DNA from: an uncultured Planctomycetia bacterium
Lineage (GTDB): Bacteria > Omnitrophota > Gorgyraeia > Tantalellales > Tantalellaceae
Direction of reading: 5' to 3'
DNA: 64,000 nucleotides
Assembly: GCA_964572255.1 (NCBI GenBank)
Contig: CAZNEE010000001.1
Coordinates: forward strand, 459,587-523,586
The position numbers and the translations under genes were made by a program. The notes beneath the pieces are model-generated. The model made no database searches. It was given only the letters and a program-made list of their open reading frames with translations, and was not told the origin of the DNA. How positions within the stretch are numbered: position 1 is the first letter of the stretch; the number at the start of each line of letters is the position of its first letter. Below are positions 1 through 64,000 of the stretch, in pieces.

Positions 1-309
1 TATTTTAAAGAACAGCATGGAGGTCAGGCTGAGATATTTTTCCTCACAGGTTCCGATTCGGCCGAGAGCCTTTCAATGTGGAAGGATATTGACGATATAT
101 TGAGCCTTACGAATTTTGTCATAGCGACACGGCCCGGGTGGGGCGAGAAAAGTTCTTATGAAGACCGCCTGACGCGTCTTGTCATGCCGAGCATTGAGAT
201 CTCCTCAAGCATGATACGCGAAAGAATAAAGAAACGTGAGCCGATCGATTTTCTTGTCCCGGCTTCAGTCGTCGGCTATATAAGAAATAAAGGTTTGTAC
301 AGAGAATAA
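1..309 (+). CDS. nadD: Nicotinate-nucleotide adenylyltransferase, C-terminal fragment. The gene begins upstream of the window; the reading frame is open from position 1.
   Basis: Translation from position 1 reads YFKEQHGGQAEIFFLTGSDSAESLSMW... and continues to ISSSMIRERIKKREPIDFLVPASVVGYI, which matches the NadD C-terminal region. The rsfS gene follows, as in many bacteria. Confidence 0.7.
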   Translation, partial: YFKEQHGGQAEIFFLTGSDSAESLSMWKDIDDILSLTNFVIATRPGWGEKSSYEDRLTRLVMPSIEISSSMIRERIKKREPIDFLVPASVVGYIRNKGLYRE

Positions 310-387
310 CTTGCACTTTAAAAAGCTATATGATACACTTAGTTTAACGTATTTAATATTAATATAATAAATAATAGGAGGATACCG

Positions 388-534
388 ATGGCAGAAGGTT
401 ATTGCGTAAAATGTAAAGCTAAGAAAGAAATGAAAGACGCGCAAGAAGTTACAATGAAGAACGGAAGAAAAGCCATGAAGGGCAAATGCCCCGATTGCGG
501 TACAGGAATGTACAAGATACTCGGTAACAAATAA
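388..534 (+). CDS. Small Cys4 zinc-ribbon protein of 48 aa. It is absent from the ORF track because it is shorter than 60 aa.
   Basis: ATG at 388 is preceded by a strong ribosome-binding site (AGGAGGAT, 374-381). The translation is MAEGYCVKCKAKKEMKDAQEVTMKNGRKAMKGKCPDCGTGMYKILGNK, with CxxC...CxxC pairs and a lysine-rich composition. The stop is TAA at 532-534. Confidence 0.55.
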   Translation: MAEGYCVKCKAKKEMKDAQEVTMKNGRKAMKGKCPDCGTGMYKILGNK

Positions 535-565
535 GTAAAAGCCTTTAAAAGTATATCAATATTAG

Positions 566-964
566 GTGAAAAAGCTCACATCGCGAGATAAAGCGGAACT
601 TATAGCGAAAATTTCGGCGGAGAAAAAAGGGCAAGATATTGTCCTTATGGATATGAGGCACGTTTCGGTCCTTTGTGACTGGTTCGTGCTTGTAAGTGCG
701 TCTTCTTCCCGTAGGCTCAATACGATCTCCAAAACGGTAGACAAAGAGTTATCCAAAAAGAAAATATCCTATCTTCATTTGGAAGGGAAGAATAATCCCT
801 ACTGGATACTGCTCGATTACGGTGATGTGATATTGCACCTTTTTCACACTGAAATGCGCGAATTTTACGGACTTGAAAGGTTATGGTCCGAAGCTAAAAT
901 AGAATATTTTGACGAAAAATGCTTGCCAAAGACGTCTCAAAAAGAATCTCCAAAATTCTCTTAG
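566..964 (+). CDS. rsfS: Ribosomal silencing factor RsfS (Iojap family).
   Basis: The motif DIVLMDMRHVSVLCDWFVLVSASSSRRLNTI is typical of RsfS. The start is GTG, and the gene overlaps the argS start. Confidence 0.7.
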   Translation: MKKLTSRDKAELIAKISAEKKGQDIVLMDMRHVSVLCDWFVLVSASSSRRLNTISKTVDKELSKKKISYLHLEGKNNPYWILLDYGDVILHLFHTEMREFYGLERLWSEAKIEYFDEKCLPKTSQKESPKFS

Positions 965-2613
965 AATCGGTCAAATCTTACTTTAAAGAAAATCGTCCCG
1001 AAGTATCCCTTCCCGCAGGGATGGATTTTCCCTTAAGCGTCACAAAAGACAAACAGCACGGTGACCTTAATTCGAATGTCGCCATGAGACTTGCCAAACT
1101 GGCAAAAGTTTCGCCTCAAGCGCTCGCCAAGGACCTCACAGCGATCCTTAAAAAAAATATCGAAAGATCTAACCTTGCGCTTTATGTGAAAAGGACCGAA
1201 GTGAAGGGAGGGTTCATCAATTTCTGGCTCTCTGACGAATCATACAGGCGCCTGCTTGTTAATATAAAGGAACTAGGCGGGAAGTTCGGAAGCTCCGACA
1301 TAGGTAAGGGAAAACGGGTGAATCTGGAGTTTGTCAGCGCTAATCCCACAGGCCCCTTAACGATAGCGCACGGAAGGCAGGCGGCGATAGGCGATGCATT
1401 ATCCCGCATCCTCAGGTTTTGCGGTTATCACGTGACAAATGAATATTATCTTAATGATCACGGCAGGCAGATCGATCTTCTCGGAAGGTCCGTGGAAAAC
1501 AGATACCGGGCCCTTTTCGGCAAAGATGAACCCATGCCTGAAGACGGTTACATGGGGGACTACATTATAGACATAGCCAAAGAAATAAAGGATAAAAAGA
1601 GCGATTCGCTCCTTGAGAAAAGACCCGGAACAGAAAGATTTTTTACCTCTTACGCCGTGGATTACATGATGCAGCTTATAAACGATGACCTTAAAAAGTT
1701 CGGGGTTAATTTTGACGAGGTAACAAGCCAGGCGAAGATAGAAGAAAGAAAAGATGTCGAGAAAATACTCAAAAAACTCCAGGAGAAAGAATTTATTTAT
1801 GAAAATGAGAGCGCAAGATGGTTCGCATCGACCCGTTTCGGTGATGATAAAGACCGTGTTGTGGTAAAAAGCGACGGCTCTTTTACTTATTTGGCGCCGG
1901 ATATCGCGTATCATAACGATAAATATTCAAGGGGATACGACAGGCTGATAGATCTTTTGGGGCCTGATCACCATGGCTACATCAAACGCATGAAAGCCGC
2001 GGTTCAGGCGTTAGGGCACGAGGCTAAATCCCTTGATATTCTTATCGTTCAGCTTGTAACGCTAATGCGGGGAGGGGAGACGCTTTCCATGTCCACCCGT
2101 AAAGGCGAATTTATCAGCCTTCGTGAAGTCCTCGATGAGATCGGGAAAGATGTGACTAGATTTTTCTTTTTGACCAGGCGCCTGGACAGCCATCTGGATT
2201 TTGATATTGAGCTTGCGAAGAAAGGATCACAGGACAATCCCGTATATTACATCCAGTACGCCCATGCCAGGATATGCAGCATAAAAAAATTCAGCCGCAA
2301 AAAAAGGTTGCAGCTTTTATTTAAAAAAAACAATTTGGGATTATTGAACACAACGCCGGAAATAGAACTTGTGAGGAAATTAAGCGAATTTCCGTTCGCG
2401 GTTGTCTCCAGCGCCGAAGTTCTGGAGCCTAATCGCCTTTTCGTGTACCTTAATGAACTTGCCAGGTCATTTCATTCTTTTTATACGGAATGCCGCGTCG
2501 TGTCAGATGACGCCGCTCTTTCCAAGGCGAGGCTTTATCTGGTTGAGTGTGTGCGGATTGTCCTTGCTAACGGTCTGGGACTTTTGAACATAACTTTGCC
2601 GGAGAAGATGTGA
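919..2613 (+). CDS. argS: Arginine--tRNA ligase.
   Basis: The 564-aa product contains the class I HIGH region (SANPTGPLTIAHGRQA) and KMSK-like region (TLSMSTRKGEF), plus a DALR anticodon-binding C-terminus. Confidence 0.9.
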   Translation: MLAKDVSKRISKILLESVKSYFKENRPEVSLPAGMDFPLSVTKDKQHGDLNSNVAMRLAKLAKVSPQALAKDLTAILKKNIERSNLALYVKRTEVKGGFINFWLSDESYRRLLVNIKELGGKFGSSDIGKGKRVNLEFVSANPTGPLTIAHGRQAAIGDALSRILRFCGYHVTNEYYLNDHGRQIDLLGRSVENRYRALFGKDEPMPEDGYMGDYIIDIAKEIKDKKSDSLLEKRPGTERFFTSYAVDYMMQLINDDLKKFGVNFDEVTSQAKIEERKDVEKILKKLQEKEFIYENESARWFASTRFGDDKDRVVVKSDGSFTYLAPDIAYHNDKYSRGYDRLIDLLGPDHHGYIKRMKAAVQALGHEAKSLDILIVQLVTLMRGGETLSMSTRKGEFISLREVLDEIGKDVTRFFFLTRRLDSHLDFDIELAKKGSQDNPVYYIQYAHARICSIKKFSRKKRLQLLFKKNNLGLLNTTPEIELVRKLSEFPFAVVSSAEVLEPNRLFVYLNELARSFHSFYTECRVVSDDAALSKARLYLVECVRIVLANGLGLLNITLPEKM

Positions 2614-2616
2614 TAA

Positions 2617-4533
2617 ATGTTCGAATCTATCAAGTTATACACCGGCGAGACAGTTGAGCTGGATGAGATCATCCGGAACCTTGAGCGGTACGACTATAAC
2701 AGGTGCCGGAAAGTCTCGATCGAAGGGGATTACAGCCTTCTCGGAGAGACCCTCATAATTTTTCCCGTCACATTTGAATACCCCGTAAGGATAGATCTTT
2801 CGGACGGCAAGGTAAATTCCATAAAAAGTGTCGATATAGTATCATTCCGCACGATCACGGACCATAAAGGCGTTATCGTTCTTCCCGCGAATATCCTGCG
2901 CCGCACAAAAGTAAAAAAACAGCAGATGGAGCTCGGGGAAAGCCCCATAGATTCTTTTGTGGATATCGAGCCGGGCGATTTTGTTGTCCATATAGATTAC
3001 GGTATAGGAAAATATCTGGGCATGCAGCGCATGCGGCGTGACGGGAAAGTGCAGGATTATTTTGTTATTGAATATGCCGGAGGGGATAAACTGTATGTTG
3101 AGCACGCTGACCTGCATAAACTTCAAAGGTATGTGTCATTTCACAGAAAACCGCATAAGCTCAACAGTCTTAAGGGTAAAAGGTGGCAGAGCGCCAAGAA
3201 CAGGGCGACGAAAGGCGCTGAAAAAATAGCCCGGGATTTTCTGCGCCTGCAGGCGATCAGGGAAAATACAAAAGCCTATGCGTTCAGCAAAGATACCGAC
3301 TGGCAAAAAGAGGTAGAAGATGCCTTCCCGTATAAAGAAACACCGGATCAGATTAAAGCGACCGGGGAAACCAAGCTTGACATGGAAAAGATGCGTCCGA
3401 TGGATAGGCTTCTGTGCGGTGATGTGGGATACGGAAAGACGGAAGTCGCCATGCGCGCGGCATTCAAAGCGGTCATGGATAATAAACAGGTGGCTTTCCT
3501 TGTTCCCACAACCATTTTGGCCGAACAGCACATGGAAACTTTCCAGAAGAGGATGAAGGATTATCCCGTTAACATACAGATGCTGAACCGCTTTAAGACC
3601 CCCTCGGAACAGGAAAAAATAGTCACGGGGGTCAGGGAGGGGAAGATCGATATCGTTATAGGCACGCACCGGCTCCTTTCAGATGATATAAAATTCAAAG
3701 ATCTGGGGCTTCTTATCATCGATGAAGAGCAGAGATTCGGCGTTAAACAAAAAGATAAAATAAAGAGGATGCGTGTTAATGTTGATATCCTTACGCTTAC
3801 TGCCACGCCCATACCCAGAACCCTTTATCTTGCTCTCATGGGGGGCAAAGACATTTCGATGATAGAGACGCCGCCTTTGGAAAGGATACCTGTTCATGCC
3901 AAGGTCATAGAATTTGACAAGAAGGTCATCAAAGAAGCCATCAGGAAGGAATTAGAGAGGAAGGGACAGGTTTATTTTGTGCACAACAGGGTCGAATCGA
4001 TAGACAGAATAGCCTCTGAAGTAAAAGCTCTTGTCCCGGAAGCCAGACTTATGGTGGGGCACGGCCAGATGAGCTCAAAAATGCTTGAAGAAACCATGGT
4101 AAAATTCATTAAAGGAGAAGTGGATATTCTGGTATGCACGACTATCATAGAATTCGGGATAGATATCCCTAATGCGAATACCATGATACTGAATCAGGCG
4201 GACAAGTTCGGTTTAGCGGATCTTTATCAGCTTAAAGGCAGGATAGGAAGATTTGACAGGCAGGCTTTCGCGTATCTCGTTGTCAGGGATTTTGGTTCAT
4301 TGACGGGCGAAGTAAGAAAACGATTGGAGGTTATACAGAAATACCATGAGCTGGGTTCCGGGTTTAAAATAGCCATGCGGGATCTTGAGATGAGAGGAGC
4401 CGGCAATATTCTGGGAATAGAACAGAGCGGCTTCATTGACTCGATCGGTTTTGATCTGTATTGCCGCCTGCTCCGGGAAGAAATCTCAAAGCTCAAGGGG
4501 GACGCCCCATTCGGGGACACCCTACATAGCTAA
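2617..4533 (+). CDS. mfd: Transcription-repair coupling factor Mfd, short form of 638 aa. It has an RNAP-interaction-like region followed by the superfamily 2 (SF2) translocase module. The UvrB-homology N-terminus and the D7 C-terminal domain are absent.
   Basis: The stretch FPYKETPDQIKATGETKLDMEKMRPMDRLLCGDVGYGKTEVAMRAAFKAV...LVPTTILAEQH matches the Mfd translocase module almost residue for residue. The helicase motif QLKGRIGRFDRQAFAYL and the TRG-like region (RDLEMRGAGNILGIEQSGFIDSIGFDLYCRLL) are present. The ORF ends inside a repeat element at 4497-4522. Confidence 0.8.
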   Translation: MFESIKLYTGETVELDEIIRNLERYDYNRCRKVSIEGDYSLLGETLIIFPVTFEYPVRIDLSDGKVNSIKSVDIVSFRTITDHKGVIVLPANILRRTKVKKQQMELGESPIDSFVDIEPGDFVVHIDYGIGKYLGMQRMRRDGKVQDYFVIEYAGGDKLYVEHADLHKLQRYVSFHRKPHKLNSLKGKRWQSAKNRATKGAEKIARDFLRLQAIRENTKAYAFSKDTDWQKEVEDAFPYKETPDQIKATGETKLDMEKMRPMDRLLCGDVGYGKTEVAMRAAFKAVMDNKQVAFLVPTTILAEQHMETFQKRMKDYPVNIQMLNRFKTPSEQEKIVTGVREGKIDIVIGTHRLLSDDIKFKDLGLLIIDEEQRFGVKQKDKIKRMRVNVDILTLTATPIPRTLYLALMGGKDISMIETPPLERIPVHAKVIEFDKKVIKEAIRKELERKGQVYFVHNRVESIDRIASEVKALVPEARLMVGHGQMSSKMLEETMVKFIKGEVDILVCTTIIEFGIDIPNANTMILNQADKFGLADLYQLKGRIGRFDRQAFAYLVVRDFGSLTGEVRKRLEVIQKYHELGSGFKIAMRDLEMRGAGNILGIEQSGFIDSIGFDLYCRLLREEISKLKGDAPFGDTLHS

Positions 4534-4604
4534 CAACATCATAACTTTTACAAAAATTTTATATTTATTTAATCTTATAGGGTGTCCCCGAATGGGGCGT
4601 CCCC
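4497..4604. repeat. MITE-like element, copy 1. It has perfect 25-bp terminal inverted repeats (GGGGACGCCCCATTCGGGGACACCC / GGGTGTCCCCGAATGGGGCGTCCCC) flanking about 57 bp of AT-rich interior.
   Basis: The inverted repeat can be read directly on both arms. The left arm encodes the last residues of Mfd (DAPFGDTLHS-stop). A second copy sits at 42931-43026. Confidence 0.6.
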
Positions 4605-4679
4605 AAATAAATCTTGCAGGCGTGGAAGGGTTCTGATAACATATACCCCATATTATAATTATTTAGGCGGTTTAATATA

Positions 4680-5552
4680 ATGCACAACAAAAATAAAATC
4701 ATCATTTCTTGTATTTTTACGGCGGTTTCGGTATCTTTGTTGGCTTTATTGACATCCGGGTGCGGGAGGTCAAGAGGCAAGGAGACTCTCGCTTTGATCG
4801 GCAACACCAAGATAACGGTTTCGGATTTCGATGAAAGGATATCGAACTTGCCCGAGAGATATCAAGCCGTAGTAAAGAAACGCAAAAATGAATTTCTTCA
4901 GAAGATCATAAACGATACCGTGCTTTATCAGGAAGCGGTGAGGGAAGGGCTGCACAAGGACAAGGATGTCCAGAAGGTGATAGAAGAAGCGAAGAAGAAG
5001 ATCCTGATCGCGCGCCTTTTAAAAGACAGGCTTGACGATTCCATCGAGATCACGGACGAAGAGATAATAGCCGATTACAGCCAGAACAGGGAAAGGTACA
5101 TGACGCCGGAGATCATGCGCGTTTCCCATATTCTTGTGCCCACAAGGGAAGAAGCCGAGAATGTTTTAAAGCAGCTGGATAAAGGTAAATCTTTCGAAGA
5201 TATGGCGAAGGCAAAATCTGTTGACCCGACCGCGCAAAGAGGAGGGGATATAGGTTATTTTCCCAAAGGGCAGCTGATGCCGGAATTTGAAGCGGCATGC
5301 ACACAACTCCAGATAGATCAGGTAAGCGGCGTTGTCGAGACGAAACTGGGTTATCATATAATAAAACTGACCGATAGAAGGCCTCCGGTACAACGTCCTT
5401 TGAATGAGGTAAAAGAAAAAATAAAATCCAGATTGCATAATATCGAAAGACAGAAACTGTTTAATGATCTTCTGAAAAATCTGCATGAAAAGACCAAGAT
5501 AAAGGTCAATGAAGAAGTCTTAAAAGCCGGCGGGGAGGATGAAAATAAATGA
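4680..5552 (+). CDS. Periplasmic peptidyl-prolyl isomerase lipoprotein of the SurA/PrsA-like parvulin family.
   Basis: The lipobox is LLTSGC. A SurA-N-like helical region is followed by a parvulin rotamase domain (VSHILVPTREEAE...GGDIGYFPKGQLMPEFE...GYHIIKL). Confidence 0.7.
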   Translation: MHNKNKIIISCIFTAVSVSLLALLTSGCGRSRGKETLALIGNTKITVSDFDERISNLPERYQAVVKKRKNEFLQKIINDTVLYQEAVREGLHKDKDVQKVIEEAKKKILIARLLKDRLDDSIEITDEEIIADYSQNRERYMTPEIMRVSHILVPTREEAENVLKQLDKGKSFEDMAKAKSVDPTAQRGGDIGYFPKGQLMPEFEAACTQLQIDQVSGVVETKLGYHIIKLTDRRPPVQRPLNEVKEKIKSRLHNIERQKLFNDLLKNLHEKTKIKVNEEVLKAGGEDENK

Positions 5553-6511
5553 AAAAAGACAGATGGGTAAAAAAAGCGAATTTTATTATTGTGATGCTTA
5601 GCGCGTTCAGTTTATGCGTTCCGGCATTCTCTGAAGTTCTTGATAAGGTTATTGTTGTCGTGAATGATGAAGTTGTCACGCAAAGGGAATTTGACAGGCA
5701 ATTCTCTGTCATCAAGAACAGGTATGAACAAAATTTGAAGGGGAAAGAGCTTGACGAACGTCTCGAAGAGGCGAGAAAGATGTTCCTGGAACAGATCATC
5801 GATTCCAAGATAGCCATAAGCGAGGCGAAGAAAAAGAACGTAAAAATAGATGAAGCGGCATTGCAGGATAAGATCGAAAAGATCAGGGCCCATTACGCGA
5901 CAGAGGAGGAGTTCTTAAAGGCATTAAGCGCGCAGGGTACCAATCTTACGGAATTCGAGCGTGAAATACGCGATCGTATGCTCGCGCAAAAAATAATCGA
6001 GAAAGAGGTCGCTTCAAAGATAAACATTACACCGGGAGATGTCAGGGACCTGTATGAGAAGAATAAGGAAAAATTAGTTGCGCCTCCAAGGGCGAAAGTA
6101 AGCACTATCATGATACGCAAGACCGGGGATCCTGCGGATGACAGGAAAAGGCTGAGTGTGGTGCAGGATAAGTTAAAGAAGGGCAGGGTTTTTACCGAAC
6201 TTGCTAAAGAACTTTCGGAAGGGCCGTATGCTTCCGAAGGCGGAGAAATGGGATATATTGCGCCCGGACAGACGATCGAGATAATCGATGAGACTATTTT
6301 TTCAATGAAAAAAGGAGAGGTATCAAAGCCGATAGAGACGGAAATAGGATACCATATCCTGAAAGTTGAAGATACAGAGGAACCGAAAAAGCTTGAACTG
6401 GCCGAAGTGAACGACTTTCTTAGAGCGCAGCTGTTTAACAAAAGATTTACGGACGAATTATCCGAATGGCTTAAAGAAAAAAGAAAGAATGCGTATATCT
6501 CCTACAAATAA
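5549..6511 (+). CDS. surA: SurA-like periplasmic chaperone / PPIase.
   Basis: The product has a signal peptide, a SurA N-terminal domain pattern and a parvulin domain (PYASEGGEMGYIAPGQTIE...GYHILKV). Its position upstream of pdxA-ksgA matches E. coli surA-pdxA-ksgA. Confidence 0.65.
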   Translation: MKKDRWVKKANFIIVMLSAFSLCVPAFSEVLDKVIVVVNDEVVTQREFDRQFSVIKNRYEQNLKGKELDERLEEARKMFLEQIIDSKIAISEAKKKNVKIDEAALQDKIEKIRAHYATEEEFLKALSAQGTNLTEFEREIRDRMLAQKIIEKEVASKINITPGDVRDLYEKNKEKLVAPPRAKVSTIMIRKTGDPADDRKRLSVVQDKLKKGRVFTELAKELSEGPYASEGGEMGYIAPGQTIEIIDETIFSMKKGEVSKPIETEIGYHILKVEDTEEPKKLELAEVNDFLRAQLFNKRFTDELSEWLKEKRKNAYISYK

Positions 6512-7499
6512 GCCGCAGATCTTCATAACCATGGGCGATCCGGCCGGTATAGGGCCGGAAGTTATCATGAAAACAATGGCAAGTCCGGCGATAAGACGGC
6601 TTGCCGTTTTTGTTATAATTGCCGATAGCGGCGTGATAAAGAAAAATCCGGCCGGCCTTTCTTTGGAAGAGGTGCTTTTTCATCCGAATGATCAAGAAGT
6701 GACTTTGGATGAGGAGCGCATCAATGTTCTTGATCCCGGGCCGGAACTTGGAGAGATCACACCGGGGCAACCTACCGATGAAGGCGCCCGAAAAGCTCTT
6801 GATTGCATCGATCTGGCCATTAGAGCTGCCGGCGATCCGGAGAATAATACACCAAAAGCAATAGTAACGGCTCCCGTGTGCAAAGAGGCAATAGCGAATA
6901 TTCATCCCGGTTTTATCGGGCACACGGAATATCTGCAGAACGCTTTCTCATCGGAACTTGTGACCATGGTGATGGTAGGGAAGACGTTCTCGGTCGTTCC
7001 CGTAACAAGACATATACCGCTTAAAGAAGTTCCTTCAGTACTGTCACTGGATCTTATATACGAAACCTTAAAGCAGGTCGTGGAGGGGCGTCATATCATA
7101 TCAGGCAAAGAAGATCCCCATATCAGCGTCACGGCATTAAACCCTCATTCCGGAGAAGGCGGCAGGATCGGACGGGAAGAGATCGATCTCATACGCCCGG
7201 CTGTCGATAAAGCAAGATCTTTATACGGGGAAATGGATGGCCCCGTTTCAGCCGATGTTGTTTTTTACCGGGCGATGCACGGAAAAACCGACATAGTAGT
7301 GGGCATGTATCATGATCAGTGCCTTGCGCCGTTCAAGATGGTGGAGTTCGATAAAGGGATAAACATGACGCTCGGGCTGGGCTGTGTCCGCACTTCTCCA
7401 GACCATGGTACAGCTTTTGATATAGCGGGCAAGGGCATCGCAAACCATGCTTCGATGGAAGAGGCGGTTAAATTGGCGATCCGAGCGGTTGTCGTATAA
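6489..7499 (+). CDS. pdxA: 4-hydroxythreonine-4-phosphate dehydrogenase.
   Basis: The motifs ITMGDPAGIGPEV, GHTEYL and ALNPHSGEGG are present. The start may instead be the ATG at 6531 (MGDPAG...). Confidence 0.85.
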   Translation: MRISPTNKPQIFITMGDPAGIGPEVIMKTMASPAIRRLAVFVIIADSGVIKKNPAGLSLEEVLFHPNDQEVTLDEERINVLDPGPELGEITPGQPTDEGARKALDCIDLAIRAAGDPENNTPKAIVTAPVCKEAIANIHPGFIGHTEYLQNAFSSELVTMVMVGKTFSVVPVTRHIPLKEVPSVLSLDLIYETLKQVVEGRHIISGKEDPHISVTALNPHSGEGGRIGREEIDLIRPAVDKARSLYGEMDGPVSADVVFYRAMHGKTDIVVGMYHDQCLAPFKMVEFDKGINMTLGLGCVRTSPDHGTAFDIAGKGIANHASMEEAVKLAIRAVVV

Positions 7500-7507
7500 A
7501 TAGATTT

Positions 7508-7653
7508 GATGTGTGAGCTGTTTCTGACAGGACATCAAATTGATGAGCGAGCATGGTGTCTTGCGTTTAAGAGCCGGACGAGCGAAGCAATTTTTGAGTC
7601 AAATTTTCTCGCTGGGAAAATTTGACGTTCCTGGAAGAAATAGCTCACACATC
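7508..7653. repeat. Structured palindromic intergenic element. An 18-bp inverted repeat, GATGTGTGAGCTGTTTCT / AGAAATAGCTCACACATC (one mismatch), encloses nested palindromes.
   Basis: Inverted repeat arms lie at 7508-7525 and 7636-7653. The inner palindrome CATCAAATTGATG sits at 7533-7545. GTCAAATTTT/AAAATTTGAC lie at 7598-7607 and 7617-7626. Confidence 0.45.
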
Positions 7654-7676
7654 GAATGTTTTCATATTAAATAACG

Positions 7677-8513
7677 ATGAATCTAACGCAATTAAAAACT
7701 CTCTGGCGGGAGCATGATTTCCGGCCCAATAAGAAGCTCGGCCAGAATTTCCTTATCGACAACAACGTCAGGGATAATATCCTCAAAACCCTTCCTGTTA
7801 CGGAAAATGATACCCTCATCGAGATAGGCCCGGGGTTCGGCGTTATGACCTTTGAGGCGGCCAGACTTTGCGGAAAACTTTACGCGGTCGAGAAGGACGA
7901 AAAGATATGCAGCATCATGAAACCGTTTTATGAAAAAAGCGCGAACATTGAGCTCATTTGCAAAGATGTATTAGATGTGGAGATAAGTTCATTTTCGAAA
8001 GAGGGGGGGAAGATATTGATCCTCGGGAACCTTCCGTATTACATAACCACACCCATTATCGAAAAGATCATAGAGAACAAAAAATTGATCAGGAATGCGT
8101 ATGTGGTCGTTCAGGATGAGCTTGCAGACCGTATAGTAGCGTCTCCCGGATCCAGGGTGTTCGGCTCTATAACCTGTTTTATCCAGTTCCATGCGAATGT
8201 GAAGAAATTATTCAAGATAAAAAAGAATTCATTTTATCCCCGCCCTAAGGTTGATTCATGTCTTCTGGCAATAGAGGTTTTGGAAGAGCCGTCGGTTTCG
8301 GTAAAAGATGAGAAGCTTATGTTCGATGTCATACATAAATGTTTTTCCCAGAGACGCAAGAAGATAATTAATCCGCTGAGCCATACGAATTTTTTAGGAT
8401 TTGACCGCGATAAGTGGAACGAAATAATCACATCGTGCGGCATCGATCCCTCGAGCCGCGCCGAACAACTTTCCCTAAAAGATTACGCAAAGATCACAAA
8501 TACAATAAGCTAA
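7677..8513 (+). CDS. rsmA: 16S rRNA (adenine1518/1519-N6)-dimethyltransferase.
   Basis: The SAM-binding motif LIEIGPGFGVMT, the GNLPYYITTPI motif and RsmA/KsgA-like length support the call. The position after pdxA matches the E. coli arrangement. Confidence 0.85.
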   Translation: MNLTQLKTLWREHDFRPNKKLGQNFLIDNNVRDNILKTLPVTENDTLIEIGPGFGVMTFEAARLCGKLYAVEKDEKICSIMKPFYEKSANIELICKDVLDVEISSFSKEGGKILILGNLPYYITTPIIEKIIENKKLIRNAYVVVQDELADRIVASPGSRVFGSITCFIQFHANVKKLFKIKKNSFYPRPKVDSCLLAIEVLEEPSVSVKDEKLMFDVIHKCFSQRRKKIINPLSHTNFLGFDRDKWNEIITSCGIDPSSRAEQLSLKDYAKITNTIS

Positions 8514-8600
8514 AGATATTGTCCCTGCTCAAAACAGCGCCGACACCCTTATTGTACTATTATTGACTTTACTATACTAATATGATAACTTAGTACCATC

Positions 8601-8909
8601 ATGTCCGAGGGATCCAGCAAAAAAACTATCACAGAAGACGTAGTACGGTATGTAGCTCAGCTTTCGAGACTCAGTTTTGATGATAAAGAAGTTAAAAAGT
8701 TCAAGTCTCAGCTTGCGGATATACTGGGTTATATTGAACAACTCACTGAGGTCGATACGAAAGATACCCCCCCTACATCTCATGTTCTGACTTCGATGAA
8801 AAATGTTTTCAGAGAAGATGAGCTTCAAAAATCTTTGCCGGTCGAAGAGGGGCTTAGTAACGCTCCCGAGAAAAAAGGCGATTTTTTCAAAGTACCGAAA
8901 GTTATTTAG
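8601..8909 (+). CDS. gatC: Glutamyl-tRNA(Gln) amidotransferase subunit C.
   Basis: The 102-aa product has VAQLSRLSFDDKEVKKFKSQLADILGYIEQL, typical of GatC. It precedes gatA. Confidence 0.85.
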   Translation: MSEGSSKKTITEDVVRYVAQLSRLSFDDKEVKKFKSQLADILGYIEQLTEVDTKDTPPTSHVLTSMKNVFREDELQKSLPVEEGLSNAPEKKGDFFKVPKVI

Positions 8910-8935
8910 ATATAAAGGTTTAAGAGAGATCAAGA

Positions 8936-10396
8936 ATGAAAGATATTTTATCCGGCATAAACACATACAAGGAATGGCTTAAAGAGCAGTCAGGATCCTT
9001 CGCGGATGCTGCTCTCTTCCTGACCAGCAGAATATCCAAGCTTGATAAAGATGTGAACGCTTTTATTGAGATTGACAAGGAAGGAATAACCAAAAATGCC
9101 GAAGAAATCGATGCCGCATCAGCCGAAGGCGTTTTAAGAGGCGTACCCGTAGGGATAAAAGATAATATTTGCATAAAGGGCCGGCTTACCACGTGCGGGT
9201 CGCATATTCTTGAAGGTTTCAGACCTCCTTATAACGCTACAGTAGTAGATAAACTTAGATTCGTAGGCGCGCTTTTAATAAACCGCGCTAACATGGATGA
9301 ATTCGCCTTCGGTTCTTCCTGCGAAACTTCTTATTACGGGCCGACAAAAAACCCGTGGGATACCAAACATATACCCGGGGGTTCAAGCGGCGGTTCTGCC
9401 GCGGCGGTAGCTGCCGGCGAGGTTGTTGCGGCTTTGGGTTCGGATACAGGCGGCTCCATACGTCAGCCTGCATCGCTTTGCGGGGTCGTCGGATTCAAAC
9501 CGACATACGGCCGGGTATCAAGATATGGCCTTATAGCTTTTGCGTCGAGTCTTGACCAGATAGGGCCCATTACGCGCAATATCGAAGATTGCGCTGTAAT
9601 GCTTGAAGCTATATCGGGATATGATGAGAAAGATTCAACTTCGGTCAATAGGGAAGTGCCCCGTTACACAGAAAGCCTTTCAAAAGATATTAAAGGAATG
9701 AAGGTAGGTATCCCGAAAGAGTATTTCATTGAAGGCATAGAGCCGGGCGTGAAAGCCCGCGTTGAAGAGTCGATAAATGTTTACAGGGATCTCGGCGCCG
9801 AGATAGTGGATATCTCGCTCCCGCATACCAAGTATGCGGTAAGCTGTTATTACATAATCGGCCCGGCTGAAGCGAGCTCTAATCTGGCCAGGTATGACGG
9901 CGTTCATTACGGATACAGGAACAGAAAAGCCAATGATATTATCGACATGTATATCGCCTCGCGCAATGACGGGTTCGGGGCGGAAGCGAAACGAAGGATA
10001 CTTCTTGGGACGTACGCTCTCAGTAGCGGATATTATGAAGCGTATTACCTGAAAGCGCTGAAGGTGCGCACGAAAATAGCCGATGATTTTAGTGATGCAT
10101 TTGAACAATGTAAAGTCATTCTTACTCCCACATCACCGACAACAGCGTTCAAAATAGGTGAAAAAGTGGAGGATCCGCTCCAGATGTATCTGTCGGACAT
10201 ATTTACGATCCCGGCGAACCTTGCGGGTCTTCCTGCGGTCTCTATGCCTTGCGGAGTTGACGAAAAAGATCTCCCGGTCGGGCTTCAGCTCATGGCTCAG
10301 CCTTTCGATGAGGAGACTTTAATAAAAGCAGCACATGCATTCGAACGCAGCACTGAGCATCATAAGCTTGTGGGGGAGAAAATTTTGAAAAAATAG
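8936..10396 (+). CDS. gatA: Glutamyl-tRNA(Gln) amidotransferase subunit A.
   Basis: The amidase signature GGSSGGSAAAVAAGE...GSDTGGSIRQPA is present in a 486-aa product. Confidence 0.9.
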   Translation: MKDILSGINTYKEWLKEQSGSFADAALFLTSRISKLDKDVNAFIEIDKEGITKNAEEIDAASAEGVLRGVPVGIKDNICIKGRLTTCGSHILEGFRPPYNATVVDKLRFVGALLINRANMDEFAFGSSCETSYYGPTKNPWDTKHIPGGSSGGSAAAVAAGEVVAALGSDTGGSIRQPASLCGVVGFKPTYGRVSRYGLIAFASSLDQIGPITRNIEDCAVMLEAISGYDEKDSTSVNREVPRYTESLSKDIKGMKVGIPKEYFIEGIEPGVKARVEESINVYRDLGAEIVDISLPHTKYAVSCYYIIGPAEASSNLARYDGVHYGYRNRKANDIIDMYIASRNDGFGAEAKRRILLGTYALSSGYYEAYYLKALKVRTKIADDFSDAFEQCKVILTPTSPTTAFKIGEKVEDPLQMYLSDIFTIPANLAGLPAVSMPCGVDEKDLPVGLQLMAQPFDEETLIKAAHAFERSTEHHKLVGEKILKK

Positions 10397-10406
10397 AGTG
10401 AATAGT

Positions 10407-10475
10407 GAGTAGCGGGTGTCTTTAGTGGGAGGATCCACACTGGGCGGAGGGGCCCACGAAAGGCACCCGGTACTC
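10407..10475. repeat. Intergenic hairpin element carrying the conserved 29-nt core GGGAGGATCCACACTGGGCGGAGGGGCCC (copy A; core at 10427-10455).
   Basis: The core matches 25141-25169 with one substitution and is the reverse complement of 37940-37968. The flanking arms GAGTAGCGGGTGTCTTTAGTGGG and CCCACGAAAGGCACCCGGTACTC are near-complementary. Confidence 0.5.
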
Positions 10476-10504
10476 GCATTTTTACTTTTTATAATAAAAT
10501 TGTT

Positions 10505-11947
10505 ATGGCTAAAAATTACGAGACTGTCATAGGATTGGAAGTTCACGTCCAGCTTTTAACAAAGACCAAAGCTTTCTGTGGATGCAGTACGGCTTTTGGA
10601 GCCAGGCCCAATTCACAGGTCTGTCCGGTCTGCCTCGGGCTTCCCGGGGTTCTTCCGGTACTTAACAGGAAAGCTTTCGAATATGCCATAAAAGTCGCTC
10701 TTGCGCTTGATTGCGATATACAGAAAACAGTAAAGTTTGACCGGAAAAATTATTATTACCCGGATCTTCCTAAAAATTACCAGATCAGCCAGTTCGACAT
10801 GCCGATCGCTTATAACGGCAAGATAGTGTTATACGCCGATACCGATAACCCGAAAGAGATCGGCGTGACACGCGCCCATCTTGAGGAGGATGCCGGCAAA
10901 CTCCTTCATGACGAGAACGCACCTTTCAGTTATGTCGATCTTAACAGGACCGGCACACCGCTTCTTGAGATAGTTTCCGAACCGGACATAAGAACTCCCC
11001 AGGAGGCGTACGATTACCTTGTTTCCTTAAAGAGGACGATAAAGTACCTTGAAGTGTCCGATTGCAACATGGAAGAAGGAAGCCTCAGATGCGACGCCAA
11101 TATCTCCATACGGGAAGAGGGGGATAAGAAGTTAGGGAGTAAGGTGGAAATAAAAAACCTCAATTCTTTTAAGGCCGTTAGGGAGGCGCTTGCGTACGAG
11201 CGCCAAAGGCAGATAGAGGCAATAGAAGACGGGGAGAAAATAATACAAGAGACTCGTTTATGGGATGAGAAAAAGAACATCACTTCATCCATGAGGACAA
11301 AAGAAGAGTCCCATGACTATAGGTATTTCCCGGAACCCGACCTTGTCCCTTTTGAGGTTAAACCGGAAGTGATCGATAGGGTACGCGAAACGATGCCCGA
11401 ACTCCCCGATAAAAAAGCTCAAAGGTTCATCAGAAAATATAAGTTGGATGAAAAAGATATCGAGGTGCTAATATCCGAAAAGGACATCGCTATCCTTTTT
11501 GAAGATGTGGCGGAAAAATTAAAAGATCCACAGTCTGCGTGTAATTGGATAAAAGGCGAAGTGATGAAGCACATCAATGAAAGAGGGACCGATGTAAAGG
11601 GTTTGCAACTTGACCCCGGACATCTTGCCGAAATCATAAAAATGGCCAAAGACGGCACTATCAGCGGACTTGCGGCGAAGGATGTCCTTAACAGTTGCAT
11701 TGACACGGGCAAATCTCCCGTTTCCATAGTAAAGGAAAAAGGACTCCAGCAGGTTTCTGACGAAGGCCAGCTGGATGAAATTGTCGTAAAGGTGATCGCC
11801 GAAAATGAAAAGTCGGCCAACGATTTTAAGGGCGGGAAAGAAAACGCTTTAAGCTTTCTTATAGGGCAGGTCATGAAGCATTCGGGAGGAAAGGCCAATC
11901 CTAAACTTGCCGGCGATATGCTTAAGAAAAAGATCCTGGGAGGATAA
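10505..11947 (+). CDS. gatB: Glutamyl-tRNA(Gln) amidotransferase subunit B.
   Basis: The N-terminus MAKNYETVIGLEVHVQLLTKTKAFCGC is diagnostic for GatB. The product is 480 aa with a GatB/YqeY C-terminal domain. Confidence 0.9.
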   Translation: MAKNYETVIGLEVHVQLLTKTKAFCGCSTAFGARPNSQVCPVCLGLPGVLPVLNRKAFEYAIKVALALDCDIQKTVKFDRKNYYYPDLPKNYQISQFDMPIAYNGKIVLYADTDNPKEIGVTRAHLEEDAGKLLHDENAPFSYVDLNRTGTPLLEIVSEPDIRTPQEAYDYLVSLKRTIKYLEVSDCNMEEGSLRCDANISIREEGDKKLGSKVEIKNLNSFKAVREALAYERQRQIEAIEDGEKIIQETRLWDEKKNITSSMRTKEESHDYRYFPEPDLVPFEVKPEVIDRVRETMPELPDKKAQRFIRKYKLDEKDIEVLISEKDIAILFEDVAEKLKDPQSACNWIKGEVMKHINERGTDVKGLQLDPGHLAEIIKMAKDGTISGLAAKDVLNSCIDTGKSPVSIVKEKGLQQVSDEGQLDEIVVKVIAENEKSANDFKGGKENALSFLIGQVMKHSGGKANPKLAGDMLKKKILGG

Positions 11948-11949
11948 AT

Positions 11950-13296
11950 ATGCGCAAGAAGATCCTTATTGTTTGTATGCTATTATCTTTAGGCATTAGT
12001 GGAATAACTTTTTTTGTGAATGCCGAAGAAAAAATCATCATCGATGACAGCAAAGAATTGTTCAAGCAGGTACAGCTGTTTGCCGATGCCATTACTCTTA
12101 TAAGCAAGGAGTACGTAAAGCCTATCGAGGTAAAAGACCTTATATACGGCGCGATAAAAGGGATGATGGGGACCCTTGACGGATACAGCCAGTTCCTTGA
12201 CCCTGACAGTTTCCGGGATATAACCGAGGAGACAAAAGGGGAATTCGGCGGTATCGGCATAGAGATCGGCATGAGAGAAGGCGTGCTTACGGTAATAGCT
12301 CCCATAGAAGATACCCCGGCGTTTAAAGCGGGCCTTCAGGCGGATGATAAAATAGTGAAGATCGATGATGAGATAACGCGTGAGATGACGCTTGATGATG
12401 CCGTGAAAAAACTGCGCGGCGAACCGGGAACGGACGTTAAGATCACCGTTATACGTGAAGGTGCAGACAAGCTGTTGGATTTCACGCTCACCCGGGCCAT
12501 AATAAAACTCGAAAGCATCAAGGAATCGAAGATCATAGAAGAGGACATCGCTTACATCAAGCTTGTTGAGTTCCAGGAAAGGACCGCGCGCGATCTAAGG
12601 CAGGAGATAAAAAACCTTAAGGCGGAAGGAGCAAAGAGCCTGATCATTGATCTTAGGAATAATCCGGGAGGGCTTCTCAATTCCTCGATCGATGTTGCGG
12701 ATCAATTTCTGGAGCCCGGCGCGTTGATCGTGTACACTGAAGGAAGGGATCCAAAAAAACGTGTTGATTACACGGCAAAACGTAAAACAGATTTCCATGA
12801 CATGAATATGGCCGTGCTGGTCAACAAGGGTTCGGCGAGCGCTTCAGAGATCTTGGCCGGGGCGATAAAGGATAATAAACGGGGCATAATAATAGGAACG
12901 CCTACTTTCGGGAAAGGCTCGGTGCAGACAGTCATGCCGCTTAAGGACAGGTCGGCTCTACGTCTCACTACAGCGGCTTATTACACTCCGTCCGGCAAGA
13001 ACATATCGGATAAAGGTATTGAACCCGATATCGTGGTGGAAAGAAAGAAGACGGAAGAAAAAGAAGAAGATAGCGAGAAGGAAAAAATAGAAGAAAAGAA
13101 GAAAGAGCTTTTCCGGAAAGTTAAAAAAGATAAGAAAGATGATGAGCAAGAAGAAAAGGAAAAGACGGAAGAGAAAAAAGAGATCTATGACAACCAGCTC
13201 CGGACAGCCGTAAATGTGCTTAAAGGCATAAATATATTCGAAGGGTACAAGACGCAAGTTGTTGAGGTAGAAGTCGAAGAAAAAGTTGCAGAATGA
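11950..13296 (+). CDS. ctpA: Carboxyl-terminal processing protease (S41) with a PDZ domain and a Lys/Glu-rich insertion.
   Basis: The product has a signal peptide and a PDZ region (GGIGIEIGMREGVLTVIAPIEDTPAFKAGLQADDKIVKID). The S41 catalytic motifs are VLVNKGSASASEILAGA...GTPTFGKGSVQ. A K/E low-complexity stretch lies at roughly 13020-13190. Confidence 0.85.
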   Translation: MRKKILIVCMLLSLGISGITFFVNAEEKIIIDDSKELFKQVQLFADAITLISKEYVKPIEVKDLIYGAIKGMMGTLDGYSQFLDPDSFRDITEETKGEFGGIGIEIGMREGVLTVIAPIEDTPAFKAGLQADDKIVKIDDEITREMTLDDAVKKLRGEPGTDVKITVIREGADKLLDFTLTRAIIKLESIKESKIIEEDIAYIKLVEFQERTARDLRQEIKNLKAEGAKSLIIDLRNNPGGLLNSSIDVADQFLEPGALIVYTEGRDPKKRVDYTAKRKTDFHDMNMAVLVNKGSASASEILAGAIKDNKRGIIIGTPTFGKGSVQTVMPLKDRSALRLTTAAYYTPSGKNISDKGIEPDIVVERKKTEEKEEDSEKEKIEEKKKELFRKVKKDKKDDEQEEKEKTEEKKEIYDNQLRTAVNVLKGINIFEGYKTQVVEVEVEEKVAE

Positions 13297-14096
13297 CCAA
13301 AAGAGCGGTATTTACAACAATAGTCATACTCGCCGCTATCGCGGCGCTTCTTTTGAAGTTCGGCCCCTTTTATGAAAGAAGAGAACGGGAAGGGATCATC
13401 GAGGGCAAGCCGGACATCGCGTATAAACCTGCCGTAGCCATTGTTCTGGATGATTTCGGATATACCGAAAAAAACCTGAAAGACCTCAAGAGGATCAACG
13501 CGCCTGTGACCATAGCGGTCCTTCCCAACACTCCTTACTCTGAAAAGGTGAGCTCTTTTGCCGGGGATAACGGCATGGAAGTGATACTTCACCTTCCGAT
13601 GGAACCCATGGATCAAAGAGAAGCTCTTGAGGAGGATACCATCAGAGCGGATATGAGCGAGAGGGAGGTAAAACATATTATCGATAATTCGCTTAGATCT
13701 GTCCCTGGGGCTGTAGGCGTTTCAAATCATATGGGGTCCAAGGCCACAAAAGATAAAAAAATAATGGGGATCGTTCTGGATGATATCTACGGAAGGGGAA
13801 TGTTCTTTCTGGACAGCCGCACCTCTAAAGGATCTGTTTGCGGATATATTGCTGAGAAAAAAGGCATGCAGATCGCCGAAAGGGATATTTTTATAGATAA
13901 CGTAATGGATAAAAAAGAAATAGCTGAGAGATTAAAAGACCTGGAGAAAGAAGCCGTATCAAAAGGGTTTTGTGTGGCAATAGGCCATGACAGAAGCCTT
14001 ACCATTGAGGTTTTAAAGAGGATCGTACCCGAGATGCAGGAAAAAGGAATAAAGTTTGTCAAACTGTCGGAACTGGTCAAGGGGCGCGGCCGATGA
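13293..14096 (+). CDS. Divergent polysaccharide deacetylase family protein (YibQ-like).
   Basis: A TM/signal N-terminus is followed by AIVLDDFGY...AVLP...HLPMEP...GVSNHMGS, a motif set typical of the YibQ/divergent polysaccharide deacetylase family. Confidence 0.6.
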   Translation: MTKRAVFTTIVILAAIAALLLKFGPFYERREREGIIEGKPDIAYKPAVAIVLDDFGYTEKNLKDLKRINAPVTIAVLPNTPYSEKVSSFAGDNGMEVILHLPMEPMDQREALEEDTIRADMSEREVKHIIDNSLRSVPGAVGVSNHMGSKATKDKKIMGIVLDDIYGRGMFFLDSRTSKGSVCGYIAEKKGMQIAERDIFIDNVMDKKEIAERLKDLEKEAVSKGFCVAIGHDRSLTIEVLKRIVPEMQEKGIKFVKLSELVKGRGR

Positions 14097-15112
14097 AAAA
14101 AATGATCACGCTCGGGATCGAGACATCTTGCGATGAAACCGCTGTAGCGGTAGTAAAAGACGGGAAGATCCTTTCCAGTGAGGTCTCCTCGAGCATCCAT
14201 TTGCATTCTCAATACGGCGGTGTGATCCCTGAGATCGCCTCAAGGTATCATGTCGAGTATATCTACCCGGCATTAAAGAAAGCGCTTAGCGACGCTAATG
14301 TCGGGATGGCTGATATTGATCTTGTATCCGTGACAAAAGGTCCCGGGCTTCCTGGTTCTTTGCTTGTCGGCATAGCGTTCGCAAAAGCTTTAAGCTATGC
14401 TTTGGATATACCGATCATCGGGGCGGATCATCTGAAAGCGCATATTTTTTCATGTTTTATAAACGGCAAACACGAGTGCGAAATAGACGGCAAATTTCCG
14501 TTTTTGGGAATGGTCATATCAGGAGGGCATACCAGTATATTCTATTGCCGCGATATGGATAATTTTGACCTTATAGGACGTACTAAAGATGACGCGGTAG
14601 GTGAAGCATTTGACAAGGTCGCCAAGATCATGGACCTGGGTTATCCCGGCGGCCCCATAATCGAGAAAAGAGCCGGAGAATATATGGGGGAAGACCTAAT
14701 AGATTTCCCGAGGGCGCTTCTCCAGGACTCCAATGATATCGATTTCAGTTTCAGCGGGATAAAAACGGCTGTTTTATACCACTGGCGGGATTCCGCTAAA
14801 GACGAATCGGAAAAGACAAAAGTCTGCCGGTCTTTTCAGGATGCCGTGATCGATGTCGTGATAAAAAAGATAAAAAGAGCGCTCGAGATAAAAAATACGA
14901 AGAGACTTGCGGTCGGGGGCGGCGTAATAAATAACGAAGCATTACGTCGGAGGATAATGGAAGAGGCTCAAACCCTGGAGGTCGAGCTTTTTCTCCCCGA
15001 AAAAGAATTCTGCACTGACAATGCGGCAATGATAGCGGCTATCGGCGAGAAAATGTTTAAGAGCGGTAAAAGGTCAGATCTTTCTCTTAACGCCGAACCC
15101 GTATTTTTGTAA
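14093..15112 (+). CDS. tsaD: tRNA N6-adenosine threonylcarbamoyltransferase.
   Basis: The N-terminus ITLGIETSCDETAVAVV matches the Kae1/TsaD family. Two His metal ligands occur in a 339-aa product. Confidence 0.9.
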   Translation: MKKMITLGIETSCDETAVAVVKDGKILSSEVSSSIHLHSQYGGVIPEIASRYHVEYIYPALKKALSDANVGMADIDLVSVTKGPGLPGSLLVGIAFAKALSYALDIPIIGADHLKAHIFSCFINGKHECEIDGKFPFLGMVISGGHTSIFYCRDMDNFDLIGRTKDDAVGEAFDKVAKIMDLGYPGGPIIEKRAGEYMGEDLIDFPRALLQDSNDIDFSFSGIKTAVLYHWRDSAKDESEKTKVCRSFQDAVIDVVIKKIKRALEIKNTKRLAVGGGVINNEALRRRIMEEAQTLEVELFLPEKEFCTDNAAMIAAIGEKMFKSGKRSDLSLNAEPVFL

Positions 15113-15192
15113 TAATATTAATAAATAAATCCTTTATAAATTAAACAAAAAGTTATATAATAAACAATGGGGATAAAGTAGAAGGAGTAAGT

Positions 15193-15846
15193 ATGTCGCC
15201 TGTCATTATAGCCGCAAGAATATTGATCTCAGCTTTATTCGGCGGACTTGTTGGATTTGAGAGGGAAATACACGGCAGGGCAGCCGGTCTTAGAACGCAC
15301 ATTCTTGTCTGCGTGGGATCCACACTCTTCATGTTAACTTCAATACTTATCGCGCAGCATTACGGGCATATCGGGGGAGTTGACCCGTCACGTATAGCTT
15401 CGGGGGTTGTTACAGGGATAGGATTTTTGGGCGCGGGAGCCATTATCAGGTTCGGCGCGTCAGTGAAAGGCCTGACCACAGCGGCAAGCATATGGGCTGT
15501 TTCTGCGATCGGGCTGGCCGCAGGGGCCGGTTTTTTTCTTGCGGCCGCGATCACTACAGGTCTTGTCATTCTTGTTCTTTTTCTTTCACGCATAGAAGAA
15601 AGAATGGAGCTGAAAGGATGCCAGCGCAAACTCAAGCTTGAGATAAGTTCAGCGAACAGGGACGCGATCGATGAAGCAAAAAGGATCATTGATGATTACG
15701 GCGTTAAAATATCAAGAATAACCACGGACAAAGAAGATGATAAAGTAAAAGTCGATATAGATCTTCTCTTGAGCCGAAGAAAGTCGGAAGATTTTATTTC
15801 CGAGATATCAGCGCTGCCCGGTGTTATCGGCGCTGAATTAGAGTGA
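15193..15846 (+). CDS. MgtC/SapB family membrane protein.
   Basis: The product has four TM helices with the MgtC signature (HILVCVGSTLFML...GVVTGIGFLGAGAII...AASIWAVSAIGLAAGAG) and a C-terminal ACT-like soluble domain. Confidence 0.7.
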   Translation: MSPVIIAARILISALFGGLVGFEREIHGRAAGLRTHILVCVGSTLFMLTSILIAQHYGHIGGVDPSRIASGVVTGIGFLGAGAIIRFGASVKGLTTAASIWAVSAIGLAAGAGFFLAAAITTGLVILVLFLSRIEERMELKGCQRKLKLEISSANRDAIDEAKRIIDDYGVKISRITTDKEDDKVKVDIDLLLSRRKSEDFISEISALPGVIGAELE

Positions 15847-15890
15847 TTGATCTTTTAGATTGCCTAAAGAATTGAAAAAGGAGGGATAGG

Positions 15891-16442
15891 ATGAGAAAGA
15901 GAAAAGAGGAACCGAAAGTTCAGCCCGTCGAGGAAAAATTCCTTGATGTGAACGCGACGATGCAAGGTACGCTTCGTTTTGATGATCCGGTCAATCTTAG
16001 GATCAACGGTAAATTTGAAGGTACGCTTGATACCAAAGGCAAGCTCATGATCGGAGAAAAGGCCAACATAAGGGCTAATATTAATGGCGAAATCGTTTCG
16101 ATCGCGGGAAACGTAACAGGCAATATAAAAGCCACTTCTTCGCTTAGGCTAGACAATACAGCAAAACTTACAGGCGACATTGAAACGCCCCAGATAGCTA
16201 TACAGCAGGGAGCTCTATTGAACGGACAGGTCAACATGGGCGCAAGTTCCTCCGCAGGAGGATCGGGCAGGAATGATATGTTAAATGTCAGCCAGGTAGC
16301 GGATTACCTGGAAGTGGACACGAATAAAGTCAACGAATGGGCGAACAGCGGGATGCTGCCGGGTTCGAAAGAGAACGGTTCATGGGTGTTCGAAAAGAAC
16401 AAGCTTGATCAGTGGGTAGCACAGGGAAAAGTTAAAGCCTAA
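15891..16442 (+). CDS. Bactofilin-domain protein with a C-terminal excisionase-type helix-turn-helix (HTH) segment.
   Basis: Beta-helical bactofilin repeats are present (LRINGKFEGTLDTKGKLMIGEKANIRANINGEIVSIAGNVTGNIKA...). The C-terminus MLNVSQVADYLEVDTNKVNEWANSGMLPGSKENGSWVFEKNKLDQWV resembles an HTH_17/excisionase DNA-binding domain. Confidence 0.65.
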   Translation: MRKRKEEPKVQPVEEKFLDVNATMQGTLRFDDPVNLRINGKFEGTLDTKGKLMIGEKANIRANINGEIVSIAGNVTGNIKATSSLRLDNTAKLTGDIETPQIAIQQGALLNGQVNMGASSSAGGSGRNDMLNVSQVADYLEVDTNKVNEWANSGMLPGSKENGSWVFEKNKLDQWVAQGKVKA

Positions 16443-16459
16443 TGAAATAAGGTGAAGTT

Positions 16460-16825
16460 ATGCCGGAAAAACTTCTTACATTGAGAGAGTTGTCCGAATA
16501 TTTGGGTGTAACCGAAGAGAAAATAAATGAACTGGTAAGAGCTGGCGTTATATCAGCTTACAGACTTGGCGGTGAACTTCTAAGATTTCGGAAAGATCAG
16601 ATCGATGCTATTCGTTCGGAAATAGATGCGCGTGTCACGGAGACGGATAGAGTGGACACCAGCGAGATGCGCACCAGTTTTAAAGAGCGGCTTCAGGCCT
16701 TAAGAAGCGAAAGCAACTCAAGCTTCAAGGAACGCATGAACGATTTTTTCTACTTCAATGATTTTTATATTGTTTCGACAGTGCTGATAGCCGTTCTTCT
16801 TATAGCGATATTCCGGACGTTATAA
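16460..16825 (+). CDS. Excisionase-type HTH DNA-binding protein with a C-terminal transmembrane anchor.
   Basis: The N-terminus LLTLRELSEYLGVTEEKINELVRAGVISAYRLGGELLRFRKDQIDAI has an HTH_17-like pattern. The C-terminus FYFNDFYIVSTVLIAVLLIAIF is hydrophobic. Confidence 0.5.
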   Translation: MPEKLLTLRELSEYLGVTEEKINELVRAGVISAYRLGGELLRFRKDQIDAIRSEIDARVTETDRVDTSEMRTSFKERLQALRSESNSSFKERMNDFFYFNDFYIVSTVLIAVLLIAIFRTL

Positions 16826-16918
16826 GGTTTTACAGGAATGTTTGATTTTTGGGGGGTCTCTCCCTTTTGGCGAGCAGGGTCAATTTGGGGAAAGGCCCCT
16901 TATTTTTGTGAGGGAAAG

Positions 16919-17884
16919 ATGACGAAAATTTTCAAAAAGACATATTTAATTCTTATTTTTTCGCTTCTTTTAAGCGTATTTTTCTCGTTACTGCTTACGG
17001 CGGATACTGTGAATCTTAAAAGCGGCGAGAAGATAAAAGGGCTCATAGTGGATGATTATAAGGACAGGGTCACACTTTCCACGGTAAACGGCGAGATCAC
17101 TATCCTGAAAAGCGATATCAGATCGACCATATACGACACAAAGGAGAAGGAACTTCTTAAAAAAGCGCAGAATTTCCAAAGAAGAGGAAAACCCATACAG
17201 GCGTATTACGCTTATCAGGAGGTCCTTGAGCTGAACCCCGATCTTGACCAGGCGCGCGAACGGCTGGATTACCTGAGAAGCTTTATTGAGACAAAATTGA
17301 GGAAGGACCTAAGAACGCGGCTGGGGATGAAGAATAATCTGCATAACGATTTTAAGATCAAGAACTCAACGGAATTATTGTCCGAAGAATTGGGGCTTAT
17401 GCTTTCCCGGGGAGATAAATATATAGTTGTGGAAGACGTAAAAAAGAGAACGAGGACGATAATAGAAGCGGGCATCAAACCGGGGGACAAAATAGTTTCC
17501 ATATGGCGTGAAAATGTGGCGTATATGGATGTTGATGAAGTGGCGGGCAAGCTGGTCGAACCGAAAGAAATAAGACTCGTGATCGAAAGAGACGCGGAAG
17601 CCGAACTGAAAAACGGCCAATTATTCAACGGTTATACCGACATTATTGACGGAAAACTTAAGCTTACACGGGAAGGCGTTGTGGTTGATAATGCGGAAGA
17701 AGGAGGCGCTTTCGATTCGGCGGGCATCCGGGAGGGCGATCTTTTATGGATGATAAACGGAAGGGAAACAAAATACATGCCGATGGACGAGATCATTGAT
17801 ACAATTAAGGATAACCGGGGAAAAGCGATCGATATTGTCATACGGCGCAATATTGCTTTTTGGAAGGAGAAAGACAGGATATGA
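16919..17884 (+). CDS. Secreted protein with TPR-like and PDZ-like regions. The start was moved to the ATG at 16919.
   Basis: The signal peptide is MTKIFKKTYLILIFSLLLSVFFSLLLTA. PDZ-like segments include GIKPGDKIVSIW and GIREGDLLWMINGRE...IDIVIRR. Confidence 0.5.
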   Translation: MTKIFKKTYLILIFSLLLSVFFSLLLTADTVNLKSGEKIKGLIVDDYKDRVTLSTVNGEITILKSDIRSTIYDTKEKELLKKAQNFQRRGKPIQAYYAYQEVLELNPDLDQARERLDYLRSFIETKLRKDLRTRLGMKNNLHNDFKIKNSTELLSEELGLMLSRGDKYIVVEDVKKRTRTIIEAGIKPGDKIVSIWRENVAYMDVDEVAGKLVEPKEIRLVIERDAEAELKNGQLFNGYTDIIDGKLKLTREGVVVDNAEEGGAFDSAGIREGDLLWMINGRETKYMPMDEIIDTIKDNRGKAIDIVIRRNIAFWKEKDRI

Positions 17885-18453
17885 ACAAGATTAAAAGCCG
17901 CAGCAAACTTTTCGTTCTAAAGCGGTTTCAGGTCCGCTACATAACCATGATACTGATCTTTACGTTCGTTATCGCCTTGATCTCCGGTTACACCGTTTAT
18001 GTTACCACCTGGATCATATTCGGCGAAAAACTTGCCGCGGTATACCCTCAAGGGCTTCTATTGGACATAGTCAAGAAAGTCAACACGGTTTTGCTGCTGC
18101 GGCTTTTATTCCTGACCCCCCTTGTGGCGTTAATAGGTCTTTTTCTGTCCAATAAGATAGCCGGCCCGATCTACAGGATAAAAAAATCCGTCAAATCAGT
18201 AAAAGCCGGTAATTATGACAGCATGATAAAGCTGAGAGAGAAAGATGAGCTGCATGACCTTGCGGACGAAATAAACTCTCTGGTGTATAAATTGAAGGAT
18301 GAAAGGACCCTTTTAAGGGGGAAACTGGATGAACTCAAGAAAGAGACCATGGAGCTTGAGGAATACATAAGCAGCAAAACTTCCAAAAGGGAAGATCTAC
18401 TGATAAAAGTCCGGGATATGAGGCAGCGCCTCGAGACCCTTGGCAGTGGATAG
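17881..18453 (+). CDS. Membrane protein with two TM helices and a C-terminal coiled coil (hypothetical).
   Basis: ATG at 17881 follows the ribosome-binding site GGAGA. TM segments are ITMILIFTFVIALISGYTVYV and LLLRLLFLTPLVALIGLFL. The coiled coil is LKDERTLLRGKLDELKKETMELEEY. Confidence 0.4.
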   Translation: MNKIKSRSKLFVLKRFQVRYITMILIFTFVIALISGYTVYVTTWIIFGEKLAAVYPQGLLLDIVKKVNTVLLLRLLFLTPLVALIGLFLSNKIAGPIYRIKKSVKSVKAGNYDSMIKLREKDELHDLADEINSLVYKLKDERTLLRGKLDELKKETMELEEYISSKTSKREDLLIKVRDMRQRLETLGSG

Positions 18454-18471
18454 GAAATATTATCTTTTTTC

Positions 18472-18500
18472 TTGACATCCATATAATATTATTATATATT
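18472..18500 (+). promoter_or_regulatory. Putative sigma-70 promoter upstream of polA (TTGACA-17 nt-TATATT).
   Basis: A consensus -35 TTGACA at 18472-18477 and a -10-like hexamer 17 nt downstream lie in the ~200 bp AT-rich intergenic region. Confidence 0.3.
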
Positions 18501-18657
18501 CTAATACGGTTGTAATTACTCACCAAAAACAATTTCCTTACAGTTTAAGTATAATTAACCCAAAATATAAGTGTTTAAGCTTGAAAATTTAACAAATTTA
18601 CAAAAACTCACACCTTAAAAACCAAAAAGTGTCCAACCCTTATCGATTCAATATTTT

Positions 18658-21069
18658 ATGAAAAAAAAGGAAAATGATATTTACCTGATCGATGGCAATT
18701 CTTTATGCTACAGGGCTTTTTATGCAATAAAGGGCCTCTCGACATCTAAAGGTATACCGACTAATGCCATATACGGCGTTTTAAACATGCTTCGTAAGCT
18801 TGTCAAAGAACACAGCCCTAAGATGTTGACGTTTGTATTCGACATGAAAGGCCCGACAACCCGACATGAGAAATTCAAAGAATACAAGGTGCACCGCCAA
18901 CCGATGCCGGATGACCTTATTGATCAGATGGACAGCATTAAAGAATTCATCTCTGCTTACAATATACCGATCTTCCAAAAGGAAGGTTATGAGGCCGATG
19001 ATATCATAGCTACATTGGCCGAGAAGGCGAAAGATAAAGGGCTGAGTGTGACAATAGTGACAGGGGACAAGGACGCTCTTCAATTAGTGGATAAGTTTAC
19101 CAAAGTGCTTAGTCCGCATACAACAAGCGACAAACTTTATGATCCAAAAGGGGTTCATGAAAAATACGGGATAGGCCCGGATCAGATGGTGGAATTGATG
19201 GCGCTTATGGGCGATTCAACCGACAATATTCCCGGAGTCAAGGGTGTCGGTCAGGTAACCGCTCTAAAGCTCGTAACAAAGTACGGCAGTGTTGAAAATA
19301 TATATAAAAATATAGAAAAAATAGAACCGGAATCACTAAGAAAGAAATTAAAAGAAAACAGGAAAATGGCGGAATTGAGCAGAGAACTTGTTGAGCTTGA
19401 CAGAAAAGTTCCCGTAAAATTTGATATTAAGGAAGCGCAGGTTGGTGAGCCCGATTGGGAAAAACTTGCCGAACTTTGCAGAAAATTTGAATTTAACAAG
19501 CTGCTTAAGGAAATCATGTTTAGAGGTGAAGAGCAGCCAGAACTTTTTGCAGAGAAAAGCAAAAAAGGCGTTAGTAATATAGTAGAAGTGAACGAAGGCG
19601 GAAGAACTATCAAAGTGGGGCTTGATGTTAAGTCTCTTTTGGCTTCCTCCGGGGATGGCTCAAGCAAAGCGGGAAAAGATTTTTTTGACATTATGATAGC
19701 CGATTATCTTTTGGATCCCTCACGTCCGGGACGTGATCTTACTGAGATTGTTCTTAAACCGGAATATAATATTTCACCGGGAGAAGAAAACGACACCATC
19801 TTAAAGTTATACAATAAATTAAGATCTCTTTTAGAAGAAAAAGAGCTTATTCAGCTTTTTCAGGATGTTGAAATGCCTCTTGTAAAAGTTATCGCGGATA
19901 TGGAAAAAGAAGGAGTGGGCATAGATGTACCTTGCCTTAAGGAACTTTCACAGCAGATGGAGAAAAATCTCGCGAAGACAACTAAAAAGATATATAGTCT
20001 TGCCGGGGAAGAGTTTAACATAAATTCTCCCAAGCAGCTTCAAGTTATACTTTTTGACAAGCTTGGGCTTCCGAAGGTCAAAAAAACTAAAACAGGTGCC
20101 TCTACCGACGAATCCGTATTACGTAAATTGGCAAAAAGTCATGAACTTCCGGCTGTTCTTCTGGAATACAGGGTGATGAACAAGCTTAAGACGGGATATT
20201 ATGATTCAATACTTCAGCTGGTCGATAAAAAAACACATAGGTTACACGCTAAATTTAATCAGGCGGTAACCGCGACGGGACGGTTATCGTCCAGTGAACC
20301 GAACCTGCAGAATATTCCGGTAAAGACCGATATGGGTAAAGAAATAAGACGCGCTTTTATTCCCGGGGAAAAAGACATGCTTATCCTTGCAGCGGATTAT
20401 TCACAGATAGAACTCAGGATACTGGCGCACCTCTCAGGCGATATGGAGCTTATAAAGGCGTTCGAAAAAGAAGAGGACGTTCACAGTTTCACAGCTTCCA
20501 AGATATATGGATGCAAAATGGATGAAGTTACCGGCGAGATGAGGCGCGCGGCAAAGACAATAAATTTCGGAATAATTTATGGAATGGGCCCGTTCCGCTT
20601 AGCAAAAGATCTCGAAATAGAACTCTCGGAAGCTAAGCTTTTTATTGATTCATACTTCAAACAATATGCCGGCGTTAAAGCTTTTATTGATAAGACGATC
20701 AAGGAGGCGCGCAAGAGGGGATACGTAACGACGCTTTTAAACAGAAGGCGTTACATACCGGAGATCACCAGTTCCAATGAGCGCATGAAAAGCTTTGCCG
20801 AGAGAGTGGCTGTTAACACTCCCGTTCAGGGGTCTGCTGCGGATCTTATAAAGCTGGCAATGATAGCTTGTCATGACGAGCTTTTGGAGAGTGAAACGAA
20901 AATGGTGATTCAGGTGCACGATGAACTTGTTTTTGAAGTGCCCGAGAAAGAACTGAAGAATACATCCGGCAAGATAAAAGAAATAATGGAAAGTGTTATA
21001 AAGCTGGAAGTCCCGCTTAAAGTCGACATCGAAGCCGGTAAAAATTGGCTTGATATGAAAAATATATGA
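18658..21069 (+). CDS. polA: DNA polymerase I.
   Basis: The 5' nuclease N-terminus (LIDGNSLCYRAFYA), polymerase motif A (LILAADYSQIELRILAHLSGD), motif B (RRAAKTINFGIIYGM) and motif C (QVHDELVFEV) are all present. Confidence 0.9.
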   Translation: MKKKENDIYLIDGNSLCYRAFYAIKGLSTSKGIPTNAIYGVLNMLRKLVKEHSPKMLTFVFDMKGPTTRHEKFKEYKVHRQPMPDDLIDQMDSIKEFISAYNIPIFQKEGYEADDIIATLAEKAKDKGLSVTIVTGDKDALQLVDKFTKVLSPHTTSDKLYDPKGVHEKYGIGPDQMVELMALMGDSTDNIPGVKGVGQVTALKLVTKYGSVENIYKNIEKIEPESLRKKLKENRKMAELSRELVELDRKVPVKFDIKEAQVGEPDWEKLAELCRKFEFNKLLKEIMFRGEEQPELFAEKSKKGVSNIVEVNEGGRTIKVGLDVKSLLASSGDGSSKAGKDFFDIMIADYLLDPSRPGRDLTEIVLKPEYNISPGEENDTILKLYNKLRSLLEEKELIQLFQDVEMPLVKVIADMEKEGVGIDVPCLKELSQQMEKNLAKTTKKIYSLAGEEFNINSPKQLQVILFDKLGLPKVKKTKTGASTDESVLRKLAKSHELPAVLLEYRVMNKLKTGYYDSILQLVDKKTHRLHAKFNQAVTATGRLSSSEPNLQNIPVKTDMGKEIRRAFIPGEKDMLILAADYSQIELRILAHLSGDMELIKAFEKEEDVHSFTASKIYGCKMDEVTGEMRRAAKTINFGIIYGMGPFRLAKDLEIELSEAKLFIDSYFKQYAGVKAFIDKTIKEARKRGYVTTLLNRRRYIPEITSSNERMKSFAERVAVNTPVQGSAADLIKLAMIACHDELLESETKMVIQVHDELVFEVPEKELKNTSGKIKEIMESVIKLEVPLKVDIEAGKNWLDMKNI

Positions 21070-21641
21070 AGAAGATTATAGGTATTACAGGAGGGCTGGC
21101 AACAGGCAAAACTACCGTTGCGGACATGTTCGTCCAAAAAGGCGCTGTTAAAATTGACGCGGATCGTATTGCGCACGGTCTCCTGAAAGAAGACCAAAAG
21201 ATCAGGGATAAAGTTATTGATGCCTTCGGAGAAGGAATATTGACCGGAGGAAAGATCGACAGAAAAAAACTGGCAAATATAGTTTTCAAGGATAAGGATA
21301 AGCTCAAGAAACTTACGAATATCCTTCATCCGAGGATCATTGAAAATATAAAAGAAAGGATAGAAAAGGAGGGGGATAAAATAATCGTGATAGACGCGCC
21401 GCTTCTTATGGAAGCGGGTCTTGAGGAAATGATGGACGTAATTATTGTTGTAAAAGCAGAGCGCCACACACAGATAAAAAGAGCTGTAAACCGCGGTATT
21501 TCTGAAGAAGAGGCGGAAGCGATAATAAAAAATCAGATGCCTCTTTCGGAGAAGATAAAAAAAGCCGATTATGTCATAGATAATGAAGAAAAAATAGAAA
21601 AAATAAAAGAAGGAGTGGAAAGGATATGGCAAAACGTGTAG
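21066..21641 (+). CDS. coaE: Dephospho-CoA kinase.
   Basis: The P-loop [19 protein letters not shown] is present in a 191-aa product. Confidence 0.8.
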
Positions 21642-22921
21642 ACAATAAAAAAACAAGCGACAAGCAAGAGCTGGATATCGTTCAGCTGAAGAACATGAAT
21701 ATATCCGAGCTGACGGATCTGGCAAAAAAACTTAACATCAACGGCATAAGCACGCTGAAAAAACACGATCTTATTTTCAAGATACTCCAGGCAAAGATCG
21801 AGAAGAACGGCCTTGCTTACGGGGAAGGAGTGCTTGAGGTCCTTGAAGACGGATTCGGTTTCTTGAGAAGTCCGGATTATAATTACCTTCCGTGCCCTGA
21901 CGATATTTACGTATCGCCTTCGCAGATACGCAGGTTCAATCTGAAGACAGGCGATACAGTGAGCGGCCAGATCAGGCCTCCGAAAGAAGGGGAAAGATAT
22001 TTCGCTCTTCTTAAGGTAGAGGCCGTAAACTTTGAAAATCCGGAAGTGGCCAAGAATAAGATCTTTTTCGAGAACCTGACACCGCTTTATCCGGAGGACC
22101 GGTTTGTGCTCGAAACCGCGCCGGATGAAATATCGATGAGGGTCATGGATCTTCTCACTCCCGTGGGGAGAGGGCAGAGGGGGCTGATCGTTGCGCCTCC
22201 TTACAGCGGGAAGACCGTTTTTCTCCAGAAATTCGCCAACAGCATCACGACGAATTGTCCGGATGTAAAACTTTTTATCCTCCTTATAGATGAGCGTCCG
22301 GAAGAGGTCACTGACATGCAAAGGTCTGTTAATGCGGAGGTTATCAGCTCAACATTTGATGAACCGGCACAGCGCCATACGCAGGTAGCGGAAATGGTCC
22401 TTGAAAAAGCGAAAAGGCTTGTAGAGCATCAGTACGATGTTGTTATCCTTCTGGATTCCATTACACGTCTTGCCCGCGCATACAACACTGTTCAGCCCCA
22501 TTCCGGCAAGATACTTACAGGCGGCGTTGATTCAAATGCGCTTCATAAGCCTAAGAGGTTCTTCGGAGCTGCCAGGAATGTCGAAGAAGGAGGCAGTCTC
22601 ACAATAGTCGCTACGGCTTTGGTTGACACCGGCAGCCGCATGGATGAAGTTATATTCGAAGAGTTCAAAGGCACGGGTAACATGGAAATGCAGCTTGACA
22701 GGTCTCTCTTCCAGAGGAGGATATATCCGGCAATAGACATAAAGAGGTCTAATACCCGCAAGGAAGAGCTTCTTGTCGACCAGGATGAGCTCCAGAGAAT
22801 ATGGCTTATGCGTAAGGCATTGAGCGATCTTGATTCGGTTGAAGCCATGCAGCTGTTGATAGACCGCCTTAGGAAGACAAAAACGAACAAGGAGTTCCTC
22901 GAGAACATGAACAAGGAATAA
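21626..22921 (+). CDS. rho: Transcription termination factor Rho.
   Basis: The product has an N-terminal OB-fold RNA-binding domain, the Walker A motif APPYSGKT, and Q/R-loop conservation. It is 431 aa. Confidence 0.9.
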
Positions 22922-22993
22922 TGCTTGATATTTCTATAATATATAGTAAAATAATTACTCTTTTGTATTTTTAATAATTAAGGAGGGTTAAAA

Positions 22994-23314
22994 GTGAAAA
23001 AAGGTATACATCCTGAATACAAGGAAACGACAATTGTATGTGCCTGCGGTAATGTATTGCACACACGTTCAACAAAAGAAAACATTCACGTAGAAATATG
23101 CTCAAATTGTCATCCTTTCTTTACGGGAAAGCAAAAACTTATTGATTCAGCCGGGATGGTGGAAAAGTTCAAAAAACGTTACGAAGGCAAGAAAGCCGCC
23201 AAGCCAAAACCTGAGAAAAAAGAGTCTCAAGGTAATGCAAACAAAGAAGTTAAGAAAGATCTCGGCTCGCTCAAGATAGAAGATACTGACCAGAAGACAG
23301 AAGACAAAAGTTAA
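22994..23314 (+). CDS. rpmE: 50S ribosomal protein L31 with a Lys/Glu-rich C-terminal extension.
   Basis: The N-terminus [21 protein letters not shown]...[13 protein letters not shown] is typical of L31. The start is GTG after the ribosome-binding site AAGGAGGG. Confidence 0.8.
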
Positions 23315-23337
23315 CTTAAATTCAACGAAAACATCTG

Positions 23338-24408
23338 ATGTTTGAAGAACTTAAGAGAAAAAAAGAGCTTTACCATAAGCTCGAGAAAGATCTGTCTTCT
23401 CCCGAATGTCTTTCCGATCGTGAGCAGTACAAGAAGAAGTCTAAGGAGTATGCTGACCTAAAAGAGCTTATTGCTGAATACGACAGGTATCTCATGCTCG
23501 AGAGAGAAAAAGAGTCTCTGGCGAAGATGCTTGAAGATGAAGCCGAGAACAGCGAATACGCCCAGCTGGCGCAAAAAGAGCTGGAAGGCGTGCTCCAGGC
23601 AATAGAAAAGAAGACCAAGCAGCTTGAAGATCTTTTGCTTCAAGAGGACACGCCGGAATACAAACGAAATGCCATCATGGAAATAAGGGCCGGTACCGGC
23701 GGCACGGAAGCGAGTCTATTTGCCGCGGATCTTTATAAGATGTACACGAAATATGCCGCTAACAAGGGCTGGAAAACATCCGTCATCAGTTCCAGCGGAT
23801 CGGAATTAGGCGGCATAAAAGAGATCATATTTTCTGTTGAAGGACATAGCGTATTTAAGCACCTTAGATTTGAAATGGGAACTCACAGGGTACAGCGTGT
23901 TCCGGAAACAGAAGCAAGCGGACGCATACATACTTCCGCGGCGACGGTAGCTGTTCTGCCGGAGGCGGAAGATGTTGATGTGGAGATCAATCCACAGGAT
24001 CTGAGAATTGATGTTTATAGAGCTTCGGGAGCCGGCGGTCAGCATGTAAATGTGACCGATTCGGCGGTGAGGATAACTCACGAACCCACAGGGATCGTGG
24101 TGAGCTGCCAGGATGAACGCAGCCAGCATAAAAATAAAGCGAAAGCCATGCGCGTTCTAAAAGCGCGCATTTTAGAAGAGATGACCAGGAGACAGCAGCA
24201 GGAGATCTCTGAAAAAAGAAAAAAACAGGTAGGATCGGGCGACAGGTCAGAAAAGATACGCACGTATAATTTCCCCGAGAACAGGGTTACTGATCACAGA
24301 ATAAACCTTTCCCTGTACAATCTCGCGAATATTATTGAAGGCGATCTTGACGAATTGATAGATTCGCTTGAAGAAGAAGACAGAAACTTAAAGCTTAAGA
24401 GCGTGTAA
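23338..24408 (+). CDS. prfA: Peptide chain release factor 1.
   Basis: The GGQ motif ([11 protein letters not shown]) and the RF1-type PxT motif region are present in a 356-aa product. Confidence 0.9.
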
Positions 24409-25103
24409 TGAGAATTTATTCCGAAACAGTTCCGGTGCAGTACGAAGAAGGCAGAACTCACTTTTGCGGAATGGATATCCTGGTCGATGAAAGGGTATTT
24501 ATCCCGCGGCCGGAAACGGAACTGGTGGTATCAACAGTTATCGATCTTTGTCAGAAAAAAAGTTTAAAGGATCCGTTCATACTTGATGTGTGTACGGGAA
24601 GCGGGGCGATATCGATAGCGCTGGCTAAGCATGTTCCCTCATCCCGGGTGATAGCCGTGGATATCTCGGAAGATGCCCTGCAAGTTGCCCGGGCAAATGC
24701 AGTCAGAGCGGGAGTTGAGAAAAGCATAACTTTTTTCCGTTCCGATATGTTCGGCGCTTTATGTCCGGATTATAAAGGGATGTTTGATGCAGTGGTTTCA
24801 AATCCGCCTTATGTATCAGCCGGTGATTATCAAAAAGCGGATGCCTGGGTCAAGGCGGAACCCGAAATAGCTCTATTGGCAGGCGATGAGGGCATGGATC
24901 ACTTGAATATTTTGGCTGAGGAAAGCGGAGACTTTCTTAAAGCGGGAGGATTTCTGGCGGTCGAGATCGGGTACGACCAGTCAGAAAAGGTCAAAAGAGC
25001 TTTTTTATCCGCGGGCTATGAAAATATAAGCCCGCACAAGGATTTCAACGGTTACGAACGTGTTATAACCGGAGAAAAGCCTCAGCGGAAAGAGATATAT
25101 TAA
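24408..25103 (+). CDS. prmC: Release factor glutamine methyltransferase.
   Basis: The SAM-binding motif ILDVCTGSGAISIALA and the NPPY motif (VVSNPPYVS) are present. The gene follows prfA. Confidence 0.8.
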   Translation: MRIYSETVPVQYEEGRTHFCGMDILVDERVFIPRPETELVVSTVIDLCQKKSLKDPFILDVCTGSGAISIALAKHVPSSRVIAVDISEDALQVARANAVRAGVEKSITFFRSDMFGALCPDYKGMFDAVVSNPPYVSAGDYQKADAWVKAEPEIALLAGDEGMDHLNILAEESGDFLKAGGFLAVEIGYDQSEKVKRAFLSAGYENISPHKDFNGYERVITGEKPQRKEIY

Positions 25104-25118
25104 ATTAGGATTTGTGGA

Positions 25119-25191
25119 TTTGCTTGTTATGTTTCGTACAGGGAGGATCCACACCGGGCGGAGGGGCCCTGGTAGAAATATAACAAGCAAA
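25119..25191. repeat. Intergenic hairpin element carrying the conserved 29-nt core (copy B; core at 25141-25169, GGGAGGATCCACACCGGGCGGAGGGGCCC).
   Basis: The 12-bp flanking stem TTTGCTTGTTAT / ATAACAAGCAAA encloses the core. The core differs from copy A by a single T to C change. Confidence 0.5.
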
Positions 25192-25208
25192 TTGAGAGAT
25201 GCGAATTT

Positions 25209-26474
25209 ATGGATAAATTATTAGTAGAGGGCGGCAGGAGATTAAAGGGAAGCATAAAGGTGAGCGGCGCTAAGAACGCTTGTCTTCCGATAATGGCGGC
25301 GTCACTTTTGACCGGCGAATCCTGCACGATAAGGAACATCCCGGACCTTAAAGATGTCTCTACAATGATAGAGATATTGGCGGCTTTAGGGCGCAAGGTC
25401 AAACGTGAAGGTGACGTGCTTCGCATTGAAGAAGGCGAGGCAACCAGCCAGACAGCTCCTTATGAACTGGTAAGCACAATGCGCGCTTCCATCGTTGTTT
25501 TGGGGCCGCTCCTTTCGAGGTACGGAAAAGCAAGGGTTTCTTTCCCGGGCGGATGCGTGATCGGCCCAAGGCCGATCGATCTGCATTTAAAGGGATTGAG
25601 AGCGCTCGGTGCCGATATCCGGATCGATGAAGGATACATTGTTGCCGGCGCGAAGAAGCTCAAGGGGACCAGAATTTATCTGGGCGGGCATTTCGGATCA
25701 AGCGTTCTTGCGACAGCAAACACGCTCATGGGGGCGGTTCTGGCAGAAGAAGAGACTGTCATAGAAAATGCCGCATGCGAACCCGAGGTAGTGGACCTGG
25801 CGAATTTTCTGATCGCAATGGGAGCGTACATAAAAGGCACCGGAACGCCGACGATCAGGGTTAAAGGAGTGGATAAATTAAGAGGTGTTGATTATTCCAT
25901 CGTTCCGGACAGGATTGAAGCCGGAACTTATATGATAGCCGGTGTTTTGACTGACGGAAGGCTCTTTCTTGAAAATGCAAGATTGGAGCATAACCTTGCT
26001 TTGGTGGACAAACTTCAGGAATGCGGCGCGGCGGTTGAAGAGAAGGAGAACGGGCTGGATGTCTACAGGAACACCAGAACCGTCCGGCCTACGGATATAA
26101 CGACTCTTACATATCCGGGGTTCCCGACCGATCTGCAGGCGCAGATAATGAGTCTATTGACATTAAGTGACGGCATCAGCGTAATTACGGAAAAAGTATA
26201 TCCTGAAAGATTTATACATATAAGCGAGCTCAACAGGATGGGAGCGAACATCATCCTTGAAGGTTCAACCGCTATTATCAAGGGCGTCAAGAGATTAAGC
26301 GGCGCGCCGGTAATGGCATCGGACCTAAGGGCCTCCGCGGCGCTTATACTTGCCGGCCTTGTTGCCGAAGGCGCTACCGAGATCTCCAGGATATATCACT
26401 TAGACAGAGGTTACGAGCATATAGAAGACAAACTATCGGCTGTAGGAGCAAAGATAGAAAGAATAAAAGAGTAA
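25209..26474 (+). CDS. murA: UDP-N-acetylglucosamine 1-carboxyvinyltransferase.
   Basis: The N-terminus LLVEGGRRLKGSIKVSGAKNA is typical of MurA. The product is 421 aa. Confidence 0.9.
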   Translation: MDKLLVEGGRRLKGSIKVSGAKNACLPIMAASLLTGESCTIRNIPDLKDVSTMIEILAALGRKVKREGDVLRIEEGEATSQTAPYELVSTMRASIVVLGPLLSRYGKARVSFPGGCVIGPRPIDLHLKGLRALGADIRIDEGYIVAGAKKLKGTRIYLGGHFGSSVLATANTLMGAVLAEEETVIENAACEPEVVDLANFLIAMGAYIKGTGTPTIRVKGVDKLRGVDYSIVPDRIEAGTYMIAGVLTDGRLFLENARLEHNLALVDKLQECGAAVEEKENGLDVYRNTRTVRPTDITTLTYPGFPTDLQAQIMSLLTLSDGISVITEKVYPERFIHISELNRMGANIILEGSTAIIKGVKRLSGAPVMASDLRASAALILAGLVAEGATEISRIYHLDRGYEHIEDKLSAVGAKIERIKE

Positions 26475-26488
26475 AAGGAGGAAAGCGA

Positions 26489-26728
26489 ATGTCAGTTGTT
26501 ATAAGGCTGAAAAGATTTGGTTCCATAAAAAAACCTTTTTACCGCATAGTGGCGGCGGATAAATCAGCGAAAAGGGACGGAAGGTTCCTTGAAGAGCTGG
26601 GCCACTATGATCCGAAAAAGGGCCAGGACAATATCGCTCTTGATAGAGAACGTGTTGAATATTGGCTGAAAAATGGAGCTAAACCGTCTGAGACGGTAAA
26701 AAGTATCCTTAAAAAACTTGAAATATAA
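26489..26728 (+). CDS. rpsP: 30S ribosomal protein S16.
   Basis: The N-terminus [42 protein letters not shown] is typical of S16. Confidence 0.9.
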
Positions 26729-26745
26729 CAAGTAAGAATCTCAAG

Positions 26746-27489
26746 ATGAAGATAGACATTTTGACATTGTTCCCGGAGATGTTCAAAGGCGTTTTCAGCG
26801 AGTCGATGATAAAGATCGCCCGCAAAAAAGGTCTTGCTGATATCGAGATCCATGATCTCCGAAAGTGGACTTTTGATAACCACAGAACGGCTGATGATAA
26901 GCCGTTTGGAGGAGGTCCGGGCATGGTCATGAAAGTAGAGCCGGTCGATCTTGCTCTTGGCCAGATAAGAGGCAAAGCCGGAGGTAAAAAGACGAGGGTC
27001 ATACTTCTTACCCCGCAGGGCAGGAAATTCGACCAGTCCGCCGCAAGAGATCTTTCCGCGCTCGAACACATTATACTGATCTGCGGACATTATGAGGGAG
27101 TGGACGAGAGAGTGCGTGAATTGGTCGATATGGAATTATCGATAGGAGATTACATTTTAACTTGCGGAGAGATACCGGCCATGGTCTTATGCGATGCGGT
27201 GATCCGTCTTATCCCCGGAGTACTCGGAGACGAAGAGTCGCTTTTGGACGAATCTTTTGAGAACGGAATTTTGGAGTATCCGCAATATACAAGGCCCGCG
27301 GTATACAAACAGATGAAAGTCCCGGAGATCCTTTTAAGCGGTGATCATGACAAAATAGAGGCCTGGAGGAAAGAAGAGGCCCTCAAAAGAACTAAAGAAA
27401 GAAGACCGGACCTATTATCAATTGGGGGACAGTCCCCCAGGGGACAGGCCTCGTATTTAAAAGGAGAGAAAAATGAACCAAAAAGTTAA
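26746..27489 (+). CDS. trmD: tRNA (guanine37-N1)-methyltransferase.
   Basis: The N-terminus [13 protein letters not shown] and the motif GGGPGMVMK are present. The rpsP-trmD-rplS order is conserved. Confidence 0.9.
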
Positions 27490-27820
27490 GGACCTTGAGA
27501 AAAGATATACCAGAAGCGATATCCCGAAGTTTAATATAGGGGATAATATCGATGTTCATTTTCGTATCAAAGAAGAGAACAAGGTGCGTGTTCAGGTATT
27601 CAGCGGCATAGTTATCGGCCAAGGCGGAAGAGGAGTGAACAGGTCTTTCACGGTAAGAAGAATATCTTACGGGGAAGGCGTGGAAAGGACTTTTCCGTTC
27701 AATTCGCCGCTTATCGATAAGGTAGAACTTAAGAAAAAGGGTAAGGTCAGACGCGCCAAGCTTTATTATCTCAGAGGGAGAAAAGGTAAAAGAGCCACCA
27801 AGGTCAGGGAAAAAGTCTGA
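27473..27820 (+). CDS. rplS: 50S ribosomal protein L19.
   Basis: The stretch [48 protein letters not shown] is typical of L19. Confidence 0.9.
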
Positions 27821-27874
27821 GAGACTGCGAAGACTTTTCCCCGTATTGGCTTTTAAAAGGGGTCAGGGAGAAGA

Positions 27875-28510
27875 TTGGCCAGAAAAACAACGCCGAATAA
27901 CCGCAAGATCAATTTGCATTACGAAAGAAAAGCGGCGGACGACGGGTATAAACTCGTGGCCGGCATTGATGAAGCCGGCAGAGGCTGTCTTGCCGGTCCG
28001 GTCGCGGCAGCGGCGGTGATCGTCCTTGATGCGGGTTTTGAAGAACGGATAGACGATTCCAAAAAGCTCACCTCCAGGATGAGGGAAAAGGCATATATAG
28101 ATATCCTTAAAAGGTGTCATGTCGGGATCGGAATAGCAAGCATTGAGGAAATAGACAGACTTAATATTTTAAATGCGACGCTTTTGGCGATGAAACGCGC
28201 CATAAACGAGCTTGATAAAAGGCCGGATTACCTGTTAATTGACGGTAAAATGGATATTCATACTTCACATGACAGAACTTACCTGGTGGGGGGAGAAGCA
28301 AAAAGCGCATCAATAGCCTGTGCATCGATCATAGCCAAAGTTTTTCGTGACAAGCTTATGACAGAGATGGATAAAAAATATCCGCAGTACGGTTTTAAAA
28401 AACATAAAGGATACGGTACGGCCGAACATATGGAAGCTATAAGAAGGCACGGCCTTTCTTCCGTGCACCGCCAGACATTCGGCCCTTTCGGAAGTAAATC
28501 TTCAAAATAA
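27875..28510 (+). CDS. rnhB: Ribonuclease HII.
   Basis: The motif AGIDEAGRGCLAGPV and catalytic DGK/DSK residues are present. Confidence 0.85.
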   Translation: MARKTTPNNRKINLHYERKAADDGYKLVAGIDEAGRGCLAGPVAAAAVIVLDAGFEERIDDSKKLTSRMREKAYIDILKRCHVGIGIASIEEIDRLNILNATLLAMKRAINELDKRPDYLLIDGKMDIHTSHDRTYLVGGEAKSASIACASIIAKVFRDKLMTEMDKKYPQYGFKKHKGYGTAEHMEAIRRHGLSSVHRQTFGPFGSKSSK

Positions 28511-28529
28511 TAAAAAAGGAGCAATTCTT

Positions 28530-30236
28530 ATGAGTTATAGTTACGATGTAAAAGCGGCATCCGAGGTCAAGCTGAAAGATATCGCCGATATCGCCAGAAA
28601 GATCGGCATTCCGGCAAAAGAAATAACAAAGTACGGGAATCACATTGCTAAAGTTTCCGCTGATCTTCTGAAAAGCAAACTAAAAAGCCGCAAAAACGGA
28701 AAACTTATCATGGTGACATCGATAACTCCGACGCATCTTGGCGAAGGTAAGACTGTCAATACTATCGGACTCTCCATGGCCTTGAACAAACTGAATAAAA
28801 AGGCGATCGCGTGTGTAAGGCAGCCTTCCATCGGACCGGTTTTCGGGCTTAAAGGAGGAGCTGCCGGAGGAGGTTATTCCCAGATTTTACCGGCTGAGAA
28901 CATCAATCTTCATCTTACGGGGGATTCCTACGCGGTCACTGCCGCCCAGAACCTTTGCGCGGCCTTTCTTGACAACGGCCTTTTCTGGGGAAGCAAGCAC
29001 GGAATGGATAAAGAAAATGTTACGTGGAAAAGGGTCCTGGATATAAATGATCGTTCTCTAAGGAACGTTACCATAGGCGGAGGGGGCAAACTTCACGGTA
29101 TAAGCCGCAGGACGAGTTTTGATATAACTCCCGCCGGTGAATGTATGGCGGTTCTTTCGCTTGCTGAGGACCTTAAAAAACTTCGCGCACGCATCGGCAA
29201 GATTGTCGTAGGTTTTGACAAAAGCGGCAAGCCGGTCACTACAGAGGATATCGGTGTTGCCGGTGCCATGACGGTACTCTTGAAAGACGCACTCAATCCT
29301 AATCTTCTTCAGACGATTGAACATACGCCATGCTTTGTGCATACAGGCACATTTGCCAATGTTTCGCACGGCTCAAGTTCGGTAGTCGCCGATCTCATGG
29401 CGCTGAAACTCGCCGATTATGCGATAACTGAGACAGGTTTCGGCGCGGATCTGGGCGCTGAAAAATTTTTCGATATCAAGTGCCGTCAATCCGGGGTGAA
29501 ACCCGATGTAGCGGTTATCAACTGTTCCGTAAGGGCGTTAAAAGTACACAGCGGCGATTATGATTTTAAAGGGTCATTGGTCCCGGCCAGCCTGAAGAAA
29601 GAAGATCTTTCCGCTGTTGACAGAGGCTGTTCGAATCTGGAAAAACAGGTTGAAAACCTGAAGATGTTCGGAGTTCCCATCGTGGTATGCATAAACAGGT
29701 TCGATCAGGATACAAAGAAGGAGCTGGATATAGTCATAAATCGCGCCAAGGCGTTGGGGGTAAACGGCATAGCGATCAGTGAAGTATATAAGAACGGAAG
29801 CAAGGGAGGGGTCGAACTTGCCAAGGCAGTAATGGAAGCGTCTAAAGAAAAATCAAAGTTCCGTTATCTTTATCCGTTGGATATGAGCATCAAAAATAAA
29901 ATAGAGCGGATAGCCAAGTCCATGTACGGCGCAAGTGAAGTAAAATATTCGGAAACAGCGGAAGGGCAGGTAGAAAGAATAGAAAAAGCGGGATATGGCG
30001 ATGACCTGTCGATATGCATGGCAAAAACGCATCTTTCGCTTTCGAATAATCCCAACAAGAAAGGCCGCCCGAGAGGCTTTAAGCTCGGCGTGGAAGAGGT
30101 GGAGCTTGAGGCCGGAGCGGGATACGTTACGGTTAAATGCGAGGGTGTTAACACAATGCCGGGGCTTCCCAAGAACCCGCGCGGCATGAATATTAACGTT
30201 GAAGTTAAAACAGGAGAGATAAAGGGGCTGATATGA
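28530..30236 (+). CDS. fhs: Formate--tetrahydrofolate ligase.
   Basis: The 568-aa product has the motifs TPTHLGEGKTVNTIGL and GFGADLGAEKFFDIKCR. Confidence 0.9.
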   Translation: MSYSYDVKAASEVKLKDIADIARKIGIPAKEITKYGNHIAKVSADLLKSKLKSRKNGKLIMVTSITPTHLGEGKTVNTIGLSMALNKLNKKAIACVRQPSIGPVFGLKGGAAGGGYSQILPAENINLHLTGDSYAVTAAQNLCAAFLDNGLFWGSKHGMDKENVTWKRVLDINDRSLRNVTIGGGGKLHGISRRTSFDITPAGECMAVLSLAEDLKKLRARIGKIVVGFDKSGKPVTTEDIGVAGAMTVLLKDALNPNLLQTIEHTPCFVHTGTFANVSHGSSSVVADLMALKLADYAITETGFGADLGAEKFFDIKCRQSGVKPDVAVINCSVRALKVHSGDYDFKGSLVPASLKKEDLSAVDRGCSNLEKQVENLKMFGVPIVVCINRFDQDTKKELDIVINRAKALGVNGIAISEVYKNGSKGGVELAKAVMEASKEKSKFRYLYPLDMSIKNKIERIAKSMYGASEVKYSETAEGQVERIEKAGYGDDLSICMAKTHLSLSNNPNKKGRPRGFKLGVEEVELEAGAGYVTVKCEGVNTMPGLPKNPRGMNINVEVKTGEIKGLI

Positions 30237-30862
30237 CGGATAAAAAGGATTTTTATCTCAAAGAACCTATCAATAGATATTTAAAAGACCTTTCGGCCCG
30301 GACCATAGTTCCGGGGGGCGGAAGCGCTTCGGCTGTCTGCGCCGCTATCGGTACCGCATTGAATCTCATGGTCATAAACTATACTTTCAAGGAAGGAGAA
30401 AGCCTTGCTGACAGCGACATGATGATCGTCGCCAAAGCCCAGCAGGAGGAGACCCTTGAAAGGTTATCAAAGCTCATAGATGAGGACTGCAGGGTCTTTA
30501 GCGAACTCATGGAGGCGATACAGAAAAAAGAGGACGCCCAGAAAAAATACATTGCCGCCAGCAAAATTCCCATGAAGATCTGCCACGAATGTCATGCTTC
30601 CATGGGCATCGCGGCTTTTATTTCCAAATCGGGCAATAGAAATCTTATTTCCGATGTGGGGTGCGCCGGACATACCCTGAGAGCGGCTTTTGATTCGGCA
30701 AGGCTCAACGTAGAGATAAATCTTGCGCGGATCGAGGACAGATCGTTCGTTGACCAGATGCAGGCGGATCTTGCGGATCTAGTTGAAGGTTTTAAAAGCG
30801 CCGAGCAGGAGATCGAGATAAACGTGGAGAATGTAATACAGGAAGGTAAAAAAAGTGCCTGA
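30233..30862 (+). CDS. fchA: Methenyltetrahydrofolate cyclohydrolase (formiminotransferase-cyclodeaminase-like).
   Basis: A ~209-aa cyclodeaminase-domain protein (VPGGGSASAVCAAIGTALNLMVINYT) lies between fhs and folD. Confidence 0.65.
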   Translation: MTDKKDFYLKEPINRYLKDLSARTIVPGGGSASAVCAAIGTALNLMVINYTFKEGESLADSDMMIVAKAQQEETLERLSKLIDEDCRVFSELMEAIQKKEDAQKKYIAASKIPMKICHECHASMGIAAFISKSGNRNLISDVGCAGHTLRAAFDSARLNVEINLARIEDRSFVDQMQADLADLVEGFKSAEQEIEINVENVIQEGKKSA

Positions 30863-31718
30863 ACTTATTAACGGTAAAGATATAGCCAAGAGGATAATGC
30901 TTTCTGTGGCAAGTGAGCTGGGAGAACTTAAAGCTTCTTTGGGGCATATCCCCAAGCTTGTTTCCATATCTGTAGGAAAACATCATGATGCTGAAATATA
31001 CATAAATATGCAGCAGAAAGCGGCGGATGAGATCGGTATTGAGTTCGAAAGGCTAAAGCTTAATAAGAACATATCCCAAAATGAGCTGATAGCAAAAATA
31101 GAAGAGCTGAATAAAGATAAAACGGCTACCGCCGTTATCGTCCAGCAGCCGCTTCCTGAAGGCATCGACCATTACAGGGTTACCTCACATATCACGCCGA
31201 GAAAAGACGCTGAAGGCATACATCCTTATAATTTAGGCAAGATATTCCGTCGGGATGCGGATATTGTCCCGTGTACTCCCGGGGCCGTGATGAAGATTGT
31301 GGATGTTCTGGGGACCGGCCTTTACGGAAAAGAAGTCGTGATAGTAGGGCACTCGGATATCGTCGGCAAACCGCTTTCGCTCATGATGCTTAATGAAACA
31401 GCTACAACTACGGTATGCCATATAGGAACCAGCGAGAAAGGCGACATCAAGGCGCATACCAGAAGAGCCGATATACTTGTAGTTGCTGTGGGCAAGGCAG
31501 AAATGGTCAAGGCCGATTGGGTCAAGCATGGCGCCGTCGTGGTCGATGTCGGCATAAACAAGGCGGGCGGAAAGATCGTGGGCGACGTGGATTTTAATGA
31601 GGTTTCGAAAAAAGCGGGAGCCATAACGCCTGTACCTGGCGGGGTAGGGCCTATCACCGTATCCATACTCATGCGGAACATAATGAGGGCCTACAAAACC
31701 CAGGTCAGTAAACCATAA
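30855..31718 (+). CDS. folD: Bifunctional methylene-THF dehydrogenase / methenyl-THF cyclohydrolase.
   Basis: The motifs PCTPGAVMK, VVIVGHSDIVGKPL and PVPGGVGPITVSIL are present. Confidence 0.9.
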   Translation: MPELINGKDIAKRIMLSVASELGELKASLGHIPKLVSISVGKHHDAEIYINMQQKAADEIGIEFERLKLNKNISQNELIAKIEELNKDKTATAVIVQQPLPEGIDHYRVTSHITPRKDAEGIHPYNLGKIFRRDADIVPCTPGAVMKIVDVLGTGLYGKEVVIVGHSDIVGKPLSLMMLNETATTTVCHIGTSEKGDIKAHTRRADILVVAVGKAEMVKADWVKHGAVVVDVGINKAGGKIVGDVDFNEVSKKAGAITPVPGGVGPITVSILMRNIMRAYKTQVSKP

Positions 31719-31730
31719 GGTGCGGATAGA

Positions 31731-32471
31731 ATGGGAAGAGTATCGCTTGAATTAGTTCCGAGAAGTGTGGAATCGTTTGATGAAGAGTTGAAAGTCACGA
31801 CAAGACTCTTTCCCTGCATTGATACGCTGAATATCCCCGATATCCTTAAATTTGATGTGCGTATACCCGAGGCCTGTGAAGTAGCGGTCAATTATTACGA
31901 TAATGTTATCCCGCATATTCGCGCCGTTTCGATCAACAAGGAAGAGCCTTTTCCGTATATAGGATTTTTCCAAAAGAACAAGATCAAGGAGATCCTGGTT
32001 GTCCTCGGAGATAATCCCGAGATAGTTTCAAAAAGTGAAAACCCGTGCACGTCTATCGAATTAATACAGAAATTAAAAAAGGAAATGCCCGGTCTGAAGG
32101 TTTATGCCGCGCTGGATCAGTGGAGGACCACTTTTGAGGAAGAAATGGAATATGTTAACCAGAAGAAAGACGCCGGTGCGGACGGGTTTTTCACTCAGCC
32201 TTTCTTCTCTTTTGACTTAATGGAAAAATATGCCAAAGAACTTAAAAATGAAGAGGTTTTCTGGGGATTGGCTCCTGTTATCAGGGAATCGTCCAAACAT
32301 TATTGGGAGACGAAAAACAACGTGATATTCCCGAAGGATTTTAAGTGCACGATGGATTGGAATAAAGAGTTCGCCAGAGGAGCTCTTAAGTGGGCAAGCG
32401 CAGATAACCACCATCTTTATTTCTGTCCCATAACCGTGGATTTCGTGGAATACTTAGAAGGAATATTCTAA
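31731..32471 (+). CDS. metF: Methylenetetrahydrofolate reductase-like protein (short, 246 aa).
   Basis: The N-terminus SLELVPRSVESFDEEL fits the MetF S[FL]E[FL]xPP[RK] pattern. The gene immediately follows fhs-fchA-folD. Confidence 0.5.
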   Translation: MGRVSLELVPRSVESFDEELKVTTRLFPCIDTLNIPDILKFDVRIPEACEVAVNYYDNVIPHIRAVSINKEEPFPYIGFFQKNKIKEILVVLGDNPEIVSKSENPCTSIELIQKLKKEMPGLKVYAALDQWRTTFEEEMEYVNQKKDAGADGFFTQPFFSFDLMEKYAKELKNEEVFWGLAPVIRESSKHYWETKNNVIFPKDFKCTMDWNKEFARGALKWASADNHHLYFCPITVDFVEYLEGIF

Positions 32472-32475
32472 TTTT

Positions 32476-33291
32476 ATGGAAAAAAATAAGTTTACCGTTC
32501 TTGATTTCGGAAAGAAGAAAACGAGCGGACAGAAAATAACAATGCTGACCGCGTACGATTATCCCATGGCTCAGCTTGTGGATAAAGCCGGTATTGATGC
32601 AATACTGGTCGGCGATTCATTGGCCATGGTCGTGCTCGGTTATGATTCAACGACGCAGGTAACAATGGATGAGATGATACACCACTCAAAAGCTGTTTGC
32701 CGGGGATGTAAACACGCGTTTGTCATAGGCGACATGCCTTTCATGTCGTATCAGGTAAGCGATGAAGAGGCCATACGCAATGCCGGCAGGTTCATAAAAG
32801 AAGCCGGATGTGATGCGGTCAAGATCGAAGGCGGAGCCGAAGCGTGCGGACGTGTAGAGGCGATAATCGCTGCCGGCATACCGGTTTTGGGGCATATCGG
32901 GCTTACTCCCCAGAGCGTAAGCAAGCTCGGAGGATATAAAGTGCAGGGGAAGGACGCGAAATCCGCAGGGAAACTCTTAAAAGACGCGAAAGCGCTTGAA
33001 GAGTCAGGCTGTTTTGCCGTCGTCCTTGAATGCATACCGAAAAGCCTTGCCGAGGAGATCACGGGCAAGCTGAAGATCCCGACCATCGGTATAGGCGCAG
33101 GCGCGGGTTGTGACGGACAAGTGCTTGTTACCCATGATGTTGTCGGATATTTTGACAGATTCACGCCTAAATTCGTCAAACAATATGCGGATATTAAAGA
33201 GGAAATACTGAGAGCCGTAAAAACTTTTAAAGATGAAACCGAATCGGGGACTTTTCCCGATAAAGAACATTCCTATGAGATCATACCTTGA
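32476..33291 (+). CDS. panB: 3-methyl-2-oxobutanoate hydroxymethyltransferase.
   Basis: The motifs ITMLTAYDYPMAQL and GHIGLTPQSV are present. Confidence 0.85.
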   Translation: MEKNKFTVLDFGKKKTSGQKITMLTAYDYPMAQLVDKAGIDAILVGDSLAMVVLGYDSTTQVTMDEMIHHSKAVCRGCKHAFVIGDMPFMSYQVSDEEAIRNAGRFIKEAGCDAVKIEGGAEACGRVEAIIAAGIPVLGHIGLTPQSVSKLGGYKVQGKDAKSAGKLLKDAKALEESGCFAVVLECIPKSLAEEITGKLKIPTIGIGAGAGCDGQVLVTHDVVGYFDRFTPKFVKQYADIKEEILRAVKTFKDETESGTFPDKEHSYEIIP

Positions 33292-34414
33292 TATTTGGAA
33301 AAAGGTATTTGGCCCAAAACCCGCCAGACGCATTTTTATTGCCGCGACCCGTCAGAATGTCGGTAAGACCACTGTGTCTTTAGGGCTCATTGCTTCGATG
33401 AAAAAACGGTTCAATGAGATCGGTTTCATTAAACCCGTGGGGCAGAGGTACCTGATCGAAGACGGCCATAAAGTGGATGAAGACGCGGTTCTCATGGACC
33501 GCATCTTCGGGTTTAACCAGCCATTGGAAGACATGTCGCCGGTAGCGGTCGAAAGGGGTTATACGGAAAAGTTTCTGGACGGGAGTCCCATACACGACGC
33601 TTCAAGCCAGATCAGGGATGCTTTCAGCCGCATAATAGAATCTAAAGATATTGTCATTATCGAAGGTACGGGGCACGCGGGCGTGGGATCGGTTTTTGAC
33701 CTTTCCAACGCGACCGTTGCCAAGCTTTTATCCTCAAAAGTCATTCTTGTTTCATCCGGCGGGATAGGTAATCCTATAGATGAAATAATGCTCAACAAAT
33801 CTCTTTTTGATAACAGCGGGGTGGAATTGGCGGGAGTTATTGTAAACAAGGTCCGCATGAAAAAATACGACAAGATAAACAAATATATACGAAAAGGACT
33901 GGCCCGGAAAGGTGTGCCGGTTCTGGGCGTCGTGCCTTATGTCGAGCTTTTGGATATGCCGACCATGTGGGATATAAAGGATGAATTGGGCATGCATATT
34001 TTGTGCGGTGAAGATTATTTGGGTATGCATATAAAGAAGGTGCTCGTCGGCGCCATGGAAGTTAAAGATGCCCTGCCGTATTTTGAGGATGATTGCGTTG
34101 TTATCACGCCCGGGGACCGTTTAGACCTTATAAATCTTGCCGTGAATATTCATAAAGGAAAAGGCGGGTATAAGAAACGTATCGCGGGAGTGATCCTTTC
34201 AGGCGGCCAGGCGCCTTCGCCGAGGGTATACAGGGCTCTTAAAAACAGCAACATACCGACACTGGTCACATATCACGACACGTACAGGGTAACCTCACAG
34301 GTTCACGACCTGACCGTAAAAATAAAATCACGCGATAAAGCTAAAGTAGACATTGCGATGGACCTGATCGAAAGATATGTCGATATGGATGCCGTGATGA
34401 GAATCCTGGGCTGA
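33233..34414 (+). CDS. P-loop (CobQ/BioD-like) plus DRTGG domain protein. It resembles the N-terminal half of phosphotransacetylase but lacks the PTA_PTB catalytic domain. The alternative start is ATG at 33275.
   Basis: The P-loop is AATRQNVGKTTVSLGLIASM. The stretch IIEGTGHAGVGSV and the downstream pattern match the Pta N-terminal / DRTGG architecture. Confidence 0.5.
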   Translation: MKPNRGLFPIKNIPMRSYLDIWKKVFGPKPARRIFIAATRQNVGKTTVSLGLIASMKKRFNEIGFIKPVGQRYLIEDGHKVDEDAVLMDRIFGFNQPLEDMSPVAVERGYTEKFLDGSPIHDASSQIRDAFSRIIESKDIVIIEGTGHAGVGSVFDLSNATVAKLLSSKVILVSSGGIGNPIDEIMLNKSLFDNSGVELAGVIVNKVRMKKYDKINKYIRKGLARKGVPVLGVVPYVELLDMPTMWDIKDELGMHILCGEDYLGMHIKKVLVGAMEVKDALPYFEDDCVVITPGDRLDLINLAVNIHKGKGGYKKRIAGVILSGGQAPSPRVYRALKNSNIPTLVTYHDTYRVTSQVHDLTVKIKSRDKAKVDIAMDLIERYVDMDAVMRILG

Positions 34415-34419
34415 CGTTT

Positions 34420-35427
34420 ATGAGAAAGATCCTTCCCCTGATAATATCACTTTTAATTTTAACGGGATGCGCTCGGGAGAAAATGAGCAGCGTCTATACT
34501 CAGACAAAACCTGTCATGAACACATTCGTGCAGGTAAAGGTCGTTCTTTCTCGAGGACAGTCTAAATTAAAGACGAAACTCATAACAAATAAAGCATTCC
34601 TTCTGGCTGAAGATCTTGATAAAAGGATCAGCGTATTTAATCCCAAGAGCGAAGTCAATGCGTTAAATATCTCTAAAAAAAGAAAAGTATCGAATGAACT
34701 TTTCAGTTTATTGCGTGAAGCTAACCGCATCAGTGACATGACCGGAGGGAAGTTTGATATAACCGTAGCCCCTATTCTAAAAAGAGAAGGTTTTTATAAG
34801 GACATGCCTAAAGAAATACTGGGAAGAATACCCTCAGGTAGTAGTGGTGTTGGCTGGGAGAATGTGGTCTTATCGGATGACGGGAAAACAGTATCCCTGA
34901 AGAAGGGTGCGTGGATAGATCTCTCGGGCATAGCCAAGGGATATATTGTTGATGAGTTGGCGGGTTTTCTTGAAAAAGAGGGAATAGAAAAATTCCTCAT
35001 AAATGCCGGGGGAGATATATATTGCTCCGAAAAAGCGAGCGGCGAGGCATGGAATGTGGGCATCAGGCAGCCCGGGGCGCAATTTGTTCTTGCCGAAATG
35101 CCGATCAAAAATGCGGCCATTGCGACCAGCGGCGATTATGAAAATACCGTTCTGGATATTTCGACGGGCGAAGCGGTCTCCCACATAGTGGATCCCGCAA
35201 GGAAAGAGGCCATAAAAGAAAAGTCTTCAAGTGTAACTGTTATAGCCTCTACCTGCGCTGAAGCGGATGCGCTCGCCACGGCTTTCATGGTAACGCAAAC
35301 TGAAGAAGTGAGGGAAATAGCTGAAAAACTCGGTAATGTAACGGTGATAACTGCCTATAAGACCCAGGAAGGGGAGATTGTCACGGACTCTTTCGGGCCC
35401 ATGTCGGGACATTTTAAGGGGAAATAA
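34420..35427 (+). CDS. apbE: FAD:protein FMN transferase (ApbE family lipoprotein).
   Basis: The lipobox is LILTGCA. The motifs GGKFDITVAP, GIAKGYIVD and ATSGDYEN are present. Confidence 0.8.
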   Translation: MRKILPLIISLLILTGCAREKMSSVYTQTKPVMNTFVQVKVVLSRGQSKLKTKLITNKAFLLAEDLDKRISVFNPKSEVNALNISKKRKVSNELFSLLREANRISDMTGGKFDITVAPILKREGFYKDMPKEILGRIPSGSSGVGWENVVLSDDGKTVSLKKGAWIDLSGIAKGYIVDELAGFLEKEGIEKFLINAGGDIYCSEKASGEAWNVGIRQPGAQFVLAEMPIKNAAIATSGDYENTVLDISTGEAVSHIVDPARKEAIKEKSSSVTVIASTCAEADALATAFMVTQTEEVREIAEKLGNVTVITAYKTQEGEIVTDSFGPMSGHFKGK

Positions 35428-35430
35428 AAA

Positions 35431-36519
35431 ATGAGAGTTCTTGTTGCCATGTCAGGAGGGGTAGATTCCAGTGTAGCCGCTTATGAGCTTAAGAGGCAGG
35501 GGCACGATGTTATAGGAGTCACAATAAAGACATGGCCTAAAGAAGAATGCGGCCAGACCGGCGAGAAATTATGCTGTTCTCTTGAGGCGGTACAGTTTGC
35601 CAGAAGCGTCGCTGAGGACCTGGGGATACGGTATTATGTTACCGATCTTTCGGAAGAATTCGCTAAAGAGATCAAGACTTATTTCGCGCAAGAATATTCG
35701 CGCGGAAGGACGCCAAACCCCTGCATTTACTGTAACAGCAAGATCAAGTTCGGTTATCTCCTTAATAAAGCCAGAATGCTTGGAGCCGAAAAATTAGCGA
35801 CCGGGCATTATGCACGGATCATCCGGGCGGACGGTAATTATTATCTCGCGGAAGGCGTTGACAAGAAGAAAGACCAGTCCTATTTTCTTTACGATATTCC
35901 CCGGGATGTGCTATCTTCGATCGAGTTTCCGTTAGGGGGATACACGAAGGAAAAGGTAAGAAAAATAGCCCTGGAACAGGGCTTAATGACGGCCCAGAGG
36001 CCTTCGAGCCAGGATATCTGTTTTACCTCTGCCGGCGGGGATTACAGGGAATATTTGCATGAGAGAGGTATCAAAGCTTTTATCCAGGGGGATATTCTGG
36101 ATACAGAAGGCAGTGTAGTCGGTAAACACATGGGGATAGCCAACTATACTGTCGGGCAAAGAAAAGGTTTAGGCCTGTCATTCCCTGAACCTGTTTATGT
36201 GTTAAAGATAGATCCCGAACGCAACATTATCGTCGTCGGAAGTAAAGAACAGGCAATGCATAAAAAAATAAGGATAGGCGGTATAAACCGCTTAACATTG
36301 GATAAATTCAGCAAAGAAGAAGAACTTGACGTGAAGATAAGGTATGCTACAGCCAAATCTCCCGCGATAGTCACTTCAAAAGGTAAGGATGAAGCGATAG
36401 TCGAGTTCAAAGACCCTCAATTCGCTCCCACGCCCGGCCAGGCGGCGGTTTTTTACCGCGAAGAGATCGTGGTAGGCGGAGGATGGATAGAGGAAGTGAT
36501 GGAGATCGGTTCTAAATAG
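35431..36519 (+). CDS. mnmA: tRNA-specific 2-thiouridylase.
   Basis: The PP-loop is VLVAMSGGVDSSVAAY. The product is 362 aa. Confidence 0.9.
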   Translation: MRVLVAMSGGVDSSVAAYELKRQGHDVIGVTIKTWPKEECGQTGEKLCCSLEAVQFARSVAEDLGIRYYVTDLSEEFAKEIKTYFAQEYSRGRTPNPCIYCNSKIKFGYLLNKARMLGAEKLATGHYARIIRADGNYYLAEGVDKKKDQSYFLYDIPRDVLSSIEFPLGGYTKEKVRKIALEQGLMTAQRPSSQDICFTSAGGDYREYLHERGIKAFIQGDILDTEGSVVGKHMGIANYTVGQRKGLGLSFPEPVYVLKIDPERNIIVVGSKEQAMHKKIRIGGINRLTLDKFSKEEELDVKIRYATAKSPAIVTSKGKDEAIVEFKDPQFAPTPGQAAVFYREEIVVGGGWIEEVMEIGSK

Positions 36520-36545
36520 TCTGGTTTTAAAAGAGGAGTTTTATC

Positions 36546-36848
36546 ATGGCTGAGAGAAGAAGAGTAATAGGGAGTATACTAAAAGCGATAGGAACGCTTT
36601 TGATCCTTCCTGGAGTATTGCTTTTAGCTTACCAGGTGGTTATCTGGCTGAGGGACGGGGTATGGATCGCTTTTTCCATACAGGAGACCATCAATATAAT
36701 ATTCGGTGAAGTAGCCTGGCTCAATGATACGCGGAGCATGGGCAAAATACACGCGTACATAGTCTGGTTCTTATCAATTTTCCCTATTTCATTCCTGCTG
36801 ATAATGATAGGGGTCTGGTTAAGCGGGCGCGGAAACAGGATGAGATAA
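36546..36848 (+). CDS. Small membrane protein (hypothetical) with three predicted TM helices.
   Basis: The hydrophobic segments are ILKAIGTLLILPGVLLLAY and IVWFLSIFPISFLLIMIGVWL. Confidence 0.35.
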   Translation: MAERRRVIGSILKAIGTLLILPGVLLLAYQVVIWLRDGVWIAFSIQETINIIFGEVAWLNDTRSMGKIHAYIVWFLSIFPISFLLIMIGVWLSGRGNRMR

Positions 36849-36982
36849 GCGTCAAATAATCCTTCTAAAATTCCATTCAAATTATAATAAAAAATATGTA
36901 CACAACTATTGTTAAGAGAACAAAAATTGACATCAATCAGTTTTTCTGATACAATATTTAAGTTGGTTTAGTTTTTCGGACA

Positions 36983-37174
36983 ATGAAAGGAGCATTCGTG
37001 AAATTTTTATGTCCCGTTTGTGGAAAATTATTTCGCAGAGACCTAATGCTTATAATACGTCATACAGAAAAGCATATCATAGACGCGATAAAGAAAAGCC
37101 ACCCCGAATGGAAGGACACCGAAGAACTTGATCGGAAGTGTTATGAATATTATAGAAGTCAACTCCACTTTTAA
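36983..37174 (+). CDS. Small CxxC protein (hypothetical, 63 aa).
   Basis: A CPVCG motif sits near the N-terminus. The gene is flanked by long AT-rich intergenic regions. Confidence 0.3.
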   Translation: MKGAFVKFLCPVCGKLFRRDLMLIIRHTEKHIIDAIKKSHPEWKDTEELDRKCYEYYRSQLHF

Positions 37175-37301
37175 CCCCCGCAAGTAAGATCATACATTTT
37201 TATTTTTATCATTTCCTGTTTTCCGCAATCTACGTTATAATCATATAGTCATTTTCTGAAATATCAGTGCATATGATCCGAGCTATCAGAGGGAGGGCTA
37301 T

Positions 37302-37904
37302 ATGAGAAAGATCCTGGGAGTGTTGCTTACAGCACTTATTGCGGTTTCTTCGATCGCATTTGCCGATGAATGGAAGGACCTGATAAACGAGGCATATAAG
37401 CAGATGCCTTCAAAATCAAAAAGGAAGACCAGATCGGGCAGGAGGATCCTTCAGGAAAAAGTGAACAGGATACAGGATATCGACAGGCGTATCCCTCAGC
37501 TTATAAGGGGAGGCGACTATTCCCGGGCTGAAGATCTGTTAAAGGAATCTTTGAGCCTTACCATAGAATATTACGGCGGGATGAACCATATCCATGTAGC
37601 CGAAAGGTTCCTCTCACTCGGCATTGTGTACATGGAAGCGGGGAATCCTCAAAAAGCCGAGGAAGCTTTTACCTGGTGCTTAAACATCGGCGAGAAGATC
37701 CTGGGTAAAGGCAGTTACCAACTCTCGAATGTTTACAAATTTTTAGCCATTGCCTATTATGAACAGGACAAATATACGCGGGCAGCCGAGATGGCGGATT
37801 TTCTCCTGTCGATCTATGTGAGCAAGTTCGGGCCTAACAGCGCGCAGGCAGAAGAGGCAAAAGCTCTCTTAAAAACAATTTATCAAGCACAGGGTAAACG
37901 ATGA
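37302..37904 (+). CDS. Secreted TPR-repeat protein.
   Basis: The signal peptide is MRKILGVLLTALIAVSSIAFA. TPR-like repeats include AEDLLKESLSLTIEYYG and KAEEAFTWCLNIGEKILG. Confidence 0.55.
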   Translation: MRKILGVLLTALIAVSSIAFADEWKDLINEAYKQMPSKSKRKTRSGRRILQEKVNRIQDIDRRIPQLIRGGDYSRAEDLLKESLSLTIEYYGGMNHIHVAERFLSLGIVYMEAGNPQKAEEAFTWCLNIGEKILGKGSYQLSNVYKFLAIAYYEQDKYTRAAEMADFLLSIYVSKFGPNSAQAEEAKALLKTIYQAQGKR

Positions 37905-37917
37905 TATTTGTATTATA

Positions 37918-37990
37918 CAGAGTAATATATTTCCTACCAGGGCCCCTCCGCCCAGTGTGGATCCTCCCTGTACGGAAACATATTGCTCTG
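37918..37990. repeat. Intergenic hairpin element carrying the conserved 29-nt core in reverse orientation (copy C; core at 37940-37968).
   Basis: GGGCCCCTCCGCCCAGTGTGGATCCTCCC is the exact reverse complement of the copy A core. The flanking arms CAGAGTAATAT and ATATTGCTCTG are near-complementary. Confidence 0.5.
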
Positions 37991-38055
37991 TTAAAAACAT
38001 CCTTCATTGACAAACCATCGTTGATAAATTATAATTAACATTCACTTTGATTTGC

Positions 38056-38132
38056 GGCGGGGTAGCTCAGCTGGTTAGAGCGCACGGCTCATACCCGTGT
38101 TGTCGACGGTTCGAGTCCGTCCCCCGCTACCA
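38056..38132 (+). tRNA. tRNA with a CAU anticodon. It is elongator Met or the lysidine-modified Ile2 type; the initiator type is unlikely.
   Basis: The cloverleaf is acceptor GGCGGGG/CCCCGCT (G1.U72), D-arm GCTC-AGCTGGTTA-GAGC, anticodon stem CACGG/CCGTG with loop CTCATAC, and T-arm GACGG-TTCGAGT-CCGTC followed by A-CCA. The anticodon stem lacks the three consecutive GC pairs of initiator tRNA. Confidence 0.8.
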
Positions 38133-38150
38133 AACTATGAGGACTCGCGC

Positions 38151-38615
38151 ATGGACTTAAAAGAATTGAACACACAGGCGATAGAACTTCTTGCGCAGCA
38201 CGAAGAAGCCATAAGCGGACTGTACAAGACCTTTTCCAAATTGGACCCCGATCACAAGTCTTTATGGAATGAACTTTCATGGGATGAGATCGCGCATGCC
38301 GGATGGATCCGTAAATTGCATCCCAGGGTCAAGGACGGTACCATCTCTTTTGCGAAGAACAGATTTGGCGAAGATCAGATAAACAAAAGCACCGATTATA
38401 TGAAAGGTCAGCTCGCTCTTGCCGAAGCGGAAGGCATTTCGCCCGGCCAGGCTTTAGCTATCGCCTTCAACATCGAGAATAACATGCTTGAAAATAAATT
38501 TTTCGAGGTATTTAAGGGAGACCATGTAGAACTGGAGCGGACATTGTTATTTTTGTCATCAAGTACGAAGGAACACCGTGATGCGGTGAAAAAAGCGCTT
38601 GATGAAGCGATTTAA
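38151..38615 (+). CDS. Ferritin-like/four-helix-bundle protein (hypothetical). The start was moved to the ATG at 38151, beyond the tRNA.
   Basis: The 154-aa product has ExxH-type motifs (DEIAHAGW, TKEHRDAV). The ORF track start at 38097 lies inside the tRNA gene. Confidence 0.35.
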   Translation: MDLKELNTQAIELLAQHEEAISGLYKTFSKLDPDHKSLWNELSWDEIAHAGWIRKLHPRVKDGTISFAKNRFGEDQINKSTDYMKGQLALAEAEGISPGQALAIAFNIENNMLENKFFEVFKGDHVELERTLLFLSSSTKEHRDAVKKALDEAI

Positions 38616-38633
38616 ATAAAGGGAGGATATATT

Positions 38634-39638
38634 ATGGATGATTTCAGGTCACCCGATGATCTTTTCAAGGAAGAAGTGAAAAAAATGCAAAAATTCGGCA
38701 AGGATTATTCTAAATACTTACCCGTAGCAATACTTGCCCTTATTCTTCTTTTAGGCTTACCGACCCTTATCTATTCGATAGGTCCGGATGAAGTGGGCGT
38801 TGTCCAGAGGTTCGGGAAATACACAGGGCTCACGGAATCGGGCCTGCATGTCAAACTGCCTTTCGGGATAGACAAGGTGACGCCGGTCAAGGTAAAAAAG
38901 ATATTCAAGGAAGAGTTCGGTTTCAGGACCGCGGTCGCCGGGGTAAAAAGCGTTTACGCAAAAAAACAGTATCTCGATGAATCGCTCATGCTTACTGGAG
39001 ACCTCAACATTCTTGATGTGAGGTGGATCATGCAGTACAGGGTGAACGACCCGGTAAAACTTCTCTTTAAGACAAGAAATCCCCGCGACAATGCAAGAGA
39101 CATGTCGGAAGTCGTAATGCGCCGTTTGTGCGGCGATTACACGGTGGACGAGGTTCTTACCACGAAAAGGGAAGAGATAGCCGCTAAAGCCCAGGTTGCG
39201 CTTCAGGAGTTAATGGATAGATACCAAACGGGGATATATATCGTCACGGTGAAACTTTTGGACGTTAACCCTCCTGATGAAGTAAAACCGGCTTTCAACG
39301 AAGTGAACGAAGCCAAACAGGAGAGGGAACAGCTTATAAACCAGGCGTGGGAAGAATACAATAAAGCCATTCCGCGCGCAAAAGGTGAAGCTCAAAGAAC
39401 GATCCGTCAGGCGGAAGGTTATATGCTCGACAGGGTGAACCGCGCAAAAGGCGAAGCCGACAGGTTCACCGCTACATGGCTGGCCTATAAGGACGCGCCT
39501 GATGTTACGAAAAAGAGGTTATATCTTGAAACAATGACAGAGGTCATACCGGTTTCAAAGAATAAATATATAATAGATCCCGAACAGAAATCCATACTTC
39601 CGTTTCTGTCACTTGATAAAAAAGGGGAGGCAAGATAA
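38634..39638 (+). CDS. hflK: Band-7 (SPFH) family protein HflK.
   Basis: An N-terminal TM segment is followed by an SPFH domain (VGVVQRFGKYTGLTESGLHVKLPFGIDKV). Confidence 0.85.
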   Translation: MDDFRSPDDLFKEEVKKMQKFGKDYSKYLPVAILALILLLGLPTLIYSIGPDEVGVVQRFGKYTGLTESGLHVKLPFGIDKVTPVKVKKIFKEEFGFRTAVAGVKSVYAKKQYLDESLMLTGDLNILDVRWIMQYRVNDPVKLLFKTRNPRDNARDMSEVVMRRLCGDYTVDEVLTTKREEIAAKAQVALQELMDRYQTGIYIVTVKLLDVNPPDEVKPAFNEVNEAKQEREQLINQAWEEYNKAIPRAKGEAQRTIRQAEGYMLDRVNRAKGEADRFTATWLAYKDAPDVTKKRLYLETMTEVIPVSKNKYIIDPEQKSILPFLSLDKKGEAR

Positions 39639-40591
39639 TGAAGAGCGCAATCAGATTAATAGTTGCTTTAGCGGTAATAATCACTATAGCTTTTATAACA
39701 GGCACGATATACATAGTAAGCGAGATACAGCAAGTTGTTATTACGCAATTCGGCAAACCTGTCGGTGCGCCTGTAACGGCGGCGGGTCTGCATCTCAAGC
39801 TTCCGTTCGTACAACAGGCACATTACTTTGATGAAAGACTTTTGGATTGGGACGGCGACCCGAACCAGATACCGACAAGAGATAAGAAATATATCTGGGT
39901 GGATACGACCGCACGATGGAGGATCGTTGATGCCTTGAAATTCCTGCAGTCGGTCGGCAACGAAAGGGGAGCTCATGCCCGCTTGGATGATATTGTCAAT
40001 TCAGCTACGAGAGACGTCATAACCGGCCACATGCTTGTCGAGACAATAAGGGACACCAACCGCATTCTTGAAACTGAAATTAAAGAGGGAGCGATAGCCC
40101 TTGCTGAAGAGGCTTTGGAGAAGATCTATTCCGGCCGTGAAAAGCTTGAAAAGGGGATACTCGACAGGGCCGAAGTGATCGCGCCTCAGTATGGTATTGA
40201 AATCATTGATGTGCGCATAAAACGTATAAGTTATATTGAAGATGTAAGAAAGAAGGTCTATGACCGCATGATCTCTGAAAGAAAACGCGCCGCTGAACAG
40301 TATCGCTCCGAAGGCCGCGGGAAAAGCGCCGAGATAAAAGGACAGATGGAGAAAGAACTGAAACTCATAACGTCGGATGCTTACAGGCAGGCCCAGGGGA
40401 TAAGAGGGCAGGCTGACGCTGAAGCGACATCAATATATGCCGGAGCTTACAATCAGGATCCCGAATTTTATTCTTTCATGAAAACGCTTGAAACTTACAG
40501 GAATACCGTTGACGAAAGTACGACACTTATACTTACAACTGACGGGGATTATTACAAGTACCTGAAAAAACTTAACGTTTCCGGGAGATAA
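39638..40591 (+). CDS. hflC: Band-7 (SPFH) family protein HflC.
   Basis: An N-terminal TM segment is followed by an SPFH domain (QQVVITQFGKPVGAPVTAAGLHLKLPF). The gene directly follows hflK with an ATGA overlap. Confidence 0.85.
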   Translation: MKSAIRLIVALAVIITIAFITGTIYIVSEIQQVVITQFGKPVGAPVTAAGLHLKLPFVQQAHYFDERLLDWDGDPNQIPTRDKKYIWVDTTARWRIVDALKFLQSVGNERGAHARLDDIVNSATRDVITGHMLVETIRDTNRILETEIKEGAIALAEEALEKIYSGREKLEKGILDRAEVIAPQYGIEIIDVRIKRISYIEDVRKKVYDRMISERKRAAEQYRSEGRGKSAEIKGQMEKELKLITSDAYRQAQGIRGQADAEATSIYAGAYNQDPEFYSFMKTLETYRNTVDESTTLILTTDGDYYKYLKKLNVSGR

Positions 40592-40620
40592 TTCAAGGAT
40601 ATATTGCCAGAATAAAAAAT

Positions 40621-40649
40621 AGCCCGCCGTGAAAGGCGGGCTATTTTTT
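40621..40649. terminator. Bidirectional intrinsic terminator between convergent hflC (+) and lpxD (-).
   Basis: AGCCCGCC-GTGAAA-GGCGGGCT is a perfect 8-bp GC-rich stem. It is flanked by an A-run on the 5' side and a T-run on the 3' side. Confidence 0.6.
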
Positions 40650-41661
40650 ATTCATCAGAAACTTCTCTTAATAATTTTCTCAGCTTTTTGGAGTGTTTCT
40701 CAAGCCAGGATAGAAAAGCCAGTTCACTTTTAGATTTTTTTGCGTCTTTGGCCGGATAGCCGAAGATGGTCTCATTGTCCCTGATAAGGCCTATGACTCC
40801 GGACTGCGCGCCTATTTTAACATTACTGCCTATTTTTACGTGATCCGCCACGCCGACTTGTCCTCCTACCAGGGTTCCGTCGCCTACGCTTGAACTTCCC
40901 GCGATGCCGGTTTGGGCGGCGACCATGACGTTCCTGCCGATCTTATCGTTATGGGCGATCTGGACAAGATTATCCAGTTTCGATCCTTTTCCTATGACCG
41001 TGGTTGTGAATGTACCTCTGTCTATACAGGTATTCGCGCCGATCTCTACTTCATCTTCTATGACTACATTGCCCAGCTGAGGCACTTTATAGACTTTGCC
41101 TTCACGGCTGACATACCCAAAACCGTCAGCGCCTATGACAGAACCGGAGTGGATGCCGACTTTATTTCCGATCACGGTAAGATCGTAGATGGTAACGTTC
41201 GGATAAATTTGCGTTGAGGCGCCGATCTTCACGTTTTTTCCTATTACGCAATTTGCCCCGATAGAGGAGTTGTCGCCTACAGTCGTATTTTTTCCGACGA
41301 TAGCATAAGGCCCTATTGAAACGTTTTTACCGAGCTTTACATTCCCGGCTAGAACCGCTGTTTTGTGTATTGTGCCTTTTGCAGGGGGCTTATTATTCTC
41401 TATGATGTTATAAAGCATCGTTACGGCTAATTTCATGTCCTTAACCAGGATGGCTGTTTTAGCAAGATCCGGCGCTTCACCGGCAGTGAGCACGCATGAA
41501 GCCGCGCTTTTACCGGCTTCTTCAAAGTTTTTTTCGTCCGCAATAAATGTTATTTCGCCTTCTTTCGCGAAAGAAGGGGCGGACATGCCGTGTATTTGCG
41601 CGTTACCGTCTCCGACGACTTTCCCGTCCAGCAATTTTGCTATCTCATTTACAGTTATCAT
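40648..41661 (-). CDS. lpxD: UDP-3-O-acylglucosamine N-acyltransferase.
   Basis: The N-terminus [15 protein letters not shown]...IHGMSAP is followed by a left-handed beta-helix with hexapeptide repeats. The product is 337 aa. Confidence 0.85.
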
Positions 41662-41815
41662 TAAATACCTCCGAAGATATTTTGAGAGTCCAGAAATTAA
41701 CTATAATATCCTAACACAATTATAAAATTTGACAATGTTTAACTTGCAAATCATCTGATATGGTATTATTATAATATCTATTATCATATCCTTATAATAT
41801 AAAGGGAGGCGGAAC

Positions 41816-41998
41816 ATGGCTGCAAAAAAGAAAAATCTGAAAAAAGTTTCCAAAGCGCAAGTCAAGACATTCAAGATCAAGAACCGAAAAGGCTATGCGG
41901 CAGTTTGCATGAATAACGTAACGGAGGGTTCTTCGGTGTCCCTGGCGCTTGACAGGATGAATAAAGCGCTCAAGAGATCGGGATACACTCTCGGCTGA
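41816..41998 (+). CDS. Small lysine-rich basic protein of 60 aa (hypothetical).
   Basis: A strong ribosome-binding site AAAGGGAGG precedes the start. The translation is MAAKKKNLKKVSKAQVKTFKIKNRKGYAAVCMNNV.... Confidence 0.4.
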   Translation: MAAKKKNLKKVSKAQVKTFKIKNRKGYAAVCMNNVTEGSSVSLALDRMNKALKRSGYTLG

Positions 41999-42004
41999 TA
42001 AGAA

Positions 42005-42970
42005 GTGAAAATATTAGTTACAGGCGCGACAGGTTTTATCGGTCAAAGATTTGTCGAAAGTATCCTGCCGGAGGGAAATGAGATCTTCTCGCTTGTGAGA
42101 AAAACAAGCAAGGTTGATTTTTTAAAAAAGGCGGGAATTTCTCTCATTACTGCGGATATAGCAGACCGGGAGGAAGTGGAGAAAGTCTTTTCCGAGGTTC
42201 GGCCCGATGTTACGGTGCATTGTTCCGCCAGCGTCACTTCAGGTGATGAAGATGAGCTTTATAAAGCTAATGTGGTCGGAACCGAAAATATTTGCTCTGC
42301 GTGCTTGAAATATTGCACGGATCGCCTTGTATATCTAAGTTCGGTTTCGGTGGTAAGCGGAAATACCGAAACTCCCCTAAGGGATGATATGCCGTATAAA
42401 GCCACAAGCGCTTACGGCCGGTCAAAAATAGAAGCTGAAAAAAAAGTTTTAAGATACAGGGACAAAGGGCTGCGCGCGGTCGTACTCAGGCCGTGCATGG
42501 TTTACGGGGAAGAAGAACCGCATGCACTTGATAAAATACTCCGGAGGGTATCAAAAAGACTGGTTCCGGTGATCTCCATGCCGGGAGTGAAGGACAAGCT
42601 GCATCTGGCATATATTGATAATGTTGTAGATGCGATGCGGCTTGCCATGGGAAAGCCTCAAGCGCTTTCGGGTACGTTTATCATCGCCGACAGGGAGATA
42701 ATATCGATAAGAAAATTTATTGAGATCCTCTCCGATGAGCTTGGCGCGGGAAAACCTTTCGTGATACCGGTTTTTTTAGTTAAGACCGCTCTTATAGTCC
42801 CGTTTATAAGGAAAAAATTCAACAGGATATTTAAAGACAGGATATATGATATAAGCCGGGCAGTTAGCGAGCTTGGCTATGACCCAAAGATCTCGACCGA
42901 AGAGGCTTTAAGAAAAACCGCTCGGTATTGGGGGACGCCCCATTTGGGGACACCCCACAAGGGAGAATAA
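42005..42970 (+). CDS. NAD-dependent epimerase/dehydratase (extended SDR).
   Basis: The Rossmann motif ILVTGATGFIG and a YxxxK catalytic motif are present. The C-terminal residues (WGTPHLGTPHKGE) are encoded by the MITE-like element. Confidence 0.75.
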   Translation: MKILVTGATGFIGQRFVESILPEGNEIFSLVRKTSKVDFLKKAGISLITADIADREEVEKVFSEVRPDVTVHCSASVTSGDEDELYKANVVGTENICSACLKYCTDRLVYLSSVSVVSGNTETPLRDDMPYKATSAYGRSKIEAEKKVLRYRDKGLRAVVLRPCMVYGEEEPHALDKILRRVSKRLVPVISMPGVKDKLHLAYIDNVVDAMRLAMGKPQALSGTFIIADREIISIRKFIEILSDELGAGKPFVIPVFLVKTALIVPFIRKKFNRIFKDRIYDISRAVSELGYDPKISTEEALRKTARYWGTPHLGTPHKGE

Positions 42971-43026
42971 GCATAAAAAATTATACTTGGTTAGCTATAT
43001 GGGGTGTCCCCAAATGGGGCGTCCCC
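42931..43026. repeat. MITE-like element, copy 2. It has perfect 26-bp terminal inverted repeats (GGGGACGCCCCATTTGGGGACACCCC / GGGGTGTCCCCAAATGGGGCGTCCCC).
   Basis: The terminal repeats can be read directly. They match copy 1 except for one position (C versus T at the centre). The interior is the approximate reverse complement of copy 1's interior. Confidence 0.6.
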
Positions 43027-43037
43027 CTTCAAATGAT

Positions 43038-43949
43038 ATGTCGAGAATAACTATAACTATACTTGGAACGACAGCGGGCGTTCCGACAAGAGAAAGAGCT
43101 CACACGGCTATTCATCTTAATTATGATGATGGTGAGCAGTTCAATTATCTTTTTGACTGCGGTGAAGGCGCTCAAAGACAGATGATGATAGCCGGTCTCA
43201 ATATCATGAAGTTGGAAGGCGTATTCATAACGCACTGGCATGGCGATCATTGCCTGGGCTTACCGGGGATGGTAGACACAATGGGATTTGAGTCAAGAGA
43301 ACGACCTTTGGATATTTTTGCCCCGGAAGCAAAAAGGATAAAAAAAGCTTTAAGCGTTACTTATTCAATGGGGAATTTTAAGATCATCCCGCACGATGTC
43401 CCTCTAAGAGGAGAGAAGGAATTCAAGGTATTGGACGAGGAAAGGTTCAGTATAATCTCTTTACCCATGAAGCATAGCGTTCCCACGGTCGCTTATGCGC
43501 TGGTTGAAAAAAATAAGACGCAGATCGATCTTAAAAAAGCTACAGCGTTGGGGCTTCCCGAAAAAGGTGAGATATATAACGAGATAAAGACCAGAGGCAT
43601 GGCATCTTTTGAGGGCAGAAAAATCGCTTTAGAGGATATTTCATCGACCAGGAAAGGCAAAAGATTTGTTTTCTCCGGAGATACCGAAGTTTCTGAAAAT
43701 CTCAAAAAGTTAGTCAGGGATGCGGATCTATTGGTGCAGGATTGCACGTATTTTGAGGATCTTAAGGACAAGCCTCATCAACATGCGACGTTGCCGGAGG
43801 TGCTGGATATGGTGGAGAAGGAAAATGTCAAAAAAACTGTTCTTACGCATATAAGCCGCAAATACCAGGATCCCGAAGAGCTTGAAAGGCTAGTCAGTAA
43901 TTATCCCAATGTTGGAGTCGCAAAAGACTTTAAGAGGATAGAGATATGA
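43038..43949 (+). CDS. rnz: Ribonuclease Z / metallo-beta-lactamase-fold tRNA 3' processing enzyme. The start was moved to the ATG at 43038, outside the repeat element.
   Basis: The stretch ITILGTTAGVPTRERAHTAIHLN...ITHWHGDHCLGLPG contains the HxHxDH metallo-beta-lactamase motif and resembles short-form RNase Z. Confidence 0.7.
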   Translation: MSRITITILGTTAGVPTRERAHTAIHLNYDDGEQFNYLFDCGEGAQRQMMIAGLNIMKLEGVFITHWHGDHCLGLPGMVDTMGFESRERPLDIFAPEAKRIKKALSVTYSMGNFKIIPHDVPLRGEKEFKVLDEERFSIISLPMKHSVPTVAYALVEKNKTQIDLKKATALGLPEKGEIYNEIKTRGMASFEGRKIALEDISSTRKGKRFVFSGDTEVSENLKKLVRDADLLVQDCTYFEDLKDKPHQHATLPEVLDMVEKENVKKTVLTHISRKYQDPEELERLVSNYPNVGVAKDFKRIEI

Positions 43950-44488
43950 AGGTCCTATTGCACATATGCTGCGGCGTGTGCGCAACGGCAGTCGCTGAAA
44001 AACTCTTGATCGAGGGGTACGAGCTAACAGGTTTTTTTTATAATCCCAACATACATCCCGAAGATGAATACAAGCGGCGGCTCGATTCGGCAAAAAAAGT
44101 TGCGGAACATCTGAAATTTGAACTTATAGAAGGCATTTACGACAGAGAAAACTGGTTCCCGCAAGTTAAAGGCTTGGAGTATGAACCTGAAGGCGGCAAG
44201 CGCTGCATCGCTTGTTTCCGCATGCGCCTCTCTAAAACGTATGAAGTAATGAGGAAGAAGAATTTCGACAGGTTCACGACCACTTTAAGCGTAAGTCCCT
44301 TGAAAGACGCCACTTACATAAACAAGATAGGAATGGAGATAGGCGGTGAGAAGTTCATCGTAGATGATTTTAAGAAAAAAGGCGGTTTCCAAAGAGCTGT
44401 GGAACTTTCCAAGGAGTGGGGATTATACAGGCAGGATTACTGCGGATGTATTTACAGCAAGGAAGAATCCCTTAAGAAAAGAAAATGA
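43946..44488 (+). CDS. queH: Epoxyqueuosine reductase QueH (DUF208).
   Basis: The N-terminus MKVLLHICCGVCA, additional conserved Cys residues (CIACFRMR, YCGCIYS) and a ~180-aa length support the call. Confidence 0.65.
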   Translation: MKVLLHICCGVCATAVAEKLLIEGYELTGFFYNPNIHPEDEYKRRLDSAKKVAEHLKFELIEGIYDRENWFPQVKGLEYEPEGGKRCIACFRMRLSKTYEVMRKKNFDRFTTTLSVSPLKDATYINKIGMEIGGEKFIVDDFKKKGGFQRAVELSKEWGLYRQDYCGCIYSKEESLKKRK

Positions 44489-45501
44489 AAAGTATAACAA
44501 GATCGACATTCTTGAAACGCGTACACGATACTATCAAACATTACGATATGTTAAAAAAAGGCGACAAGGTGCTTGTTGCTGTATCGGGCGGTCCGGACTC
44601 TGTATGCCTCTTGGACGCGCTTTTAAATCTTAAGAAAAAACTTGGCATAGAACTTGTTGTTGCGAACATGGATCATGGGATAAGAGGGATCGAATCGCGC
44701 GGGGACTCCGATTTTGTAAGGGATTTAGCGAAAAAAACAAATCTGAAGTTTATCCATAAAAGGATCGCCCTGAAAGGCACAAAAAGAAGCAAGCTCTCGC
44801 TTGAGGAGCGCGCAAGAGAAAAAAGATACACCTTTTTAAAAGATGCAGCCAAGAAAAACAGCTGCAATATTATCGCAACAGGGCACACGCTTGATGATCA
44901 GGCGGAGACTGTTCTTATGAGAATTATTAGCGGGACATCTTTTTTCTCTATTGCGGGAATACCCCCTGCAAGAAATGACGGTAAGGTGAAGATCATAAGG
45001 CCGCTGATCAGGACAAGCAAAGACGATATCTTAAAATATCTGAAAAAAGAAAAATTGACCTTCGTTAAAGATAAGACCAATCGCGATACGAATATTTTAA
45101 GGAACGCTGTAAGGCTTAAAATGATCCCTTTTCTTGAAGGGTATAACCCGAGGCTGAAAAGGGTTCTTGTGAATTTTGCGGATACGGCAAGAGAAGATGC
45201 CGCCTTCTTGAACGAACTTAAGAGGGAAGCAAAGGGCTCTTTAACGGCAAAAAAAGGAAAGGGCGAAGTATCAATAAAGTTGGCAGACTTGGTGATACAG
45301 CCGCGCGCGTTAAGAAAAGAAGTTTTCAAGGAAGCGATAGACCGCTCCGGCGGGAATATCAAAAAGCTCACGCATAGGCACTGGATGGAGGCGGATTACC
45401 TCCTTAGAAAGGGCACAAGCGGCAAATCCCTTGATTTCCCGGGGGATATACGTGTGACTAGATATAAAGATAAAATAGTTTTTAAAAAACGTCAAACTTG
45501 A
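44485..45501 (+). CDS. tilS: tRNA(Ile)-lysidine synthetase.
   Basis: The PP-loop is VLVAVSGGPDSVCLL. The motif ATGHTLDDQAETVLMR is present. Confidence 0.8.
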   Translation: MKSITRSTFLKRVHDTIKHYDMLKKGDKVLVAVSGGPDSVCLLDALLNLKKKLGIELVVANMDHGIRGIESRGDSDFVRDLAKKTNLKFIHKRIALKGTKRSKLSLEERAREKRYTFLKDAAKKNSCNIIATGHTLDDQAETVLMRIISGTSFFSIAGIPPARNDGKVKIIRPLIRTSKDDILKYLKKEKLTFVKDKTNRDTNILRNAVRLKMIPFLEGYNPRLKRVLVNFADTAREDAAFLNELKREAKGSLTAKKGKGEVSIKLADLVIQPRALRKEVFKEAIDRSGGNIKKLTHRHWMEADYLLRKGTSGKSLDFPGDIRVTRYKDKIVFKKRQT

Positions 45502-45535
45502 CTTATTGGTGCTAATAATATAAATTATACATAAT

Positions 45536-47482
45536 ATGGACGGCAAGAATCTAAAAAACAATCAGAAAAAACGGCCCGGTATGCCGAAAAAACCGCCTGT
45601 TAAAGAAGGCAAAAATCTCTTTATATGGCTGCTTGTCATAATGGCGCTGTTTTATATTTTCCAGTGGGTGTTCACATCCCTGGAAGGCACTTCCACGCAA
45701 ATGACATATAAAGAGTTCTACCAGATGGTGGAGGACAATAATCAGACCGGGCATATCATCCAGGCGGTAAAGGTCAATGACAGGGTGAGCGGGAAACTGG
45801 CTGACGGCAAGACTTTTACCATTCATATGCCCGAAGACGACCAGAAGCTTATCGCGCTCATGCGTACCAATATACCCGATTTTGACGTTAAACCGCCTCA
45901 GACGTTCCTTTCCAATCTTTTTTATTCGCTGGGACCGATGCTTCTTTTTATCTTCTTCCTCTGGTTTTTTATCTACAGGGGGGCATCTGCCGGAGGCGGA
46001 AGGATGATGGCGTTCGGCAAATCAAGAGCGAGACTTGCTTCAAAAGATAAAATGAAGATCACTTTCAACGATGTCGCGGGGATAGAAGAGGCCAAGGAAG
46101 AGCTGAAAGAGGTCATAGAGTTTTTAAAGGATCCGCGTAAGTTCCAAAAACTCGGCGGTAAAATGCCTAAGGGGATTCTTCTTATGGGCCCTCCGGGAAC
46201 GGGCAAGACCCTGCTTGCAAAAGCGGTTGCGGGTGAAGCGGACGTGCCGTTCTTCAGTATTTCAGGATCGGACTTTGTTGAGATGTTCGTCGGTGTCGGG
46301 GCGTCCCGCGTAAGAGACCTTTTTGAACAGGCGAAAAAGTCTTCTGTGCTGAGCAAGAAGGGATGCATTATTTTCATGGATGAGATCGATGCTGTCGGCA
46401 GACAGCGTTTTGCCGGCATAGGCGGCGGCCATGATGAAAGGGAACAGACGCTTAATGCTCTTTTAGCGGAGATGGACGGTTTTGATACAGGAACAGGCGT
46501 TATTTTAATAGCGGCTACCAACAGGCCCGATGTGCTTGACCCGGCGCTTTTAAGACCGGGCCGTTTTGACAGGCAGATAGTTGTAGACAGGCCCGATATA
46601 GCCGGAAGAGAAGCTATTCTTAAAGTTCATGCCAGAAACGTAAAACTTGATAAAGAAGTTGATTTCGGCACGGTGGCAAAACAGACAGCGGGTTTTTCGG
46701 GGGCTGATCTTGCCAACCTTATAAACGAAGCCGCGCTTCTCGGCGCAAGAAGGGATAAAAAGGCCGTAGGGATGTCCGAGCTTCAGGAATCCATGGAACG
46801 TGTCATGGCGGGGCCTGAAAGAAGATCCCGGAAAATAAGCGAAGAAGAAAAGAAAACGATAGCGTATCATGAATCAGGCCACGCGCTCATGTCGTATCTG
46901 ATAGAAGAAGTGGACCCTCTTCATAAGGTGACTATCGTATCAAGAGGCATGGCGCTTGGATATACCATGCACCTGCCTCAAAAAGACAGGTACCTGCGTA
47001 AGAGAAGCCAGTATCTGGGAATAATAACAAGCCTTTTGGGAGGCAGGGTAAGCGAAGAGCTGGTGTTTAATGAGATCTCTGACGGAGCGCAGGATGATAT
47101 AAAGCGAGCGACCGCGCTTGCAAGGGACATGGTGACCATGTACGGTATGAGCGATAAACTGGGGCATCTTACTTTCGGCAAACGTCACGACCAGGTTTTT
47201 CTCGGACGCGATATTACTGAAGAGAGGAATTACAGCGAAGATACCGCGAAAGTGATCGATGAAGAAGTTAAAAAAATAGTGGATTCCTGCTATGAAAAGG
47301 CAAAAGAAAAACTCACGGCAAACAGGGATAAACTGGATCTTCTTGCGAATAAGTTGATAGAGAAGGAAACGCTTGATGAATCAGAGGTTTGTAAGCTTTT
47401 AGGTTTTGATAAAAAAAGCCCGCAGGAAAAATTAGAAGAAAGGCATCTGCAGCAAGAGGATAAAGAAAAACTTGAAAGTTAA
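45536..47482 (+). CDS. ftsH: ATP-dependent zinc metalloprotease FtsH.
   Basis: Two TM segments are followed by an AAA module ([17 protein letters not shown]) and an HEXXH motif (HESGHAL). Confidence 0.9.
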
Positions 47483-48302
47483 AGCTTACGATATCTCTCT
47501 TGGAGAACGAACATGCATCATGGGCGTACTCAATATCACGCCCGACTCTTTCAGCGACGGAGGAAAATACTTAGATAAAGAAAAAGCCGTCCAAAGAGCA
47601 ATGGAGATGGCCCGAGGCGGCGCGGATATCATTGATATAGGCGGAGAATCTTCCAGGCCAGGCGCAGTGAGTATAAGCGCCGCTGAAGAGATAGAAAGGG
47701 TCATACCGGTAGTAGAGGCATTAATAGGTAAGATAGAAGTGCCCATTTCGGTTGATACCCGAAAAAGCGAAGTCGCAAAAGAAGCTCTTTCAAAAGGCGC
47801 AAGTTTCATTAACGACATCACGGCTTTAAGAGCGGACGGCGATATGGCGAAAGTGATCGCCGATTTTGATGCCGGCTGTATCCTGATGCACATGAAGGGC
47901 GATCCGGAAAACATGCAGGATGCGCCGCATTATGATGATGTGATAGGTGAGATCTCGGCATATCTGGCCGAGTCGATAAAACTGGCCGAAGATTCCGGTA
48001 TTGATCCCGGGAAGATCATTATCGATCCCGGAATAGGTTTTGGAAAAACTTTGGAACACAATCTTTTGATCTTGAAGAACTTAGAAAGGTTCAAAGAGTT
48101 AGATAAGCCTATTATGGTGGGAACAAGCAGGAAATCTTTTATCGGGAAACTCACGGGTAAAGAAGCTGATGAGCGCATTTTCGGAACAGCCGCATCTATT
48201 GCGGCTGCGATATTGAACGGAGCGGATATTGTAAGAGTTCATGACGTGCCCCAGATGCGGGAAGTCTCTACAATTGCAGATTCAGTAAAGAGAGCAGGAT
48301 AA
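47472..48302 (+). CDS. folP: Dihydropteroate synthase.
   Basis: The motifs IMGVLNITPDSFSDGG and DIIDIGGESSRPG are present. Confidence 0.85.
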   Translation: MKVKAYDISLGERTCIMGVLNITPDSFSDGGKYLDKEKAVQRAMEMARGGADIIDIGGESSRPGAVSISAAEEIERVIPVVEALIGKIEVPISVDTRKSEVAKEALSKGASFINDITALRADGDMAKVIADFDAGCILMHMKGDPENMQDAPHYDDVIGEISAYLAESIKLAEDSGIDPGKIIIDPGIGFGKTLEHNLLILKNLERFKELDKPIMVGTSRKSFIGKLTGKEADERIFGTAASIAAAILNGADIVRVHDVPQMREVSTIADSVKRAG

Positions 48303-48304
48303 GA

Positions 48305-49129
48305 ATGGAATTTTTTCTGGGATATTGGGAAACCATACTCGAGATCATTATTCTCTGGGGGGTATATTACGCGATATTCCTGCTCTTAAAAGATACCGCC
48401 GCGGAACAGGTCCTCAAAGGCCTCATCATAATAACCGTGATCGTTATGCTTACCGGCGGGTTGAACCTGGTAGTCATAAACTGGCTTCTTACAAGACTTC
48501 TCGCCATATCCGTTATAGCATTTATTATTATTTTTCATCCTGAGATCAGAAGGGGTCTTGCCAGGATTGGCAGGATGGGCGTCTTTACCGCGGAGAGGGC
48601 TACAATAGACGAGATAACAAAAGCTGCCGGGGTATTGTCCAAGAAAAAGACCGGCGCGCTTATCGCCATCCAGCGGGAAACCGGCCTGAGGCGTTACGTG
48701 GAAAGCGGCGTTAATATAGATGCCGGGGTAACGAGCGAGCTGATAAACACGATATTCATGCCTAACACTCCTTTACATGACGGGGGGATAATTATTGCCG
48801 AGCAGCACATAGAGGCGGCGGCATGCCTATTTCCGTTAACACAGAACCCTAATATCCCGAAAACTACAGGCACAAGGCACAGGGCGGCTATAGGATTGAC
48901 CGAAGAGACCGATGCGATCGTTGTGGTCGTCAGCGAAGAGACCGGTGAGATCTCAGTGGCGGTAGCAGGAAAACTTACAAAAGATATTGACCTAAAAGAA
49001 CTCCCGAAAGTTCTTGAAAAGGCTTTCAGGCCGAAACGGAAGAAAGGGTCTTTTTCCAGGCTGTTAAAAAGTGTTATGGCGAGACGTTTATTCGGGGGAA
49101 TAAAGCTGACCCGAGATAAGGTTTCATGA
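48305..49129 (+). CDS. cdaA: Diadenylate cyclase (c-di-AMP synthase), membrane-anchored CdaA type.
   Basis: Three N-terminal TM helices are followed by a DAC domain (GALIAIQRETGL...LHDGGIII...GTRHRAAIGLTEETDAIVVVVSEETGEIS). Confidence 0.8.
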   Translation: MEFFLGYWETILEIIILWGVYYAIFLLLKDTAAEQVLKGLIIITVIVMLTGGLNLVVINWLLTRLLAISVIAFIIIFHPEIRRGLARIGRMGVFTAERATIDEITKAAGVLSKKKTGALIAIQRETGLRRYVESGVNIDAGVTSELINTIFMPNTPLHDGGIIIAEQHIEAAACLFPLTQNPNIPKTTGTRHRAAIGLTEETDAIVVVVSEETGEISVAVAGKLTKDIDLKELPKVLEKAFRPKRKKGSFSRLLKSVMARRLFGGIKLTRDKVS

Positions 49130-49578
49130 TGAGAATAAAAAACATGATCGTTAATAATTTCTGGTTAAAAGTTTTTTCGCTCATACTTGCGGTAGCGACC
49201 TGGTTTTATGTTTTTGATATCGTGAACAAGGATTCTCATCTTAAAAAGGATGAAACCGCTGAGGAGATCTTCCAGCGCTATAAATACAGCGTGAAAGAGG
49301 TGCCTGTTAAGCCTGTTTTCACGGGAAGAAGCCCCGAGGGATACAGAATAAATTTTGAGAAGGTGAAGATCGAACCCGCAACCATGCATGTTTTCGGCCC
49401 TGAAGAAGTGATCAAAGATGCCGAGGAACTCACAACTGAGCGGATCGACTTGAACGAATATACCCGAAGCTCCCATATTCAGGTGGGGGTGGAGTCAGAT
49501 ATAAAATTCCTGAAATTCGACGAGAAGCTGATCGATGTTTATCTTCCCGTTGAGACCGTTAACGGGGATAAGAAGTAG
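49126..49578 (+). CDS. cdaR: YbbR/CdaR-like protein with a single YbbR-like domain.
   Basis: An N-terminal TM segment, its position immediately after cdaA, and a YbbR-like beta-rich region support the call. Confidence 0.45.
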   Translation: MMRIKNMIVNNFWLKVFSLILAVATWFYVFDIVNKDSHLKKDETAEEIFQRYKYSVKEVPVKPVFTGRSPEGYRINFEKVKIEPATMHVFGPEEVIKDAEELTTERIDLNEYTRSSHIQVGVESDIKFLKFDEKLIDVYLPVETVNGDKK

Positions 49579-49592
49579 AAGAGAACAAATAA

Positions 49593-50309
49593 ATGCCGAA
49601 ACTTGGTGTTAATATAGATCACGTAGCAACTTTGAGAGAAGCGCGCAAGACTTTCGAACCGGATCCGCTCGAAGCCATGCGGAGTTGCGAAAAAGCCGGT
49701 TGTGACGGGATCGTATGTCACTTAAGAAAAGACAGGCGCCATATACTTGATGCGGATGTAGAAAAATTAAGAAAAGAAGTAAAGACACATCTCAACTTGG
49801 AGATGTCGGTCGATCCTGAAATAGTCGATATCGCATGCCGCGTAAAGCCCGACCAGGCAACGATCGTTCCCGAAAACAGGCAGGAGATTACCACCGAAGG
49901 CGGGCTTGATGTTGTGGGGAATTTAGGGAGAGTAAAAGAAGTTGCCGAGCGGCTTTCTAAAGAGGGGATAAAGGTAAGTCTTTTTATTGACCCGGAGGAG
50001 AAGCAGGTAGCATCTTCCAAGGAAGCCGGCGTATCAATGGTTGAGTTTCACACAGGACGGTATGCGGAAGCCTTTAATGCCGGAGGCGATTATAAAAAAG
50101 AGCTGGAAGATCTTATTAAGATGACGGAACTGGGGATAGATAAAGGTCTTACCGTATGCGCGGGGCATGGTCTTAATTATAAAAATGTTACTTTGGTTGC
50201 CCAAATAAAAGGCATGCATGAACTTAACATAGGCCATTCAATTATATCAAGATCGATATTTACAGGGATCGGTCTCGCCGTAAAAGAGATGAAGGACTTA
50301 ATATCATGA
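49593..50309 (+). CDS. pdxJ: Pyridoxine 5'-phosphate synthase.
   Basis: The N-terminus is MPKLGVNIDHVATLREAR. The motifs VCHLRKDRRHI and VEFHTGRYA are present. Confidence 0.9.
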   Translation: MPKLGVNIDHVATLREARKTFEPDPLEAMRSCEKAGCDGIVCHLRKDRRHILDADVEKLRKEVKTHLNLEMSVDPEIVDIACRVKPDQATIVPENRQEITTEGGLDVVGNLGRVKEVAERLSKEGIKVSLFIDPEEKQVASSKEAGVSMVEFHTGRYAEAFNAGGDYKKELEDLIKMTELGIDKGLTVCAGHGLNYKNVTLVAQIKGMHELNIGHSIISRSIFTGIGLAVKEMKDLIS

Positions 50310-50692
50310 ACGTTGCCGGGATAGGGATAGATGCTGTTGAAATAGACCGCTTCGCTAGCGCTGTTGAGATGTGGGGGGATAATTTTATCGATAAAGTCTT
50401 CACTCCGAAGGAAAGAGAATATTTCGAGTTCAAGAAACTAAACCCCATAAACATGGCGGGTAAATTCGCGGCCAAAGAAGCCGTTAAAAAAGCGTTACCC
50501 GACGGGGCGGAGATAGGCCTAAGGTGGTCCGATATAGAGATCCTTAACGGTTCCGACGGAAAACCTTACGCATGCCTCCACGGCCAGGCCAAAAAAATAA
50601 TGGATAAGTTCAACCTTGCTGAAGTATTTGTAAGTATTTCACATACAAAAAATATAGCGACCGCAAACGCAATGGTGGTGAAAAATGGTTAA
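50306..50692 (+). CDS. acpS: Holo-[acyl-carrier-protein] synthase.
   Basis: The N-terminus GIGIDAVEIDRF and the motif AAKEAVKKAL are present. The product is 128 aa. Confidence 0.8.
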   Translation: MNVAGIGIDAVEIDRFASAVEMWGDNFIDKVFTPKEREYFEFKKLNPINMAGKFAAKEAVKKALPDGAEIGLRWSDIEILNGSDGKPYACLHGQAKKIMDKFNLAEVFVSISHTKNIATANAMVVKNG

Positions 50693-51545
50693 AGAACACA
50701 TAAAGAAACTGCCTCAAAGAGAAGAAGATACACATAAAGGCGATTACGGGAAAGTCCTTGTTGTCGCGGGTTCCCGGGGGATGACAGGAGCGGCTTACCT
50801 TACTTCACAAGGCGCATTAAAGTCAGGCAGCGGCTTGGTAACCTGCGCTATCCCGGAATCACTAAACGAGATCATGGAGGTAAAACTTACCGAAGTCATG
50901 ACGCTGGCTCTTCCCGATAAAGGGACAAATTCTTTAGGCATAGAGTCAAAAAAAGCGATACTTGATTTTGCGTCCAAGTGTGATGTGGTTGCATTGGGTC
51001 CGGGCCTTGGGCAGAAGGATGAGACACAAAGTCTTGTTAAAGAACTAATAGAAAAAATAGAAAAACCTCTTGTCATTGATGCTGACGGGATCAACGCGCT
51101 TGGCGGACAGCTGGATATCTTACGGAACAGAAAGGGAAGAACCGTTCTCACACCGCATCCCGGAGAAATGGCACGTCTTTTAGGTAAAGATATTGATTCG
51201 ATAAGAAAAGACAAGGAAGAAGTCGCAAAAAGCGTCGCTGAAATTACAAGTGCAGTAGTATGCCTCAAAGGACACCGTACGGTTGTGGCAAGCCCTGAAG
51301 GCCAGATCTATGTGAACGAGACCGGTAATTCCGGCATGGCGACAGGCGGCATGGGCGATGTTCTGACCGGCATGATAGCTTCTTTTATAGGCCAGGGCGT
51401 TGAAGATTACAGCGCCTCGATAATTTCGGTGTATTTGCATGGCCTGGCAGGCGATATAGCCGCTGAGAAAGAAGGCGTTTTTTCGATGACAGCGACAGAT
51501 GTTCTCAGTAATTTACACCTTGCTTTCGAAAGAGCCGGGATTTAA
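50685..51545 (+). CDS. nnrD: ADP-dependent NAD(P)H-hydrate dehydratase (YjeF C-terminal domain only).
   Basis: The motifs HKGDYGKVLVVAGSRGMTGAAYL and GNSGMATGGMGDVLTGMIA are present. Confidence 0.75.
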   Translation: MVKEHIKKLPQREEDTHKGDYGKVLVVAGSRGMTGAAYLTSQGALKSGSGLVTCAIPESLNEIMEVKLTEVMTLALPDKGTNSLGIESKKAILDFASKCDVVALGPGLGQKDETQSLVKELIEKIEKPLVIDADGINALGGQLDILRNRKGRTVLTPHPGEMARLLGKDIDSIRKDKEEVAKSVAEITSAVVCLKGHRTVVASPEGQIYVNETGNSGMATGGMGDVLTGMIASFIGQGVEDYSASIISVYLHGLAGDIAAEKEGVFSMTATDVLSNLHLAFERAGI

Positions 51546-51619
51546 TAAAAATTTAAATATCTGTAAATAAATAACTTACAAGTCAAACATCCTGCCTTAA
51601 AAAGATAATCCCCAAAGGT

Positions 51620-51648
51620 TTGCCAATCAAGACAAAATATGATATACT
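51620..51648 (+). promoter_or_regulatory. Sigma-70-type promoter (TTGCCA-17 nt-TATACT) for PEP-CTERM gene 1.
   Basis: The -35 hexamer TTGCCA lies at 51620-51625 and the -10 hexamer TATACT at 51643-51648, with exact 17-nt spacing. The same promoter is duplicated at 52856-52884. Confidence 0.45.
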
Positions 51649-51737
51649 TTAGGTGATAGTAAAGTAAGCTCAAACCGGGGAAATATTTTATAAAGGGGCG
51701 CACCATTCGGGAGAATGGGGTGCGAATTGAAATGGAA

Positions 51738-51765
51738 ACCCAACCTTCCAATGGTTGGGTTTTTT
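51738..51765 (+). terminator. Intrinsic-terminator-like hairpin inside the 5' leader of PEP-CTERM gene 1 (attenuator candidate).
   Basis: ACCCAACC-TTCCAAT-GGTTGGGT is followed by TTTTTTGTTTT. It ends 9 nt before the ribosome-binding site AGGAGG (51774-51779). Upstream of it is a second conserved hairpin, GCGCACCATTC...GAATGGGGTGCG (51698-51724). Confidence 0.45.
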
Positions 51766-51787
51766 GTTTTAAAAGGAGGTGAGAAGA

Positions 51788-52420
51788 ATGAAGATGAAAA
51801 TTTTAATGATTTCTTTGATTATGACAATTGCTGTTTGCGGAGCCAGCACAGCGGATGCGGCACAAACGACGTTTGAAAATGAAATATATGATTGGACATC
51901 GTATCCTTTTTACTATGATGGCACCTGGGGTCCTTACCACGATGGCCCGATGACCCCCTTTGAACTTCCGAATAATATCGACCCGAACTATGAGGGGCCT
52001 TTTGATGTGATCCAGTTTTCTTATACGCCCCCGCTTTATGGGGAAATGGTCGAAGTTCTTTTTCATTCCGATGCAGCGACGCTAGTATACATAACCACTG
52101 ATATCACGCTGTACTATTACGGCACCTATACAAATGGCGGGTGGTGGGATTACACCGCGACGTTTGCCGAAGCGACTGACCTTACAGGATCTTCCGCTGT
52201 TTTTGACGGCGCGTTCGATTTTCGTATCGATACGAGCAACGGTCCTCCGGAGGGCGAGAGAACATATTTTGGAACTGGGTACTATTCCGGGCCTAATGCC
52301 GGCGGTACGATCACGTACGAAGCTTCTGGCGGCGGACCTGCACCAGTACCGGAACCGGCAACAATGACAATATTCGGTCTTGGGATATTGGGGTTGGCTG
52401 TAAAGAGGTTTCGTAAATAA
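51788..52420 (+). CDS. PEP-CTERM sorting-domain protein 1 (start moved to ATG at 51788).
   Basis: The signal peptide is MKMKILMISLIMTIAVCGASTADA. The C-terminus VPEPATMTIFGLGILGLAVKRFRK is a canonical PEP-CTERM signal (PEP motif, TM helix, basic tail). Confidence 0.8.
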   Translation: MKMKILMISLIMTIAVCGASTADAAQTTFENEIYDWTSYPFYYDGTWGPYHDGPMTPFELPNNIDPNYEGPFDVIQFSYTPPLYGEMVEVLFHSDAATLVYITTDITLYYYGTYTNGGWWDYTATFAEATDLTGSSAVFDGAFDFRIDTSNGPPEGERTYFGTGYYSGPNAGGTITYEASGGGPAPVPEPATMTIFGLGILGLAVKRFRK

Positions 52421-52422
52421 TA

Positions 52423-52454
52423 GGGACGGTTATAAGAGGAAATAAAACCGTCCC
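52423..52454 (+). terminator. Conserved 3' hairpin immediately after the PEP-CTERM 1 stop codon.
   Basis: GGGACGG-(18-nt loop)-CCGTCCC overlaps the stop codon TAG. Counterpart GGGACG...CGTCCC at 53681-53714 follows PEP-CTERM 2. No T-tract follows, so it may be a stabilising or processing hairpin rather than a terminator. Confidence 0.3.
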
Positions 52455-52855
52455 TAAAGGGCAAAGTTATGCAAGCTTATGTGTTCTTTGTCTTTTTCTT
52501 TTTTAATCCCTTCAGTATTTCATCTCCATTTATTGATAATATGATTCCGAAAGCTTTCTTTGTTCAAATGCTTTTCTTGACGCTTTTTTTCTAACATTTT
52601 GAGGGGTGTTAAATAAACTCCTCGCCCTGTAGGGCTCGTCGAACATATTTAACACTTTTTCCCTCAAAAGTTATAAAAAAAGCTGAAAAGCATGATTCAC
52701 TCAGAAAACTTCCGGAATCATTTCGTAAATGACAGGGGCGATTCTTAATAAGGAAGAAAGTCCCTGTAGGACAACCGGGAAAATTTTTAAGTATTTCAAA
52801 CAAATAACTTACAAATTATTTGATCCTGCCTTAAATTGAAATAATTCCTGAAGGT

Positions 52856-52884
52856 TTGCCGATCAAGACAAAATATGATATACT
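52856..52884 (+). promoter_or_regulatory. Sigma-70-type promoter (TTGCCG-17 nt-TATACT) for PEP-CTERM gene 2; duplicate of 51620-51648.
   Basis: The spacer ATCAAGACAAAATATGA and the -10 hexamer are identical to copy 1. Confidence 0.45.
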
Positions 52885-52973
52885 TTAAGTGATAATAAAG
52901 TAAGCTCGAATCGGGAAAAATATTTTATAAGGGGCGCACCATTCGAAGGAATGGGTAGCTGAAAAATATGTTA

Positions 52974-53002
52974 ACCCAACCTTCCGATGGTTGGGTTTTT
53001 TA
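52974..53002 (+). terminator. Intrinsic-terminator-like hairpin in the leader of PEP-CTERM gene 2 (duplicate attenuator candidate).
   Basis: ACCCAACC-TTCCGAT-GGTTGGGT is followed by TTTTTTATTTT. Only one loop base differs from copy 1. The ribosome-binding site AGGAGG lies at 53012-53017. Confidence 0.45.
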
Positions 53003-53024
53003 TTTTGGAAAGGAGGTGAGAAGA

Positions 53025-53681
53025 ATGAAGAAACTATTAGCAATATTGCTCGTGGCCTTAGTGATGGGCTTATCAATGCCCTCAAGTGCTTTTGCCCAGT
53101 GGCATATTGGAGGTATTGACGAACCTAATCATGGTGTTGCTGATTTCACTGTTCCTAGCATAACAGGTGACCCAGGTGATTCTAACAACGTAGGCCTCGT
53201 ACTTGCGAGCTTTTGGAGCGATGATTATATGCAGCCCGTAACGGGTGTGTATTTGCACCATAGTGTTCACCAAACCCCATTTACGGTACCAACTGGCACC
53301 ACTTTTGCTTTAGCTTTACCAGGCATTGGTGGAACAACCTTTGTTGAGGAAGATGCCAATCAGACTGCAACAGGTGATAATGGTACTAATTTCTTTCTTA
53401 TGGCTGATGTCGGGGATTTCAGTTCTTATTATGTGGGTCCGGTTGGCGACGAAGGTATTCATGTTGGAACACTTATTGCCTATCCGGGTTGGGGTGAGTG
53501 GAGCTTTCCTGATCCTGTTCAACAGACTGACTTGAGTGTAGCTTCGTTGGACTCGTTACCTAGTGACGAAATCTGGTTTAATAGTGGGCTTCCTGAGGCT
53601 GGGGGGGTAATCCCGGAACCCGCAACAATGGCGATTTTAGGCATCGGTATTTTTGGGCTGGCTTTAAAACACCGCAAATAG
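53025..53681 (+). CDS. PEP-CTERM sorting-domain protein 2 (start moved to ATG at 53025).
   Basis: The signal peptide is MKKLLAILLVALVMGLSMPSSAFA. The C-terminus IPEPATMAILGIGIFGLALKHRK is a PEP-CTERM signal. The mature region is unrelated to protein 1. Confidence 0.8.
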   Translation: MKKLLAILLVALVMGLSMPSSAFAQWHIGGIDEPNHGVADFTVPSITGDPGDSNNVGLVLASFWSDDYMQPVTGVYLHHSVHQTPFTVPTGTTFALALPGIGGTTFVEEDANQTATGDNGTNFFLMADVGDFSSYYVGPVGDEGIHVGTLIAYPGWGEWSFPDPVQQTDLSVASLDSLPSDEIWFNSGLPEAGGVIPEPATMAILGIGIFGLALKHRK

Positions 53682-53828
53682 GGACGTTTCCAAAAATAAT
53701 CCCGGAAGCGTCCCTAAGGTCAAAGCCAGACCTGTCCCCATCACGGGGGAGAATTATTTTTGTCTTTTTTTTATACCCTCACCACTTACTTCAAATTCTT
53801 TTTTTAATAAAGATAGTTTTATATTGCT

Positions 53829-54039
53829 CACGGGAAAGATGAGCTTTTGGAGTGAATACGATTTTTAGGCATTTATTTGGTTTTTTAAGGTAAATTACCT
53901 ATTTTTGCAACTGTTTGAGCCGGATGAGCTAATAATATGGAAATGATCAGCGAAGCAGGCGAGTTTTGCAAAACCTTAAAAAGGCAAATAAATGGCGTTA
54001 AGAAAATCGTCTGAACGGGAAAAGCTCATCTTTCCCGTG
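53829..54039. repeat. Roughly 210-bp long palindromic element (MITE-like or structured RNA). A perfect 20-bp terminal inverted repeat, CACGGGAAAGATGAGCTTTT / AAAAGCTCATCTTTCCCGTG, encloses nested complementary segments.
   Basis: The terminal repeats lie at 53829-53848 and 54020-54039. The inner pairs are CATTTATTTG/CAAATAAATG, TTAAGG/CCTTAA and TTTTGCAA/TTGCAAAA. Confidence 0.5.
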
Positions 54040-54130
54040 TACTATAAAAAACTTGACTTATCTCACCTTATAATGTAATCTTTTACTAAGGATGGATAGT
54101 TAACAAAAATGTTAATTATGTATATTTAGC

Positions 54131-54718
54131 ATGGATTACGATAAACTGCAAAAATTAAGAAAGAGGCTGTATTTTTCAGTTGAAGACGCGGCGGAGCTTC
54201 TGGATGTAAAGCGCGCCTCCGCGCGCGTTCTGTGCAATAGGAACGCCAAAAAGGGGATATTTATAAGGATTAAGAAAGACCTTTACGTTCTGGAGCAGAA
54301 TTGGAAGAATTATTCAAGGGAGGGGTTTTTTATGATCTCTAATATCCTGCAGGTCCCTTCGTATATCTCTCTCTTGACCGCCTTATCATATTTTGAAGTG
54401 ACCACCCAGGTCCAGAAAGATTTTTACGAGAATATTTCCCTGAAACGTTCGGTGAATTTTAACGCGAAAGGCGTTACATTCACCTACAGCAAGCTGAACA
54501 AAGCGCTTTATTTCGGTTTCGCGAGGAAGGACAATATATTCATAGCCACGAAGGAAAAGGCGTTTGTTGATGCGGTCTACCTTTATTCATACGGGAAATA
54601 CAGTTTGGATTTCAGCTCGCTGGATCTTAACAAACTGGAGAAGGGGAATTTGAAGAAAATAGTCTCAAAATTCCCCCAAAAAACAAAGGATATAGTAGGT
54701 GAAAAATGCGGGATCTGA
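54131..54718 (+). CDS. AbiEi-like antitoxin / transcriptional regulator (type IV toxin-antitoxin, N-terminal winged-helix).
   Basis: The N-terminus LQKLRKRLYFSVEDAAELLDVKRASARVLCNRNAKKGIFIRIKKDLYVL fits the AbiEi N-terminal domain pattern. The gene overlaps the downstream nucleotidyltransferase gene. Confidence 0.65.
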   Translation: MDYDKLQKLRKRLYFSVEDAAELLDVKRASARVLCNRNAKKGIFIRIKKDLYVLEQNWKNYSREGFFMISNILQVPSYISLLTALSYFEVTTQVQKDFYENISLKRSVNFNAKGVTFTYSKLNKALYFGFARKDNIFIATKEKAFVDAVYLYSYGKYSLDFSSLDLNKLEKGNLKKIVSKFPQKTKDIVGEKCGI

Positions 54719-55374
54719 TCAAGCAGGAACAGTTCGAGTTGGAAGTCCTGGACAAACTGAACAGCGGCAAGCTCCTCCCCAGGCTTGTCTTCGGCGGAGG
54801 GACAATGCTGAGGCTTTGCCATGGGCTTAACAGGTATTCCGTGGATCTTGATTTCTGGATCGATAAAAAGATCGACAAGAAGAAACTGTTCAACGGCCTG
54901 AAAGATCTTTTGTCGCGATCTTACAAGATCAAAGACGCGGCGTATAAATTCAACACGATACTTTTTGAAATACGCTCAGGGTCTTATCCCAGGAGCCTTA
55001 AGATAGAGATAAGGAAGAAAATAAAGAAGGTTGCTACCGAACAGGTGATCGCCTACAGCGGTCATTCCAATATGCAGGTTGTTCTCAGAAGCGTGTCTCT
55101 TGCCGATATGATGAAAGCCAAAATAGAGGCGTTCCTTAACAGGAAAGAAATAAGGGATGCTTTCGACATGGAATTTTTGGTGAAAAAGGGGATCGGACTG
55201 GAAGCGCCGAAAGGCGATCTTGAGAGGCTGCTTAAGAACCTTGATGCGCTTACTAAGAATGATTACGCTGTAAAGCTTGGTTCTCTTTTGGATGAAAGCC
55301 AAAGACGGTATTATGTCAAAGAGAATTTCAAGATCCTCAGGTCAAAGATCCTTGAAAAACTAAAAAAATATTGA
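54706..55374 (+). CDS. AbiEii/AbiGii-family nucleotidyltransferase toxin (DUF1814).
   Basis: The stretch LLPRLVFGGGTMLRLCHGLNRYSVDLDFW has the GGT...R...GxxRxSxDLDF signature of the AbiEii nucleotidyltransferase family. Confidence 0.7.
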   Translation: MRDLIKQEQFELEVLDKLNSGKLLPRLVFGGGTMLRLCHGLNRYSVDLDFWIDKKIDKKKLFNGLKDLLSRSYKIKDAAYKFNTILFEIRSGSYPRSLKIEIRKKIKKVATEQVIAYSGHSNMQVVLRSVSLADMMKAKIEAFLNRKEIRDAFDMEFLVKKGIGLEAPKGDLERLLKNLDALTKNDYAVKLGSLLDESQRRYYVKENFKILRSKILEKLKKY

Positions 55375-55420
55375 CTGTTGCATAAAAATTTTCTTATGAT
55401 ATACTTAACTTTGTTTTACT

Positions 55421-55495
55421 GCCGGCGTAGCTCAGTGGTAGAGCAGGGGTTTTGTAAACCTCTGGTCGGGGGTTCAAATCCCTCCGCCGGCTCCA
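55421..55495 (+). tRNA. tRNA-Thr (anticodon UGU).
   Basis: The cloverleaf is acceptor GCCGGCG/CGCCGGC, D-arm GCTC-AGTGGTA-GAGC, anticodon stem GGGGT/ACCTC with loop TTTGTAA, and T-arm GGGGG-TTCAAAT-CCCTC followed by T-CCA. Confidence 0.85.
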
Positions 55496-55502
55496 TATCC
55501 GT

Positions 55503-55588
55503 GGGGAGATGGCGGAGTGGTCAATCGCAACAGACTGTAAATCTGTCGGCTTATGCCTACGGAGGTTCAAATCCTCCTCTCCCCACCA
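55503..55588 (+). tRNA. tRNA-Tyr (anticodon GUA) with a long variable arm.
   Basis: The cloverleaf is acceptor GGGGAGA/TCTCCCC, anticodon stem ACAGA/TCTGT with loop CTGTAAA, variable arm CGGCTTATGCCTACG, and T-arm GGAGG-TTCAAAT-CCTCC followed by A-CCA. Confidence 0.85.
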
Positions 55589-55598
55589 TAAATCAGGG

Positions 55599-55892
55599 AT
55601 GAATATGAAGAGATTGATATGTTCAATTCTACTGGTTTCATTCGCTGTTTTTCTCTCTTTTATCAGTAATGCCGAAGATTATTTGACTGACTCAGGTGAG
55701 GTAAAAGAAGAAATTGATACTGAAGACTATATGACAGATTCCGGCGAGATCAGGCAAAGCGTAGAGGGTGAGTATATGACAGATTCCGGCGAGCTTGAAG
55801 AGGGATATGATGTTTTTCCCCAGCCTGATGTAAGCGGAGAAATAGAGCAGGACCTGCAAGAAGAAGGCCTGAGCGAAGAAGAGGAAGAATAA
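55599..55892 (+). CDS. Small secreted acidic protein with three DYMTDSGE repeats (hypothetical). The start was moved outside tRNA-Tyr.
   Basis: The translation is MNMKRLICSILLVSFAVFLSFISNAEDYLTDSGEVKEEIDTEDYMTDSGEIRQSVEGEYMTDSGELEEGYD...EEGLSEEEEE. It has a signal peptide plus a tandem acidic repeat. Confidence 0.45.
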   Translation: MNMKRLICSILLVSFAVFLSFISNAEDYLTDSGEVKEEIDTEDYMTDSGEIRQSVEGEYMTDSGELEEGYDVFPQPDVSGEIEQDLQEEGLSEEEEE

Positions 55893-55904
55893 CACGCCAT
55901 TAAT

Positions 55905-55978
55905 GCGAGCGTAGCACAGTGGTAGTGCAGTGGCCTTCCAAGCCACCTACGTGGGTTCGATCCCCATCGCTCGCTCCA
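55905..55978 (+). tRNA. tRNA-Gly (anticodon UCC).
   Basis: The cloverleaf is acceptor GCGAGCG/CGCTCGC, D-arm GCAC-AGTGGTA-GTGC, anticodon stem GTGGC/GCCAC with loop CTTCCAA, and T-arm GTGGG-TTCGATC-CCCAT followed by T-CCA. Confidence 0.85.
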
Positions 55979-55982
55979 GTTT

Positions 55983-56012
55983 AAAAGGGCTCAAAAATGA
56001 GCCCTTTTATTA
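55983..56012 (+). terminator. Intrinsic terminator after the tRNA cluster.
   Basis: AAAGGGCTC-AAAAAT-GAGCCCTTT is followed by TAT. Confidence 0.45.
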
Positions 56013-56150
56013 TGCCCTGAAAATTAAGATATAAAATAGTTATATTAATTATAATTGACATATTTGCTCCTATATGTTAACATAATAAAAAGCTATTTTT
56101 AGCTAAATTTAACTATAATTAATATATTATATTAATTGGGTTGGCGCACA

Positions 56151-64000: not shown

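What the first reader, a model, noticed from the sequence alone, without database searches (positions are those of the whole stretch)
51649..51787. Attenuator-like or riboswitch-like leader: strong intrinsic terminator 9 nt upstream of the Shine-Dalgarno of each PEP-CTERM gene
Downstream of the predicted -10 hexamer, the approximately 135-nt leader contains a conserved imperfect hairpin (GCGCACCATTC-GGGAG-GAATGGGGTGCG). It then contains a canonical rho-independent terminator (ACCCAACC-TTCCAAT-GGTTGGGT-TTTTTT) that ends just before the AGGAGG site. The second copy (52885-53024) preserves both structures with only loop and bulge substitutions, which is a covariation-like pattern. A terminator placed between promoter and ribosome-binding site implies conditional read-through (by a protein, a small RNA or a ligand). 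I do not know of a described cis-regulatory RNA for PEP-CTERM genes.
Basis: partly seen in the sequence, partly recalled or inferred. Interest (0 to 1): 0.65.

Follow-up and report, generated by a model that had tools for sequence, protein, structure and literature searches.

The report
Truncated c-di-GMP riboswitch relic with terminator
The leaders of two neighbouring PEP-CTERM surface-protein genes in this Omnitrophota genome are cut-down descendants of the known c-di-GMP-I (GEMM-I) riboswitch: they keep its first hairpin and its terminator but have lost the half that binds the signal, so they probably act as signal-blind transcription brakes.

Summary
The hairpin, the terminator and the second copy are real. 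Each leader follows a tRNA-type promoter, and all transcription into either PEP-CTERM gene must pass the terminator.

The two window copies show no covariation. They are a roughly 250-nt duplicated promoter-leader cassette.

A contig from a sister lineage (L005) decides the identity:
- Its gene-1 ortholog has the same short leader, with one compensatory C-G to U-A change in the terminator.
- Its gene-2 ortholog is preceded by a bona fide c-di-GMP-I riboswitch (RF01051, 57 bits), followed by the same terminator and the same ribosome-binding site.

Hairpin 1 of the window leaders aligns without indels to the P2/P1a hairpin of GEMM-I. The following are missing or changed:
- the P3/P1b helix;
- A47 and C92;
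- the C44-G83 interhelical pair;
- the tetraloop receptor.

Rfam scores are far below threshold (19 bits for copy 1, nothing for copy 2).

In the full riboswitch a significant antiterminator competes with a weak P1a, which points to a c-di-GMP OFF switch. In the short leaders P1a is stronger, and the terminator fold is favoured by 10-13 kcal/mol.

Best reading: a riboswitch-derived, ligand-independent attenuator. Read-through is either basal or controlled by an unknown factor. I found only the window lineage and one sister lineage, so this is a modestly interesting variant of a known kind.

The parts
51570..51619 (+). Conserved block upstream of the -35 element of copy 1. Its counterpart in copy 2 is 52803-52855. 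It may be a regulator binding site or UP element.
   Evidence: It aligns between the two cassettes. Its function was not tested.
51620..51648 (+). Promoter of copy 1: TTGCCA, 17-nt spacer with TG, TATACT. The transcription start is inferred at about 51655.
   Evidence: Promoter scan gives 10 of 12 matches plus an extended -10. The same motif precedes a tRNA gene at 55378-55405.
51659..51691 (+). 5'-proximal stem-loop of the leader (AUAAAGUA...UAUUUUAU). It lies in the best conserved part of the leader.
   Evidence: It is part of the MFE fold and is nearly invariant in the three short leaders. The long form has an analogous 5' hairpin.
51698..51723 (+). Hairpin 1 of copy 1. It is the homologue of the P2/P1a hairpin of the c-di-GMP-I riboswitch: GC lower stem, 3x3 region, 6-bp stem CCAUUC/GAAUGG, GGGA loop.
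   Evidence: cmscan aligns it without indels to c-di-GMP-I-GGC positions 10-37, scoring 19.1 bits against a gathering score of 59. It sits at the position of P1a in the L005 riboswitch.
51724..51737 (+). Short linker occupying the place where the P3/P1b helix, C92 and the 3' strand of P1 lie in a complete GEMM-I aptamer.
   Evidence: cmscan deletes 35 model positions here. This segment evolves at about the neutral rate: 8 of 26 positions differ from L005, against a synonymous divergence of 0.28.
51738..51770 (+). Intrinsic terminator of copy 1: 8-bp G+C-rich stem (up to 11-12 bp with A-U extension), 7-nt loop, TTTTTTGTTTT tract.
   Evidence: Found by the terminator scan. Folds at -16.1 kcal/mol. 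L005 carries a compensatory C-G to U-A change. The same terminator follows the bona fide riboswitch in L005.
51774..51790 (+). AGGAGG Shine-Dalgarno (51774-51779) and ATG (51788) of PEP-CTERM gene 1.
   Evidence: Read from the sequence. Identical in all four leaders apart from one base.
51788..52420 (+). PEP-CTERM gene 1 (210 aa).
   Evidence: TIGR02595 scores 17.5 bits against a cut-off of 16. dN/dS against the L005 ortholog is 0.26, so the gene is under purifying selection.
52856..52884 (+). Promoter of copy 2 (TTGCCG, 17-nt spacer, TATACT).
52933..52960 (+). Hairpin 1 of copy 2 (P1a-like): GGC/GCU lower stem, 3x3 internal loop, CCAUUC/GAAUGG stem, GAAG loop.
   Evidence: Fold. No c-di-GMP family match even at E up to 10.
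52974..53006 (+). Intrinsic terminator of copy 2.
   Evidence: -14.3 kcal/mol.
53011..53027 (+). AGGAGG (53011-53016) and ATG (53025) of PEP-CTERM gene 2.
53025..53681 (+). PEP-CTERM gene 2 (218 aa).
   Evidence: TIGR02595 scores 18.8 bits against a cut-off of 16.

Best explanation
Each leader is a truncated descendant of a c-di-GMP-I (GEMM-I) transcriptional OFF riboswitch.

What it keeps:
- a strong tRNA-type promoter;
- a 5' stem-loop;
- the P2/P1a hairpin of the aptamer;
- the intrinsic terminator of the expression platform, placed directly before the ribosome-binding site.

What it has lost:
- the P3/P1b helix;
- the junction nucleotides that hold c-di-GMP.

In the complete riboswitch of the sister lineage, the loop and 3' arm of P1a can pair with the 5' arm of the terminator. 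That pairing is an antiterminator. Ligand binding would lock P1a, let the terminator form and switch the gene off.

In the short leaders P1a is intrinsically more stable and the antiterminator is weaker. P1a plus terminator is therefore the default fold. The leader behaves like a permanently 'ligand-bound' riboswitch, that is, a ligand-independent attenuator. It ends most transcripts after about 110 nt. The PEP-CTERM gene is expressed only by basal read-through, or by read-through promoted by a factor not yet identified.

Shown: the anatomy, the homology to GEMM-I, the missing parts, and the energetics. Inferred: the OFF logic of the full form, the loss of c-di-GMP binding, and actual termination in vivo.
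For: 1. L005:949-1035 is a bona fide c-di-GMP-I aptamer (57.1 bits, gathering score 35). It lies upstream of the gene-2 ortholog and is followed by the same terminator and the same SD/start region as the window leaders.
2. Window hairpin 1 aligns to the P1a part of the family model without indels. It shares CCAUUC/GRAUGG with the L005 riboswitch.
3. The cmscan alignment deletes the 35 model positions that hold P3. A47 is G (copy 1), G (L005 copy 1) or U (copy 2). C44 is U, C or A. No C92 equivalent exists. The loops are GGGA, GGAG and GAAG, against GAAA in the full form. G20, A47 and C92 contact the ligand, and the interhelical P2-P3 pair is universal in GEMM (PMC4744006).
4. Scores are 19.1 bits for copy 1 and no match for copy 2.
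5. Energetics: in the full form P1a is -8.0 and the antiterminator -15.9 kcal/mol. In the short forms P1a is -12.3 to -15.1 and the antiterminator -10.6 to -13.8 kcal/mol.
6. The full-form antiterminator is better than all but 0-0.25% of shuffles, and it is part of the full-length MFE structure. In the short forms, forbidding the terminator costs 10.4-13.1 kcal/mol.
7. The terminator is under selection: there is one compensatory change. The leader diverges by about 13-15%, against a synonymous divergence of 0.28.
8. The former aptamer centre evolves at roughly the neutral rate, 8 of 26 positions.
9. Gene 1 has dN/dS 0.26, so it is a functional gene.
10. The promoter type is shared with a tRNA gene.
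11. c-di-GMP-I riboswitches upstream of tandem PEP-CTERM genes are documented elsewhere.
Against: - Only three short leaders from two closely related lineages are available, and recombination between paralogues is evident. Constraint and covariation therefore rest on very few events.
- The antiterminator complementarity is retained, significantly so in copy 2 (p about 0.01-0.02).
- One P1a substitution in L005 (G to A) breaks a P1a pair but matches the C to U change in the terminator 5' arm. This hints that switching is still selected.
- The 5' 45 nt are very conserved and have no assigned role.
- A constitutive terminator in front of genes under purifying selection is an odd design unless read-through is regulated.
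- Thermodynamic folds do not capture co-transcriptional kinetics.
- No binding or transcription data exist.
Confidence: 0.55

Rival explanations
1. The short leader is still a ligand-sensing riboswitch, for c-di-GMP or a related nucleotide, with a minimal or re-wired architecture. For example, the terminator hairpin might stand in for P3, and A/U-rich flanks might form P1.
For: - The J1/2-like AAAGGGG with a G20 equivalent and the P1a geometry are retained.
- Each copy can draw a P1-like A/U helix around hairpin 1; it appears in the MFE fold of L005 copy 1.
- G at position 47 matches the consensus of the c-di-GMP-I-GGC variant.
- Antiterminator complementarity persists.
Against: - A47 varies (G, G, U). 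C44 varies (U, C, A). There is no C92 and no P3 partner for the interhelical pair.
- The tetraloop differs in all three copies.
- The P1-like helices are in different registers in each copy and are made of A/U runs that pair easily (my reading).
- The centre of the element evolves at the neutral rate.
- Copy 2 gives no family match at all.
Confidence: 0.12
2. Read-through is controlled in trans. A protein or small RNA binds the highly conserved 5' part of the leader, or the GGA-containing loops, and destabilises P1a or the terminator. This would be processive or RNA-binding antitermination layered on the riboswitch relic.
For: - The 5' 45 nt plus the P1a 5' arm are the most conserved part of the leader, while the centre drifts.
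- Genes under purifying selection sit behind a strong terminator.
- A conserved block upstream of -35 also suggests dedicated regulation.
- GGA motifs occur in the hairpin-1 loop region and in the SD of all copies (read from the sequences).
Against: - No candidate factor is identified in the window.
- The 5' conservation could reflect promoter-proximal or RNA-stability functions, or recent gene conversion.
- No covariation is available.
Confidence: 0.18
3. The main product is the terminated RNA of about 110 nt itself. It would be a riboswitch-derived small RNA made from a tRNA-strength promoter and acting in trans, with PEP-CTERM expression a by-product of leakage.
For: - A strong promoter plus a strong terminator predicts an abundant short transcript.
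- Two paralogous copies have a conserved 5' end and terminator and a variable middle.
- Terminated riboswitch transcripts acting in trans are known, for example Listeria SreA/SreB (from my own knowledge).
Against: - No target complementarity was examined.
- The element is always fused to a PEP-CTERM gene with a conserved SD 8 nt downstream of the U-tract.
- No free-standing copy exists in the window or in related loci.
Confidence: 0.1
4. The element is decaying, functionless debris. The similarity of the two copies only reflects recent duplication or gene conversion, and the hairpins do nothing specific.
For: - The two copies are a duplicated cassette.
- Paralogue recombination is evident (L011 chimera).
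- The centre evolves at the neutral rate.
Against: - There is a compensatory change in the terminator.
- The leader is about twice as conserved as synonymous sites.
- The same terminator is kept in the short and the full forms.
- A canonical terminator in the only transcription path necessarily affects expression.
Confidence: 0.05

Closest known systems
c-di-GMP-I (GEMM-I) riboswitch, Rfam RF01051, and its variant c-di-GMP-I-GGC, RF03167
   Same: - The P2/P1a hairpin has the same geometry and partly the same sequence (CCAUUC...GRAUGG).
- The purine-rich J1/2 has a G20 equivalent.
- The expression platform is an intrinsic terminator.
- The element is associated with PEP-CTERM genes.
- It occupies the orthologous position of a bona fide member in contig L005.
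   Different: - P3/P1b is absent.
- There is no C92, no conserved A47, no C44-G83 interhelical pair and no tetraloop receptor.
- Scores are far below gathering (19.1 bits, or none).
- P1a is stabilised, so the terminator fold dominates without ligand.
Singlet glycine riboswitches with a degenerate 'ghost' aptamer (from my own knowledge)
   Same: This is a natural case in which part of a multi-helix or multi-domain riboswitch has degenerated while the rest is kept.
   Different: There the remaining aptamer still binds ligand and the ghost supplies tertiary contacts. Here the lost part is integral to the single binding pocket, so binding is probably gone.
Ligand-independent 5'-UTR transcription attenuators and premature intrinsic terminators
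   Same: A promoter-proximal hairpin plus a terminator before the SD. Alternative pairing exists between the 3' arm of hairpin 1 and the 5' arm of the terminator (regions 1:2, 2:3 and 3:4).
   Different: There is no conserved leader peptide and no identified RNA-binding regulator. The origin from a riboswitch is traceable.
Riboswitch-derived trans-acting small RNAs, such as Listeria SreA/SreB (from my own knowledge)
   Same: A terminated riboswitch leader would accumulate as a small RNA.
   Different: There is no evidence here of trans targets, and the sensor is truncated.

Membership tests
c-di-GMP-I riboswitch (RF01051 / RF03167) | Reaches the Rfam gathering score | tested here: not met
   The window has no match at gathering. 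Copy 1 scores 19.1 bits against RF03167 (gathering score 59). Copy 2 has no c-di-GMP family match at E up to 10. The L005 long leader scores 57.1 bits (gathering score 35) as a positive control.
c-di-GMP-I riboswitch (RF01051 / RF03167) | P2/P1a hairpin: 2-bp GC stem, 3x3 internal region, 6-bp stem, tetraloop | tested here: met
   The cmscan alignment across model positions 10-37 has no indels. The same spacing is seen in all three short leaders.
c-di-GMP-I riboswitch (RF01051 / RF03167) | P3/P1b hairpin forming the three-helix junction | tested here: not met
   35 model positions are deleted. Only 14-17 nt lie between hairpin 1 and the terminator.
c-di-GMP-I riboswitch (RF01051 / RF03167) | Ligand-contacting nucleotides G20, A47 and C92 (PMC4744006) | tested here: not met
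   A G20 equivalent is present. Position 47 is G, G or U. There is no C92 equivalent, because U-tract or linker occupies that place.
c-di-GMP-I riboswitch (RF01051 / RF03167) | Universal interhelical Watson-Crick pair between P2 and P3 (C44-G83 in Vc2 numbering) | tested here: not met
   Position 44 is U, C or A in the three short leaders, and the P3 partner is absent.
c-di-GMP-I riboswitch (RF01051 / RF03167) | GNRA tetraloop docking into a receptor in P3 (type 1 members) | tested here: not met
   The loops are GGGA, GGAG and GAAG. Only the first is GNRA. The receptor helix is absent. The L005 full form has GAAA.
c-di-GMP-I riboswitch (RF01051 / RF03167) | Binds c-di-GMP and changes the expression platform | not testable with these tools
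   This needs in-line probing or ITC and in vitro transcription.
c-di-GMP-I riboswitch (RF01051 / RF03167) | Typical genomic context (5' UTR of surface, EPS or PEP-CTERM genes) | tested here: met
   Both downstream genes pass TIGR02595. The literature gives a precedent. A bona fide riboswitch sits at the orthologous position in L005.
Rho-independent (intrinsic) terminator | G+C-rich stem-loop followed directly by a U-tract, on the transcribed strand downstream of a promoter | tested here: met
   Terminator scan hits at 51734-51764 and 52973-52997. Hairpin energies are -14.3 to -16.1 kcal/mol. One compensatory pair change is seen.
Rho-independent (intrinsic) terminator | Transcript 3' ends at the U-tract in vivo or in vitro | not testable with these tools
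   This needs term-seq or in vitro transcription.
Leader-peptide transcription attenuator (trp/phe type) | Conserved short ORF in the leader whose translation selects the fold | tested here: not met
   The ATG in the linker gives a 16-codon ORF in copy 1, an in-frame fusion in copy 2, and a stop after 3 codons in L005 copy 1.

The most novel reading that the evidence does not exclude
The P3-less leader is not a relic but a working regulatory RNA of a new architecture. It would be a GEMM-I-derived two-state attenuator (P1a plus terminator versus antiterminator) that has exchanged c-di-GMP sensing for another input. That input could be a different small ligand read by the conserved 5' domain plus P1a, or a dedicated RNA-binding factor. 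This would be a natural example of a riboswitch being re-wired after losing half its aptamer.
Probability: 0.15. Interest if true: 0.7.

Novelty: new variant of a known kind. Interest (0 to 1): 0.4.

Why it matters
- It links these PEP-CTERM surface-protein genes in Omnitrophota, an uncultured phylum of ultra-small bacteria, to c-di-GMP riboswitch control.
- It catches a riboswitch in the act of being dismantled. In sister lineages the same gene carries either a complete c-di-GMP-I OFF switch or a cut-down leader that keeps only P1a and the terminator.
- Such natural 'locked' derivatives show how expression platforms outlive their sensors.
- They are invisible to Rfam thresholds, so they can be mistaken for new riboswitch classes.
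- If the short form proves to be regulated, it would be a rare example of aptamer re-wiring.

Tried and rejected
Searches that found nothing:
- Collection scans for more copies. The terminator pattern (AACCTTYC N0-1 ATGGTTRGGTTTTTT) and the P1a pattern (AAGGGGCGCACCATTCGNNNGARTG) each gave 0 hits in metagenome contigs and in genome contigs. Both patterns work on local loci, so the lineage is simply absent from those collections.
- Protein route. Gene 1 has one homologue cluster besides itself (82% identity, L005). Gene 2 has none beyond a member at 90% or more (L011), whose leader is identical to copy 2.
- Synteny route through the upstream NAD(P)H-hydrate dehydratase. Relatives are about 70% identical Omnitrophota with tRNAs, not PEP-CTERM genes, after that gene.
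- Covariance model of the three short leaders. It finds only those three, plus a weak terminator-driven hit on the L005 long leader.

Ideas rejected:
- Leader-peptide attenuation: no conserved ORF.
- The terminator belonging to a convergent gene: all neighbouring genes are on the + strand, and the - strand version lacks a proper U-tract in copy 1.
- A conserved P1-like helix around hairpin 1. It can be drawn in each copy, but in different registers and from A/U runs, so I do not count it as evidence.
- The long-range 5' leader/SD pairing proposed by RNAalifold: only 4+2 pairs and no covariation.
- Other Rfam families: all matches are weak, terminator-driven chance hits.
- A quick regex for GGDEF or HD-GYP motifs in window ORFs of 150 aa or more found none. 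That check is not a proper domain search.

Full report
**1. Observation**

- A sigma-70-type promoter lies at 51620-51648: TTGCCA, a 17-nt spacer ending in TGA, then TATACT.
- The leader is about 132 nt long and starts with a 5' stem-loop (51659-51691).
- Hairpin 1 is at 51698-51723. It has a lower stem GCGC/GUGC, an A/G mismatch, an upper stem CCAUUC/GAAUGG and a GGGA loop.
- A canonical intrinsic terminator follows: ACCCAACC, TTCCAAT, GGTTGGGT at 51738-51760, then TTTTTGTTTT.
- AGGAGG is at 51774-51779 and the ATG at 51788.

The second copy (promoter 52856-52884, hairpin 52933-52960, terminator 52974-52996, ATG 53025) has the same layout.

The features are more than chance:
- The terminator sequence occurs only at these two places, with 0 expected by chance.
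- The leaders fold 3.4-3.8 sd better than shuffles.
- The promoter motif TTGC-N-TGATATACT occurs three times in 64 kb, against 0.03 expected. The third site sits 15 nt upstream of a tRNA gene. This supports the promoter as real and strong.
- Both downstream proteins pass the TIGR02595 PEP-CTERM cut-off.

- The 'covariation-like' claim fails. The two copies are a duplicated cassette of about 250 nt that includes the promoter. Identity is 87% mean column identity by MAFFT and 83% over 248 nt by blastn. Similarity ends 6 nt into the coding region.
- The terminators differ by one loop base only.
- Copy 2 loses pairs in the lower stem of hairpin 1 and does not compensate for them.

**2. What it is**

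Rfam at gathering thresholds finds only tRNAs in the window. In permissive mode, hairpin 1 of copy 1 gives a weak partial match to c-di-GMP-I-GGC (19.1 bits, gathering score 59). It covers the P1a hairpin without indels and deletes the 35 positions of the second hairpin. Copy 2 gives no such match.

The decisive evidence comes from a 1.5-kb ENA contig, L005, which carries an 82%-identical ortholog of gene 1.
- Upstream of that ortholog lies the same short leader. Its terminator carries a compensatory C-G to U-A change.
- Upstream of the gene-2 ortholog (94% nucleotide identity in the coding part) lies a bona fide c-di-GMP-I riboswitch. It is L005:949-1035, scoring 57.1 bits against a gathering score of 35.
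- That riboswitch has P1a = AAACCAUUC-GAAA-GGAUGGGAC. It is followed by the same terminator (ACCCAACC-UUUCA-UGGUUGGGU-U6) and the same AAAGGAGGTGAGAAGAATGAAGA start region.

The window leaders are therefore homologues of a GEMM-I riboswitch leader from which the P3/P1b helix and the 3' junction have been removed. About 75 nt are missing between P1a and the terminator.

The organism is a member of Candidatus Omnitrophota. The neighbouring NAD(P)H-hydrate dehydratase is about 70% identical to proteins named so in NCBI. A relative, L006, carries a c-di-GMP-I-GGC riboswitch (63.2 bits) elsewhere, so the family is at home in this clade.

c-di-GMP riboswitches upstream of tandem PEP-CTERM genes have been reported in Methylophaga nitratireducenticrescens GP59 (PMC12530212, Table 4). 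A described cis-regulatory RNA for such genes therefore exists.

**3. What is kept and what is lost**

Kept:
- the A-rich/GGG J1/2 with a G20 equivalent;
- the 2-bp GC lower stem;
- the 3x3 region;
- the 6-bp upper stem and a tetraloop.

Lost or changed:
- the whole of P3;
- C92;
- A47, which is now G, G or U in window copy 1, L005 copy 1 and window copy 2;
- C44 of the universal interhelical pair, now U, C or A, with its partner gone;
- the tetraloop receptor, with loops GGGA, GGAG and GAAG differing in every copy while the full form has GAAA.

G20, A47 and C92 are the ligand contacts, and the interhelical pair is universal in GEMM (PMC4744006). The canonical pocket therefore cannot form.

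Divergence between window copy 1 and L005 copy 1 is uneven:
- The promoter-proximal 5' part and the P1a 5' arm are nearly invariant.
- The terminator changes only by the compensatory pair.
- The loop, 3' arm and linker differ at 8 of 26 positions. That is close to the synonymous divergence of gene 1 (pS 0.28, dN/dS 0.26).

The former sensor core therefore looks unconstrained, while the flanks and the terminator look constrained.

**4. How it most likely works**

Transcription into either gene must cross the terminator. There is no room for a promoter in the roughly 25 nt between the U-tract and the ATG.

In the full L005 riboswitch:
- The P1a loop plus 3' arm (GAAAGGAUGGG) is complementary to the terminator 5' arm plus loop (CCCAACCUUUC) at 10 of 11 positions.
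- This duplex is worth -15.9 kcal/mol. It is matched by 0.25% or fewer of shuffles, and it is part of the full-length MFE structure.
- P1a alone is worth only -8.0 kcal/mol.
- I infer an OFF switch. Without c-di-GMP the antiterminator forms. With c-di-GMP the aptamer holds P1a and the terminator forms.

In the short leaders:
- P1a is much stronger (-12.3 to -15.1 kcal/mol) and the antiterminator weaker (-10.6 to -13.8 kcal/mol).
- P1a plus terminator is the MFE structure. Forbidding the terminator costs 10-13 kcal/mol.

The short leaders therefore mimic the ligand-bound state without ligand. They should act as constitutive attenuators behind a strong promoter, producing mostly an RNA of about 110 nt and a minority of full-length mRNA. 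Because gene 1 is under purifying selection, some read-through must occur. I cannot tell whether it is merely basal or controlled by a trans factor.

**5. Points that keep the question open**

- Antiterminator complementarity is still significant in copy 2 (p about 0.01-0.02).
- In L005 copy 1 a G to A change that breaks a P1a pair matches the C to U change in the terminator 5' arm.
- The 5' 45 nt of the leader and a block upstream of -35 are strikingly conserved.

These points favour a still-regulated element, through protein or sRNA antitermination or a re-wired sensor. They rest on single events in a locus where paralogues clearly recombine. In strain L011, gene 2 carries the C-terminal tail and 3' hairpin of gene 1.

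**6. Comparison and membership**

The element works like a transcription attenuator and is evolutionarily a c-di-GMP-I riboswitch leader. It fails the membership tests for a functional c-di-GMP-I aptamer: the score, P3, A47, C92 and the interhelical pair. I therefore do not file it as a member. It is a truncated derivative, that is, a new variant of a known kind.

I know of no described P3-less GEMM-I derivative (from memory). The nearest analogy is the 'ghost aptamer' of singlet glycine riboswitches.

**7. Limits**

- All four collection scans found nothing.
- The PEP-CTERM proteins are orphans.
- Relatives at about 70% identity lack the genes at this site.
- The comparative set is therefore three short leaders and one full riboswitch from two very close lineages.

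**8. Verdict**

The riboswitch-like reading is half right. The element is explained by a known family rather than being a new class. Its truncated, terminator-locked state is a modestly interesting evolutionary variant that needs binding and transcription assays.

Noticed in passing
window 52539-52725: An imperfect palindrome of about 190 nt (arms about 71% complementary) lies between gene 1 and the second promoter-leader cassette. It produces spurious miRNA-precursor hits in Rfam. It is single-copy in the window and absent from the corresponding intergenic region of L005. It may be a MITE-like insertion linked to the replacement of the full riboswitch by the short cassette.
   Followed up: partly
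window 52422-52455 and 53680-53715; L005:793-826; L011:1075-1110: A conserved hairpin AGGGACG(G)...(C)CGTCCCT starts at or overlaps the stop codon of every PEP-CTERM gene. The stem is the same, the loops differ, and there is no U-tract. It could be a 3' stabiliser, a Rho-independent-like element without a tail, or a recombination boundary of the gene cassette.
   Followed up: partly
window 54131-55374 versus L011:1074-1240: An AbiEi/AbiEii-like toxin-antitoxin pair lies between gene 2 and the tRNA cluster in the window. It is absent in strain L011, where the tRNAs follow gene 2 directly. In about 70%-identical Omnitrophota the tRNAs follow the NAD(P)H-hydrate dehydratase gene directly. The PEP-CTERM pair plus AbiE therefore form a variable island at a tRNA cluster.
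   Followed up: partly
L011:414-1110 versus window 53025-53715 and 52350-52455: Gene 2 of strain L011 ends with the C-terminal sorting tail and 3' hairpin typical of gene 1 (...IFGLGILGLAVKRFRK). It is a chimera that shows recombination between the two paralogues through their conserved ends.
   Followed up: partly
window 55378-55405: The promoter-like motif of the two leaders (TTGC, 14-18 nt, TGATATACT) also sits 15 nt upstream of the first tRNA of the cluster at 55421. This suggests a strong housekeeping-type promoter consensus for this organism.
   Followed up: yes
window 56151-64000 (runs off the end); L006:20155-20291: A giant ORF of at least 2616 aa starts at 56151. Its homologue in relative L006 (3536 aa) is preceded by a c-di-GMP-I-GGC riboswitch (63.2 bits). 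The 3' part of that riboswitch overlaps the 5' arm of its terminator, which looks like an ON-type design. The window copy has no riboswitch match upstream. c-di-GMP riboswitches therefore seem to be gained and lost quickly in this clade.
   Followed up: partly
window 51570-51619 and 52803-52855: A conserved block of about 50 nt (AAATAACTTACAA...ATCCTGCCTTAAA) lies upstream of the -35 element in both cassettes. It may be a binding site for a transcription factor.
   Followed up: no
window about 55600-55892; L011:1423-1710: A small secreted-looking acidic protein with three Y(M/L)TDSGE repeats is encoded between the tRNA genes. It is conserved in strain L011.
   Followed up: no
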